Shown piece by piece: positions 1 through 64,000 of a stretch of DNA of 64,000 nt. The translations under genes and the position numbers were made by a program. The stretch lies in the NCBI GenBank assembly GCA_965112155.1, contig OZ218102.1. The stretch is one strand, 5' to 3'. Below the pieces are notes generated by a model that ran no database searches, was not told where the DNA came from, and worked only from the letters and a program-made list of their open reading frames with translations. How positions within the stretch are numbered: the first letter of the stretch is position 1; the number at the start of each line of letters is the position of its first letter. This DNA is from Podarcis liolepis. Taxonomy: Eukaryota.

Positions 1-990
1 GTGTTCTGTTCCCCACCACTGCAGTAGCAGTGGCTACTGAGCATGTACAGTTCTCTTTAGGCTGCCTGGAGGGGCGGGAGTTTCTATCAGAGGGAATCCT
101 CCCCCCCCCCGATCTTTTTGACCTTGGGATTCCCCCAGACCTGCTGATCTCTCTCTCTCACACACACACATACAAATAGTTGGTGCCTTTTTTGCTCTAT
201 ACACAACAGCACATAGAAAGCACACTGGAAACAGAAGGAATGATTTGTATTTGTTTTTTATCTCTTGAGGGCATAAACAGGGATTAAATAATTACACTGA
301 TATTCCGCCTGGTAACTGTGGTGGTATTCTTCTGCATCTCAGACACTGCCCCCACCTGCACACGTATACCCTCTCTTACACACACACACAAACTTGGCTG
401 TTCTCTTGGTTTCCTGCATTCATTTTTGAAGTTTCAGACATTGTGTGGATGTGGAGGGGGTGGGGGGAATGAGAAAAGAAAAGGCTTATCCTATTAGTGG
501 AAAGAAATGTTACGCAACTCCTATTTTCTTCTGTGAAGCAGAGCTCTGTAAGATTGTCAGTTTAATATGGTCTTAATTCAAAAGAGGATCATTTCTTAGT
601 GTCATACCCATTGTCTGATCAAGGATTAATATTGGCTTCTGCTCAGTCGTAGTGATACGTTAAATCACCTTTTGGTTAATTAGAAAACTGATGGAGATGT
701 ATAGATTCTTAATTAAAGAATAATAGAATTTGGGTTCGGCTCTGTTTCAGTTGTTTAATTTAGACTGTAGATTTATAGACCTTGCAGTGCACTTCCAACA
801 ATAGAGATACATTTCAGTAGACAGAGACAATTTTGAAAACTAATAGCTTTACTAGCAGGGGAGTCTGTTGTCATTCTTTCCAAATGGAACGCTCACATCG
901 GGGCAAAACTTTGGAAAATGGAATCCAGTGGCAATGCAGATCTGGTTGGGGTGCTGGTTCAGATATCTTATTCTGGTGGCGATACTATAG

Positions 991-1115
991 GGGAAGGATG
1001 CAGCTCAGTGGTAGAACATCAGCCTTGCACTCAGAAGGTACCAAGTTCAATCCTCGCTGTCTTCAAGTAGGGTTGGGGAAAAGGTTCCCGCCTGAAACCC
1101 TGGAGACCTTGCCTC
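991..1115 (+). mobile_element. tRNA-derived SINE (tRNA-Ala-like head; Squam2-like), degenerate
   Basis: A-box-like CAGCTCAGTGGTAGA and B-box-like GTTCAATCC, followed by GTAGGGTTGGG..CCTGAAACCCTGGAGA. The same body occurs at 45488-45660 and 41340-41560. Confidence 0.65.
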
Positions 1116-1534
1116 TGTCATTGGAGATTTGCAAGCTCAAAGGAGAATCCTGCCCCAGTAGGTAGTTCCAAAAAACCTCTAGAATCAATCCAAAGATTCC
1201 TATGGACATAGGAATGGGATGCCTAGCAAGTTCAGGTGTTCAGCTGTAGGATCAAATATGAAGGTTATGGTTAAAACATCATAAAAACATCATAAAAATG
1301 GAACTGATGAATTGGCTCTTACTCCAACAGCCTCATTAGGACCCCTAAATGTTACATTCTTTTCCTTTCTAGTGTGATGGAGTAGAAACGAGTAATGAAA
1401 CTCTGGGAGTTTTTCTTTTCGAGCAATGAAACTCTGGGAGCTGTCTATTGCATGCCAAGGCCCTGTGACCCAGCAGTTCCCCAGGGAGTGAATAACCAGA
1501 CAAGACAACAGCATATTAGGTTGATGGGATCATA

Positions 1535-2031
1535 GGTACATGCTCTGATTATCTCCTGCTTGGACTACTGCAATGCATTCTATGTGGGGCTACCTTTGAA
1601 GGTCACCCACAAACTACAGTTAATCCAGAATGCGGCTGCCAGACCTGTGATGCCAGGACCATATTACACCAGTCCTAAATGATCTCTGGTTCCCAGTATG
1701 TTTCCGAGCACAACTCAAAGTGTTGGTGCTAACCTTTAAAGCCCTAAACGGCCTCAGCCCAGTATACCTGAAGGAGCGTCTCCATCCCCATCACTCAGCC
1801 CAGAGAGTTCCAGCTCTGAGGGCCTTCTGGCGGTTGCCTCACTGAGAGAAGTGAAGTTACAGGGAAGCAGGTTTTCGATGGTCGCACCCACCCTGTGGAA
1901 CACCCTCCTGGCAGACAACTATTTAGCTTTGCGTAGACATCTGTTTGGGAAGATTATAATGCTTGAGGTCCCCTCCTCTTTCCCTCTGTATTCTGAAGAG
2001 TGGCTCGGGCAACCCGTTCAGGTGGGCAGGA

Positions 2032-2093
<62 letters not shown>
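1535..2093 (+). mobile_element. L2-clade LINE 3' fragment ending in (AAT)n
   Basis: Broken frames encode [20 protein letters not shown], the RT C-terminal region typical of L2. Homologous to 24254-25143. Confidence 0.85.
2032..2093. repeat. (AAT)n microsatellite
   Basis: About 20 perfect units at the LINE tail. Confidence 0.97.
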
Positions 2094-2095
<2 letters not shown>

Positions 2096-2509
2096 TAATT
2101 TGTTCTGATTGGAGTGGGGGTTCTGCAATATCTGCAGGTCCACAGCTTAGTCGCCCCTAGTTTAAAAGGCAAGGTAGAAGTAAATGGGAGGGAGGAATAT
2201 GTCCTTGATAGTTATTGCAGGCCAAGGTAGAAAGGTACACAAAAACGTTGGGTACCATTTTCTAAGATGCACTCTACAAGACACAGCCTTGATTTGCTGT
2301 ATTGAGCTATTTGGTTTGCTGGAAAGAAAAGCAAGCTTTTTAAAAAAATAGTAAAGCGATTGTACATTACGAGGCAAAGAATACCTTTTGATTAGGTTAA
2401 GACGACATGCTCTCTCCTCCTGCTTCTTCACCCTTGATTGCTTTTATATGGCCTAGCTGCTTTTGCTCTATTTTTGTGTACCAGCTCACCATTCATAAGA
2501 CATGGCCTT

Positions 2510-2682
2510 GTATGGGGTCAGAGAGAGGACTGGTCCATCTCTCTCAGTTTTGTAGACACTGACCACAGCAACCTCACCAAGGGTTTCAGATGAGAGACTT
2601 TCCCAGACTTACTGGGAGATCCCAATGACAGGTCCATGGACCCTCTGCATTCAAAACATGTGCTCTGTCACTGAGGCATGGT
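2510..2682 (-). mobile_element. Squam2-like tRNA SINE, degenerate
   Basis: Reverse complement resembles the 45488-45660 SINE from head to tail. Confidence 0.5.
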
Positions 2683-4141
2683 CTTCCAAATTATCTGTCA
2701 GAAATTTTGACCTGAGTCTGTGCAGGTGGGTCTTTCATCTTTGGCCTCCTCAATGCTGCTGGCGCATGAATTGTGCATTTTGATTTTGTTTTTTTCCTCC
2801 CGATAGAGCAGATTTTTCTTCTGAGGGCTTCAATAAGTTTCGTGTCACTAGGTCTGTATGAGAACAAGAGCTGCCTGACATGCTTATTAAACTGCAAAGT
2901 AATGAAAAAGGCATGTGGCATAATGAAAAAAAAAGTGACCCAGTTTTTTGTGCTGGCGGGTGAGAAGTACAAGCACAGACCAGGGCTTTTAAGCAATGGC
3001 AGAACCCCTTGGCTAGGGGCAGCTGAGGGGAGAAAAGAGTCTGGCTGCTTTCAGTAGGCCTGCTTAGGGGAGCCAGTTTGGAAGTAATGGGGCAATAGTC
3101 TTTATGGCATTTTAGGAACCTAGGAAGATGCCTTGCACTGGGTCACCACCCTTTTTAGGCCATTTGGATTTTTATGTGAGTACTATGAGTACCATCCTAT
3201 CTGGACACTTCCATCTGAATTAATCTGAGCCTTGAAAAGTACATATAGGAAGAGGAAGTGGTAAAGTTCGTCCCCCTTTCTCCTCCAGCTTTATGTACTA
3301 TTTGAGGGAGGAAAAAGTTGCCACCCTCAACACCTCACGACCAAGGGGGCAGGGGAGGAGCCCAGTGGCTTTATAGGCAGCAGGAAACACCTCAAAGGCA
3401 TCATGTGGGCAACCCCTGGCTAAACTGACTGGCAGCAGTTCTCAAGGGTGTCAGGCAGGTCTTACCAAGCCCTACTTGGCATTTCTGGGGATTGAACCTC
3501 GCAGACGTTCTACCACTGAGCTTCAAGCTATGTCTGAAGCTACGTAGCACTTCTGTGTAGGTTTTAATGGTAGACCATTTTTGTCACGTGAAAAGGAATG
3601 AAGAGTTGCCATTTGAAGCCAGAGGCCAGGGGCAGATCAGCTGTTAAAGGAATGTATGGAGATGTTATGACCAGGACGGGGCAGGGGGAAGCCAATCAGG
3701 GAAAATAAGAAAAGAGCTATGTAGATTTTGGGGGGGATACCTTCCTGTGTGGCATGGTAGGACATGCTCTGAGCATCTCTGAGGAGATTTAGTAAGTCCT
3801 GAATGGAGGTTAGCAAATCTTTAAAACAAGCACCCCTCTCCACGTGATTTATGATTGCGATGGTGGCATGAAGCAAGGCTGCTGGTACGCTTGTGTTTCC
3901 TGTTGGCCTTGTTCCACCACTGTCCACATACGGGGTTTTTGGGGGGCGGGGAAGGGGTGTTCAGAAATATCTATAAAGTAAAGTGTGCTGTATGCATTTA
4001 TGCTCAGCAGACTTTCCTTTATGGATATTCCCCCCCAACATGTGGACAGGGTGAGAGGGTGGAGCTAGGAGGCGCAGCCCCAGTCTCCCATCTAGGGAGG
4101 GGGATTGCTACAAAAAGGTGAAGAAAGAAGCCTGATTGGTG

Positions 4142-4388
4142 CCTGCTCCTGCCAACCTAGCAGTTCGAAAGCACGTCAAAGTGCAAGTAGATAAATAGGT
4201 ACCACTCCGGCGGGAAGGTAAACGGCGTTTCCGTGCGCTGCTCTGGTTCGCCAGAAGCGGCTTAGTCATGCTGGCCACATGACCCGGAAGCTGTACGCCG
4301 GCTCCCTCGGTCAGTAAAGCAAGATGAGCACCAGAACCCCAGAGTCGTCTGCAACTGGACCTAACGGTCAGGGGTCCCTTTACCTTTT
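4142..4388 (+). mobile_element. Sauria SINE (Squam1), 5'-truncated
   Basis: CCTGCCAACCTAGCAGTTCGAAAGCAC..GTGCAAGTAGATAAATAGGTACC body and ACCTTT tail. Matches the 43785 copy. Confidence 0.9.
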
Positions 4389-6390
4389 TACATGGTCATC
4401 AGCCAGGAGGCTAATTTCTTGCCTCCTTTTGTCTCATTGGTTTGTGTACATTTTCCAGAGTTACAGGAGTACCCTTGGCATTCTGCGTTTGCCCCAAATT
4501 TCCCCCAGATTTGGGGAGACTGGCTTCTTGAATTTTGCACATCATGCAGAACAAGTCAATGGAATCTGCGCCTGTACCACTTCAGACTGCAAATGGGGTG
4601 CTACTTTTTAAATGCTCCCTCACATAAAAGAAGTCCCCATCCCTAGCTTGAAGTTGAAGAGAGAAGCTCAGCACAGTCCCTTTTCTGATACAATTGGCTT
4701 ATTCTGTAAATAAAGCTTTTGGTATTACCCTTCCCCCTCTGCCCACCCACAGTCTGAAGTGGTACGTTCCAGGATTCTGTCGTGTCAGTCTTATCTCTGC
4801 ATCATGCATAATGTGTAAACTGGAGTGGCTCTTATTTAGTATTATGCGATGTTCTCTAGACCTGAAAGCCCAAACTGTGTGCATCAGCTCAGACTGGCTG
4901 TGCTTGTCACAGATGTGTGCTTGCTGATAGATGAAAGATTTAGAATTTTAACTTTGAACTAAGAGAGGGGGATTGCGGGGGGGATGAGGGACGGACCTCA
5001 ACACTTCTATTCTCAATTTCATTCATGCAGGAAACAGGCAAACAGGAAGTATCTTCCCTAAGTCTCAGGCTTTGCCATTTTTATTTATTTAATGATTAAT
5101 CTGTGAAGCAGAGCAAAATAAATCAGAATTTCATTCCCAGCAGGACTGACCTAAAAGTTTGTGCTCATAAATGTGTATTACAGTAATCTATAAATCGCAT
5201 TTTCATACTCTGCTTTTTCTGCATTTTACTAATTTGCATGTCTGCTTTCTTGTATGCATCTGTTTCAGTTTGTTTGCCTAATTATATTTCTGCTTTACAC
5301 TTTCTCCAGGGAGCTCAGGGTGGCAGACATGGTATTCTATATATTTTTAAAAAACCCCACCTGCACTTCTTAACTTGTCTCATCAGGCTTTTGCACTGGA
5401 TCACATCAGATAACAATCAGTATAATTAAAAACAGAAGAAAAATTAGATCAGACATCCTCTAGGACTTGATCCAGTCCTACAGTAGGTACCATGTGGATA
5501 CAGGAAGGAATTATGTTAGAGTGGGTGACCAATGCAGTATCCTCCATATGTTGTTGGACTCAACCCCCATTTGACCCAGCCAACATTAATGATGAATATG
5601 AGAGGCCCCATCTGTATTGGCATCCCACTGGCTTTCGAATATGTACCTGCTTATACAGGAATTACCTTGGTCTCTCAACATCTGTTGTTTTAATGGGGTT
5701 GCTTTACTGTGTATTTTAAAGGTGGAAGGTGGTATTTTAATGTCTGTAGAACTAGTTTTTATGTTTTGTAAATTGCTGGGAAACCTTTTTGGCATCAGTT
5801 ATCTATGCCCTGGTTACATCCAGGCCCTATTACTGCAATATTGTTTTCTATGTGGAGCTGCCTTGAAAAACAGCCTGGAAGCTTCAGCTGGTGCCCAGTG
5901 CCATGGCTAGTTTGCTGTTTTGGTCTCTGTACATGGAGCCCATAACTCCATTCTTGCTCCTTTGGCATTTGCTGTCCAGTCATTTACAGGCTCAATTTAA
6001 TGTGCTGAATGGTTCAGAAACCAAGTCCTCCAATACCAACCTGCCCATACTTGTAAGATTACCTTTGGAAGCCCTGCTCTATATAGGTTCAATTTATATG
6101 TGATGTCAGGTGGCTAGGAATGAGAGACTGGGCCTTCTTGATGATTGTGCTGATGTTATAAAATTCGTTCCTGATGGGATACCTGCAGAGAAACCTCTCA
6201 TTTTGTTTATAAAATGCCAGTGAATCCTTTTTTAAAAACTTGTTCTTAATGTGTGATCTACTGTTGTTATAAAATCTTTCCCTTTTATTTGTTGGAGGGT
6301 TTGGGTTTTTGTACTGTTGCCTTACTTCAAGTTTTTATCATTTTTGCTATTATTGTGTTTGTTTAGCCTTGACTGCCTTTTCGTTCTGGT

Positions 6391-6965
6391 TGTTGTTGTT
6401 TAGTCGTTTAGTCGTGTCCGACTCTTCGTGACGCCATGGACCAGAGCATGCCAGACACTCCTGTCTTCCACTGCCTCCCACAGATTGGTCAGACTCATGT
6501 TTGTAGCTTGGAGAACACTGTCCAGCCATCTCGTCCTCTGTCGTCCCCTTCTCCTTGTGCCCTCCATCTTTCCCAACATCAGGGTCTTTTCCAGGGAGTC
6601 TTCTCTTCTCATGAGGTGGCCAAAGTATTGGAGCCTCAGCTTCATGATCTGTCCTTCCAGTGAGCACTCAGGATACGTTTGATCTTCTTGCAGTCCATGG
6701 GACTCTCAAGAGTCTCCTCCAGCACCATAATTCAAAATCATCAACTCTTCGGCGATCAGCCTTCTTTATGGTCCAGCTCTCACTTCCATACATCACTACT
6801 GGGAAAACCATGGCTTTAACTATATGGACCTTTGTTGGCAAGGTGATGTCTCTGCTTTTTAAGACGCTGTCTAGATTTGCCATCGCCTTTCTCCCAAGGA
6901 GCAGGCGTCTTTTAATTTCGTGACTGCTGTCACCATCTGCAGTGATCATGGAGCCCAAGAGTCCA
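6391..6965 (-). mobile_element. Bov-B (RTE) LINE 3' fragment with (CAA)n tail
   Basis: Encodes LGSMITADGDSSHEIKRRLLLGRKAM..KLRLQYFGHLMRREDSLEKTLMLGK..RRRGRQRTRWLD. 11-bp TSD TTCGTTCTGGT at 6380-6390 and 6966-6976. Confidence 0.93.
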
Positions 6966-7208
6966 TTCGTTCTGGTACACAATCCTAAAGAGGTCACTGT
7001 GCTAAGGGATACCTTTCTCCCCTTTTCAGTACTGAGAGATGTCAGGGTCCAACTGTGTTAACAGCACTGTGTAGGTGTTGGAGTAGGTACTAAACCCTTT
7101 AAGCGTGGGTTTCATGGACAATTATGCAGGGTTAGCAACAGACAGCATTTTATTTGAGGAATGATAAAAACACTAAACTGAATTCTGGACTGGGTGCTAG
7201 TGTAAATA

Positions 7209-7468
7209 CAGTGGACACTCAGGTTGCGAACGTGATACGTGTGGGATGCATGTTCGCAACCCACAGCATTTGCAACCCTCAGCGGCATGTCTGCGCACGC
7301 GCAGGTTGTGATTCGGTGCTTCTGCGCATGCACAAAGTGCGATTTAGCATTTTTGCGCATGTGTGGCTGCCGAAACCTGGAAGTGACCCGTTCCGGCACT
7401 TCCGGGTTTCGGCCGTCTGTAGCCCAAGAAAACACAATCTGAAGTGTCTGTAACCTGAGGCATGACTG
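7209..7468. mobile_element. Tc1/mariner (Tigger-like) MITE
   Basis: Flanked by TA. Imperfect terminal inverted repeats (TIRs) CAGTGGACACTCAGGTTGC / GTAACCTGAGGCATGACTG. Confidence 0.75.
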
Positions 7469-7895
7469 TAGTAATCTTCTAAATGCATTCCTACCCAGCT
7501 AATTTGCTCTACTCTCCACCCTCTTTGAACTGTGAGCTGACACTCCCCAACTGTTTTCCCCAACTCCATGCTCCCTTCAACTCTCCACACTCACTGGCAT
7601 TAACACAGCTCAGCCCAAGCAATCTTCTTCCTCACTCCCCTCCAGACACAAACCCCAGATTTGGTTCATTGCATTGGCACAAATCAAATTAACAGAAAAG
7701 ACTGCAGTGCAACAGAAAGAGAATCACAGACTCTCCAAGTGTCCTTATTTACAAGGGGCAGCCCCAGATTTACAGAAGCCATTCATGTTTCTGATGTGAT
7801 CCTGGAACGTCCCATTTTTCCATAGGACATCCCTATTTTCATCAGAGAAATGTTGGAAGGTATGGAGTTATGCGACCCCCGAGCCAAGGAGATAT

Positions 7896-8146
7896 GGGGC
7901 CAGTGTGGTGTAGTGGTTAAGAGCGGTAGTTTCATAATCTGGGGAACCGGGTTCGCGTCTCCGCTCCTCCACATGCAGCTGCTGGGTGACCTTGGGCCAG
8001 TCACACTTCCTTGAAGTCTCTCAGCCCCACTCACCTCACAGAGTGTTTGTTGTGGGGGAGGAAGGGAAAGGAGAATGTTAGCCGCTTTGAGACTCCTTAA
8101 AGGGAGTGAAAGGCAGGATATCAAATCCAAACTCTTCTTCTTCTTC
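7896..8146 (+). mobile_element. CORE (MIR/Ther1-related) SINE with (CTT)n tail, Squam3-like, young
   Basis: tRNA head GTGGTGTAGTGGTT..GGTTCGCGTCTCC, CORE-like GGGTGACCTTGGGCCAGTCAC, (CTT)n tail, ATATG on both sides. Confidence 0.8.
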
Positions 8147-8290
8147 ATATGTAACCATGCAACCTGTAGAAGGCATCTGAAGGCAGCCATGTATAGGGAA
8201 GTTTTTTACTATTTAAGTATGTTTTTATATATGTTGGAAGCTGCCCAGAGTGGCTGGGCAACCCTGTCAGATCAGAGGGACATTGTAAAT

Positions 8291-8336
<46 letters not shown>
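8291..8336. repeat. (AAC)n microsatellite
   Basis: About 15 units following an L2-type tail. Confidence 0.97.
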
Positions 8337-9630
8337 GAATAGGACTTCCCTATTTTCATCAGAGAAATGTTGGAGGTTATGGAATCAGGAGTAGTTACTC
8401 CATACATTCCTCCAGGGATAGACAAAGTGAAACAATATAAGTCTAATTTTCTCCTTAGGATGCATGCACACCCCCACACACTTGCTGTGTCTGTAACTAT
8501 TAGCGATAATAGAGCTGTGCTCGGGAAAGAATGGATGCCACGCTCCACAGGCTAGTCAAGAAGAAGCTATCTGTTCGTGGTCATTTTGAGAGGGAGCTTA
8601 AGAGGCTGTTTCTACTCCGTTGCAAAAGGTGTATTGGTGGAAATCTCTGTTCAGGATATATAACAGTTTTATTGCACTGCGTCATCTGCTATGGCATCTC
8701 CGACCAGAATCGAGACTTATGGAACAAGACTTGATGTTTTCGGGATCTCTGGGTAAAAAGGCCAGCTACTTTAATTTCCTTCCCTTTCAATATATTCTCC
8801 AGCTGTGATTGATATCCCTTCAGGTAGCAATGATATATTTTAGACGTTATCTCTCTGCTTATTGCATTGATATTGCAGTGTATTTCATCTCCTGCTTGTG
8901 GCTGGGACTGCAAACCGAGCTGCTTCAAGTAATGTCCTCTGGATAACTGGAGCACAACATCGATGCATTTCGCGGTGATATCTGGAAACATGACAGAGTT
9001 AGAACACATTAAACACAGTGAAGCTGTTTATTCCCCCTAGCCCACAAATAAGCAATCTATGGTGATACTCAGAATGTGGAGGTAGGACAATCCAGGGCCC
9101 TTGAAACACAGTGTTGACACCTCACCCAAAACCAGGTGGATCTGTAAGTTTGACCTTTTTCTCTCCAATTTTGAGAAGTTCATAGGAGCTAAAGGATACG
9201 TAAGTTGCATTGAGCAAGGCAATGTTTTTTACCTGCTTGTTTCTGCACTATAGGGCATAGCTCTGGTTGGTAGCTGGGCTGCAGCCGTGCTTCCTAGGCC
9301 ACCATTTCTCCTTTTGCAAATGATGGGCCTCATGGTCCCAAGCAGGCTTGTCAGCCCCTTGGGTTGGCTACGTCCTTTGCTGTTCCTGAATAGCAACACC
9401 CCCCCTGCTGTGTTTTCAGCCTTTCATCTGGAGGATGTTGCTCCCTGACTCATTATGGTGAAACATTGTTAGCTGCTCCTGCCTTGATCCCTGGCCTTAT
9501 TTGACCGCTTCTTCACCCACATTGTCATTGTCTTTGCCTTCCTTGTTTGCTTTGGGCTTCTCTTACAGAACTAGCCTCCCAACAAAGACAGCCTGGTTTT
9601 CTTGCCAAAGAAGCCGGGGGGGGGTATCAC

Positions 9631-9781
9631 CAGTGCTATTACCCCCTAAAAATGTTTAGGGGTACTCTTGTTTTCCTACTCATATTGAAATACTGACCCC
9701 TCAATGAGGCCAAACTTAGATTCACAAAATGTTTAGGGGTATGCGTCCCCCTGCGCCCCTCCCCCCCAGAGAAAAGCGCTG
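9631..9781. mobile_element. hAT-type MITE
   Basis: Ends CAGTGCT / AGCGCTG. Near-identical 8-bp flanks GGTATCAC (9623-9630) and GGTATTAC (9782-9789). Confidence 0.7.
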
Positions 9782-11856
9782 GGTATTACATACCCCTCAA
9801 CTTTCCCAGAAAAAACCTGTGACACCCTGTTCCCCTTCCCCCCAAGAGCACGGTGGCTGTTCTGGGTGTCACAATGTCACCCCGAGAAACACTTTTTTGG
9901 GGCCTCAATATCACATGGGTCATGTGACTCATGGGGGAGTGGGGCCCCGGAGGATGGCACCCTGGTTTGGTTATTTTTTGCAGTGTGTTGGAGGGTATGG
10001 TACTGCTTTCCTTGTAGCCTGATCTCCCCAAAGAGCAATCCTGCAAGGACTCCTCTCTTGATAGGCCCCGATTCTGCAGGGAAGTGTCAGGCTTGGTTTA
10101 TTTAGGTGATTTATGTACCGCCCTTTGCACAAACCCCATTACAATAAAAACAATTGCTTTTTGAAAACCCATGGTCCAGAAATGACGCACAACAAACAAT
10201 AACTGAAGGCCAGTGATGAATAACAGGAGCAATCAGGTCTCTCCTCCTCCAAATGCCCCCCCCCCCAAAGATGCATCTTGAGCAATCTCCTGAATCTATA
10301 AAGAAGTGAGGCTAGGTGCACCTCAGTAGGACAAGAGTTCTCAGTAGGTGCAAGGAGCCACCACCGAAAAAGCCCTTTCCCAGGACTTCACATCATGTAC
10401 TTCATCCTGTGCAGGGATCACCAGGAGGGCCTCACCTGCTGATCTTAAAGGATGAGGCAGGCCAGTATGGGAGAAGGCATTGTCACAGATCCACTCAAAG
10501 CATAGCAGGGGTGTTGGGCAGAAATCTTGCCTGAGATCACTGTGCCACTACTAAGCAGGCTCCCTTTTGGCCTTCAAAGTACCTTGAACATAAAGCTGCT
10601 CTGTGGCAGCCGCCCTCCTTCTACTGTGAATTAAGTAGCACAGAATGGAAAAGCTGGAAGGGGCACAGGGGAAATGTATTTAATGGCTAAAACTGATGAC
10701 GTTAAGAAATGATACAGCGTCCACAGAAGACCATGAAAACCCTTTAAGGCAGTCTGAGTGCAGCGAGTGCTCTTCACGTGAGTCTCCTTTGCTTGCACAA
10801 TCTCAACTGCGGAATTAAAAGCAAAAGACTGAGGATGGTCTCATCTAGCATGAAATAGCTGCTCTCTACAGCAAGACATGAAAAGTTTCACTCGGGCTGA
10901 TTAATTTTTGATGCATTATCCTTTAAATAGCATGCAGAGCAGCGATGCAAAGAGGAGACAGCTTCTGATGCTGACAAGGAAATTAGCCCTCTGGTTGCTG
11001 AGTGGTGGGTGTTTTTTCTGAGCTGTAGCCCATGGAGTCTGAATTAAAAATAGGAGAAACAATACGGATGGACCACGGCAATAACACACAGCCGGTGGTT
11101 GTGATACCAACAAGCATTTCAGAAGTTTGTTTATGTAGAGATATGTGTCACACACTTTCTTAATATAATTAATGATTTTTTAAAAACTCACCAGGCTTTA
11201 ACTCTCAGTTGTTATTATTGCTTCGAAGTTGTTCTACTGTATTTTGCTTTTGAAATGGTTGTAAGCCACCTTGCGGGTTTTTGAGGCCAAAATCATCTTA
11301 ATAAATAAAATAAAATAAAAATAAAATATTTAAAGCCTGGAGGGAGGACTTGTATGTTACAATGACCCTTGCATTGCGCACTGTATCTCCCTCCCCCCTG
11401 CAGTGAGGTGCTTTTCTTTGCTTTTTCCTTATAGCAGTGACTTGCACGAGAGAAAGCAAAAGGGGTGTTCTGTTTGGGTGTTCTCTTTGCCTCCCCGCTC
11501 ATGCTATTATCACTGCATGATAGCAAGAGAGGGGGCAGGTATCATAGAAGCACCATCACTGGTCCCACAGCCTTCCATGTGCTGGGACTGAATTGCTTCA
11601 GGAAGGAACCTGCTGTACCCCTGAGGTCCTAAATCACCCCTTTTTGTAATCTGTTTCATAATTGCAAACTGCTTGCAGAACACATTGGCAATTAAACAGT
11701 GTAGTAAATAGTTGTGGTGATGTGAGCCTGTTGCAAGAAAGAAGCCTCTGGGTGTGTAAGCTTTATGAGTCAAGGCTCCATTCCTGCTTTTGTTGTTCAT
11801 GCTTACATGTGTCTATAACAGTTGAATAGGACCGATCATATAACAATATTATTGAT

Positions 11857-11990
11857 AGGTAGCCGTGTTGGTCTGCCATAGTCAAAATAAAAAAATTCCT
11901 TCTAGTAGCACCTTAAAGACCAACTAAGTTAGTTCTTGGTATGAGCTTTCGTGTTCATGCACACTTCTTCAGATACACTGAAACAGAAGT
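11857..11990 (-). mobile_element. Penelope-like element terminal (pLTR) fragment
   Basis: GTAGCCGTGTTGGTCTG..AGCACCTTAAAGACCAAC..GAGCTTTCGTG..CACTTCTTCAGATAC, resembling reptile Penelope ends. Three copies in the window. Confidence 0.75.
11939..11976 (-). ncRNA. Minimal hammerhead ribozyme motif (Penelope-associated)
   Basis: Minus strand reads GTAT CTGAAGA AGTGTGCATGAACAC GAAA GCTC ATAC: CUGANGA and GAAA core boxes, stem II, stem I GTAT/ATAC, palindromic AGCT in place of stem III. Confidence 0.7.
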
Positions 11991-12078
11991 TGGAATTTTT
12001 TTATTTTAACAATATTATTGTTATTGTTCTGTTATTCTTATTGACTAGATGTTTGAGAAAATATTTCTTTTGGCCAGT

Positions 12079-12208
12079 CAAATGGATGAACAACTGTCTG
12101 ACTTTTAGAAGACATCTGCAGTTTTTAATGTCTGATGTTTTAAATATTCTGTTGGGAGCTGCCCATTGTGGCTGGGGAAACCCAGCCAGATGGGCGGGGT
12201 ATAAATAA

Positions 12209-12270
<62 letters not shown>
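12079..12270 (+). mobile_element. L2 3' tail with (ATT)n microsatellite
   Basis: ACTTTTAGAAGACATCTG..GCTGGGGAAACCCAGCCAGATGGGCGGGGTATAAAT followed by (TAT)n at about 12212-12270. Confidence 0.85.
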
Positions 12271-13474
12271 TTGGTTTGTGACACTCTTAAAACATAAATC
12301 ATTGGTGTGTTGTTTTAAAGAAACCATGTTAGAAATTCATGAAACACCTAAAACACTGTAAAAACCCCAAAATGGCACTGCAGTGCAAATAAATAAAAGT
12401 TCACTGTTTGTATCACAGGGGACAGGTAATGGGGGGAGAAACTTACCTTGACTCCTTTCAGTTTTGGCCAGGGGAACATAACAAAAAATGAGAAGCCAAG
12501 TCCCCACCCCCAGCCTCCCTCCAATTTAAGCCACTGTTGTGTAGTTCCTGACAGACATCTTGAAAAAAACAAGGTAATGCAGTGATGGAGATTATGTAGA
12601 TACTCACCAGGGGGACATGGTAGAGAGAGCCAGAAAAGGGGGCAAAGGAGGTCCCTCAAACAGAGGGAGGGCACCAACACATGCTCCCCCAAAGCGTTCT
12701 AAAACAATAGCTAAAGGGGGAAGCACAAATCTGTGCTTCTCTGTAGTTTGAATGCTTCACTTAACTTGATTCTCCTACCTTTTTCATCAACATAGCAAAA
12801 ATACTTGGTCTGTTTACAATGTTCTGGTTAGAATTTGTCAGCAATATTTTTGGAGTTTGGTGAGACGATAAGACTCTGAGCATGGGACCTAAGTGGAACA
12901 CATGGCAGAAGATAACATGGTGTGTTATCTTCTGACATTCTAGTATCGAAGGATCACTAGAATGCTGGGCATGCATATTGGTCCTTTTGTTGGAAGAGTA
13001 TTTGCCAGTTATTAAAGACCCTGTTTGTGATGAGTCAGGGATACAGGATAAATAGAAGCGAGGAGTATTTCAGATAATGTCTTCTTCCATTATCTGTTAT
13101 CTTCTAGCCAGAGCTGCCTTGATTAGAGCTTGCACCTATTCCTTTTTGCTTTTTGTAAAACTGCGTCGAGTCATTTTTAGGGCCCTGAGCAGTTTGCAAG
13201 GCTGGCATTGTTCAGATCTCTTGCTCCTAGAGAGCTGTTTCTTCAATGAGCCAGATGGCATGGCTGGACAGCTGCTGATCGCCGCACACTGCCTTCTTGC
13301 TGCTAGCCTTAAGAACTGAGGAATCTGCCATATAATGATCGACAGCATTGGTTGATCTAGCTCAGCATTGCTGATACTGAATGGTAGCTAGTCCCCAGGA
13401 GTCTTTTCCAGTCTTACCTGAAGCTTCTTCTACATACAAAGCACATTCCTGCATTGCAGGGAGTTGGACTAGAT

Positions 13475-13610
13475 CACTGTTTCCCAAATATGGCTCACCA
13501 GGTGTTTTTGGACTACAGTTACCACCATCCCTGAACACTGGTCCGGCTAGCTAGGGATGATGGTAGTTGTGGTCCAACAACAACTGGAGACCCAAGTTTG
13601 GGAAACCCTA
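13475..13610. mobile_element. hAT (Charlie-like) MITE inserted into a CR1-type tail
   Basis: TIR CACTGTTTCCCAAA / TTTGGGAAACCCTA. Exact 8-bp TSD GACTAGAT at 13467-13474 and 13611-13618. The flanks rejoin into GGACTAGATGA..CCTTCCAACTCTACAATTCTATGATTCT. Confidence 0.88.
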
Positions 13611-15486
13611 GACTAGATGATTCTCGTGGTTCCTTCCAACTCTACAATTCTATGATTCTATACTTTGCCACTGTGCAACTCTTTTGTCAGTAGTATTGTC
13701 AGTAATATATTGCCTGCAGCAGGTGGAATGTAGCAATGGCTGGAGCACCAAAGAGGTTGCTTACAAGGTCTTCCCTCCTTCATATAGCTACTATGGCCAT
13801 TCAGGTTAAACTCTCCTCTAAAGGTCTCTTGAGGGCCATGTATCACTCTGTAGAGTAGACAAACATCTGGAGGATGTTTATTTATTTAGAAGCAGCAATG
13901 CTATTTCAAGATACAAGTTGTAGCAAAGTCTCCTCTTTGTGCAGGAATAAAGCAAAAAATAAAATAAAATTCAAAGTGCCAGCAAAAAAAGTTTTCGCTT
14001 GGAATAAGTAAGAGAAGTTTCACTTAGCAGGAAGACTTTTGATCAGCTTTCACATGTGAAATCAAGAGGTTGATATTTAGCTGAAAAGACTGAAGAAAAG
14101 GAAAGTGTGTGTGTGTGTGAAAGGAGGGGAGGATATTTGCTTCGCAGAATATAGGAAAATGTCACAGAGGCCAATTAAATATAGTAGTGGATTTTGTAAA
14201 AGGACTACAGTGACATTTGCTGAAAATAAGGTTTGAAGTCACTGCCAATCAGCTGACTGGCAGTGTCCGATTAAATTTCCTTTGCCCGATTAAATTTCCT
14301 TTGCAGGTACAGTTTGAAGCCAATCTGTGCCTTCAAAGAAAACAGTGGGTCACCTTACACCATAGTGATGTCAGGTGTCTGGCAGGTGGGTGGCCCTGCC
14401 TATGTATCAAAGGGGGTCACAGTATGGGAGGGGGGAGCTCAGGATGTCACACATCAACCAGCTCCTGTTCCTCACCCCTGCCTTATGGGACAATGAAAGC
14501 AGGCCACTAGACGGTAATTTGGACTGCTTGGGTCAAATTAAGATGTGTATCACTGCCCCAGCAGATCAACAATTTTGCCAGTTTTTAAATGCCTTTAGAA
14601 CCCAAAATTAGATTTCTAGCTGCCTTCCTTGCCATTGTGGCTGTATGCAGTGTGGGGAGGTTGTCTCGGTGCTAAATTTGGCCCTGAAGCCTAGGCAGCG
14701 TCTGCAGCTCTAGACATTCTGCACCTGCTGAAATCAATAGAATCACTCCCACAGGCACACGGTAGTCTGCATTCTTTCATCTGTGCTAAATTTAAAGAGC
14801 TGCAGCTTAAATAGAAAGCCAAGGTGGGACTTCAGAAGCAATCATCACTATATAGCTTTGTCCCCAAAGCTACTAAGTTGTCCTCCTTGGACTTGAGGCT
14901 GCAACAGATGCAACGACAGCAAAATCTTCTGCATGCTCACTGAACTCCAGAATATATTCCACAGACTTGGACTTGCAAATGACAACATCTGCTGGAGATG
15001 TTCTGTGCCTTGGGGGACCGTAGTTCATATTTTATGGCCTTGGCCTGTCAGAGCTCCATTCTGGCAAGAAGCAGAGCTGTGAATTAGCTCCCCACCACCA
15101 CCCCACTGCCTTGATTCAGCTTTCATATTTTCTCCTTTTAACCTAAATTAAGGATATATGTCATTGACATTGAAGATTACACCATGTTGAAAAGTATGGA
15201 ACACACAAGCTTCTATGATAGCTCCCCAAAACAGGTTAACATTGAGCTCGGCAACCACTGAAACCTGATTGGAGGAACTATTAGACTTGTCAGTCAAATA
15301 ACAAATCCTACTGAATGGGTTCAGTCACAGGTTTGGGCTGTGCGTTGCTGAGGAGACTCCTTGGTGTTTGGCTACAGCGGCTTAGCATCCTTTCCCCTTA
15401 AAAGTCTTCAAACCAGCCTGGTGTACCATCTAGAGTCAACCTGGTGTTCTCCAGTTATTTTTGGACTCCAGACCCCACCATCCCTG

Positions 15487-15874
15487 TGTTGGGAAACTGC
15501 CAGGGAGATAGTGTCCATCATGAGCCCCCAAGCTGGAGTTCTGGACGTCCATCGGCCTCCCGTACTCACGCAGATCCAACAGTTAGCGACACGAAGCCTC
15601 TGGAAATTCCTAGCCACATTCCAGGGCTGGGTGTACACTGTTTATCAGCAGAAACACAGCCAAAAGCTTGCATCACAGAAGAGCATAATTTACAGACTTT
15701 ATTTAGCGTTTAACAGAACAAAAGAAAACACGTCCATTCTGTCAGCGTGTCTGAGCCGACTGAAAACGAAAGGAAACAACAGCAGACATAAACATCCTGT
15801 GACTAGGACATGCGCAGACTCTGTTACTTACAAAAGCCTGCTCCCTTTTAAGGTGGAACGGAAATATCCTAACA
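15487..15874 (-). repeat. 3' LTR of copia element
   Basis: Direct repeat of 20161-20548. Minus-strand AATAAA at 15698-15703. Confidence 0.97.
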
Positions 15875-18800
15875 TCCTCCCCCTTTCCGTGTAACCTGTT
15901 GTACCTGTGGTTCACCCAATTGCAACCTTTGTACATAAACCTTAAGTTGTTCTTTGTTAACAACCTTAGACAACAGATCAGCAGGAATTTCATTTCCTGG
16001 CATGTAGGACACCTGAATCAGTCCTTTCTGAATACACTCTCTTGCACGATGTAGCTTAATCTGCAAGTACTTGGTTCTCTGCTTGCAACTCTCGGAGTTC
16101 AGCAAAGCCAAACAAGATCTATTGTCTTGATACACTTGTACAGGACATTTCACAGACACCCTGATGTCCTTAAACAGTTGCATCAACCATTCACAATCCA
16201 TGAGTGAAAATGACAGAGCATTGAGTTCTGCTTCACAGGAACTTAGGCTCACTGTTGTCTGCTTCTTGCACAACCAGTCAAACAGGCAGTGGTTGTACAT
16301 GTAGCATACTCCAGAAGTGCTTGTACCATCCGTGGTGTCACTTCCAAAACTAGCATCTGCAAAGATTTCAAGACCTCCAGTCTTCTGACTGGTGAACCTC
16401 AGCCTGTAGTGCATAGTCCCTTTCAAATAGCGGGCTATGCGCTTCAGAGCTTTCCAATCCTGAACCGTAGGATTGTTGGCATGTCTGCTAAGCAGATTAC
16501 AGCTTACAGCTATATCAGGTCTTGAACATCTGGCAATGAAATTCAGCTTGCCTAGAATGCATCTGTACAGCGTTGTGTCTGAAAACACTTCAGCAGTACT
16601 GTCTACCTGGTAACCTGTCACCATCGGTGTGTCTGCTGGGTTTGCATCAACCAAATTCAACCTGGTTAGCACATCAGCAATTTTCTGTGTTTGGTGTACC
16701 AGAAAATTACCTGCTTGGTCCTTCTCCACCTGCAGAGAAAGATAGTTGGATACCTCACCAAGATCCTTCATGTCAAAGTGCTCCTTCAGTTGAGCTAGGG
16801 TGCTTTGGTAAAAAGCCTGATTCTTCCAAAACATCAGAAGATCATCAACAAAACATAAACAATACAGTTTGTTTTGCCCCTCTTCCTTGACAAACACACA
16901 TGGATCAGCTTTGCCCTGGTGAAAACCTAGAGAAAGCAATGTCTCAGTGAGTTTTGTGTTCCAACACCTGGCACTTTGCTTGAGACCATATAAGGATTTC
17001 CGCAGTTTACAGACCATTCCCTTCTGTATCTGCATCCCATCAGGTGGAAGCATGAACAGCTGTTCATTCAAAATCCCGTACAAAAAAGCTGTATTAATGT
17101 CGTGGTGGGAAACATGCAGTTTCTCCTCCGCAGCGACCTTGAGCATCAGCCGAATGCTCTCATATTTGACTGTGGGTGAGTAGGTCTCATGGTAATCCTG
17201 TCCTGGTACCTGTGAAAAACCTCTGGCAACCAATCTGGCTTTGTGTCTGACTACCTTGCCATTCTGGTCTGTCTTGGCCTTGAAGACCCATTTGCTGCCA
17301 ACCAGTCTCATTCCTGGGACTACCGGTACCAATTCCCAAGTTTGGTTCCTGTTCAAGGAATCAACTTCAGCCTTCATGGCATTAAGCCAAGGCTCAGCAT
17401 CTTTAGAGGTTAACTCCTGAACCTCTTTGAAGCTTGAAGGTTCCCACACCTTCTCTGAGCTACTAAGAACAGCTGTTGCTGTCTTAGCAAACTCATCAGC
17501 ATACCTCTTTGGAGGTCTGCCTTTGGTCGCCCTTTCAGATCTGCGTACTAGACGCAAGTCTTCTGGACTCATCTCCTCTTTCTTAGGAGAAAAGTGACCA
17601 ATGGTGAACAGTGGTTCTTCCAGTTCATTGTCAGACGCATCAGACGGTCTGACTGAGGCCTTTGCGCTCTGGTAGTCTGCTGTGTCATCACTTTCACTGA
17701 CATCAGCAGCAGCGCCGCCCACTGAACTGGAATCCGAACTCTGATCATCATCATCATCATCCTCATCATCAGCAGCTTTCTCATCTTTAGCTGCTTGCCT
17801 GACATCACCTTCATCCTCCTCTGGGTAACTCTGGAAAATTCCCACATTTTCCCCCCACTTAGGATTGTACTCAACACTCCTTGTGAACTTAATGGACTTA
17901 GAGTCAGTCATCCATACCCTGTATGCACCTTTTTCGTACCCCATGAACAAACCATGTGCCCCACGCTTCCCAAGCTTGTTGGTTTGTTGTGTGCGTACCC
18001 ACATGTCCGAACCAAAAATTCTCATGTGTTTGGTGTTGGGTTTCTTGCCAAACATCTTCTCATAGGGGGTACAACCAATGGGTGATGACAATCTGCGATT
18101 AACGGTATAAACCAAATTCCCCAGAGCTTCCCCCCAAAACTTATCAGGGAGATTGGCATCATGCAACAAGGTTTTGATTCCTTGCAGCAATGTTTGATTT
18201 GCTCTCTCCGCAAGCCCATTCATCCATGGCGATCTGGGGGTTGACATGTCATGCTGGATTCCCTTCTCAGTCAGGAAAGCTTCAAACTGCTGAGAAGTAA
18301 ACTCCCCGCCCCGATCAGTAAAAAAACAAGAAATACGTTTACCGTGCACATTCTCCAACCATGCACAGAATTCCTTAAACTTCGGAAACGCTTGCAATTT
18401 CTGTTCGAGCAAATACACATGAATGTACCTGGAAAAGGAATCAATCAGAATCATGAAGTACCTTGCTCCTCCTATAGAGGGCGCTAGTGGCCCAACCAGG
18501 TCTGCATGCACTAGCTGGTAGGGTTTGGAAGCCTGCCTGCTAGACTCCTTGCCTTTTGGAGCAACCTTCACCTTGTTCTCTGCACAAGATACACATTTCA
18601 TGTGAAATTTACAGGGTTTGATGTTCAAACCTTCAACCACCTCTGGCATCTTGGCCAGTGCCTTCCAAGAGAGGTGACAAAATCTTCGATGCGCATCATG
18701 AATGCAACCTGCATGAAGAACTTTGTTAGTTTGTGCAACACAACAAGAATCAGCATTAGAAACAATAGCAGTGTCATCATAAGTTATATGGAACAAACCA

Positions 18801-19924
18801 TCCATAAACTTTGCATGCAAATAGTCCTCTTTGCCTTTACTGATGACACAGACGCTCCTCTTGAAGGAAATCTGAAAACCACGCCCAGTAAGCTGTGGGA
18901 CACTCAACAAGTTGCTTGCAGCGCCTGGAACATATAGTACACCACTGATGGTTGTGTGCAAACTTGCAAGTTTCACAGTCCCTTCTCCTGCAATTTGCAA
19001 CGTCCTTCCATCAGCCAGGTGGATCTCACCTTCCTGAGGCTTGAAGGAGATAAAGAGGTGCCTGTCCTTCGAAACGTGGCGATTCGCACCTGAATCCACA
19101 ATAAATCTGCCTTTGGCTGTTGGAGCAGTCTTAACAGCAAGCAAACCCTTGTTTTGCAGCTTGCCCCCCTGCTGCTCCTGGCCAGCAGACGTGCCTTTAG
19201 CCTTTGGTGAAGCTGTGCCAGTAAACAACGCCTTGCTTTCCACTGGCGTGGGCTTTTGCAGCTTGCCCCCCTGCTTCTGGTCAGCAGACGTGCCTTTAGC
19301 CTTTGGTGAAGCTGTGCCAGCAAACAATGCTTTGTTTTTCCCTGGCGCCGCGGGCTCTTCACCCTCCCTCTGCTCCTGGCCATCTGCAGGTGTCTGCCTG
19401 TGGTTCTGTTTACCTTTGCCTATCCGGCCTCTGCAAAGGCGATGACCTTGGTTCTCACGAGAACCAGAGCTCTTAGCTGCCGACTCCTTGGCTCCCCCTG
19501 GAGGCTGGAATGCTGTCTGGGATGACGTGACGGTCAGCTCCCCCTGCAGCTTGCAACCGGTGCCCTCAGCATCCCTGCACTCAATCGCATTCTGGGAAAC
19601 AGCTAGGACCTCCGATGCAGTCAAACTCTGGGCTGGGATTATTGACTTGTGAGCTTTTTTTAAAGCATACCACATTGCACGTGCAGTGGTGTTGCCAGCC
19701 AGCGTCTTAATTTCCTCAAGAGATACGGATAAGACTATTATGTCCATCGCTCTCGAATCAGCTGATTTCCATTTCTCTGTCAGAGGAACTGGGGGGGCTT
19801 CATAAACAACATGCCACACCCCAAACTGACGCAGTAAACTCTCACACCATTTTGCCCAGGGTTCATAATTCTGCCCATCCAACTTAGGGCACTCAGCATT
19901 TCCATAAGCTTGGAAAAACCCCAT
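15869..19924 (-). CDS. Copia Gag-Pol polyprotein, 1351 aa
   Basis: Gag N-terminus KLDGQNYEPW..TARAMW; protease FIVDSGANRH; IN zinc finger HRRFCH..CVSC; IN DDE HADLVGP / TDRGGEF / NGLAERAN; RT KARLVARGF, HDINTAFL, KSLYGLKQ, FVDDLL; RNase H FADASF..EAE..YQDN..ADLLSK. Confidence 0.97.
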   Translation of the reverse strand: MGFFQAYGNAECPKLDGQNYEPWAKWCESLLRQFGVWHVVYEAPPVPLTEKWKSADSRAMDIIVLSVSLEEIKTLAGNTTARAMWYALKKAHKSIIPAQSLTASEVLAVSQNAIECRDAEGTGCKLQGELTVTSSQTAFQPPGGAKESAAKSSGSRENQGHRLCRGRIGKGKQNHRQTPADGQEQREGEEPAAPGKNKALFAGTASPKAKGTSADQKQGGKLQKPTPVESKALFTGTASPKAKGTSAGQEQQGGKLQNKGLLAVKTAPTAKGRFIVDSGANRHVSKDRHLFISFKPQEGEIHLADGRTLQIAGEGTVKLASLHTTISGVLYVPGAASNLLSVPQLTGRGFQISFKRSVCVISKGKEDYLHAKFMDGLFHITYDDTAIVSNADSCCVAQTNKVLHAGCIHDAHRRFCHLSWKALAKMPEVVEGLNIKPCKFHMKCVSCAENKVKVAPKGKESSRQASKPYQLVHADLVGPLAPSIGGARYFMILIDSFSRYIHVYLLEQKLQAFPKFKEFCAWLENVHGKRISCFFTDRGGEFTSQQFEAFLTEKGIQHDMSTPRSPWMNGLAERANQTLLQGIKTLLHDANLPDKFWGEALGNLVYTVNRRLSSPIGCTPYEKMFGKKPNTKHMRIFGSDMWVRTQQTNKLGKRGAHGLFMGYEKGAYRVWMTDSKSIKFTRSVEYNPKWGENVGIFQSYPEEDEGDVRQAAKDEKAADDEDDDDDDQSSDSSSVGGAAADVSESDDTADYQSAKASVRPSDASDNELEEPLFTIGHFSPKKEEMSPEDLRLVRRSERATKGRPPKRYADEFAKTATAVLSSSEKVWEPSSFKEVQELTSKDAEPWLNAMKAEVDSLNRNQTWELVPVVPGMRLVGSKWVFKAKTDQNGKVVRHKARLVARGFSQVPGQDYHETYSPTVKYESIRLMLKVAAEEKLHVSHHDINTAFLYGILNEQLFMLPPDGMQIQKGMVCKLRKSLYGLKQSARCWNTKLTETLLSLGFHQGKADPCVFVKEEGQNKLYCLCFVDDLLMFWKNQAFYQSTLAQLKEHFDMKDLGEVSNYLSLQVEKDQAGNFLVHQTQKIADVLTRLNLVDANPADTPMVTGYQVDSTAEVFSDTTLYRCILGKLNFIARCSRPDIAVSCNLLSRHANNPTVQDWKALKRIARYLKGTMHYRLRFTSQKTGGLEIFADASFGSDTTDGTSTSGVCYMYNHCLFDWLCKKQTTVSLSSCEAELNALSFSLMDCEWLMQLFKDIRVSVKCPVQVYQDNRSCLALLNSESCKQRTKYLQIKLHRARECIQKGLIQVSYMPGNEIPADLLSKVVNKEQLKVYVQRLQLGEPQVQQVTRKGGGC
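15875..15888 (-). promoter_or_regulatory. Polypurine tract
   Basis: Minus strand GGAAAGGGGGAGGA directly abuts the TGTTAGG start of the 3' LTR. Confidence 0.9.
19152..19340 (-). repeat. In-frame ~100-bp tandem duplication within gag
   Basis: KALFAGTASPKAKGTSADQKQGGKLQ and KALFTGTASPKAKGTSAGQEQQGGKLQ, plus a diverged partial third unit just before the protease. Confidence 0.9.
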
Positions 19925-20142
19925 TTCCAGCTTTTTGCTTTAGCCGTGAGTCCTTCTAAGCCTTCAAAGACTCCTTATCTCGGCAGCCCATTAATCATGA
20001 AGCCTTTCTGGCTCGGCTCCCAGGCCAATTAATCTGCCTTGCCGGAGATCAAAGAAAAGCGTCCCTTCTTTCTTTCGCTTTTCCCACAACATACCTCAAA
20101 CGCAGTCTGTTGCAGCTTTACTCTTCTGTAGGTGCCGTGAAT

Positions 20143-20156
20143 CTGGGCCCGAAACC
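20143..20156 (-). promoter_or_regulatory. Primer binding site, copia half-tRNA type (variant)
   Basis: GGTTTCGGGCCCAG, 4 nt inside the 5' LTR. Matches the classical copia PBS GGTTATGGGCCCAG (anticodon arm of initiator tRNA-Met) at 12/14 positions. Confidence 0.8.
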
Positions 20157-20160
20157 TTGT

Positions 20161-20548
20161 TGTTGGGAAACTGCCAGGGAGATAGTGTCCATCATGAGCC
20201 CCCAAGCTGGAGTTCTGGACGTCCATCGGCCTCCCGTACTCACGCAGATCCAACAGTTAGCGACACGAAGCCTCTGGAAATTCCTAGCCACATTCCAGGG
20301 CTGGGTGTACACTGTTTATCAGCAGAAACACAGCCAAAAGCTTGCATCACAGAAGAGCATAATTTACAGACTTTATTTAGCGTTTAACAGAACAAAAGAA
20401 AACACGTCCATTCTGTCAGCGTGTCTGAGCCGACTGAAAACGAAAGGAAACAACAGCAGACATAAACATCCTGTGACTAGGACATGCGCAGACTCTGTTA
20501 CTTACAAAAGCCTGCTCCCTTTTAAGGTGGAACGGAAATATCCTAACA
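20161..20548 (-). repeat. 5' LTR of copia element
   Basis: 388 bp. No difference from the 3' LTR seen by eye, and the ORF-track peptides over both copies are identical. Confidence 0.97.
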
Positions 20549-22543
20549 CCCTGATCATTGGCCACATTGGTTGGGCCTGATGGGAAGTGGAGCTCAGCCA
20601 AATTTGGAAGGCACCATGTTGGCTACCCCTGCTCTATAGTGAAAAGGTTTGGACTTAACAGATATGATCATAGCAATGCATTTAATGTCATCTTGTCTGA
20701 ATTTTTAGAATTCTCTGAATCCTGACTCTTTCCGTGCCTGTGTATTTGGTGTGGCTTCACACACCAGCGCTTTCATCCTCTCCATTTCTTCCCCCTTATT
20801 CTGACTCTTCCTATCCATCTCTTTCTCCTCTTCGGAGCTTGCTGAGTTTCTCTTTCAGAAGTGGGGCAGAACATCCAACTCTTACTTTTATAGGGAGGTT
20901 CATTTGTTTTGCACATTAGCATAGTCAGAAAAAATATCTAAAATGCGCAATATATATATCTTTTAAAAATGTTCCACTGTGGGTACAGTATCTTTCCTTA
21001 AAACTGGAAAGGCCCAGGTTCCACTGAGAAGAACCATATGGGGTTGCTGTGTGTCTTAATGTGCTCCATGATGTCTCCCTGCCCCCCAGGTTGGATCCTT
21101 GTAGTATATTAGTCATCTTACTACTCACTGCTCATCACAGTGATGTTTATTTGGCTAGTTCTGTTAGGCCATGAGTTAATTTCTTAGGAAAGGATCACTT
21201 CATGTGCACAGATACAACTAATTCCGTGTCATTTTTGTTTTGTTTAATATTGTCCACATTAAACTGTTGAAGTTGCCAGCCTAACATCACAGCGAGTTTC
21301 CTGCTGCATTTCCGATAGCCACTTTGTACTGTCTTGATATCCCTCGAAGCTTTGTATGGTTAAAGGTGTTTAGATACTTCCACTCCATCGAAAAGCACAC
21401 TGTCACAACTCCAAGTTTGTCTGAAAGCCTCACATTACAATGCAAAGGTAAGAGAGGGACCATCTCTTCCTCAGATTTGCAGTGCTTCCAGAGAAAATGT
21501 TTTGTTCTTTGATAGGGGCTAGAGTTTTAGATAAGTTCACGTTCTTTAAAAGATAATATATAGTCTCTTGCCCAATCTGAGACTGCAGTCCTGAAACTCC
21601 TTGCAGATATACAAATCCCACCAAGGGGTTATAAATGTCCAAGAATTGCAAGTCATTGAAAGACATGCTCTTGGGAGAGGGATTGAAATGAAGCCGAGTG
21701 ACACGTTTGTGGGAGAGTATCATTGCCTTGTATGTTAGACAAGAAGTGACATATCTATTACTGGGAAATCTAAAAGTTAGGCAAGCAGGAAAATGGCATA
21801 CCTTGCATATCCAGCTGGAGAGTGCAATGAATATTGAAGGGTAATCATGATAATCATTAATCGTGTTTGCTGAGAACTCCATTTTCATTTGTCTGGACTT
21901 TTGATGTTTTGAGTAGTGGGCATTTCTGTTTTCTGTGAGCATTTGTCTTGTCATCAAGTGAATCAAAGTGCAGCCTCTACGAACGTTTCGGTCTTGATTT
22001 TTCAAATCCAGTGCTGGTTGTAATCCAGGCTTTTAGCAAAAGCTTTTGAAGCTTATCCTGCCCCCCCCCACCCCGGTTTACGGCCCAGGGGGTCCTAATG
22101 ACATTGCTCACCAAGGGGGCAGGGAATGGTTACCGCCTACTCTAAAGAGTAGAAACATAGAGCTGAAATTTCTGCGTCTGCTGCTTTTGAAACTGCAGCA
22201 TTGCTCTATGAAAATAGATCCAGTTTGGCAATGTGCAAAACAGTGTTCTTGCACTATAATGATACAATTTTTCTTAGTGTTTTATCCATGCTATTATATA
22301 TTGATAAAGTCTGCATTGTAGCTAATCAATGCAGAGCAGTGGTTTTATTTGACAGCCATAATGAAGCATTATTCCAACTCTCTTCATCATGAGCTTACTT
22401 GCCAGACTTGTAGGCAGCGAAATTCTTGTTTTGTTTTGTTTTGTTTTGGACAGGGAAGGGGAAGGGTGATTTTATTGTTGCCATCCTGTTCACTTCCCCA
22501 TCATTCATTCTGCTTTTAGAAGTGCATCTCACTTGATTCCTCA

Positions 22544-22900
22544 CATACCCTCCAACATTTCTCCAATGAAAATAGGGATGTCCTATTCAATCTACTACTG
22601 CTACTAATATTTTTATGATTTATATCCAGACCATCTGACTGGGTTGCCCCAGTCACTCTGGGCAGCTTCCAACATATATAAAAATATCATAGAACTATAC
22701 AGGGCTTCCTTCAGCTGTCTTCTAAAGGTTGCATAATTAGTTATCTCCTTGATTCGGGGGTTGCATAACTCCATATCCTCCAATGTTTCTCCGATGAAAA
22801 TAGGGACGTCCTAAGAAAAAGCAAGACATTCTGGGATCAAATCAGAAGCCAGGATGACTTCTGTAAATCTGTCTGTAAACAAGGACACTTGGAGGGTCTG
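22544..22900 (-). mobile_element. Second copy of the composite MITE with captured L2 tail
   Basis: TIR CATACCCTCCAA / TTGGAGGGTCTG. Reverse complement is colinear with 7727-8381 once the SINE is removed. Confidence 0.75.
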
Positions 22901-24253
22901 TATTCAACAGTTGGTGACTGGCAGGTCTTGTGCTTTTGCGCTTGGAACCTGTTTGCAGGTTTCTCGTAGGCATCTGAGGGGCCACTGTGTCAAGAGGATG
23001 GACTGTTGGCCTGATCCAGGTGACTCTTCTTTTGTTCTTATGTTCTGATCTCCAGGTAAGGCTGAGGGAAAGCCTAACAAACTTTAGAGAGCTTCTGACA
23101 AAGCAGATAAAACTGAACTAGTAGGACCAGTGCTCTGACTTAGTATACCTGTTTTTCAGTAGTCATACTTGTGGCTGTAGGCAGTTAGGATGCTGAGGTG
23201 AATGTGTTTCTTTTCCTCATGCTGAGGCATGTCATGCTTGTAAATAACATAAAAATTGGGTCTTAGAAGGCCTAAAAAGTTAATGGCTCCTGTCACCCTC
23301 TGTGGCTAGAGTGTTGGAATTGCTTGCAACTTCTCCTCACAGGAAGGCATATTTTACTCTGGAAAATCATTCATGTAACTGAAGCAAGTGACGGTGCTTA
23401 TTGCAAATGGTTTGCGTTGGCGGATTAGAACCAGAGTGCAATGCTTTTCAGTTTCAAGCCCCCGTCAGTTTAATTCAGCCACTTATGCTTGCATTGTACA
23501 CTGAATGTGTCTAGGCTTCCTCTTGAACTGGATTCTTTGTAGACAGAACCTTGATAAACAGAAAACTGAATCGTCTACAAATGATAATACTTGGCATTTA
23601 AAATAGCACGTTTCAAGTGGAGTTGGATGAATCTGTCAATTTCAGTTTCAGTTTCTCATTTTTACAGTCTGCAGTTTGCTTTATCGCCGCATGTGTTTGT
23701 GATTCCCCCCCCCCCATATAAAAATCTCGGCATGAAAACATATGCACACCTTTGTGCACATTTCTCCCAGCATATGCATTTTTTTTGCATACATTTCTCC
23801 CCTGATGGAATGCATTTTTGTACTTTATTTTCAATAATACAAGCATTTTCAAAAATAGATGCATTCTCCACAAATATACCCATTTTTTAAAATAAAATTG
23901 CGTTGGAGAAATGTATCACTGTAGTTGGAAAATTTTGAAGGAGAGCTGTGTTTCAATTTATGTATTGATTCAGGAGGAGCAAATTTAGCAGACTCGGGCG
24001 GTAAACAAATTTCTTCTCTACCCTTTAATCTCTCTGAAGTTCTTCACACGCAATAACCCTTTAGGGTAGATAGTATTATTACCCTCATGCTGCCATTGAC
24101 AGCGGCTTGCTTGCCTTATGAGTCTAAGCTGTGTTTTTCTAGTCGCCAACTATTATTTTCCTGGTTCAACTAGTAAACCATCTGACAGTTAACCAGTACT
24201 GGACCTAGAAAAACCAGTACATCTCAGACAAAAGCTTCCCACCTCTATTTAGA

Positions 24254-25093
24254 TTGGAGGATGGATGGTGGCTAATGGATTGAGGCTGAATCCTGACAAG
24301 ACAGAAGTACTGTTTTGAGGGGGCAGGGGGCGGGCTGGTGTGGAGAACTCCCTGGTCCTGAATGGGGTAACTGTGCCCCTGAAGGACAAGGTGTGCAGCC
24401 TGGGAGTCATTTTGGACTCACAGCTGTCCATGGAGGCGCAGGTCAATGCTGTATCCAGGGCAGCTGTCTACCAGCTCCACCTGGTACGCAGGCTGAGACC
24501 CTACCTGCCCGCGGACTGTCTGGCCAGAGTGGTGCATGCTCTAGTTATCTCCTGCTTGGACTACTGCAATGCGCTCTACATGGGGCTACCTTTAAGGTGA
24601 CCCGGAAACTACAACTAATCCAGAATGCGGCAGCTAGACTGGGGGCGGCCACCGAGACCTCATAACACCGGTCTTGAAAGACCTACTTTGGCTCCCAGTA
24701 CGTTTCTGAGCACAATTCAAAGTGTTGGTGCTGACCTTTAAAGCCCTAAACGGCCTCTGTCCAGTATATCTGAAGGAGCGTCTCCACCCCCATCGTTCTG
24801 CCCGGACGCTGAGGTCCAGCGCCGAGGGCCTTCTGGCGGTTCCCTCATTGCGAGAAGCAAAGCTACAGGGAACCAGGCAGAGGGCCTTCTCGGTAGTGGC
24901 GCCCGCCCTGAGGAACACCCTTCCATCAGATGTCAAAGAGATAAACAACTACCTGACATTCAGAAGACATCTTAAGGCACCTTAAGGCAGGGAATTTTTT
25001 AATGTGTGACATCTTAGTTTATTTTTGATCTTTGTGGAAGCCGCCCAGAGTGGCTGGGGAAACCCAGCCACATGGGCAGGGTACAAATAATAA

Positions 25094-25143
<50 letters not shown>
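24254..25143 (+). mobile_element. L2-clade LINE 3' fragment (frameshifted RT C-terminus) with (ATT)n tail
   Basis: [73 protein letters not shown]. Microsatellite at about 25094-25143. Confidence 0.9.
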
Positions 25144-25144
<1 letters not shown>

Positions 25145-26185
25145 TACCATAATCTGTATCCCGCCCATTCTCTGCTGCTCTCCAGATAAGTCAATACTGT
25201 ATTGTTGAAACTTAAACTTTGGCATTTACCCATAGTCATCTTTGATTTAAGGGGGTGGGGGGGAACCCTTATATCAGGCCTATTTAAAAGTAGGGGAGTT
25301 CTTTCAAACAAAAGTCGTTGATAGAAAGTAAGGCAGCATTCAGAAAAGTATCCATAAATCAGGTTGCCATGCATTGTGAGATCCTAATGGGTTTAGCAGA
25401 GGAACTTAATGTTCCAGCGATGACTGTTGTTGTTGGTTGTTGTTAAGTTATGAAAAATTGATATGTGCCAACGAAATGCGGGAGAGAAAAAAAAGCAAAT
25501 GTAGTATAGATTTTCAGGAGAGGGAATAAAGGAATGATTGGTGCAGCCATCACAGTAGTGGAATAATGGAACAGAAATTTAAGGAGCACAGCCTCTTGAG
25601 GGTATAAGCAAATGGTGATCAATCAGCATTATGGGATTATAAAGGATAAATCTTTTCAGGCAGATATAATGTATTTTTGGAGTAGAAATGCAGATTTTAC
25701 AGATGACAGGAATGGAGTAGCTATTATCATCACATCTAGGTATATTGGTATGTGCCGCACAAATATTAATCATTTTTTTAGTGTGGTTGCCCAGAATTTT
25801 TCTCCCCTCGAGAGCTCATTTAGAAAAAAACACTAAGATGTGCGCTTAAAATTGCATCCAAAGTTCTGATCCTCTGACTTGAAGCTGAAATTGAATCAAC
25901 ACTCCGCCCACCTTTTTGTTTGCTATTGCCATGTATGCTGGAAACCAACTGAGCAAAACTGTTGACTAGGGAATTTCATGAAAATTGCTCCTGGTTATAT
26001 TTTGGAATACTAAATGCCCTGCTTTGCACATCACAGCCAACCAAACTATGGCTTCCCGAGACCACAACTTGCGGGGCTTGCAACTGTTTTGTTCCTCCTC
26101 TTTGACTCCAGAGTCATGCTGAGTAAGTCCAGGTTAGCAAGGAATCTGAACCTGGGCTAGTGGTTAAACTCTGTCCTCACTAAGC

Positions 26186-26371
26186 NNNNNNNNNNNNNNN
26201 NNNNNNNNNNNNNNNNNNNNNNNNNNNNNNNNNNNNNNNNNNNNNNNNNNNNNNNNNNNNNNNNNNNNNNNNNNNNNNNNNNNNNNNNNNNNNNNNNNNN
26301 NNNNNNNNNNNNNNNNNNNNNNNNNNNNNNNNNNNNNNNNNNNNNNNNNNNNNNNNNNNNNNNNNNNNNNN
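26186..26371. other. Assembly gap (N run)
   Basis: Run of n. Confidence 1.
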
Positions 26372-27769
26372 AATACAAATACAATGTGAAATAAATATGT
26401 TCCATACTATTAAAAGTACTACATTTTCCCAGTGTAATAAAAGGGTAAGAAAATATAGGCCTTAAAATAATGTTGAAGGGAAAGTTGGTATAATACCATG
26501 TGCTCAACCTCAAACACTGGCCTGCTTGGAATTATCCAAGGTGACAGAGGTGTTGGAGTAACTACATTTCCAGTTATTTTAGTTATCTTGTACTGACGAT
26601 GCAAAATTTGTGAGATACAATATGCCAGAGTGTTTGCATCTGAATATGGGACACAGAAGTCAAACCCTTGATCAGGGTCAAATTTCACTTTTGTAGATAA
26701 ACTTGAATATAGAAAGTGTGAGAAATTTATCTTTTGTAAGCACTTGTATCACTTATTGGCTGGCTGTGGTTCCCCTGTTGCATATTTGTGCAAAATCAAA
26801 CCCAGATTACCGTAGATGTTTCCCAAAAGCCTTCAAGATGAAGCTTACCAGGCAGCCTTGGGCAGGTCACTGTATAACTATCTAACTTACCATATAGTCC
26901 AGTCGGCAGTTCCATACTCGTATTATGGAGATGGGAATAAATTGCATGGGCCTCCAAGTATTCTTCTCAGAAGGGTGTGTTGTACTTGAACTTGTGGATT
27001 TCAAAGCTGCATGGTCTAAGCTTTCCTTTTCCAATGGCTTTGCCCGTTGAGGACTGAACCTACAAAACCAAAATATGTGTGCAAAACTGAAAAGATTGAG
27101 CAACACTAACAGTATGAATACTTAAATTTGATTCCATCCTTGCTAGTTTGGGAAGATTTCCTATACAAATAGCGTGTATTCAGATCAGTATTTTTACATG
27201 GTTCTTCTTGAGCAGACTGAAGCTGAAAAGTTGCAATCTGTTCCTCTGATTTCTAAATCATCTCTTTTTCTCTAGCTTCATTTGCAGTTCTAAGTTCACC
27301 AACTCTTCACTTTCAATAGTAAAACTGTCGTCTTCTTAGCTGTAATGTAAATGACACTGTGGAGTTGGAAATTTTGCTTTCAGCCAACCAACCAACCAAC
27401 CAAACAATGGAGCAAACACAATAAAATTTGTTGCGCGGTTGATTGCTCTGATGGAAATGTGACTTAATTTTGTCCCAGACTCACTGAATAAGTGAAGATG
27501 AAAAATAGACATTGAGACTATCTCACTCCACCATTTGAACACTGGAGTACCAAACCATATGAGGAGTTACATCATGCAGCAAACATTTTAAAGTTGGGTA
27601 ATAACTAGCAGTTATTCCTGAGTTAGGGAGAATGGATTCAAGTCCTGGACAAGCTGTCTTGTTACCATGGGAAAGTGTGGCCTTTTAAAGAAGAATAGTT
27701 AAAGTAATAATACAGGAAGAAAGAGCAGTAGTTGTATAAGGGTCAAAATGTATGGCATAATGTGTAGTA

Positions 27770-27995
27770 GAAGATCCTGGAAAGACAGGCTGGTTAGCTT
27801 TTAACATCTGTCCCAGCAAAGTATTGTTAATGATAAAATACCTAAGCAGATAGAAGAACAAGCCTTTGCTGGACCAGACCAGCATGGCTTCTTCAAGCAT
27901 AAGTCCTGTTTCAGCAACCTATTAGAGTTCTTTGAGAGAGACAACACGCATATAGATGGTGTTGGACTTTCAATAAGTTTCCAACAAGGTATCAC
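27770..27995 (+). mobile_element. Old CR1 LINE RT fragment
   Basis: CAGCATGGCTTC..AAGTCCTGTTTCAGCAACCTATTAGAGTTCTTTGAG translates to QHGF..KSC.SNLLEFFE, followed by a degenerate LDF.K.F motif. Confidence 0.7.
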
Positions 27996-29388
27996 AGGTT
28001 AGCCACCCCTGGTTTGCACAAAGTAGCAGTGGTGCTCCAATGTTTTGATTAGGCGTGTTTCTCAACTGTACATGGAGTTGACAGGTGTCTGAGACTTCCT
28101 GTGTGCAAATCTAAATGTTACTACCCCCGAAAAAAAAATAAAAGCAGGTGTTTAGAGGGAAGGGGTTATTGGTTTTTCACGGACAATAGCAAATGTAATG
28201 CTTAGATATTCTCCCTGAAAAGAGTATATTTCTGTCAAGTGAAGCTTGCGGCAGCTTTGGGTTTTCTTTGTCCTATTGCATATAATGTAGCTTCTTATTC
28301 ATACAAGTCCCAGACGAATTCTGTTTGGACAGTAGAGCTGGGATCTTAAAAGGAATTTGCTAGCACAAATAAATTGCAAAAAGAACTCAACTAGGTGTAT
28401 ATTTTGGTTGTAAAGGAAAGCATTTCATTTTTTCCCCTGCACAGACAGAAAAGGCTTAGCTCAAACTGTGTTTAGTTCAAACATTTAAAAGCATCCTCTC
28501 TAATCCTCTCTACAATCTGAATGGTGTTTTTTTCCAAAAAAAAATAATAATAATCTGCCAACAGATGCAATGGAAAGCTAGAGAAAATGCTGCCAAACCT
28601 AAATATGCTCATATGAGGATCATGGAGCACTCTACTTTTTCTGGAATACATTATTTTACTTGTTTTGGAATACTGTAGATGAATGCAAAAGGAAGGTTGG
28701 TGATCTGGTCAATGTGGTTCAGATTGGGAGCCGACAACAGGATTATGTGCTCTCTTGCCCCAGCCCTTTAGCTCCCTAAAACAGATTCCTCCTGTCCTTT
28801 TCCCAACCATCTCGATATGGTTAGATTTATCGCACTATAATTGTTAACTGGTGAATGGTGAACATCATTCCTTCTTAACCAGGATTTGAAACTAGTGTTT
28901 GAAGTTGGTTAGCAAACTCTGGTTAAGAGAACCTGATAACCATTTACAACTGTGAATATTCATGCCAGTGTAAGACTTAATTATGGTTAAGGCTAAAGTG
29001 GAAAGGATAGGGTAAAGTTGTGCATGAGATCAGTGTTACATGGATAAATCAAGCAATGAAGCATAGATTGCCCTCTTCAGTTTGTTTATTTACTCAGTTT
29101 TATATCCTACCCATCATCAGTTTCATTGATTTCCCCAAACAGGTTGTTAATCATTTACCTGATTACCTTCAGCTGTTCTGGTAGGATTCAAATCTAAGTA
29201 ATATACACACAAACACATTTTTTGAGCAAAGAGTTGATCATCAGCTTTCAATTTAGATATGTACAAATCCAAATGGATCTGGGAGTTCCTGCCTAGCATT
29301 TACCACAGAAGTAGGAAATATTTTGGGGTATATGGGACAGATGGTATCAAAATTGGTGTGGGCCAGGTTTGACAGATGCGTGGTCAAT

Positions 29389-29774
29389 AGGTAAATGTAA
29401 AGGTAAAGGACCCCTGGATGGTTAGGTCCAGTCAAAGGTGACTATGGGGTTGCAGCACTCATCTCGCTTAAGGGCGAGGGGGCCAGCATTTGTCCGCAGA
29501 CAGCTTTCCGGGTCATGTGGCCAGCACGACTAAATGGCTTCTGGCACAACGGGACACTGTGATGAGTGCCAGAGTGCATGGAAACACAATTTATCTTCCC
29601 GCCGCAGTGGTACCTATTTATCTACTTACACTGGCGTGCTTTCGAACTGCTGGGTTGGCAGGAGCTGGGACAGAGCAATGAGAGCTCACCCTGTTGCACG
29701 GACTGGAACTGCTGACCTTCTGATCAGCAAGCCCAAGAGGCTCAGTGGTTTAGACCACAGCTCCACCCGCTCCC
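29389..29774 (-). mobile_element. Sauria SINE, near full length
   Basis: AAAGGT tail at left, TTTATCTACTTAC and TTCGAACTGCT motifs, head GGGAGCGGGTGG on the minus strand. Confidence 0.9.
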
Positions 29775-30919
29775 TCTTATAATGTGACGTCATAGCAACA
29801 TCACATGATTGACCGGAGGGACCCCCTGCTGGGTTAACAAGTGCTGCCTGTTGTTGTGGGAAGAGACAAAATCCCACATTTTTAAAAAACCAGGATCAAA
29901 CTTTAGTGCACTTGTTGTTTAGTGCACAAATTGCATACTATATCCCCCCCCCCCATTAGATACTAACATTTATGTTTATGTTGAAGATGGAGGCATTTTT
30001 CTCGGGTTCCCCTATCTGCAAAAGGAATTTTTTACACTCTGATGCTTAATACAGCTGTCCCTTCAGTCAGTCTAATGTGAATGTGAAATCTACATTGGCC
30101 AGTACACTGATTTGCATTACAAATGTCCTCCAGTTTTCACTCCACAGTAACAATGATCAGGCATTTACATAACTGGCCCATGAGAGGCTCAAAGGCAATT
30201 TAAGACTCACCTGTGAAAATACCCAAAGTTTGACATTTTGTACATTCTAGGTGTGCTTCAAATGCATGATCTCCCTGGTCCCTGCCATGACCTTCAACAA
30301 TGCTGAAATTCCAGCATAGTTGTTATATGAGGCTAGCTGGAAAAGAAATTATTTAAGGCCCATGGGGAAATAAGGTTGCCACCTGTTTAGAATTTGATAT
30401 GGGCTGATCTTAGTTTAGGAAATGTGTACCCAATGAATGTTATGATAGATAGACCCAGTCTGTATTTTCTGGGTTCAAACAGATTTCAGTCCGTCATGGA
30501 TTGTGTTGCAAGGAAGGGCAAAGGAACAATTAATGAACTAAGGGTAACTTCATTTAGAAAACAATACAATAACAATACAAATGTTATTGGTTTTCCAGGT
30601 AAAGACAAATCCAAAGGAATGAACTTCAAATATAAAATTACCCACCCCCATCTCAGAGAGTACAGAGACAGCAGTAGATGAAAATACATGAACTACAGAG
30701 TTAAAGTTATGCCACAGATATAGGATAATCTCATTTTAAAAATAAAATGCATATTTTTGCTCCCCACCCCCAAGACCATGCTGTTTCTACCCCCCCCCCA
30801 TTACTACTTGGGTGTTAGTTCCCAGTTTAACAACTTCATCTTCAATCCTTAAACCAACATGAGCAGATAAAGCGGCTGAGCCATTTTTGTGTTGATCAAT
30901 CTTCTTTGCCTCAAAATAC

Positions 30920-31347
30920 ATAGCTCAGTTGGTTAGAGCATGGTGCTGATTACACCAAGGTTGTAATTACACACACACACAAGTTTTCCAAATTTTAACA
31001 CATTGATCCAAATTATTTAAATTTCATACATTTTTTTTAAAAAAAGGTTTCCCGCTCCTGTCTATTGCTTCCATTGCATCTATTTCTCATGTGTAGCCTT
31101 TCCAGCACTCTGTTCCCAGACCTGGTTTGTAGAGATAATTTATTGCCATCATCCTTTGTCCATTCACATTCCACTCCTTTGAAAAATTCATTCCATTCTT
31201 CAAGGACTTGCTGGGCTATAAATAACTATATTTATAGCCAAGGTTGCAGGTTTGATCCCTGTATGGGACAGCTGCACATTCCTTTGTTGCAGGGGGTTGG
31301 ACTAGATGATCCTCAGGGTCCCTTCCAACTCTACAATTCTATGATCT
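30920..31347 (+). mobile_element. tRNA-Ile-like SINE with CR1-type tail, split by a ~274-bp insertion
   Basis: TAGCTCAGTTGGTTAGAGCATGGTGCTGATTACACCAAGGTTG | CAGGTTTGATCCC..GCAGGGGGTTGGACTAGATGA..ATTCTATGAT. CCAAGGTTG is duplicated at 30955-30963 and 31238-31246. Confidence 0.75.
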
Positions 31348-31469
31348 TATGCACTTGTAGAGAGAATTGTTCTGTGATTGATATTTGGATCAGTTGCTAT
31401 CTTCAGCAAAGACTTCCTCAAATAATATCATATGGGTCCATAGATCTAATCAGAAGAACAGGCAACCAG

Positions 31470-31638
31470 CAGTGGCGTAGCGTGGGGGGTGCAGGGGGGG
31501 CCGGCCGCACCGGGCGCAACATCTGGGGGTTAGGGTTAGGGGGTGCAAATCCACGGGTTAGGGGGCGCAAATCCACAGGTTAGGGGGCGCAAATTACTTG
31601 CCGTGCCCCGGGTGCTGACAACCCACGCTACGCCACTG
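31470..31638. mobile_element. Young hAT MITE with internal TTAGGG-containing repeats
   Basis: Perfect 17-bp TIR CAGTGGCGTAGCGTGGG / CCCACGCTACGCCACTG. Exact 8-bp TSD GCAACCAG at 31462-31469 and 31639-31646. Confidence 0.92.
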
Positions 31639-32982
31639 GCAACCAGAATGCTGTTGCCTATAATATGGACCCTTAGGTTCATATTGAAGGCTTTAGCAGA
31701 TTTAGATGACTGCCATCACTTTCCCCATTACTGCAGACATAGGCAGCAGTTTAAAGAAAAAAGTGTTGCTAGCATTCATGGCAGTGGCCTGTATCCAGCG
31801 AAGCAGTTCTGTTAGCACAAGGACTTCTGGCTGTGCAACAGAGCTTCCCTTCCTTCCCCAATCTCTGCGCCCTCCCCAAATCTGCTTTGAGGGCTTGGGT
31901 GGGAAACTCAGAACAGATTTATGGGGTGCATGTTGGGAGGAGAAGGAAGGAGAATTCCATTGCATAGGCAGAAGTCCTTGCGCTAATGAAACTACTTCAT
32001 TGAATAAGGCCCAGAATGTTAAAAGCAGCAGCATCCAGGGAGCATTCAAGTTGCTCCCTAGAAAATCCATGCTACAGATGCCAGTAACTTGGAATATGAT
32101 CTCTGAGATCATGGAACTCACCTCATGGGCTGTGTGCTTTGTAGAGAAAGTCCCAGAAAGGAGGGGGGGGGACTTGATGGGAATGAGGGGAAATCTGAGT
32201 AGTATTACTTCAAGTCTAGTCCACCCACATGCTTGTGCTGTGGTTGTAATAGTTTCTTACTGCTCATTTTGCCCCATTGATGAAGTGACTCATGAGATTG
32301 CATGTGCTTATCAAGTCGAAAGCTGACAATTTATGGGTAAGCATTTTATTATGGTGCATGTTGTCCTGCTCCAAAATGGGAACCACAGAATTCCATTGGT
32401 GCTCTGTGGGGAAAGAGAGATTGTAATGTCCTTGAATGCTGTTACAGTGGAGGTCAAATGATCTTTTGAAAGGCTGCGGAATAAGAAAGCAACTTCAGAT
32501 TTTGTTAAATGGAGAGAAATGGAGCACAATTAGAGTCATTTCTAAAGACTTTCTATTAGGGCTATTAGAGAGCAGTGACACTTGGACATGCAGGCCAAAT
32601 TAGAAAATGTACTCCAAATTCTAAAATTATAGGCTTCCTAATTATTTAAAGAATGAGGAAGCCTGCATGATTACTGTGTACAGCAGTCTCCATTTCATGG
32701 AAGGAATTACCGGTACACCTGTCACTGACCCTCACGGAGCATTATACCCCATAGACCTTTGGCAAAGACCTTTTTGGTGGCTCAGTTCCCTTTGGGCTTC
32801 TTACATCATGGACAAGAACAAAGTGGTCTTTTACAATTAATGTTTTATTCAGTTGGATCAGGAGTAAGGTGTTCCTAGTGTTATGTGTTCTTTTAGAAGG
32901 AAGCTGCCTTATACTGATTAAGACCATTGACTCATGTATCTCAGTGTTGTTTTCACTGACTGACAGTGGCTCTCCAGGTCTC

Positions 32983-33224
32983 CTAGAAGGCGCACCAGCT
33001 TGCCCCCATGATTGAGGGGCCCGGCACATGCAATGTGCTTGACAGCCATGCATGCTGTTGTCATGCACACACGCCGTACGACAGACTGATGTGTTGCGCA
33101 TACAGCGCATGATGTGTACATGTGGTGAGCACACATCACCATGGAATTTTGAGGGGCCCAGCCCCCTCCTTGAAAATGGGGGCGGGGCCCTTGGCCCCCT
33201 AGCTCTCTGTAGGTGCCGCCCCTG
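32983..33224. mobile_element. Probable hAT MITE nested in a Squam2-like SINE
   Basis: GC-rich block ending GCCGCCCCTG. The flanks rejoin into the reverse-strand SINE (GACAGTGGCTCTCCAGG / CCCTAACTGGAGATGCCA). Confidence 0.45.
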
Positions 33225-33560
33225 TATCCTCTCCCTAACTGGAGATGCCAAAGAGTGAACATTGGATGTTCTACATGAAAATCAGACCCAAATCTGCAAA
33301 GTCAAAAACTGTCGCTGTTCGTACAAATCTCACCCATCCCCTCTTACGTTTTCGCCAAACCTCTCTCTCACACGAATGGCTCCCATATGCCTTGTTGCCA
33401 TATTATCAAAGGGCAGCTCCCATGAATAGGTATCATCCTGACCCTTATAACTATTGTGCAATCTAAATTAATGCAGAGGGGAATAATAGTTGAGCTACAG
33501 GTGTGCAATGGGATGAGTTGTACAAGAACCTGCAGAATTGAGGTGTCACTTTTTAAAGCA

Positions 33561-33563
<3 letters not shown>

Positions 33564-33605
<42 letters not shown>
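33564..33605. repeat. (AT)n microsatellite
   Basis: About 20 units. Confidence 0.97.
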
Positions 33606-33607
<2 letters not shown>

Positions 33608-34120
33608 ATCTCAATCTGTTCAGTAGGGCAAATCCTAAAGCACCAGTTTCGCGTAGACAATAAAATATTCATATTCCTTTCAAACATTTATTTGTGCAAC
33701 ATTAATAAATTAGAAGACAGGAATATGACCTTGCCTCTCTCTGTTAATAAGGAGGACAGTTGTCTGACATAACAGAACCTCTAATATATCTGTAACAATG
33801 AATTTTAAGAATGTAGTACTCAGAGCTATACTTAGGTGGGAGGATGGGTTATCATATCTTATTCTCTTTCTGTGCTTCTTTTGAGGTCTGTTCCAAGAGA
33901 ATAAAGTTTAGCCCTTGTGTTCCCCACATTCCTGTGGCATTTGCATAACCTAGTGAAGTGATTTGGGGGCAGGGGGAAATAGACTTCCACTGACAAGCAA
34001 GATCGTTTCCTCTTCAGCCACCATTGTCTGCTTGTTCGCCAGCCATTTTGCCAGAAGACTGTGGCCAAAGCATTTCACAATTCATCCCAATGACTGGAGT
34101 TCTCCACCATCAACCTACAA

Positions 34121-34250
34121 TAGGGGTAGCCAACAGGAAGTGTTGCTGGACTCCAGCTCCCATCAGCCCCAGTCAGCATTGCCAGTGGGCAAGGATAATG
34201 GGAGTTGTAGTTCAGCAAAAGCTGGATGGCCTCACTTTGGCTACCCTTGA
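34121..34250. mobile_element. Old ~130-bp hAT-type MITE (GGACTACAACTCCCA family)
   Basis: Ends TAGGGGTAGCCAA / TTGGCTACCCTTG with an internal palindrome. Relatives at about 37880, 40290, 47670, 52346 and 55408, and around the copia insertion. Confidence 0.65.
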
Positions 34251-34475
34251 CCTATAGAAATAGCAGCCTTCCTCCCAGCTTTCGCCTGGGGGTGTTTTGT
34301 TCCCTTCCCATTTACAGGTAGGCCAGCAAAGAACTTAGATGTGAACAATGATAAAATACACAATATTGCATGTACTGTTCCTGCAACCCTGGATCTGACC
34401 CATTGTGTATATGGGCTTTGGGTGCCCTAATTCCAAATATCTAAGCAGTCCTTGAAGCCAGAGGCCAGGCAGTTA

Positions 34476-34895
34476 CATTATTGTCACTTAGTCGTGTCCG
34501 ACTGTCCGTGACCCCATGGACCAGAGCACCCCAGGCACTCCTGTCTTCCACTGCCTCCCGCAGTTTGGTCAAACTCATGTTTGTAGCTTCAAGAACACTG
34601 TCCAACCATCTCGTTTCTGTCGTCACCTTCTCCTTGTGCCCTCAATCTTTCCCAACATCAGGCTCTTTTCCAGGGAGTCTTCTCTTCTCATGAGGTGGCC
34701 AAAGTATTGGAGCCTCAGCTTCAGGATCTGTCCTTCCAGTGAGCACTCAGGGCTGATTTCCTTAAGAATGGATAGGTTTGATCTTCTTGCTGTCCATGGG
34801 ACTCTCAAGAGTCTCCTCCAGCACCATAATTCAAAAGCAGGAACTGGCAAGCCACTCCAGTATCCCTGGCAAGAAAACTCCATGGACAGAAACAA
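34476..34895 (-). mobile_element. Bov-B 3' fragment joined to an inverted Bov-A/Bov-B-5'-like piece
   Basis: Minus strand encodes FELWCWRRLLRVPWTARRSN..YFGHLMRR up to about 34838, then plus-strand GGAACTGGCAAGCCACTCCAGTATCCCTGGCAAGAAAACTCCATGGACAG. Flanks CAGGCAGTTA / CAGGAAGTTA. Confidence 0.85.
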
Positions 34896-35496
34896 CAGGA
34901 AGTTATAGTTCTTCCCAAAAAGACCCAAGCAGGGCCTGCCCCACCGTTCCCCCCTGGGCCCACACTAAAAGCTGCTTGTAGATAGATTATGCCTGGCTAT
35001 GAAGTTTTAGGGAGATCAGGGCAGGGGAAGTGAAATTGCACCTACTGTGAAATAGAGACCTCCCCATGAAGTCCTGTCAAAAGCCCAAACCTCTACATCA
35101 TTATTACCCATGTTTCCTGGAAGGTGTATTGTTGGTGCTTATGGTGGCAGCAAGGAATTATCTCATTGCTGAGATTTGGTGTTAGTAGGCAAATATTAAA
35201 ATACTAAAATAGGCAAATACTAATTTATTTATTTTTAAATCATTTTCCTTGTTGGGGTGTGTGTCCATGCTTGCTTACACACTGGTAGAAGTATTTATTT
35301 AATGCTTAACCTTGGATTGCTGGTATCATTTAAATGCCTGTAATTGCAACTTCTGGAGCTGAGATAATTAATTGGTAGCTAAATGACTGATAAGTGATAA
35401 TATAAAGAAGGAAAATATGAAGAAGGAAAAGGGAACTGATGGCTGTTAAGTATTCATGACTGGGCAGCGATGATACAGATCACTTAATTTCTAAAG

Positions 35497-36356
35497 CAGT
35501 GTTTCCCAACCGGTGTTCCGCGGCACACGAGTGTGCCGTGAGACATCGGCTGGTGTGCCGCGAGATGCCTGGAGGGAGGCGGGCGAGTCGGGCGGCGAGA
35601 GGCGGGGCGGCGGCGGCGAGGAGAGGCCGCGCCTCCTGCTGCTGCCTGGCGCTCCTCCTCGCAGCCGGCAGCGCTGCCTGGGCGCCTCCGCGCGACTCTG
35701 CCTCGCTGGGTTTGGTCTCCCAGCAGAGACGGGTCACACGCGCACCTCCCTCCCTCCCTCAGCCTGCGCGGAGGAAGAGCCAGAGAGAGCCATCGCTCCT
35801 GCGTGGCGGGAGAGGGAGCAGCCGGAGCGATGCCCCTTGAAATCTTCGCCCTGCCTTCTTCTGGAGCGACGGAGAGCCTCTTAAAACTCGTCCGTCCGCT
35901 TCTCTCCCTGCCAAGAGGCGTCCAGCAAGCCGGCTTTGCCAGCGGAGCCAGCCTTGGAACAGACCCATCCGTCAAGCGGGGATTGTGCGTCCTCCTGGAC
36001 AGAGTGTAAGCAACCGGGTTTAATTTGGGTTACGCGGAACTCCAGCGCTCAGGGCGGGAGTTTAGGAAATCCAATCGGGTGGCGCCGCTCTTCCTTGGGA
36101 CCCCATGGGGAAACACTGGGGACCTACTTCTAAGCAAACGGGTCTACACGTCTCTCTGCCCCCCCCTTTAACCTTTAGCTTCAAAGCCAGAGCAAACCGA
36201 GGCTAAATCCGTATTTACATAGGATAGCTTTCGTGCGTCCCTCCGGCGTGACGCTGCGCGCTGACGTCACGGGGCGGGGCTTTAATGGTGGTGTGCCGCG
36301 AGATTTTTTTTCAGTAAACAGGTGTGCCGTTGCCCAAAAAAGTTTGGGAAACACTG
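35497..36356. mobile_element. Young non-autonomous hAT (Charlie/Buster-like) element, GC/CpG-rich, 860 bp
   Basis: Perfect 13-bp TIR CAGTGTTTCCCAA / TTGGGAAACACTG. Exact 8-bp TSD TTCTAAAG at 35489-35496 and 36357-36364. Subterminal GTGTGCCG repeats at both ends. No transposase ORF. Confidence 0.93.
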
Positions 36357-36644
36357 TTCTAAAGGACTGTTTTCCGCCCTCAGATCTGTGCAACTTATTT
36401 TATTACAAAGTGCTCCTCTACACATTATTCCACAATCGGCCATGGTGATTGGGGCCAGCTAAAGACAGACACTGTCCTGGAGCAGAGTTCAAAAAGAAAG
36501 GCGTTTTCTGAATCCAATCCCATGCCATTTATAACACTTGAACTTCCTTTTAGGATCCCTTGAGTATTATTGCAATGTGGGTGCTTCAAAAGAAGAAAAG
36601 TAGGTTCGGAATCCTTGTCAGATGACTGATCTAAATTTGACAGC

Positions 36645-36645
<1 letters not shown>

Positions 36646-36687
<42 letters not shown>

Positions 36688-36745
36688 TTGTATGCCACCC
36701 ATCTGACTGGGTTACCAGTCACTGGGTAGCTTCCAATGAATTAAA
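36646..36745 (-). mobile_element. L2 3' tail with microsatellite
   Basis: (TAA)n followed by CCACCCATCTGACTGGGTT..GCTTCCAA, the reverse complement of the L2 tail. Confidence 0.7.
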
Positions 36746-39700
36746 ACACAATATGGCATTACTCAGTTCTATCTTTGTTTGAAGTTGTAAATTTTTCAGA
36801 TACTTATAAATCTATTTTTAAAAAATAATTATTGAATTTTGGTTAAATATTCTGTGAAGCCAGGTGTCTACCTTACCTCTTTAATCATGGGGGCCATTGA
36901 TAGCCATGGCAGAAGTGAAGCTCTCCCCACTAATTAGTTCTACAGGAGTCAGGGTCAAACATGTCCACATATATTTTATTTAGGCATGCAACACTTTACA
37001 GAAGACATATTCACCTGCCCTTCCCATTATGTCATATGGCCTTTCTTTCCCAACAGACCTTGGGCTGTAGTTCTAAATGTCTCTGAACAGGAACAGGAAG
37101 TGTCACCACAATGGTAAACGTCCTAGCTGCCTAGGGGCCAAGACTACAATGGAAGCCATTGTGTTTGCTGTGGGGAGCAGAGACCTTAATGTGATCTGGG
37201 AGCAAGCTCAGTGCTTCTGAGAAAGATTGGACTATGGAGAGTCCTAGAAGACTGCCATTTTTGTAATTTGCACAACACACTTGTTACTCATTATTGTTCA
37301 AATAAGTTCATGATTTTAACATTTGACCAACCTTTTATAAGTAGGCAGATTTTGATGGTGGAAACTACCACCTACTTCATTTCAGGATTTCTTTGGAGCA
37401 GGGAGAGGCTGATTTTTAAGGGGTGGCATGTTCAGCTCTTGCGAGTCATCCACCTCTTTTATGCCCTTTCCAAGTAAGGGTTCAGAGCTGCATTTCATAA
37501 TTAAAACTTAAGTACCTGTTGTGTTTGGAAAGCCTACACGTGGCTTTTGATAAACCGGTTAATGAACAATAAAGTTTAATTGGGTGTATTATTGTGCAGT
37601 ACACATGAACATCTAAATGTAAGACTGAAAGCAGAGCGCAATGAATGCAAAATAATGCATGAAGTTGAGTAACTTTGTTGCTGTTAAAATACAGCTTTGT
37701 CACCACACCCAGCCACCCAGAACTCAACTTTTTCTAGCCGTTCAGTTCTCATTAAGGAAGCAGTAAAGCAGGTTTTCTTCCCCTGTAGATTAAAAATAAA
37801 AACATTTCCTTAGCAATTCAAAAGAGATTACTAGTGAATGTATATAAAAGTGTGTGTGTTTGTATAGTTATAACACAGGAATGAAGAACCTGTGACCCTC
37901 CACATGTTTGGACTACAACTCCCATCCTCTCTAACTACTGGCTCTGCTGGCTGGGGTTGATGGCACTGAAGTCCAACAATGTTTGGAGGTTAATAGTTCC
38001 CCCATCCCTAATTTAATTTTTTTAAGTGCAGTACCAAACAGTGTTTCTAGGACTTGTTTGCCAAGGTTGGAGTCTCTGGGGCTTGGGGTACAAACTTCTG
38101 GGTCTGAGACCCAACCTACAGAACTACCGTAGACTGTGTCTGCTTGAGTCATAGAAGCATAGCGTCCTTGAGTCACTTTCAGGTGCAGAGGGGAACAGCT
38201 GTCCAGAACACCAGCCTCTGTGACTGGCCAATAGTAGCCTCTGGAGAAGGCCATGCCTGGTATTAAAGGGCCTGGCTTTCTGTATTTCCCTGATCAACAG
38301 AGTAGTTGATACCTTCGACTTGCTCCATCCATCTCAATAAATTTACCTCTTGGACTGAGGAACGGAGAACACGCCCTCTAGGTCTAATTTTGAGTGAGAC
38401 TTTCCCTCTGGGTCTAGCCTGACCTCAACACCTACTCCTTTCACTCCAGTTAATGTTTCTTCCTTGTGTCCACCCAACATATTACTAAGTTTACCTTCAC
38501 AGATTTACACTTTACATCCTTCTTCTTAAATACATGAGCAGCTCACAAATTGTATTTCACTAAGGTGCTCCATAACATGGGAGCTCCCAGTGATCCAGAT
38601 CTGGGCCACGCTGTGGCATATATCTCCAATACATTACGCCTTGTTACTTAAAATAATTACATAATGATTGAGGCTCAGGGTAGATGTCATTCTGGGAGAT
38701 GTGTGGTCGTCTCTTGCGTGTGTGTCTGTGTTTTAAAGGGTAAATGCAGCTTTGGAGGGTCTTGGCTCAGAATGGGGCTGAAGCACATCGGGAAAGTGGA
38801 CTTAATATTCTCCATTTGCTCTCTTTTCCCAATCTGAATTCTACCCTCCCTCGCTGCAACATGCTATTTGCCATAAAGGGAGAAAGCTACAGGTACCCAT
38901 TTGGAAACAGTCCCATGATAGAGCTGTAATTGGGGGGAGGGGGTTGTTCATTGATTCATCAAGTTCCAGTTTTGCATTTGAATGAGAAACTTGTGAAAGT
39001 CAAAATATGCTCTATGTATTTATTATATTTGCACCCTTTGCTAGCCTGTAGGATCAGGGAAGATTTTCACACTTGCAAATGCAAACACTTGCATCGCCAG
39101 GTGACTTGTCCTGGCCTTGGCAAGAAGTCCATGGGGCCTGATGGGGCAAGGAAGTATGTAGGGAAGCTGCAAGTGAGTAACCTCCTCCAGTTTGGGAGTG
39201 GCCTTTTATTCTTCCTGAGCCAGATTGCTCCTCCCACACTCTTGCCCACTTCTTGAAGAGTGAAAGGCCTTAAAGGGGCAGACTTGTGATCTGAGCACTC
39301 TTCCTCCTCCCTGACAACTCCCTCCAGCTCGTTACCTGTGCTGACAGGATGACTTGGGGCTGCAGATCCCTGGCCAGGAGGAATTCAGTACATTGAAGAT
39401 TTTTTTTTTGGGGGGGGGTTCAGATTCTTGGTGGCCCACAGCTCAAGGGCTCCCAAGTCAGTGGGCTTTGTCTGTGTCATGACATCAGGTCCTGGGTTGC
39501 TTTCCAGAACATCTTCCATTGGTCTGATGGATCTGACCTGCCCCTTGTTTGAGTTGCAGCCCAGGCTGCTGCACAGGGAGGCAGCCCTGCCAATCCTTAA
39601 ACTACTTGGCGTTGTATGATTGTTCTGACTCCACACAGTGTAAAATAAAATGTTCACTTGTTTAGATATCTTTTTGTTCATCTACCAAATACCACTCAAT

Positions 39701-41339
39701 GCTAAATACCATTCCATGCCAGCTGTCAAATACTGTCAGGTATCAGATGTCATATAGCATATTCAGTTGATGTTGGCAAATGTGAACTTCTTCTAGTGAA
39801 TATTTCACACTGGAGTTTGGCAAGGGGTAATTTTTGGAAGCAGCTTTTGTTTCCATTTCTATCACGATTTCCTTTTTGCCTGAAAGATGGCTGTGGATGT
39901 GGTGCTCTCCATGGTGCTGACTCTCCTGTCTTTTTAAGGTTGGCAGTCACAGCATGCAGAGCCACAGTTGTGCTCATTGGCCAGGACTGGAGGAATGCTG
40001 GGGTGATGTTATCATATTGCTCTCCCTCCGCTGGATGGAACACCGGGGTGCTATCATCAGTGTCCTTGACCCCCGAAAGGCTAAAAGAGACAGATGCTGT
40101 AGAGCAGTACAGAAAACATGTGGCTGAGAATATGATTTAAAGTTCCAGTTGTAAAGGTTTTCACCTGCTGGAAACCTGGGATCCCTGTCACTAATGCATG
40201 TTAGGGGGCACATTTAGAAAGCGTTTAACTGATATTGCAAAAAGTTCGCTCAACCATACTTCACCCACTGTCCTTTTCTCCATGCTTTCTCTCTGTAGCA
40301 AGGAACCTCAGGCTCTTCAAATACTGTTAGATTGCATTATCCCTGACCATTGACCATTCTAGCTGAGGCAGATGGAAGCTGGGGTCAAACAATATCTGCA
40401 AGCCCACATGTTTCTCTTTTCTCTGTGTCAAACTTTGGAAAGAGATGCATTTCTTCAATGTACACCCGAGCCTAATTCAAAAAAAATATTAATTTCTTCT
40501 CCAATGGATCTTCTGCTTATGTGACAATATAAAATGGTTATCTAGCTGGAATTTTATGCCCTTGGTTGGAGAATGGGGGAAAAAACCCCTCAGCTATCCA
40601 TTCTCTCTCCCCTCCCCCCCATTGCCATTTGGCACACATACATTAGATCGATCTGTGTCCCAGACAGCTCTTTCTAATTGGGTCTCTGCTTCCATTTCTC
40701 ATTATTATACTTTTAGCAGAATTGAAACTAGGGAGGTGGGGGTGGTCTGTCAAGACTCATTCAGTCAAATATATCACTGTGCCAGGAGCCAACCTTGGTG
40801 TATTCCCACCAAGTTAAACATGCAGTGCTGAGCTGCACTGAGGTTTAAAAAAAGAAAGAAAGAAAAGTGCTGTAAGCTTGTCCCAGGTAATGTAAATTGT
40901 ATGATGATTTCAGAGAGTTTGGGTCTCCTGGGACCACTTTGTATGTTGCTTCAGTGGTACAAGAGCTGCTTCCCCAGGGCTTCTTCCTGTCCTGCTGTAG
41001 TTGAGTTAGCTCTGCCCATCGGCTTTCAGATAATGTGGGCTCTCCCCATCCATAAATAGCCCCCTTCTATCTGAGTGATGATCAAGAAACTGTTAATTCT
41101 TTTAAATCTAACGACCCAGCTGGTATGTTGTGAAGCCTGAGATGGTACAGCAGCCAAGTAGGAGGAGGGCCCCCACATTCGTATTTCTGGGGGATGTGAG
41201 ATTGTCACCAAGGAAGAATCAGAATCAAGTTAGTGTGCAGCTGTTGTATGGCATGTTGGATTGAACTGCCACCTGCCACAGCTGCCACTACTCTCAGGTA
41301 ACAAGGCTAGTCTCTTTCCTCCCTGATGGCCAGTCTGTA

Positions 41340-41560
41340 GTGGTGCTCAGCAATGAGTGTAACAGTGTTGGAGCACATACATTGCCTGCAGAATACCTCC
41401 AGGTTCAATTCTGCCAGTTACAAGATCTGGTCGCGAGTGATGGGAAGGACCTTTGCCTGAAACTCCTGAGAACCACTGCCACTCAAAGTAGGCACTGCTG
41501 TGTCTGGGTTAGAATAACAAATAATCTGACCTAGTATAAGGCAGCTTTCAACATTCCTAG
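41340..41560 (+). mobile_element. Squam2-like tRNA SINE, degenerate
   Basis: CAGGTTCAATTC B-box, CCTGAAACTCCTGAGA, tail GTATAAGGCAGCTT. Confidence 0.55.
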
Positions 41561-41629
41561 CAGTGGAGATGGAGTAGGTGCCACAGATTCCGTGCCTAAC
41601 CAGCTGCATCAGTGATTTAAAAGAGAGGT

Positions 41630-41760
41630 AGGTAGCCGAGTTGGTCTGCTGTAGTTGAAACAAAATAATATCTGAAGAAGTGTGCATGCACACGAAAGTT
41701 CATACCAATCACAAACTTGGTTGGTCTCTAAGGTGCTACTGGAAGGATTTTTTTTTATTT
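41630..41760. mobile_element. Penelope pLTR fragment with internal inversion and hammerhead core (41668-41705, + strand)
   Basis: GGTAGCCGAGTTGGTCTG in one orientation joined to TATCTGAAGAAGTGTGCATGCACACGAAAGTTCATAC..AAGGTGCTACTGGAAGGA in the opposite orientation. Confidence 0.75.
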
Positions 41761-43555
41761 TAAAAGAGAGGGAGAGAGTTGCTGATCTGGTGTGCAGTCA
41801 TGCACACATCAGGAGTAAGTGAAAGTTTGCAGCTGATCGACTGGCTGAAAGAGGCACTGTTCATGATATGTGGGTGGAACTCATAAAAGCTAAGTGAAAC
41901 AAAATGGTATCGCTGTTGCTTCTTCCTTCCTCCAAATCTTTGCTTCAAATTTGCCTTTACCCTGACCTCTTAGTAGTCATCCTCAGCCACATCAAAGCCT
42001 CTGTGCATTTGCATTGACACAAATGCAATTTTAACTTTTCCTTCTTCCATTATCACTGTCACTATTTAGATTGTAAGTTCCCAATAGCAGGGATCTGCTT
42101 GTGTTGTGTTGGAATAGTATTTTATTGCAGACCTAAGTCTTGCTGCCCTATAAAACTCCACAAAAAGACTTAAAAGACACATACACTGAAGGGTTATGTT
42201 CTGCGTTGTTTCCAGTCTAGGTTTCAGTTAAAGGTTGACACCAATGAACTCTCCTTTTGATCAACTAGTTTTGGTTGTTGGCCAGAGTGTTCCAGTCTTG
42301 AGCCTTGCTTGTCACAACACAACACGTATTATATTTTTATAGGTCAGATTTCAACTTTATTTAAACAAATTAAACATCTTCTTTAATTCTTACAAGGTTG
42401 ATGGAGGGGATATCTATATATCTGTATCTATAGGCATTCTACTTGCATGCGACTGCAGGAGATAAATGAATAAAGAAAATCATACCAGGAAATGGTGGGA
42501 GACAGCTGGAGAATCCTCGTGGCTCGCGAGGAGACCCTCCCTGGAGCCTGTAGGGTGCATCAGTGAGGTCAGAGGAGGCCCCAAAGAGACTAGAGGATCA
42601 GTGGGGCTTTGTTTAGGCTGCTCTGCCTCCCCGCCTAACAGCTGGTTTACGAAATAGCGCAGCAGCAGCTGCTCTCCCACATGTCCTCTAGTCTCCAGCT
42701 GGCCCCAGAGCTTCAAATCTAGATATCTGGTTCTGGATTTGAGAGGGAGTGGGAGAGAGAGCTGGAGAGCAGGGGGAAATACGCATTCAAAGCTTTTTGG
42801 AGGCTTTTTGGAGGGTGCTTCCCACTTTAAGCAATTTCACTTATGCATGCGTGGACCTAGAATGTAACCCCATGTAAGTAGGGGACACCTTTATATAGGC
42901 ATTCCCCCCCCCCAACAAGCCCCTTTGCCAAGCCTCAGAAGAATTCCTGAATGCCTCAGAGGACTTTTCAAAGACGCTGGCACTGATTCAGTTTTGAATC
43001 AATTCGTAGAGCTTTTACAGAGAGCAAGGATAATTAACCTCTTTAGCTTTGATCCCTGTGGTAAACATCCTGTAAAAGTATAGTACCTCTTTTTATTTGG
43101 GGCATACTGAGAACCTGTTAAGTTAAGTTTAATAGATATTGGGCTGGGGTCCATATGCAATGTAAACTAACGAAGGACAAATGTTGTAATAAGTTGCATT
43201 GGTAGAATAAGCCTGTTTAGTTGGCTGCTAAGCCTGCTGGTGAAAGTTCAGCTTTGAGTTTCTAAGGCCTTTAGGCCTGTGATTAAATGATAAGCGATCT
43301 GAGCTGCATTTGATAAATTAATAAATATTCTACCACGTTTCTTGGCTCTTTAGTAAGGGTAGAAGTTTGGATGTCTTGCCATTTTCATTCCAGGACATAA
43401 TTCCCTGAAACATTTCACTGTTCTTTAATTCTTTTTACTGGCACATTGCCTCACAAATATTCAGAACTGGAGAACAGGAGCTTGACCCATATTTTGCAAT
43501 TGTGTACTTGATTTTTTATTTACGTATCTATTAAAATGCAGGATATTTAGATGTA

Positions 43556-43680
43556 GTTACAGGTAGTCTGCCGTAGTCAAAACAAACAAACAAACAAAAT
43601 TCCTTCCAGTAGCACCTTAAAGACCAACTAAGTTTGTTACTGGTATGAGCTTTTGTGTGCATGCACACTTCTTCAGATAT
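43556..43680 (-). mobile_element. Penelope pLTR fragment with mutated hammerhead core
   Basis: Same sequence as the 11857 copy, but the GAAA box reads AAAA on the minus strand. Confidence 0.75.
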
Positions 43681-43784
43681 TTAGAGTTAGTCGTGATAAA
43701 AAAAATATGCATGGGATTGGCGTTGGAGTTTCACTACCCTCCCTTCCTCCATTCCCATCTCTGTTCTGCTGAAACCATTATTAT

Positions 43785-44154
43785 GGGACGCGGGTGGCGC
43801 TGTGGGTAAAACCTCAGTGCCTAGGACTTGCTGGTCGTATGGTCGGCAGTTCAAATCCCCATGGCAGGGTGAGCTCCCGTCGTTCGGTCCCAGCTCCTGC
43901 CCACCTAGCAGTTCGAAAGCACTCTTAAGTGCAAGTAGATAAATAGGGACTGCTTAATAGCGGGAAGGTAAACGGTGTTTCCGTGTGCTGCGCTGGTGCT
44001 GGCTCGCCAGCTGCAGCTTCGTCACGCTGACCACGTGACCCGGAAGTGTCTTTGGACGGCGCCGGCTCACAGCCTCTAGAGCGAGATGAGCACGCAACCC
44101 CAGAGTCGGACACGACTGGCCCGTACGGGCAGGGGTACCTTTACCTTTACCTTT
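43785..44154 (+). mobile_element. Sauria SINE, full length
   Basis: GGGACGCGGGTGGCGCTGTGG head, Bov-B-like GAGTCGGACACGACT near the 3' end, (ACCTTT)3 tail, ATTATTAT on both flanks. Confidence 0.93.
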
Positions 44155-44836
44155 TATTATTATAAAAGATTTTCATCTGGGCTGAGCTGAAATGACTCAG
44201 TATTCTCCCACTTTCCCTTTTTCCTTACATTGAAAAATGCCTTCCTTGTTTGACTTTCTTTTTTTGGGAGGGGATATTTCAACTAATATTTTGATTGACA
44301 CTATCCTTGGGGAGCACTGCAGTTCTTTTCTTGAAAGTCCACACTACAGGGGCTGCTCTCTTTCTTTTTTAAAGTTTTGTTAATGATTTCCCAACATACA
44401 TTTTACATACATTGGATTTCAAAGCAGGCACCACAATCCAACACCCAAGAACCCAAGATGAGAGTTTCCCATAGTACTTGTGTTCCGGTGGGTGGAGGTG
44501 GGAATCTACAGCAACATCTCAGCTGTCCTCGTTCCAGACTGAATATTAGGATGGATGGAACCATATTAATGTAGCATTTGCATGTTTTTGCCAGCAAGTC
44601 ATTGCCAGTAGTGGACACACTTGTGGGATGTGGAAACCTATGAAAGAATTCAAGTTGTTCCTTAGAGATATTTCTTATCCCTGGATATTTGGGTGTTCAG
44701 GTAGATGGGATCCTATTTGAGCAAGTCACAGCTGAGAGTAACAGGAGAAAGGTACTGAAAAAATAGCACAAATTGCTGCTGCTTATTATTGCATTTATTT
44801 TTATTAATTTAACAATTTGCTTATTGCCAAGCATTT

Positions 44837-45409
44837 CCTGGGCTCCATGATCACTGCAGATGTTGACAGCAGCCACAAAATTAAAAGACGCCTGCTTCTT
44901 GGGAGAAAAGCAATGACAAACCTAGACAGCATCTTAAAAAGCAGAGACATCACCTTGCCAACAAAGGTCCGTATAGTAAAAGCTATGGTTTTCCCAGTAG
45001 TGATGTATGGAAGTGAGAGCTGGACCATAAAGAAGGCTGATCGCCGAAGAATTGATGCCGGAGACTCCTGAGAGTCCCATGGACTGCAAGAAGATTAAAC
45101 CTATCCAGCCTTAAGGAAATCAGCCCTGAGTGCTCACTGGAAGGACAGATCATGAAGCTGAGGCTCCAATACTTTGGCCACCTCATGAGAAGAGAAGACT
45201 CCCTGGAAAAGACCCTGATATTGGGAAAGATTGAGGGCACAAGGAGAAGGGGACGACAGAGGACGAGATGGTTGGACAGTGTTCTTGAAGCTACCAGCAT
45301 GAGTTTGATCAAACTGCGGGAGGCAGTGGAAGACAGGAGTGCCTGGCGTGCTCTGGTCCATGTGGTCACGAAGAGTCGGACACGACTAAATGACTAAACA
45401 ACAACAACA
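44837..45409 (+). mobile_element. Bov-B LINE 3' fragment with (CAA)n tail
   Basis: LGSMITAD..KRRLLLGRKAM..YGSESWT..KLRLQYFGHLMRR. TSD AAGCATTT at 44829-44836 and 45410-45417. Confidence 0.93.
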
Positions 45410-45487
45410 AAGCATTTATCTCTTTGTTGAGAGTATATATTTTTCTGTGAGTATGATGACTATTTGATTTAGTCTCATATTTGAGGA

Positions 45488-45660
45488 AGGGCCATAACTC
45501 AGTGGTAGAGCATCTTATTTACATGTAGAAGGTTTCTGGTTCTACCCCCCAATGTCTCTAGGTAGGGCTGGGAATTGACCCGGTCTGAAGTCTTGGAAGA
45601 GTCACTGCCAGTCCGTGTAGACACTACTAGGCTGGATGGAGCAGCTGCCTATTTTCCAAT
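45488..45660 (+). mobile_element. Squam2-like tRNA SINE
   Basis: GGGCCATAACTCAGTGGTAGAGCATC..AGAAGG..GGTTC..GTAGGGCTGGGAA..CTGCCAGTCCGTGTAGAC. Confidence 0.7.
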
Positions 45661-48600
45661 TACATAAGATACTTGACGAGCTCCTTTCAAACATGAGACA
45701 TTTCACTGGCAGCATTATATTACTTACATGCTTCTGCCTTTGCACTGGCCTCTGTGCAATGAGCCAGGGCTGTAGCGCACAGCTTTTAATGCAACGAGAG
45801 CAAGCTGTGTGCAAAAGCTTAAATATCACCTCCTTGGAGATGGAGTATTGTTGGTGAGACAATTGAATTGTTACAAGTTGTAGACATGGCAAAGGGACTT
45901 GGATTTGCAAGCTTGTTGTTTTTCTGTCAACACCGAGACATGAAATGCTTCATTTGACTGAGTTTCTGTATTTGGTTTTTACAAGCTGTGAGGGAGAACC
46001 ATACCTTAAGGGACAAGGAATTAGAGCCTCTTGCCCTTCCGATTGCTGGTTCAAATCCAGCTCAAGTCAGCAGAGAGTTTTAAAATGCTACCATTTCAAT
46101 GGGTTCTTTGAAGCAGAGAAGGCGGGTCGGCTCTTGAGCCTGCTTTTTAATGTCTATGTTACAAATGTTTCATAATATTGTGTGCTGGGGTTTCTTATAT
46201 AAGGAATACGGAAATTTAGCTCTAGTAACTGGAAACTGTGTCTGAAAACACAGACAACAAACTATTGATTTGTTTTTAAAATATTTGAATTACATTGTAA
46301 TAAACAACAGAAGTGAAAGCAGGGGTAGGAAGAAAACAATACAACCAAGTTGCCATTCTCTGACATAAATTTAATATACACCCATCACTGCTTTCAGGAG
46401 AGAGAGTGTTATTGATTGTACCCCACTAAAAGAGGCCACAAGGCCACCTTTAAAATTAAGGGCCAAGTAAAGAGGAAAGCCATTGCCTGGTGCCTAAAAA
46501 TAGAAAAAAGATGGTGCCAAGCATGCCTGAGGAGAACATTCCACTGAAAAGGCCTTCTGGTGGGGGCACACCTGTATTATCTTCATTATCTGTATTATCA
46601 TGTTGTCTGTAACACATTTTCCAGAACGGAATGACTTCACTCCATTCAGCACTCAGGCTCCATATTTGCTGGAACAGATCATTGATTAGCCACATTCTCT
46701 AATTCCTTACAATATTTATTAATTCAGTTAACCTGGCAGTTAGGAAACTGGCCTCGCACCAAGCGAGCCTCTTTGTTTAGGAAGCCTTTCTCCAGGGGCT
46801 CAGGAAGAGATCTTTCACATCACCGCTTTCTGAAACCAGAGATGAACCTGGAGTCTTCTAGATGCAGATCAAGTGCCCTACCACTGAGCTATATACTCCC
46901 TGCCCAATAGTTCACCATCCACTCATCTTGTCCATGCTACGGATGCACCCCTGTGACCATAAGTACTCTGCAGGTACGAATTTGTATGTTCTCTGGTTTC
47001 GGGAAGGTTCTTCCTCAAAGAAGATATTCTGTCAAAATGTTTTGGGCAGTTGCACTTGTATTATCAAATTCAACAACCTGCACCTGTTTCAGAATGGCTT
47101 TCTTTCTTTCTTTGCCAAAAAAAAAGAGAGAGTAAGCAATGAGAATGGGAGAAGATCAGCAAAATGCAGGAGAGTTGCTTGATTTCATTGGGAATTACTT
47201 CTAAGTAGGCTTAGGAATGTATTTCTGTACAGTATGCGCTGATGCTGTAGTAGATGAAAAGCGAGTGACAGGGGTGACTGGCCACAAAATTGTAAGGATA
47301 TATAATCTTGCCTCTTTGCTCATATCGGTATTCTAGGAATTTAGGAGGGAGACACTTGTGCCTGGACTTCCTTGATAATCAGTTTCTTTGCACTCTCTTG
47401 TTTTTTCTATGCTAAGCTTTGCCTTCTGCTGTTAATCTCATGAATAAATGCATGGCTCAGTTTCTGGTTGTGTTGCATTGTACTTCCTATGGCAGTTAAG
47501 CTGGATTTACCTCTCGGAAGATGAACCTTTGGAAGTGTGAATCTCTTATTCTCAGAAGGAATGGCATCAAAAATTTATTATTCAAGGATCAGTTTAATAC
47601 ATTTAGAAGAATCAAGTGAAGAAGCTGCTTCTGGACTCTACTACTTCAAGCAGAAACAGGAAGGTGGCATCACCAAATCCTCCTGTAGACTACAACTCAC
47701 ATAATCCCTGGCTATTGGCCATGTTGGCTGGGGCTGATGGGAGTTGGAGTTGGAAGGCCAGAAGGTTCTCTATCCCTGGTCTATAGATCTAAAAGAAAAT
47801 GAACAAAATGGGGAGACAGATTCAGTGTGGCCTTCTGCTTCTTAGGACATCCCCCCCTCCCCCGTTTGTAGGGATGGTTTCTTTTTTCTTCTCCTTACCA
47901 TGGTGGGCATTCTAACACACCACACTGTCATCACCAGCCTGAAGTGATGCAACCCAGGAGAAGCGTTACTACTTGAGTCTGCCCCTAATCTTAATACTAG
48001 TGTTCATTGAGAGATCTGTTATTATTCTTAGAGGTGCAGTGTATTTATTGTCTGACTGGGCTCCCCTTCAATAAATTTATCTTTATTTCCAACACATTTC
48101 TGGCCACTGATAAATAAATATTCAATACCAGCCAACTCAATAAGTCAGTTCTTTTGTGAATATACAAACAAGAAAGAGCAAAAACTGAGCAGGGAAGCGA
48201 GGGAGCAAACTATTGCGCAATATTTTATAGGTTTTGACAAGCCAGTAGTTGGGCAACGTAGACAAATGACATTAGGAAACTTGTCCTGGGAGTTTGATCT
48301 TTTAGCTTATCATTTGTGGATAGGAAACATCATAATTCCTGTCTGTCAGGAATGGCACCTTCTATTATTACCAATATATATGCAAGGGAAATAACAGAAA
48401 GATTCTGAACTGCAGAGTGAAAATCTCTTGTCTGGATAGGGCTGGGTCCTGCCCTGCTTAGGGTTCAGAGGCACTCTTGGCCTCAAGGCAAATAGCCTCA
48501 GCCATGGAAGTTTTACATTAGCGCTACCTACATGAGGGCTTTAGTGTATGTAATTGACAGACACACTCAGCAGTTAGAATGAGAAGGGGGGAGGGGAGAG

Positions 48601-49381
48601 TCAAGTGGCACAGCCCACAAAAAGGTTCAGATGTAAAAATCACAGAGATGTAGTGACATAAAGAACATTTTTGAGAGTTAATAAAAATTGAGAACTTTCA
48701 TGTTGATGGGTGTGACCATTTAAAGTATGAATAAAGACATGAAGTGTGAGCAAACAAAAGGTAAACAGCAACCCTTGCACATGTAGGGGGAAAAACGGGA
48801 CATGATTCTTACCATACTGCCTCTCCCGGATTTCATTATATGGCTGGTTCCTTTGCCAACATGGCGGGAGTAATTTTCAGCCATTCATTCATCCCCAGTA
48901 AGCCATGCTGGGGAAATGGTGAACTTTTATGAAGTGTAAACAACCATAAGAAAATTATGCTTCTGGATTGGGAAGCATTGAAGCAAGTGGTACATCAGAA
49001 GCTGCCTTCGACCAAGTCAGAGCATTCAGTATCTGTATTTTCTACACATCCTTGCAGCAACTGTCCAGGATTTCAGAAAGGGAGAGGCAAGTGGGTGAAT
49101 GGAGATGTTGGTATTGAGCAGCAAATTGACCAAGGGGAGCCCATATCTGGCTCTGACACCTTTCTTGCTTTCCTCCTGTTCAGAATGCTGGGAGCGCCTT
49201 GATAACTTTTGCTTTGCCTTACCTGGAGAGCACTATTTTTGCAGGAATTTATGACTTCGAATTGAACATAGTGAATCTGTCACTACCAGTAAATTTTGTC
49301 AGTGTTGTGAAGCATCTGAAATCATTGCAGCATGACTGGAAGATTCAGACATAGTTTGTCGGCTTATTATGCCAGCTGCCC

Positions 49382-49595
49382 NNNNNNNNNNNNNNNNNNN
49401 NNNNNNNNNNNNNNNNNNNNNNNNNNNNNNNNNNNNNNNNNNNNNNNNNNNNNNNNNNNNNNNNNNNNNNNNNNNNNNNNNNNNNNNNNNNNNNNNNNNN
49501 NNNNNNNNNNNNNNNNNNNNNNNNNNNNNNNNNNNNNNNNNNNNNNNNNNNNNNNNNNNNNNNNNNNNNNNNNNNNNNNNNNNNNNNNNNNNNNN
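49382..49595. other. Assembly gap (N run)
   Basis: Run of n. Confidence 1.
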
Positions 49596-50352
49596 TTGCC
49601 TGTGGCACATTCTGCAAGACAGGAAGGAAATGACTTTGCCATGACCTCTCCTGTAGCAGCCCATGCGATAAATAGATCACAAAGGGCTCAAGTGTGTCTT
49701 GTATTCAGAGAGAGGCATTGTTCACATTGTAGACAAAATGTTCCGCCGTTCATTCATATGCTGGCAGTGTGCATTTCCACTCCCCCTCCTCTCTGTTAAA
49801 AGTAATAAAAAGGGAAGGAAAGTGTAGCATCACGTACATTACTATTCAAGCTCAGTCAGTGTGGGTAGCTGACGCCTTGCTCACTGAAGCCGTCATGCAT
49901 GCTCATCTCATTGGAAAGAATGCCTTATTAAAGTGTATCACTAAATAATAAAATAGAATAGTTGAATAATAACCAAGGATTAATAGGTAGGTCAAGCTGC
50001 AGAAGACCAATGAGCTTTCTGGAGGATGGGTCATGCTTGAGTCTGAGAAATACAATACTGTTCCTTTTCTTCTGATTTCTTCACTTGGGAGTGTCTTGCT
50101 CCTGGGAAGCACCAGTTTGCAGACTGGAAGGCTTTGTGGAATGCAGGGATGAACAACATGGTTACACAAAAAATGGGTGCTGGCTGTACAAGACAACCTA
50201 TGAGACTATTGACATCTTTTGATTTCAGAAGTGCTACCCAGTCTGGGCAGGGATAGGGTTTGAAGGTGAAGCTTGAGGAAATCCAATGGACTAGAGATGG
50301 AGCCAGGAATGAGCAGGTCGACACTTGACAGAATATTCTTGCTCATGGGCAG

Positions 50353-50475
50353 AATAATAATAATATAGTAGTAGTAGTAGTAATTTATACCCCGTCCATC
50401 TGGCTGGGTTTCCCCAGCCATTCTGGGTGGCTTCCAACAGAATATTAAAAATAGAATCAAACATTAAAAACTGCA
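50353..50475 (-). mobile_element. L2 3' tail with compound (AAT)(TAG) microsatellite
   Basis: TTTATACCCCGTCCATCTGGCTGGGTTTCCCCAGCC is the reverse complement of the L2 tail. Confidence 0.8.
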
Positions 50476-51489
50476 GTTTGCAGTTTAGTGGATTTCCAGA
50501 CCCTAAAGGTTATCTGACAGAACAGATTGGACTGGTAAAACCTTGACTGGTTGGTCACTCTAATAATATCATTTCAAACAACAACGTGATCATAATAATT
50601 GCTTTTATGGTTGATTGCAGTGTAAATTGGGTAAACTGGTTCAAAGGAAGTGGTTTCAGGGACCATGTATGTTTGCTTATTTTGATCACTTGTACTTGAT
50701 CAGTGGTTGTTTTGTTTTTTAAAGATTGCATTTCAAAGATCCTGGACTGCATCCTGAATGGAATAAGGAACATTTACTTATTTGTTTCAAGGGTGATCCC
50801 TTTGGGAACTCTTTGCCGGGTTAGCGTAGTCTGAATGGGAATTCTTCTGAACTGGCGATGAATGCTGTTAGTATATGCCAGTGGGGGAAAATCAGCAATT
50901 AAAAATGATTAAGTAAGTTTAAATATTTATCAAGGTAATATTCATTATGCAGAATAATAATATGGTGGAAGCACTTCAGCAGATTTTAATACATTGCCAT
51001 AGTAACTTGCTCTAATGTTGAAAATAGTTGTACAAAATGCCTTTTATTGGTGCAATATTTGTAATAGGGTGCTTTGCCATTTGTTGCTTTCAACGTGGGT
51101 GTCCTTCAGGAGCAATACATGGGAACTGGAATGTGCTTCCAACAGCAGTGAAAATGGGCTCATGGAATTCATTTTTGGATGCTTCATTTGCTTTGAAGAT
51201 TAGTTTGGGTTTTTTATTTTTTTATTTTTTGCTTTACATCTTTTCTCTCTCTTTTTTCCTAAAGCATAGTACTGCAGCACTGTGATTGCAGCATAGATAT
51301 TTCTGTCTTATTGCTGGGCATTAGCCTGCCATTTCCTCTATTGCAAGGAACTGGTACAATGTCAACAAGCAGAATAAGCTTCAAGGAGCCCAACAACTCA
51401 GTCCAGATACGGAGAACATGCCCATGGAATAAATAAATTTTTTTGCATGGATCTGTTGCTGCTTTAGCAAGAGCCACATGCTAAACAGT

Positions 51490-51537
<48 letters not shown>
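51490..51537. repeat. (GT)n microsatellite
   Basis: More than 20 units. Confidence 0.97.
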
Positions 51538-51542
<5 letters not shown>

Positions 51543-52345
51543 GTTACTACAAAGCCAATCCAGAAGTCAATCCTGCATTCATAGCTGCAGTCAAATAATT
51601 AGAAATCTATCATGCAAATGAGAGAGGGAACAATGGGACTGGTTGTGTTGTTTGCATTAATTTGTCACTTTGAAATATAAATTGGTCTTGCAGTGCTGAA
51701 TCTCCTTTCTAACAAATATGTAGTGCTATCACTGGCCATTGAACTGGACCAACAAATTTGAGCTTTGCAGATTCCTTTATGAATTGACCTCATCTGCACC
51801 ACTGCACCCATCAGAAATTGACTTAATCACTAGTTTTTGCACTTCCCATATGTTCCAATGTTTGAAATGAGTGCAAATACATTTCGAAATACAAATTTTG
51901 AGAGAAGATGCTGAGCAAATGTTTTTAAATATGAATTTTCCTGCAGAATTTTTGAAGTAAAAATTCAAGGTTAATGCAGAACTGAGATGGGACGGACTGA
52001 TGGGTGAACACTTGTGAAATGGACACGGACTGGGAATAAATTGATTTGGCCACCCTTCATTGGGCCTATGTCCACAGAACCATGGCCAATGGGTTGGATC
52101 TTGCAGCATCAGGAACTAAATCTATACAGTTGGATTAACTCTGGTGAGTGGAATGCTGGTTTTGGACCAAGGTGACATGGGTTCTCACTGTGTAGTCTTC
52201 AGCAAGTCACTTCTTTAGCAAATCACCTTTGCTGTTCATTGCAGGGGTGGATGGGGGCTGAGGGTGCATAGCAATGTACACAGAGACTTTGGAGTGGGAC
52301 TTTGTTTTGCACCTGCTCCGTCCAGGGAATCATCTTGTGTAGATC

Positions 52346-52475
52346 AGGGGTAGCCAATGTGGTGCCCCCAGATGTTGCTGAACCACAATTCCCATAATTC
52401 CTGGTCATTGGCATTGCAGGCTGGGACTGATGGCAGTTGTGAGCCAAGAACATCTGAAAGACTCTAGGTTGACTA
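52346..52475. mobile_element. Old hAT-type MITE (same family as 34121)
   Basis: CAGGGGTAGCCAA start and the palindromic interior. Confidence 0.6.
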
Positions 52476-52710
52476 TGGAAGAGGAGAGAGGCAACTCAAG
52501 CAGTTGCCATTTTGGGCCACTGGCATGTATCGTTTGTAAGTTCTAGCCAAGCCATTAAGTCACTTCCATCACTCTTGTTTCCTTAAATCACAGGGCCATG
52601 GTAGCTGAAGCTCCAGTCACCTTCCAGTGTTCTCTTGTAGTCAACATGACCAATATCTTGCTGTTTTGGTCTTTCAAAAAATTACAGATAAAGGGAAATA
52701 TTCCAAACAA

Positions 52711-53040
52711 GGGACACAGGTGGCGCTGTGGATTAAACCACAGAGCCTAGGGCTTGCCAATGAGAAGGTCGGTGGTTCGAATCCCCACGACAGGGTGAGC
52801 TCCCGTTGCTGGGTCCCTGCTCCTGCCAACCTAGCAGCTCGAAAGCATGTCAAAGTGCAAGTAGATAAATAGGTACCGCTCTTGCGGGAAGGTAAACAGT
52901 GTTTCCGTGCGCTGCTCTGATTCACCAAGTGGCTTTGTCATGCTGGCCACATGACCTGGAAGCTGTACGCCGGCTCCCTCAGCCTGTAAAGCGAGATGAG
53001 CGCCGCAACCCCAGAGTCGTCTGCGACTGTACCTATTTAC
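52711..53040 (+). mobile_element. Sauria SINE
   Basis: GGGACACAGGTGGCGCTGTGG head, GGTTCGAATCCC B box, diagnostic body, tail partly lost. Confidence 0.92.
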
Positions 53041-53504
53041 GATATTGTAAAGCCATGCTGTTATCCTCATGATTAAAAGCAGGAGAATACATTCAAAACC
53101 AGCAGAGGGCCTATCAGCTGACCACTTCTCCCCTTTTCTCTACAGTAGTGAAGTGTACTCACTAACCTGTTCTTCTGCGAAAATTCCAGACGTCAGTTTG
53201 GAAGAGGAGGCAGAGGAGCTGCTCCACAGGAGTCTGGAGGAGGCCTCAATGTTTTCAGTACTTACATATTTCTGTGGGTTCTTGATATTGTTATGGGATG
53301 AAGCAGGGAATGTTTGCAAGGAACTGTGAGCTTTATCTTGATCGGAACATGGCTTTGAAATCTCTTGCACTGTTAGAACTTCAAACTGTTTCTTCTTGTT
53401 GCTGTTTTGTCCAGTGGAGTCCCAGGGCTGCTGAAGATGCTATACAACCCTGCTTGAGGTCTGTTCAGAGAGGCATGCATTTGCACACACATACACATAT
53501 AGCT

Positions 53505-53646
53505 GCCGGATAGCTCAGTTGGTAGAGCATCAGTTTATTACTCTCAGGCTCATGGGTTCAAGCCCCACGTTGGGCAAAAGATTCCTGCATTGCAGGGGGT
53601 TGGACTAGATGACCCCTGTGGTCCCTTTCCAACTCTGTGATTCTAT
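53505..53646 (+). mobile_element. tRNA-Lys-like SINE with CR1-type tail
   Basis: GCCGGATAGCTCAGTTGGTAGAGCATCAG..GGGTTCAAGCCCCACGTTGGGC followed by ATTCCTGCATTGCAGGGGGTTGGACTAGATGACC..GATTCTAT. A reverse partial copy lies at about 54975-55075. Confidence 0.8.
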
Positions 53647-55789
53647 AAAGAATCATAGAATGCTGGTTTTGAATGTATTCTTATTTCGTTTATAAATTAT
53701 ATTTGTCGCTTATGTTTTCTTGCACTGGATTGGTCAGTGCAACCACGGATGAGATCCACCATTCAGATCAGACTGAACCGGTCTACTATTGGTGAATAGT
53801 GGTTAGAATATCACTCCCTACTTCCTCTCCTTGCCTTCCTTCATATGGGCTGCCCATTGTGTTTAATCTCTACCTTTTTTTTAAACGTGGACCATTACTT
53901 ATTGAAATTGCTGTAGGAAAAATAGCATCATATATTATATAGGGAGAAAGTTACTCCCCCTTTTTTGAATGGTTTCATTGTACAGTACCTCTCAGCACGA
54001 TGGATCCAAACACATTGTAGCACAAGACAGGTTCCGTGCTGGGTAACGTGACTAATACGACACAGCCTGGTATATTATTAATTCCACATTTCACAGTATG
54101 TACGCTTCTGTTGGGAAGAGGAAATCTGTGGGCAATGCTGGGTAGATAATTAACAAGTAAAATAACATGCAAAGGGCTGTCTTAGCTCTTACCCTCCGAA
54201 GCAAACAACAGTTGTTCAGAACGCTTTTTATTTTTTTGGAGGGGAGGGAATAATGCACTTCTCCTGGCAGGCAAGTGCAAAGTTTTGCTTAAACAAAGAG
54301 GAATGTAAAAATGAATTTGGGAGCCCCGAGAATTAGATCCGTCAAGTTAGGCAAGGCCAAATTGAAAGGCATTATTTGGATATAAACAGCATGTGGAATC
54401 AGTGGCATCTGGACCATAAGAAACTCCGTGCAGTTTTGCAGCATTTTTGAGTTTGTATAGCCATATCTCTCTGGCATGGTGGGATATTACACTTTACTGA
54501 TAGCCTAAGCAAAACGGCACACACTCTTTATGATTATTTTTAGCTGTTGAGGTTTGGGCATTTGGTAAGTAGTTACGGAAATTGCCTTGCACAGCATATA
54601 GAAACGCTTGAAAATAAGCATTTGGCATGGGGAAGGAAATCCTCTGCTCTCAGTGTTTGTACATGGTGCTGTTATTTTTAATTGCTATACTAGAAAAGAT
54701 ACTCATCAAACGACAGTAATGTGTAAGGAAAAATGGGCTATGAAGATGGGCTTTAGCAGAGCTAATGAATAAGCAACAAATCTCACTTCCGTTTCCAGTT
54801 GATTGCTGGCTGTGCTCCACCAAGTTTTTCCTTGGCCTCTGCTGTCTCATTTTCTTGCCACACTTGTCTCTGTCCATTGCCTAATCCCCCTCCCTCCCAT
54901 CCTCTCTTTAATCAGCCCTTCATTCTTACATCCCTAAACTGGTCCTGCCCAAATTCCTTTGTCCTTGCTTCATGTAGAATCATAGAATCATAGAAATGGA
55001 GAGTTGGTAGGGACCACGAGGGTCATCTAGTCCAATCCCTGCAATGCAGGAATATTTCACCCAATGTGGGGCTCAGGCACCCACAAGAACTGGGTTGGAT
55101 ATCCATGTCTCGCCTCATATATCTCTGTCCTTTTCCTTTTATTCTTACACTCACTCAACAAAAGCCTATCTTTGCTATTTCCTGACATGTTCCCATTTGA
55201 AATTGTACGGGCATCTGGCAACATACATACATTCTTAATGTTTTTTTATTCTTTGTTTTTTTAAATCCAAATAATTTTTATTGGTTTTCTTGTAAATACA
55301 AGAACAACATATAACTACAGTAACTTGTCCAGTGGTACGTTCTTGAATAATGGACAGACTGCTTTCTTTGTTGATTTTGTCCCCCATTGTATGGCAAACC
55401 CCTAGATTAGGCATAGCCAACATGGTGGTTGTTGGACTCTAGGTGTTGTTGGACTCCCAACTCCCATCAGCCCCAGCCAATGATCAGAAATTATAGGAAC
55501 TGTAGTCCAAAAATAACAGTTCTTCCCTCTGCCATAGAGATAGTGCATTGCCCAAAACTGCATGTCCAATATCTTGTTGTGCTGGGTCCCGCCCCCTCCA
55601 CCCCCACCGCTTGTCTCTGCCCATAATCATTCCTGATCCTGGTTTCCCGTGTTTGATTTACACATGTCATTGCTCTTGCCCAGGGACCTCTCTCATTTTC
55701 AATATCTTCATTAGCACCTACTCTGGACTTATATAAATCCACCAAGGATGCAGAAGTGACTACACAACGAACAGTCAGGCTGGTGAAGT

Positions 55790-56010
55790 TAGGGCTGCCG
55801 TATATCCGGGATTTCCCAGACATACCCAGGATTCGCCTGTAGGAAATAGCGTCTGGGCTAAATTTTCGAAAATCGGGAAAATGTCCAGAAAAACCTGGGC
55901 ATATGGCAACCAATGTTGGAATTTCCTTCAAAATAGCTCATAAACTTTGCCAAAAAAATATCAACAACTTTTGTGTCCTGATTGTCACTTTTTGAAATAT
56001 GGCAACTGTA
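55790..56010. mobile_element. hAT (Blackjack-like) MITE
   Basis: Ends TAGGGCTGCC / GGCAACTGTA. Exact 8-bp TSD GGTGAAGT at 55782-55789 and 56011-56018. Confidence 0.85.
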
Positions 56011-56497
56011 GGTGAAGTGCCATCTTCGGGCTGGGTAGGAAGTGGAGATGAATTATATGACTTTGTTTAGTGACCTCTTCCCTTCAGAGAATTATATTCA
56101 GGTGCCTCTTCCCTATTTCTAGACAGTACTTTGACTAAATATCATTTCCAATTAAGGGGAAAGGATGCAATGATTTATTTATTACAATATCGATATCCTA
56201 CTTCACCGTTAGATGCAGCCAACAACTCACAGGAAAAAGCAACGATGGAATAAAACTTAAAGCCAATAAAGCATCTGATCTGCAACAGCAAATATCATTG
56301 AAAGGCTTTTAAAAATCAAATACCATTTAAAAGCTTTACCTGCTGTCTAAACACAAACTGGACTCTTGGCGAATGCCAAAGTGGGAAGTTGAGGTACTAG
56401 AACTTTTCATTTCTGGTCTTTGTTGCCACTCACTCCTGAAAGTGAGGCTTGGTGGCCCCTGAGTAAGCCATCCAAAGAAGATATTAGGTCCTGAAAA

Positions 56498-56751
56498 GGA
56501 TGGTGTACGGCTTGGTGATGTCACAAAAGCACTGAGCCGTGATGATCAGACAATCTGTGAAAGGAACGTTGGGATTGGTGTACTGGTGGGTGATGTCACA
56601 AAAGCACTGAGCCGTGATGATCACACAATCTGTGAAAGGAACGTTGGGATTGGTGTACTGGTGGGTGATGTCACAAAAGCACTGAGCCGTGATGATCAGA
56701 CAATCTGTGAAAGGAACATTGGGATTGGTGTACTGGTTGGTGCACTGAGCC
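56498..56751. repeat. 75-bp tandem repeat, about 3.3 copies
   Basis: TCACAAAAGC recurs at 56521, 56596 and 56671. Units differ by only 1-2 substitutions. Confidence 0.95.
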
Positions 56752-57191
56752 TCTGAGAGCAGGCAATTATCTGCTGGCTTGAGGGAGGTTTGTTTGCTGG
56801 AGAGTGGACCGCTGCTAAGCCTTATGTATGTCTTAGGCTTTGTATGGTAGGTGTAAAAATTCCCCACTTGTAGGCTTTTTTCTAGTAATAAAAATGTCTT
56901 CAGCAGCAGGTATGATAAATTTCAGTCTGTTGTGGTGATACCTCTACATTTTTTAGACATATTGGAGTCACATTAACCATACTTCATCTCCCAAACCACC
57001 TCCTTCCTCCACCAGCCTAGGTCCAAACTCACTTCACCAGCCTCTTTATAGACGGAAGTGGTCGCAGTTCTCTTGCTCTCCCCTTCCCCTCTACATTCCT
57101 CCTCTCGGTTCCCTGATATCTCAGATATATCTTTGCCCTCAAGAGCCAACGAGGACAATGTGAGAGACTTCCTTCCATCCCTTTTCATTTA

Positions 57192-57433
57192 CAGTGGTAC
57201 CTCGGGTTACAGACTCTTCAGGTTACAGACGCTTCAGGTTACAGACTCCACTAACCCAGAAATAGTACCTTGGGTTAAGAACTTTGCTTCGGGATGAGAA
57301 CAGAAATCGTGTGGCGGAGGTGTGGCGGCAGCGGGAGGCCCCATTAGCTAAAGTGGTATCTCAGGTTAAGAACAGTTTCAGGTTATGAACGGATCTTCGG
57401 AACGAATTAAGTTCTTAACCAGAGGTACCACTG
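57192..57433. mobile_element. Tigger-like (Tc1/mariner-pogo) MITE
   Basis: TA TSD. TIR CAGTGGTACCTCGGGTTA / TAACCAGAGGTACCACTG. Internal CAGGTTA(C/A/T) repeats. Confidence 0.9.
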
Positions 57434-59719
57434 TAATGATGTGTTCTTGCAGCAGTCACCTTCAGAGCATTGCCATTTCTCCAGCTCAGTCTGTAGCATA
57501 AAGGAGGGAGGGGAGTGTCGGTTTGGGGAACCAGTGAGATCTGAGTGGACAAGAGGGGATTTTTTTTTGGGGGGGGGGGACTTGAATTAAAATCCAAGAT
57601 GGAGAAGAAATTGACGTAGGTAAGGCAAGCATCATGAATGATCTCCTGCAACGTGTGCTTCTGAGCCTAAAAAATATGAACCTCTTTGACATCACTAGTT
57701 TGTGTAAAAAAATAATTTTGTTCCTTAAATTCTCAGCTGAAGTAGATTCATTGCTGGGGAAGACTATAGCTGTGTAGAAAAAGGCATTAGCTAGAAGCGT
57801 AATGCTGCAATGGAAGAATAAAACAGGTGAAATTCTCCCTGTGTAACCTTTAAATTCAGCCTAACTATTGATGCCCCATGCTCAGTTAATACAGGATGAG
57901 ATGGAACACATTTAAATAGAAGGAGAATTTGTGGTTGATATACAATACAGTGTCTGTAGAGATATAAGTAGGAGAACCATTTTAGAATATTGTAAAAAAG
58001 TGAATAAATGAAACTACCATCATTTATTCAAAAGCAATTTCTTCACTTTTTGTGCAGCACATAAAGATGTTGTCAGCAAGTTGGGATTTTTACAACATCC
58101 TTTAAACAGATCCCGAAGCTTGTTCTAGCAGTTTGAATGGTATTTTATTTTAGCACTAATATATGATATGCATTGAAATACCATAAGTCATCTTAAGCCT
58201 ATGGGGTGGGACATGGAATAAATGCATATATTTACATCAGATGTAGTGAATGTGCATAATTAAAAACCAAAAATAATATATATTTAAGAGCATTACTTGC
58301 GGTTGGCTGTGTGGCTCGTACCACCAGTATCACATTGCTTTTCAATTTTTTAGTTTAACAATGATTACATATTTTTGTCATACAAATGTCCTTACTAAGG
58401 TGCTGTCAGATTGAATGAACAGAAGTAAGCAGCCCCCTCAATATGTTTTGAAATAGCAAGACCTAATTTAGGAGACACCCCACCCACCTGTCAAAAAGGC
58501 CCAGTCTCCTGGCTAGTTCCAGTTGCCCACCCTGGTTTAGTATAATACATTGGGAAATGCCTTGTTGGAAAGAGATATCTTTTTACTATATTGCTTTGCT
58601 AGTCTGTATCACAGGGTTGTTGCATTTGTAAGCATAGCTGTATTGTTTCAGAAAAGGGTTTTTTTTTGGGGGGGGGCAGATGGTGAGTCCAAAATGCACA
58701 GTATTTTTATTAGACCAGCCAAAGTTAGCAGCAGGCTCTTGGTTTCTCCAGAGCAACTGGACAAGATATGACCCGAAATGAGAGGTGGAGCAGTGAGGAA
58801 GAACCAAAACTGAATACAGTACAAATATGACTGCAGCTTTTAGACTCTGATCCAAGATGGAGATTGCAGACTGAATCGGGCCACCGGGTCACTCTCCCCT
58901 AAGCTCATTATAATCACCACTAGATTCCCTCAACCTGTGTTCTGACTCTCTTTTTTACCCTTTGTCCCTTCTGCAATGCCTTCGCTCTTCTGTTGATCAG
59001 CGCCTTAGCATGCAGCGAGTGTAACGCGAGAGAATTTTGGTACTGCAGCGAGTGCCAACAGGAACAGGTTTTACTTTACACTTGGCAGCAGCTCCTGGCA
59101 CTGCTGCGGTGCAGATGGCAGCACATACGAGTGCGGTGCCTGAAGCAAGGACTGTCATGAGCTGCCTATAGCCTCCGGATTGCACCTTTGGCTACCCTTT
59201 TCCTTAACCAATAAAGAACTTAATGACATCCATAGGCTGCTGTTGCTGGGAATTGGTTTGCCCACTTACATGACTCAAAGGGCCTCCTTGCCACTGGCTT
59301 TAGTTAGCCCCAGTTGCGGAGTCAATAGTTTTCGGTGGTCATTGTAGCTGAACAACCGTCACACCTCTAGCTACATCACCGTGCTGCCAGACGAAATGGG
59401 GAGGCTCAATATCCAATGCCTGGCAGTGTGGATATATAAACACCCCATTCTGGCAGCTGCCTATCTGGTGCCTTTTCACACATAGCAAACTCGATGTATT
59501 AAAGAATCCTCTTTGAAGAAGAAATAATGTGTCGCTTTCTCAAAACATCTGCCTTTGTATAAACACATTGAATAACAGTGTGATCCTTTTTAACAGTTCT
59601 GCTTTAACTTTGGTGGATGGCATTGGATTTGTCCTGATTGTTAACATCTCTGGATGAGTGAAGATTTGGCAGGAGTTTAAGGCATGCAGGATATTTCTTG
59701 ATTTGCTGCTGGAACATGG

Positions 59720-60040
59720 TCAGTGGCATAGCCTGGTAGGGGCCGCGGGAGTGGTTGCCCTGGGCGCAAAATTATTAGGGGTACAAAGTTTCAATACCCA
59801 GTGTTGTCTCAATACAGATGTGTGCTTCTGTGGCTGCGCTCTGTTGAAAACGGCTTCTCCGTGCAAACCAGGAAGTAAACTCTCCAGACAACAGAATGAC
59901 TCTTTTCTTATCTTTGCAGCTGCAATCTCCGGGGTGACATGGATGCTGTTAAGCAGTTGAATGTGCATGTGTACACCATCCATTTCCCTCTGTATAACCC
60001 CCACCATGCAGCCCTGGGTTCTGGCAACCCATGCTATGTT
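59720..60040. mobile_element. Older, longer relative of the 31470 hAT MITE
   Basis: Starts CAGTGGCATAGC..CTGGGCGCAA and ends ..GGGTTCTGGCAACCCATGCTATG, similar to both ends of 31470-31638. Confidence 0.55.
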
Positions 60041-60329
60041 AGATTTGGCTCCTCTGGAGTGATAAAGTGGGGAAAGGAGCAGAGAGGGAGGGCATGGTGA
60101 ATGCAGTTTGTGGTTAGCAAGAGCCCATCTCCCTGTTGATCCAGCCAGTGAGCAAGACTGGTTGGGAAGTTTTTATAGGGCGTGACAGTCCTTCCTCCCT
60201 GCCATGGCGCAGAGGAAGTCAGTGAATGCCCCACAATTTCACTGAACTGCCCAACCACCCCCTAGGACTGCAAGTGCCACCAGTTGAGGAGCAGAGGATG
60301 GAACTGGTTGGCACCTGTGGGCTACTGAT

Positions 60330-60722
60330 GGGTGCAGGTGGCACTGTGGTCTAAACCACTGAACCTCTTGGGCTTGGCAATCGGAAGGTTGGTGGTTCGA
60401 ATCCGTGCAACGGAGCGAGCTCTCGTTGCTCTGTCCTTGCTTCTGACAACCAAGCAGTTTGGCAGAAAGAATGCCAGTGCAAGTAGATAAATAGGTACCT
60501 CTGCAGCAGGAAGGTAAATGGTGTTTCTGTGTGCTCTGGTTTCTGTCATGGTGTTCCATTGCACCAGAAGCGGTTTAGTCATGCTGGCCACATGACCTGG
60601 AAAGCTGTCTGTGGACAAACGCCAGCTCCCTCGGCCTGAAAGCGAGATGAGTGCCGCAACCCCATGGTTGCCTTTGACTGGACTTAACCATCCAGGGGTC
60701 CTTTAACTTTACCTTTACCTTT
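60330..60722 (+). mobile_element. Sauria SINE, full length
   Basis: Head, GGTTCGAATCC B box, GTGCAAGTAGATAAATAGGTACC, (ACCTTT)n tail. Confidence 0.92.
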
Positions 60723-61499
60723 AACTGCAGACCCACGGCACTGAGGAATTTCATCTCAGCCTTTCTTGCAACTAGTTATCCCAGTGCAAACCTTTCTCTT
60801 TTTTTCCGAGCTAACTTTTCCAGAACTGTATCAAGAACCTCTCCTAAGCACCAGCTTCAAAACAACTGTCAGGAGGAGGATAAATTCCATTGGCAGAGTG
60901 CCCAGGAAGAACCAGTGGATACAGAATCAAATGAAACAGCAGGATTAGAAATGCATTAAACAACTTCCAAGAAATGACTCTATCCTTATAATGATCAGAG
61001 AGTAGTGGTGGAATACCAATTCAAGATGCATATTCTGATCAGCTTTTTAAAAATCTTTTTAATATATATATATATGCAGAAATGGAGCTGGTTTAGTAAT
61101 GTCCATGAGGAGGTGTACTGCTGGAGCACAAGCGTCAGTGTAAAAAGAAAAATAAAGAGCTGTATAACTGACAACCATGTAATTTGATTATGTCGTGGCT
61201 GTGTAGTGCCATATAAAAGCATAAGATAAACACTACTTGAAAGCGGGGTGATGAGCTAGTGCTCACTTTAGACAACAACAGGAGGCTGTGAAGAAATGTA
61301 GCTGAAGGCCATTGGGGAATGTGAAGTATAGAAAGCATAAAGAATGAGTGGGCACTCGAAGTAGGAAGAAATGTTTTTAATTTTAAAATAGCCGGTTTTG
61401 CATTATGTGCAATAGAAATGCGAGAGGAAAGCACATTCTAAGGGTGCTGGAACGTACATTGGTCTCTTAAACTTGGTCCTCTCAATAAATAATCTCTAG

Positions 61500-61824
61500 T
61501 GAGGGTTAATAGAAGGAGAGGAGATATGATAGCCATATTAAATAGCTAAAGGGTTGTCACATGGAAAATGGAGCAAGCTTGTTTTCTCCTGCTGTGGACC
61601 CATACCAATGGGTTCAAGTGACAAGGAAGGAGATTCCATCAGAAAGAATGGTGAGTGGTGTTTGACAGTGGAACGAACTCCCTCAGAAGGTGGTGGGCTC
61701 TCCTTCATTGGATGTTTTTAAGGAGAGGTTGGTGGCCAACTGTCATGGATGCTTTAGCTGAGATTCCTGCATCGCAGGGGGTTGAACTTGATGACCCTTG
61801 GGGTCCCTTCTAACTCTATGATTC
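61500..61824 (+). mobile_element. CR1 LINE 3' end
   Basis: Remnants of RGDMIA..KGCH.E.GASLFS, and the 3' UTR GATTCCTGCATCGCAGGGGGTTGAACTTGATGACC..CTATGATTC. Confidence 0.8.
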
Positions 61825-62450
61825 CAGGAGGGGTGTGTTGCTGAGATGGTGGTGGTGATGATGAAGCTTCTGGTGGGGATTGCAGTTGAGACAATCACAG
61901 AGGGGCCTTCTGGCCGCCATTGCTAGAACTCATCTGATTCTAGAGTGGGGCAGAGCTGTCAAAAGGGTCTAGGCCAAGAAGAGGGGGATCTTTTTTCATA
62001 CCAGGGCTGGGCAGAACCAAAAGAAAAAGTGGATGGTGCAATGAATGTGAACAGTAAGCTATTTTCCACCCTGTGAATCCCCCATCCAGACAAGCAAAGG
62101 CATCACCAGGAGCACATGCAAAACCACTCATGAAAGGTGCAAAATAGGTCTGGTGAATGGCATGGCCTGAGCAGAGGTGGTGTGACTGAAGAATGGTGTG
62201 GCATTGGGGAGAGTCCAGAGTCATATAGAGATGCTTATGGGGCCACCTTTACCCTCTGTGCCTATGGTTCTCCACCCCTGGTCCAGGCACTTGGGAATAG
62301 ACAAAACAGATGTCCAGAAGAGCTATAGACCAAGAGAAGCAAAGGAGTCTCAGAAATTATGAATAAACATAGGCTGGCTCAGATGAGTTGTGAAGAAAGG
62401 AGACCAGATTGAGAAGAAAACTGGCAGAGTGAATGGACAGAGAGGAGAGA

Positions 62451-62451
<1 letters not shown>

Positions 62452-62501
<50 letters not shown>
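62452..62501. repeat. (TTG)n microsatellite, probably the tail of a minus-strand LINE fragment
   Basis: About 16 units, followed by TTTATATAACGCCCTATACCCGG. Confidence 0.93.
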
Positions 62502-64000
62502 ATAATTTATATAACGCCCTATACCCGGAGGTCTCGGAGCAGTTCACAGAAAAGATCAACATAAAAACCGCAATATATATAATCAAAATAAAAACAACAA
62601 AATAGGTTGTGTGAACAGGTGCTGCAAAGGTGTGGAAGGCTGAAACTTGCATATATACTCAAAATAACACACAATTTATTTGGCAGCAGGGCTCTGCCAG
62701 TTTCTTTGCTCTTCTCATCTCCCTCAGAATATAAAACAGGAAAGATCTTGGAAGGGGAGGCAGGCTAAGATAAGTTTTCAACAGACTTGTTCCCAAAATT
62801 TTTTTTTAGGCAATCAATAGTGGGAGTACAGTTAGAAGAAATTATTGACAAGTTACTAACGAGTCTTTCAACATTATTTGGCCTAGAGGAACATATTGTG
62901 GTAGCAATGATGATCTGAATGCATATCATATTAAAGAAAGCTATAATGATCTTTATAGATTCCAAACAGATTTACAAATAGGCATCATCTGGAATTCAGG
63001 CTTCCTTGTAGTTTGCACTATATATATATATATATAGGAAAAGTGCTGATCGATAATACAACAAGCCAACCAGCCATTCTTCAAAACAAGTCATAAAGAA
63101 ATCCGGATACTTCCTGAGAAAATTGGTTTCTGTTTCAGTTGCTTAAGATATAACTTCCTTTGAGAAATAGTTATGACAGGTTCACCTGATTGCTCCCCTC
63201 TACAAGGTCACCCTTGCAGTTATTGGAGAAGGGAGATCTGTGGAGCTTGGGTGTGAAAGAAGGATTCAACACTCTGGTTGTTCACATCTTGGCTCTGACA
63301 TTTTCTGAAGAATCTGACAACTGTTAATGATTCCAAGTTTCCCCATGACTCACTGTAGCAATTAGATTTCTTGAAGGGCCAGTTTGTGAACCGAGTCAGG
63401 GGCAGAGGACCAAAGCCATGACGTCCCACCCATACAAAAGGTCTCTCCACACCCACATCTCCTGCCTCTGGGCTGCCAACTTGGAAGCCTTTGCAATACC
63501 CCTGAGAGAACTGAATTTGCCCTTGGGAACTCCAGCCACCACCCCACAGCTAGAACAAAAACTGAAGTCTAGACTGTATGTTTCCCAATTCATCATATCT
63601 CTGAGAGTGGCATTTCTTTAGAAATAACAGTCACTGTAGTGAAATGGAGCCCCAAATGTATGGATGTGCTTCTAGAAACATGGCCACCCCTTTATTTTCA
63701 TGGAATAAAGGAAAAAATTAGTTCAAGAAACTGGAATAATTGTAATATATATCTATTGTGCATAAAAAGGTGGGAGTTAAAGCAAAGAGCTCTTGATGAT
63801 GAGTGAGGGGGGGTTGCAGAGATGGTGTCAGGGTTCAGTACTACCCATACCTAGAACTGGGGTCTCAGAGGAGGAGCAGGACCCCCGACCACCCACAGTC
63901 TTATGCTGCCAGGATGCTTGGGGAGCCATCAGATCCAGGTGTCCCCACCCTAGACATCTACACCAATTCCTGACCCACTTTTGGAGCCACCACTTCTGCC

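Follow-up and report, generated by a model that had tools for sequence, protein, structure and literature searches.

A young, capsid-defective Ty1/copia morph, likely from a squamate genome, that probably moves in the particles of complete copies

Introduction

Helper-dependent morphs of retroelements are known (Tos17, BARE-2, IAP 1-delta-1 and bovine ERVK D), and young squamate copia has already been published. BARE-2 of barley is reportedly a copia element that has pol, lacks a working Gag and is a proposed user of a relative's particles. Tos17 of rice is described in the accessible text of its report as having lost gag without remnants and as being 57% identical to its proposed helper (PMC3977881). 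The mouse IAP 1-delta-1 morph, an ERV, carries a 1.9-kb deletion in gag and pol, both of which are supplied in trans; according to the accessible sections of the paper, its fusion protein is reported to act in cis (PMC6466679). Bovine ERVK[2-1-LTR] occurs as types C and D (15% competent versus 85% defective), of which type D has no open ORF, as far as the available text describes them (PMC10924933). The corn snake has active, polymorphic copia elements, found in OCA2 and CLCN2 (PMC4657000, PMC11948899; accessible text).

The element described here lies in a 64,000-nucleotide stretch of DNA (the window). Like Tos17 as presented in the accessible text (PMC3977881), it is a copia element that keeps pol without a working Gag and is proposed to use a relative's particles. 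It differs from both plant elements, since its capsid N-terminal domain (NTD) is in frame with pol and its LTR and pol are pooled with those of the helper; the absence of any Gag-derived protein that defines the plant pair therefore does not apply here, which suggests similar working on a different anatomy. The in-frame deletion fusion protein, apparent non-autonomy and dominance of new insertions are features in common with IAP 1-delta-1, although here pol is whole (PMC6466679, accessible sections). As in bovine ERVK, defective copies form the large majority, a type-specific block is deeply diverged and flank recombination between types is read as co-packaging; in contrast to type D, protease, integrase, reverse transcriptase (RT) and RNase H are under purifying selection here (PMC10924933, available text). 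Compared by description, the corn snake elements and Mtanga are young, polymorphic and high-copy like this family, and the accessible text of the respective papers does not mention a gag dimorphism (PMC4657000, PMC11948899, PMC11889832).

Structure of the element

The hallmarks of Ty1/copia elements, namely LTRs with TG...CA ends, a primer binding site (PBS), a polypurine tract (PPT) and a 5-bp target site duplication (TSD), are all present (Table 1). An earlier note on this DNA, made from its letters, had reported LTRs identical by eye, an exact TSD, an open 4-kb frame and a full set of catalytic motifs, and each of these observations was confirmed. A single stop-to-stop frame of 1356 codons (1351 amino acids counted from the first Met) occupies positions 15869-19939 of the minus strand, and within it the Pfam profiles of protease, integrase, SH3 domain and RT score above their cut-offs. 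The DSG, H..H/C..C, D-D-E and FVDD motifs were located, together with acidic motifs at 15965..16363 that we take to be those of RNase H. The order protease, integrase, RT, RNase H is the one required for the Ty1/copia superfamily. Both the copia-type RT (PF07727, 229 bits) and Gag (PF14223, 39 bits) exceed their cut-offs, the Gag model being half covered.

Table 1. Features of the element and its flanks (window positions)
Feature	Position	Strand	Remarks
5' LTR	20161..20548	-	388 bp, TG...CA; equals 3' LTR at 388/388 bases
Primer binding site	20143..20156	-	Complementary to tRNA-iMet bases 26-39; 12/14 match
Possible 142-nt GT..AG leader intron	19953..20094	-	Weak candidate; one contig of run X15 and splice signals
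Remaining N-terminal Gag (aa 1-92, capsid NTD)	19649..19924	-	Pfam PF14223 positions 1-87
70-codon in-frame deletion junction	19645..19652	-	Placed to within a few codons
Zinc knuckle of the nucleocapsid, decayed (first two Cys absent)	19433..19471	-	Alignment with complete copies
Low-complexity Gag-Pol linker	19152..19382	-	~100-bp repeat, number variable
Aspartic protease	18875..19105	-	PF22936, aa 274-350; DSG at 19088-19096
Integrase (HHCC, DDE core, SH3-like domain)	17864..18700	-	PF13976 (below cut-off), PF00665, PF25597
Reverse transcriptase	16619..17347	-	PF07727, aa 860-1102, E 7e-68; FVDD at 16841-16852
RNase H (presumed D..E..D..D motifs)	15965..16363	-	Motifs located in sequence
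Polypurine tract adjoining 3' LTR	15875..15886	-	Tract also in 17/18 other copies shown
3' LTR	15487..15874	-	388 bp, TG...CA
TSD CCCTG, left copy	15482..15486	+	Exact repeat
TSD CCCTG, right copy	20549..20553	+	Exact repeat
Old palindromic (MITE-like) host repeat, left part	15430..15486		Outer limit approximate
Same palindromic host repeat, right part	20549..20640		Of 168 candidates, 40 gave scored matches (76-85%)

Comparison with the host tRNA-Met(CAT) gene (L107) showed that the PBS is complementary to the anticodon arm of tRNA-iMet rather than to its 3' end, and that the match is 14/14 in 27 other copies versus 12/14 in the window copy. In two deleted copies, L011 and L088, this site is occupied by a more extended stretch of the tRNA 5' half. 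Drosophila Copia is said to be primed by a half-tRNA-iMet, and half-tRNA-primed copia elements with such a PBS are, we assume, those called "Hemivirus-type".

A 70-codon deletion has cost the capsid most of its C-terminal domain

Comparison of the window gag with complete copies in the same genome, which have LTR, PBS and PPT in common with it, revealed a 70-codon in-frame deletion that takes most of the capsid C-terminal domain (CTD). The window Gag covers positions 1-87 of the 172-position Pfam model versus 4-171 in a complete copy. Complete copy L001 aligns gap-free with residues 11-174 of the Drosophila Copia capsid (PDB 8vvw, 8s41) and, like Copia, possesses the zinc knuckle; in that capsid the NTD is assigned to residues 1-90 and the CTD to 91-186 in the accessible text (PMC11835246). 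The deleted stretch, L001 amino acids 94-163, corresponds to Copia capsid residues about 89-158, so that relative to Copia the window copy is without about 70 of 96 CTD residues and without the knuckle. Neither a motif search nor alignment found a CCHC knuckle in the window gag, and what remains is the NTD with a decayed tail, in frame with pol. A single-sequence fold of the complete Gag (mean pLDDT 43.5) was left unused.

The defect is common to the whole morph. Conserved anchors lie 18 aa apart in 50/51 deleted-type open copies and 88 aa apart in 16/16 complete ones, and a CCHC motif occurs in the longest ORF of 0/35 deleted-type versus 17/21 complete copies. The idea that the deletion is a spliced-out intron is not supported; 33% divergence blocks a clean GT..AG comparison. 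In run X11, read cover is missing at 19645, the deletion junction.

Thus, open pol with its catalytic residues is accompanied by an incomplete capsid, and the earlier note's description of the element as intact does not stand. An autonomous element for which a short Gag suffices would fit the open 1351-aa frame, the Pol motifs, the identical LTRs and the hundreds of young copies. Nevertheless, the knuckle is missing together with most of the CTD, Copia capsomers are proposed in the accessible text to be locked by CTD-CTD contacts with RNA needed for assembly (PMC11835246), and the LTR and pol alleles of the element are also found in complete-Gag copies, which makes autonomy very unlikely; on sequence grounds it is not supported.

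The deleted form is a young, amplified subfamily

Exact 20-mer words, chosen as invariant in 61/61 deleted and 22/22 complete copies for gag, matched the genome 340 times for deleted gag versus 48 times for complete Gag, 581 times for RT and 869 times for the LTR. Deleted-type copies therefore outnumber complete-Gag copies about seven to one, and the deleted form is an amplified subfamily with a shared gag defect. About 190 RT-word matches fit neither gag word. Apart from the window element, the 39 top-ranking copies of an RT search comprised 34 deleted, four complete and one gag-less. Copies were sampled by similarity to the window element or L001, and the sample leans young; 6/91 element loci, which had one LTR match, were dropped, a duplicate (L027), L010 and discordant or short copies were excluded, and L095 was moved to the deleted type on account of its protein.

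Among the deleted-type copies with paired LTRs, 44/61 had no LTR mismatch, and the 41 with a TSD had 10 mismatches in 14,963 sites; these counts disregard the outermost 12 columns on either side. The window copy has none, in agreement with the very recent insertion proposed earlier. Three of the 61 have discordant LTRs (27-75 mismatches), from which it follows that DNA-level exchange also happens. Identical LTRs could also arise from assembly collapse, the refutation that the earlier note had named, or from contamination; this is practically negligible, because family LTRs differ by about 7% between elements and match within them, and a perfect TSD of their own flanks 41 deleted-gag and 17 complete-gag copies (58 in all, the window's possibly included). 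Moreover, identity to this LTR pair does not exceed 96% elsewhere in the genome, the TSD is exact, and the host repeat is cleanly interrupted.

Sense-strand RNA of the deleted type was found at low depth in raw reads of a related organism, H, rather than in the window's own sample, with 12 and 19 reads running from LTR into leader. The suggestion that the element is still mobile is accordingly graded as likely.

Two gag types draw on one pool of LTR and pol

At the 3165 pol sites compared by codon in 43 open copies (28 deleted and 15 complete), no difference was fixed between the types, 125 polymorphisms were common to both, and dS was 0.0705 between types versus 0.069 within, while gag of the same copies had 129 fixed differences and an NTD dS of 1.08. 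At the DNA level (57 deleted and 21 complete copies), Fst was -0.006 for the LTR, 0.009 for pol and 0.89 for the gag block, all 139 fixed differences fell within 19357-19886, and both alleles occurred in both types at 43/43 common LTR and 132/134 common pol SNPs. Four gametes were seen at 6112/8886 distant pol site pairs. LTR and pol are therefore a shared recombining pool, and the gag types are deeply split. Somewhat against this, Fst exceeds zero by a small margin for pol (p 0.037) and reaches 0.12 in the leader. Since the same mosaic is present in both LTRs of a copy, we infer that exchange took place at reverse transcription and not by later conversion.

The whole frame is open in 51/61 deleted and 16/22 complete copies, and pol dN/dS is 0.17 in both types (0.20 versus 0.19 at singletons). 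Under simulated neutral drift of 0.16-0.5 per site, 190 codons stay stop-free in 3.4% to 0.15% of cases. These figures point to a need of deleted copies for their own Pol, although purifying selection on pol could be partly imported from helpers by recombination. The evidence on the NTD is mixed. Relative to outgroup P0001, changes in deleted versus complete copies were 9:7 in the NTD (p 0.80) and 11:1 in CTD tail plus knuckle (p 0.006, sign test), and variable NTD sites included 2/25 hydrophobic versus 16/53 other positions (p 0.04). For the NTD, dN/dS among deleted copies is about 1.0 (95% interval 0.5-2.1) versus 0.12 in complete ones, with p 0.09 for the NTD-versus-rest contrast, and outgroup-conserved NTD sites are not less polymorphic (5/27 versus 13/51, p 0.58); the present function of the NTD is therefore uncertain.

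These data bear on whether the deleted form is a passive RNA parasite, packaged by helpers, making no useful protein, with pol refreshed from helpers and the frame kept open for translation or NMD escape. An NTD dN/dS of about 1, a pol entirely common to both types, and gag-less and half-deleted copies with a TSD or matching LTRs (L088, L011) would be in keeping with such a parasite. However, helpers make up only about one copy in eight and yet frames are open as often in deleted copies, pol dN/dS is equal even at singletons, and the NTD is not accelerated on the deleted branch whereas knuckle and CTD tail are. We consider pure parasitism unlikely.

A capsid-defective morph that probably uses the Gag of complete copies

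With most of one half of the capsid missing, the enzymes kept and an excess of about seven to one over complete copies, the deleted form has likely spread on borrowed capsids. The explanation that we regard as probable is a very young capsid-defective copia morph moving in particles built from the Gag of complete copies. Deleted gag is fused in frame with intact pol, and sense RNA of this type is produced in a relative. As capsid formation and RNA binding by the knuckle would be wanting, Gag would be supplied in trans, and deleted-type RNA would be packaged together with helper RNA. Co-packaging is suggested because LTR, leader-proximal PBS and pol swap between gag types and the 530-bp gag block does not; trans-complementation in the partner's particles is thus read from recombination only. 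The element's own NTD-Pol may then be translated, with the kept NTD tethering that Pol and its RNA into helper particles. Priming from the tRNA-iMet 5' half has left traces in two copies, and integration leaves the 5-bp TSD.

A further reading, possible though doubtful, is that two ancient gag alleles are balanced in a single recombining retrotransposon, one making capsids and the other, NTD-only, delivering Pol and RNA or acting as a particle poison. Ty1 p22 consists of the CTD only, of which an NTD-only poison would be the mirror image. The split is old (dS about 1) and common to several related organisms, and the helper has survived it, which runs against models of family collapse under high-affinity defective elements.

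The probable reading, movement in particles of complete copies, has practical consequences. Matching LTRs and an open frame of 1350 aa lead annotation tools, like the earlier note, to score such copies as intact; about 87% of young copies here would wrongly pass as autonomous, with possible effects on squamate copia counts. Hundreds of young, apparently polymorphic copies with a clean 530-bp marker form a natural helper-cheater pair, which makes a role of the NTD in Pol incorporation and a cis preference testable by population or pedigree sequencing. The pair also lends itself to asking if cheaters bring a family down or keep it stable, a question simulated for the bovine case according to the available text (PMC10924933). 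A capsid-domain-only form was unreported in the main-text passages of openly accessible papers that were searched.

Relationship to other squamate copia elements

The earlier note had named a horizontal origin as worth testing, among other means by phylogeny. A 41-sequence RT-RNase H tree (named matches, which were labelled, plus the 24 top others) placed the window element with P0123, P0001 and a protein of the lizard Elgaria on a long branch (ultrafast bootstrap 97). Elgaria is the best named match (61% and 49% in two stretches), with named arthropod, nematode and plant proteins at 41% or less and other matches at 43% or less; among the best 150 of 1.8 billion representatives, none outside the family exceeded 41%. 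The family itself is present in 4/4 related organisms. A recent source in arthropods, fishes or amphibians might find some encouragement in the 71% relative P0001, for which no host is named, in the lack of copia in birds, mammals, turtles and crocodilians, and also in an old transfer into tetrapods, one published hypothesis (PMC11889832, accessible text). Given the tree and the distances, a recent transfer is highly improbable; the ancient one is open, as the survey itself says (PMC11889832, accessible text).

In its accessible text, the same 263-genome metazoan survey places 66% of copia copies in squamates, finds copia in 23/24 of them, reports it among amniotes only in Lepidosauria and treats Mtanga as the only terrestrial copia clade in deuterostomes (PMC11889832). 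These figures run against the rarity that the earlier note ascribed to copia and, with Elgaria as nearest named relative, are consistent with its assignment of the DNA to a squamate; membership of the window element in Mtanga is expected from them. The deleted Gag region as a query found no homolog among 934 candidates at E 0.001; these were all 743-2365 in length, and the search is therefore silent on deleted forms in other taxa.

Insertion site and surrounding sequence

The element interrupts an old host repeat with the features of a MITE: short, multicopy, with inverted ends (the left and right flanks are loose inverted copies of each other) and with halves that are contiguous elsewhere. 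In 8/8 other copies, taken from 11 non-self loci and about 80% identical to the window's, the separately aligned flanks meet with a 5-base overlap over a single CCCTG, which confirms insertion inside the repeat; the left flank alone gave one other short match only. In DNA-type runs of 4/4 related organisms, flank contigs cross the site without entering the LTR. These organisms appear to lack the insertion, and its polymorphism, suspected earlier, is likely. The 12 other long ORFs of the window had no Pfam match, and an Rfam search gave none.

A special enrichment of complete copies on C20 was considered and rejected, the deleted-type word having at least 18 of 122 matches there and the complete word 14 of 48. 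The CpGs described earlier as retained are partly borne out: observed/expected CpG is 0.39 in the element (internal 0.35, LTR 0.61) versus 0.27 across the remaining window, but the signal is weak, as some 2-kb bins of that remainder reach 0.41-0.48.

A capsid-defective copia element in an old MITE

The LTR pair of the Ty1/copia element is identical at 388/388 bases, with TG...CA termini and CCCTG bordering each side. Its single open frame of 1356 codons yields matches above the cut-offs for the Pfam models of protease, integrase, SH3 and RT. Identical LTRs, an exact TSD, a long frame and catalytic motifs (all found in place) had been claimed in an earlier note and are borne out, as is insertion inside an old MITE whose halves rejoin across the TSD. 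The target repeat is older than the element (copies elsewhere are ~80% identical), and the MITE reading holds because the separately aligned flanks meet, uninterrupted, on a single CCCTG in 8/8 target-repeat copies examined and the element's two flanks are loose inverted copies of each other. CpG retention, also claimed, is slight (observed/expected 0.39, versus 0.27 in the rest of the window). The host is likely a squamate; no host gene came to light among 12 other long ORFs, which gave no Pfam match.

The description "intact" fails at gag. The copia Gag Pfam model (172 positions) is covered only over 1-87 by the window copy, versus 4-171 by L001, a locus of the complete type that retains the CCHC knuckle. 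L001 Gag aligns without gaps with the solved Drosophila Copia capsid over residues 11-174, and the part missing from the window copy is L001 residues 94-163 (~Copia 89-158). Since the N-terminal (NTD) and C-terminal (CTD) domains of Copia capsid are placed at 1-90 and 91-186 in PMC11835246, the deletion begins at the domain linker and takes most of the CTD; the first two knuckle cysteines are also gone. Judged from its sequence, the window copy has a defective capsid gene joined to pol in one frame.

Features located in the window
Feature	Position	Strand	Evidence
copia element, whole	15487-20548	minus	LTR pair and TSD
GT..AG joint in pol	16927-18461	minus	RNA: 4 reads, 2 starts, one run
GT..AG joint in leader	19953-20094	minus	RNA: one contig
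Interspersed repeat family 1	6389-6960, 34483-34845, 44836-45408		several copies in the window
Interspersed repeat family 2	29389-29784, 43776-44154, 52711-53035, 60330-60720		several copies in the window
Short tandem repeat, units ~75 bp, 96% identical	56501-56742		

The deleted type is a young subfamily

Ninety other element loci were fetched, giving 91 with the window, of which the 85 with paired LTRs comprise 61 deleted-type copies, 22 complete copies and 2 with larger deletions. All but one of the open deleted-type copies (50/51) share a deletion of exactly 70 codons; the deleted form is a subfamily, not a one-off accident. Among 39 other best RT matches, picked irrespective of gag, 34 were deleted, 4 complete and 1 gag-less. 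Exact 20-mers present in every copy of their own gag type and in none of the other matched 340 (deleted) and 48 (complete) places genome-wide, the former a lower bound because a second deleted-type word matches places missed by the first; an RT word matched 581 and an LTR word 869. RT-word matches exceed both gag words summed (388) by ~190, an excess that sits outside contigs C1 and C2, where counts are nearly equal. Both types are young: LTR mismatches are zero in 44/61 deleted-type and 12/22 complete copies, and TSD-bearing copies show 10 in 14,963 and 10 in 6,205 sites, respectively.

Contig C20 (40 Mb, 2.5% of the genome), possibly a sex-limited chromosome, carries 14/48 complete-type matches (p 1e-11) and at least 18/122 matches of a deleted-type word. 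At 20.77-20.79 Mb (G000:C20, L105-L106) it holds at least three head-to-tail deleted-type units with LTRs in common, spaced ~4.73 kb. Two loci, L026 and L027, form an inverted duplicate with one TSD.

Two gag types in one recombining pool

Codon comparison of open copies (28 deleted, 15 complete) gave an NTD dS of 1.08 and 129 fixed gag differences between types; pol (3165 sites) had 0 fixed differences and 125 shared polymorphisms, its distance between types being the same as within. Across 57 + 21 copies, Fst was 0.89 for the gag block, -0.006 for the LTR and 0.009 for pol (permutation p 0.037 for pol), all 139 fixed differences lay within 19357-19886, and common SNPs occurred in both types at 43/43 LTR and 132/134 pol sites. 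L003 starts with the first codons of the complete type and continues as deleted-type sequence. By these comparisons, gag comes in two forms that act like old alleles of a single recombining element. LTRs are ~7% different between elements and match within them, so most exchange likely took place at reverse transcription, which would imply co-packaging of deleted and complete RNAs, an argument also made for bovine ERVK (PMC10924933). DNA-level exchange happens too, since three copies (L047, L048, L055) without TSD have discordant LTR pairs (27-75 mismatches), likely reflecting post-insertion exchange between copies.

Deleted and complete copies share a pol dN/dS of 0.17, and the whole frame is open in 51/61 and 16/22 of them, respectively. 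Relative to P0001, a related copia protein used as outgroup, the NTD shows no excess of changes on the deleted branch (9 versus 7 in the complete type), and the CTD tail and knuckle show a clear one (11 versus 1). Variable NTD sites number 2/25 among hydrophobic and 16/53 among other positions. As a neutral gag remnant would seldom remain stop-free in simulation, this pattern and the open frames argue that the deleted type needs its open frame. A present role for its NTD protein is likely, although NTD dN/dS of ~1.0 among deleted copies counts against one, as does the variation in these copies at outgroup-conserved NTD sites, which are not spared.

The window element is quite probably a helper-dependent deleted morph making its own Pol. 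BARE-2 reportedly keeps Pol and borrows Gag, and the window element would work like it and like three further systems. The accounts of Tos17 describe the same division (PMC3977881), those of IAP 1-delta-1 an in-frame fusion acting in cis (PMC6466679), and those of bovine ERVK D a form 85% defective and recombining with helpers (PMC10924933). The window anatomy nevertheless matches none of the four: its loss is limited to the CTD and knuckle, and its NTD is still fused to full Pol. Athila families whose non-autonomous copies keep conserved ORFs are also described (PMC2410132). No report of a form that lacks just the capsid CTD and knuckle was found in the open-access literature searched.

Priming and RNA joints

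The PBS is complementary to bases 26-39 of a host tRNA-Met(CAT) gene, at 14/14 positions in 27 copies and 12/14 in 55, including the window (20143-20156). The 12/14 allele has a two-base mismatch in the anticodon, and both alleles occur in both gag types. Two deleted-type copies (L011, L088) carry ~30 bases of the tRNA-iMet 5' half just inside the 5' LTR, joined by microhomology to internal sites equivalent to 17966 and 19348 of the window, which leaves copies that are half-deleted or lack gag, their LTRs still matching. By their structure, these tRNA copies are a direct trace of half-tRNA priming. Splice signals of the pol joint are kept in 58-59/61 deleted and 21-22/22 complete copies; the joint could conceivably mark a Gag-enriching spliced RNA.

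Origin and other organisms

The best named relative is an Elgaria lizard protein (61% over 248 aa, 49% over 197 aa); P0001 stands at 71% and all remaining proteins at <=43%. In the tree, a long branch leads to the clade that unites the window element with these relatives. The phylogeny suggested earlier groups the element with a lizard protein, and recent horizontal transfer is unsupported. Copia rarity, previously noted for vertebrates, finds no support here: a 263-genome survey gives copia in 23/24 squamates, with 66% of copies (PMC11889832), and corn snake copia is reported behind two colour mutations (PMC4657000, PMC11948899), which makes the youth and host of the window copia ordinary.

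The flank, or some part of the stretch, is present in twenty runs from several coded organisms. In all four examined of 24 listed (organisms A, B, F and H), flank contigs match to 15486 and continue for 128, 1582, 81 and 488 letters unlike the LTR, with minus-strand records oriented by the overlap between records 1 and 2. This non-LTR continuation indicates a probably empty site in the four organisms, of which A is possibly the window's own species. The copia family is found in all four, and one contig of B runs across the deletion junction and shows 2 differences. In H, two stranded RNA runs (one study) give sense cover across the whole element, with deleted-type gag at depths 17 and 9 at 19543-19698; a single-cell run gives thin cover.

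Copies of the two interspersed families are 70-94% identical within the window, and family 1 resembles a BovB/Sauria-type repeat.
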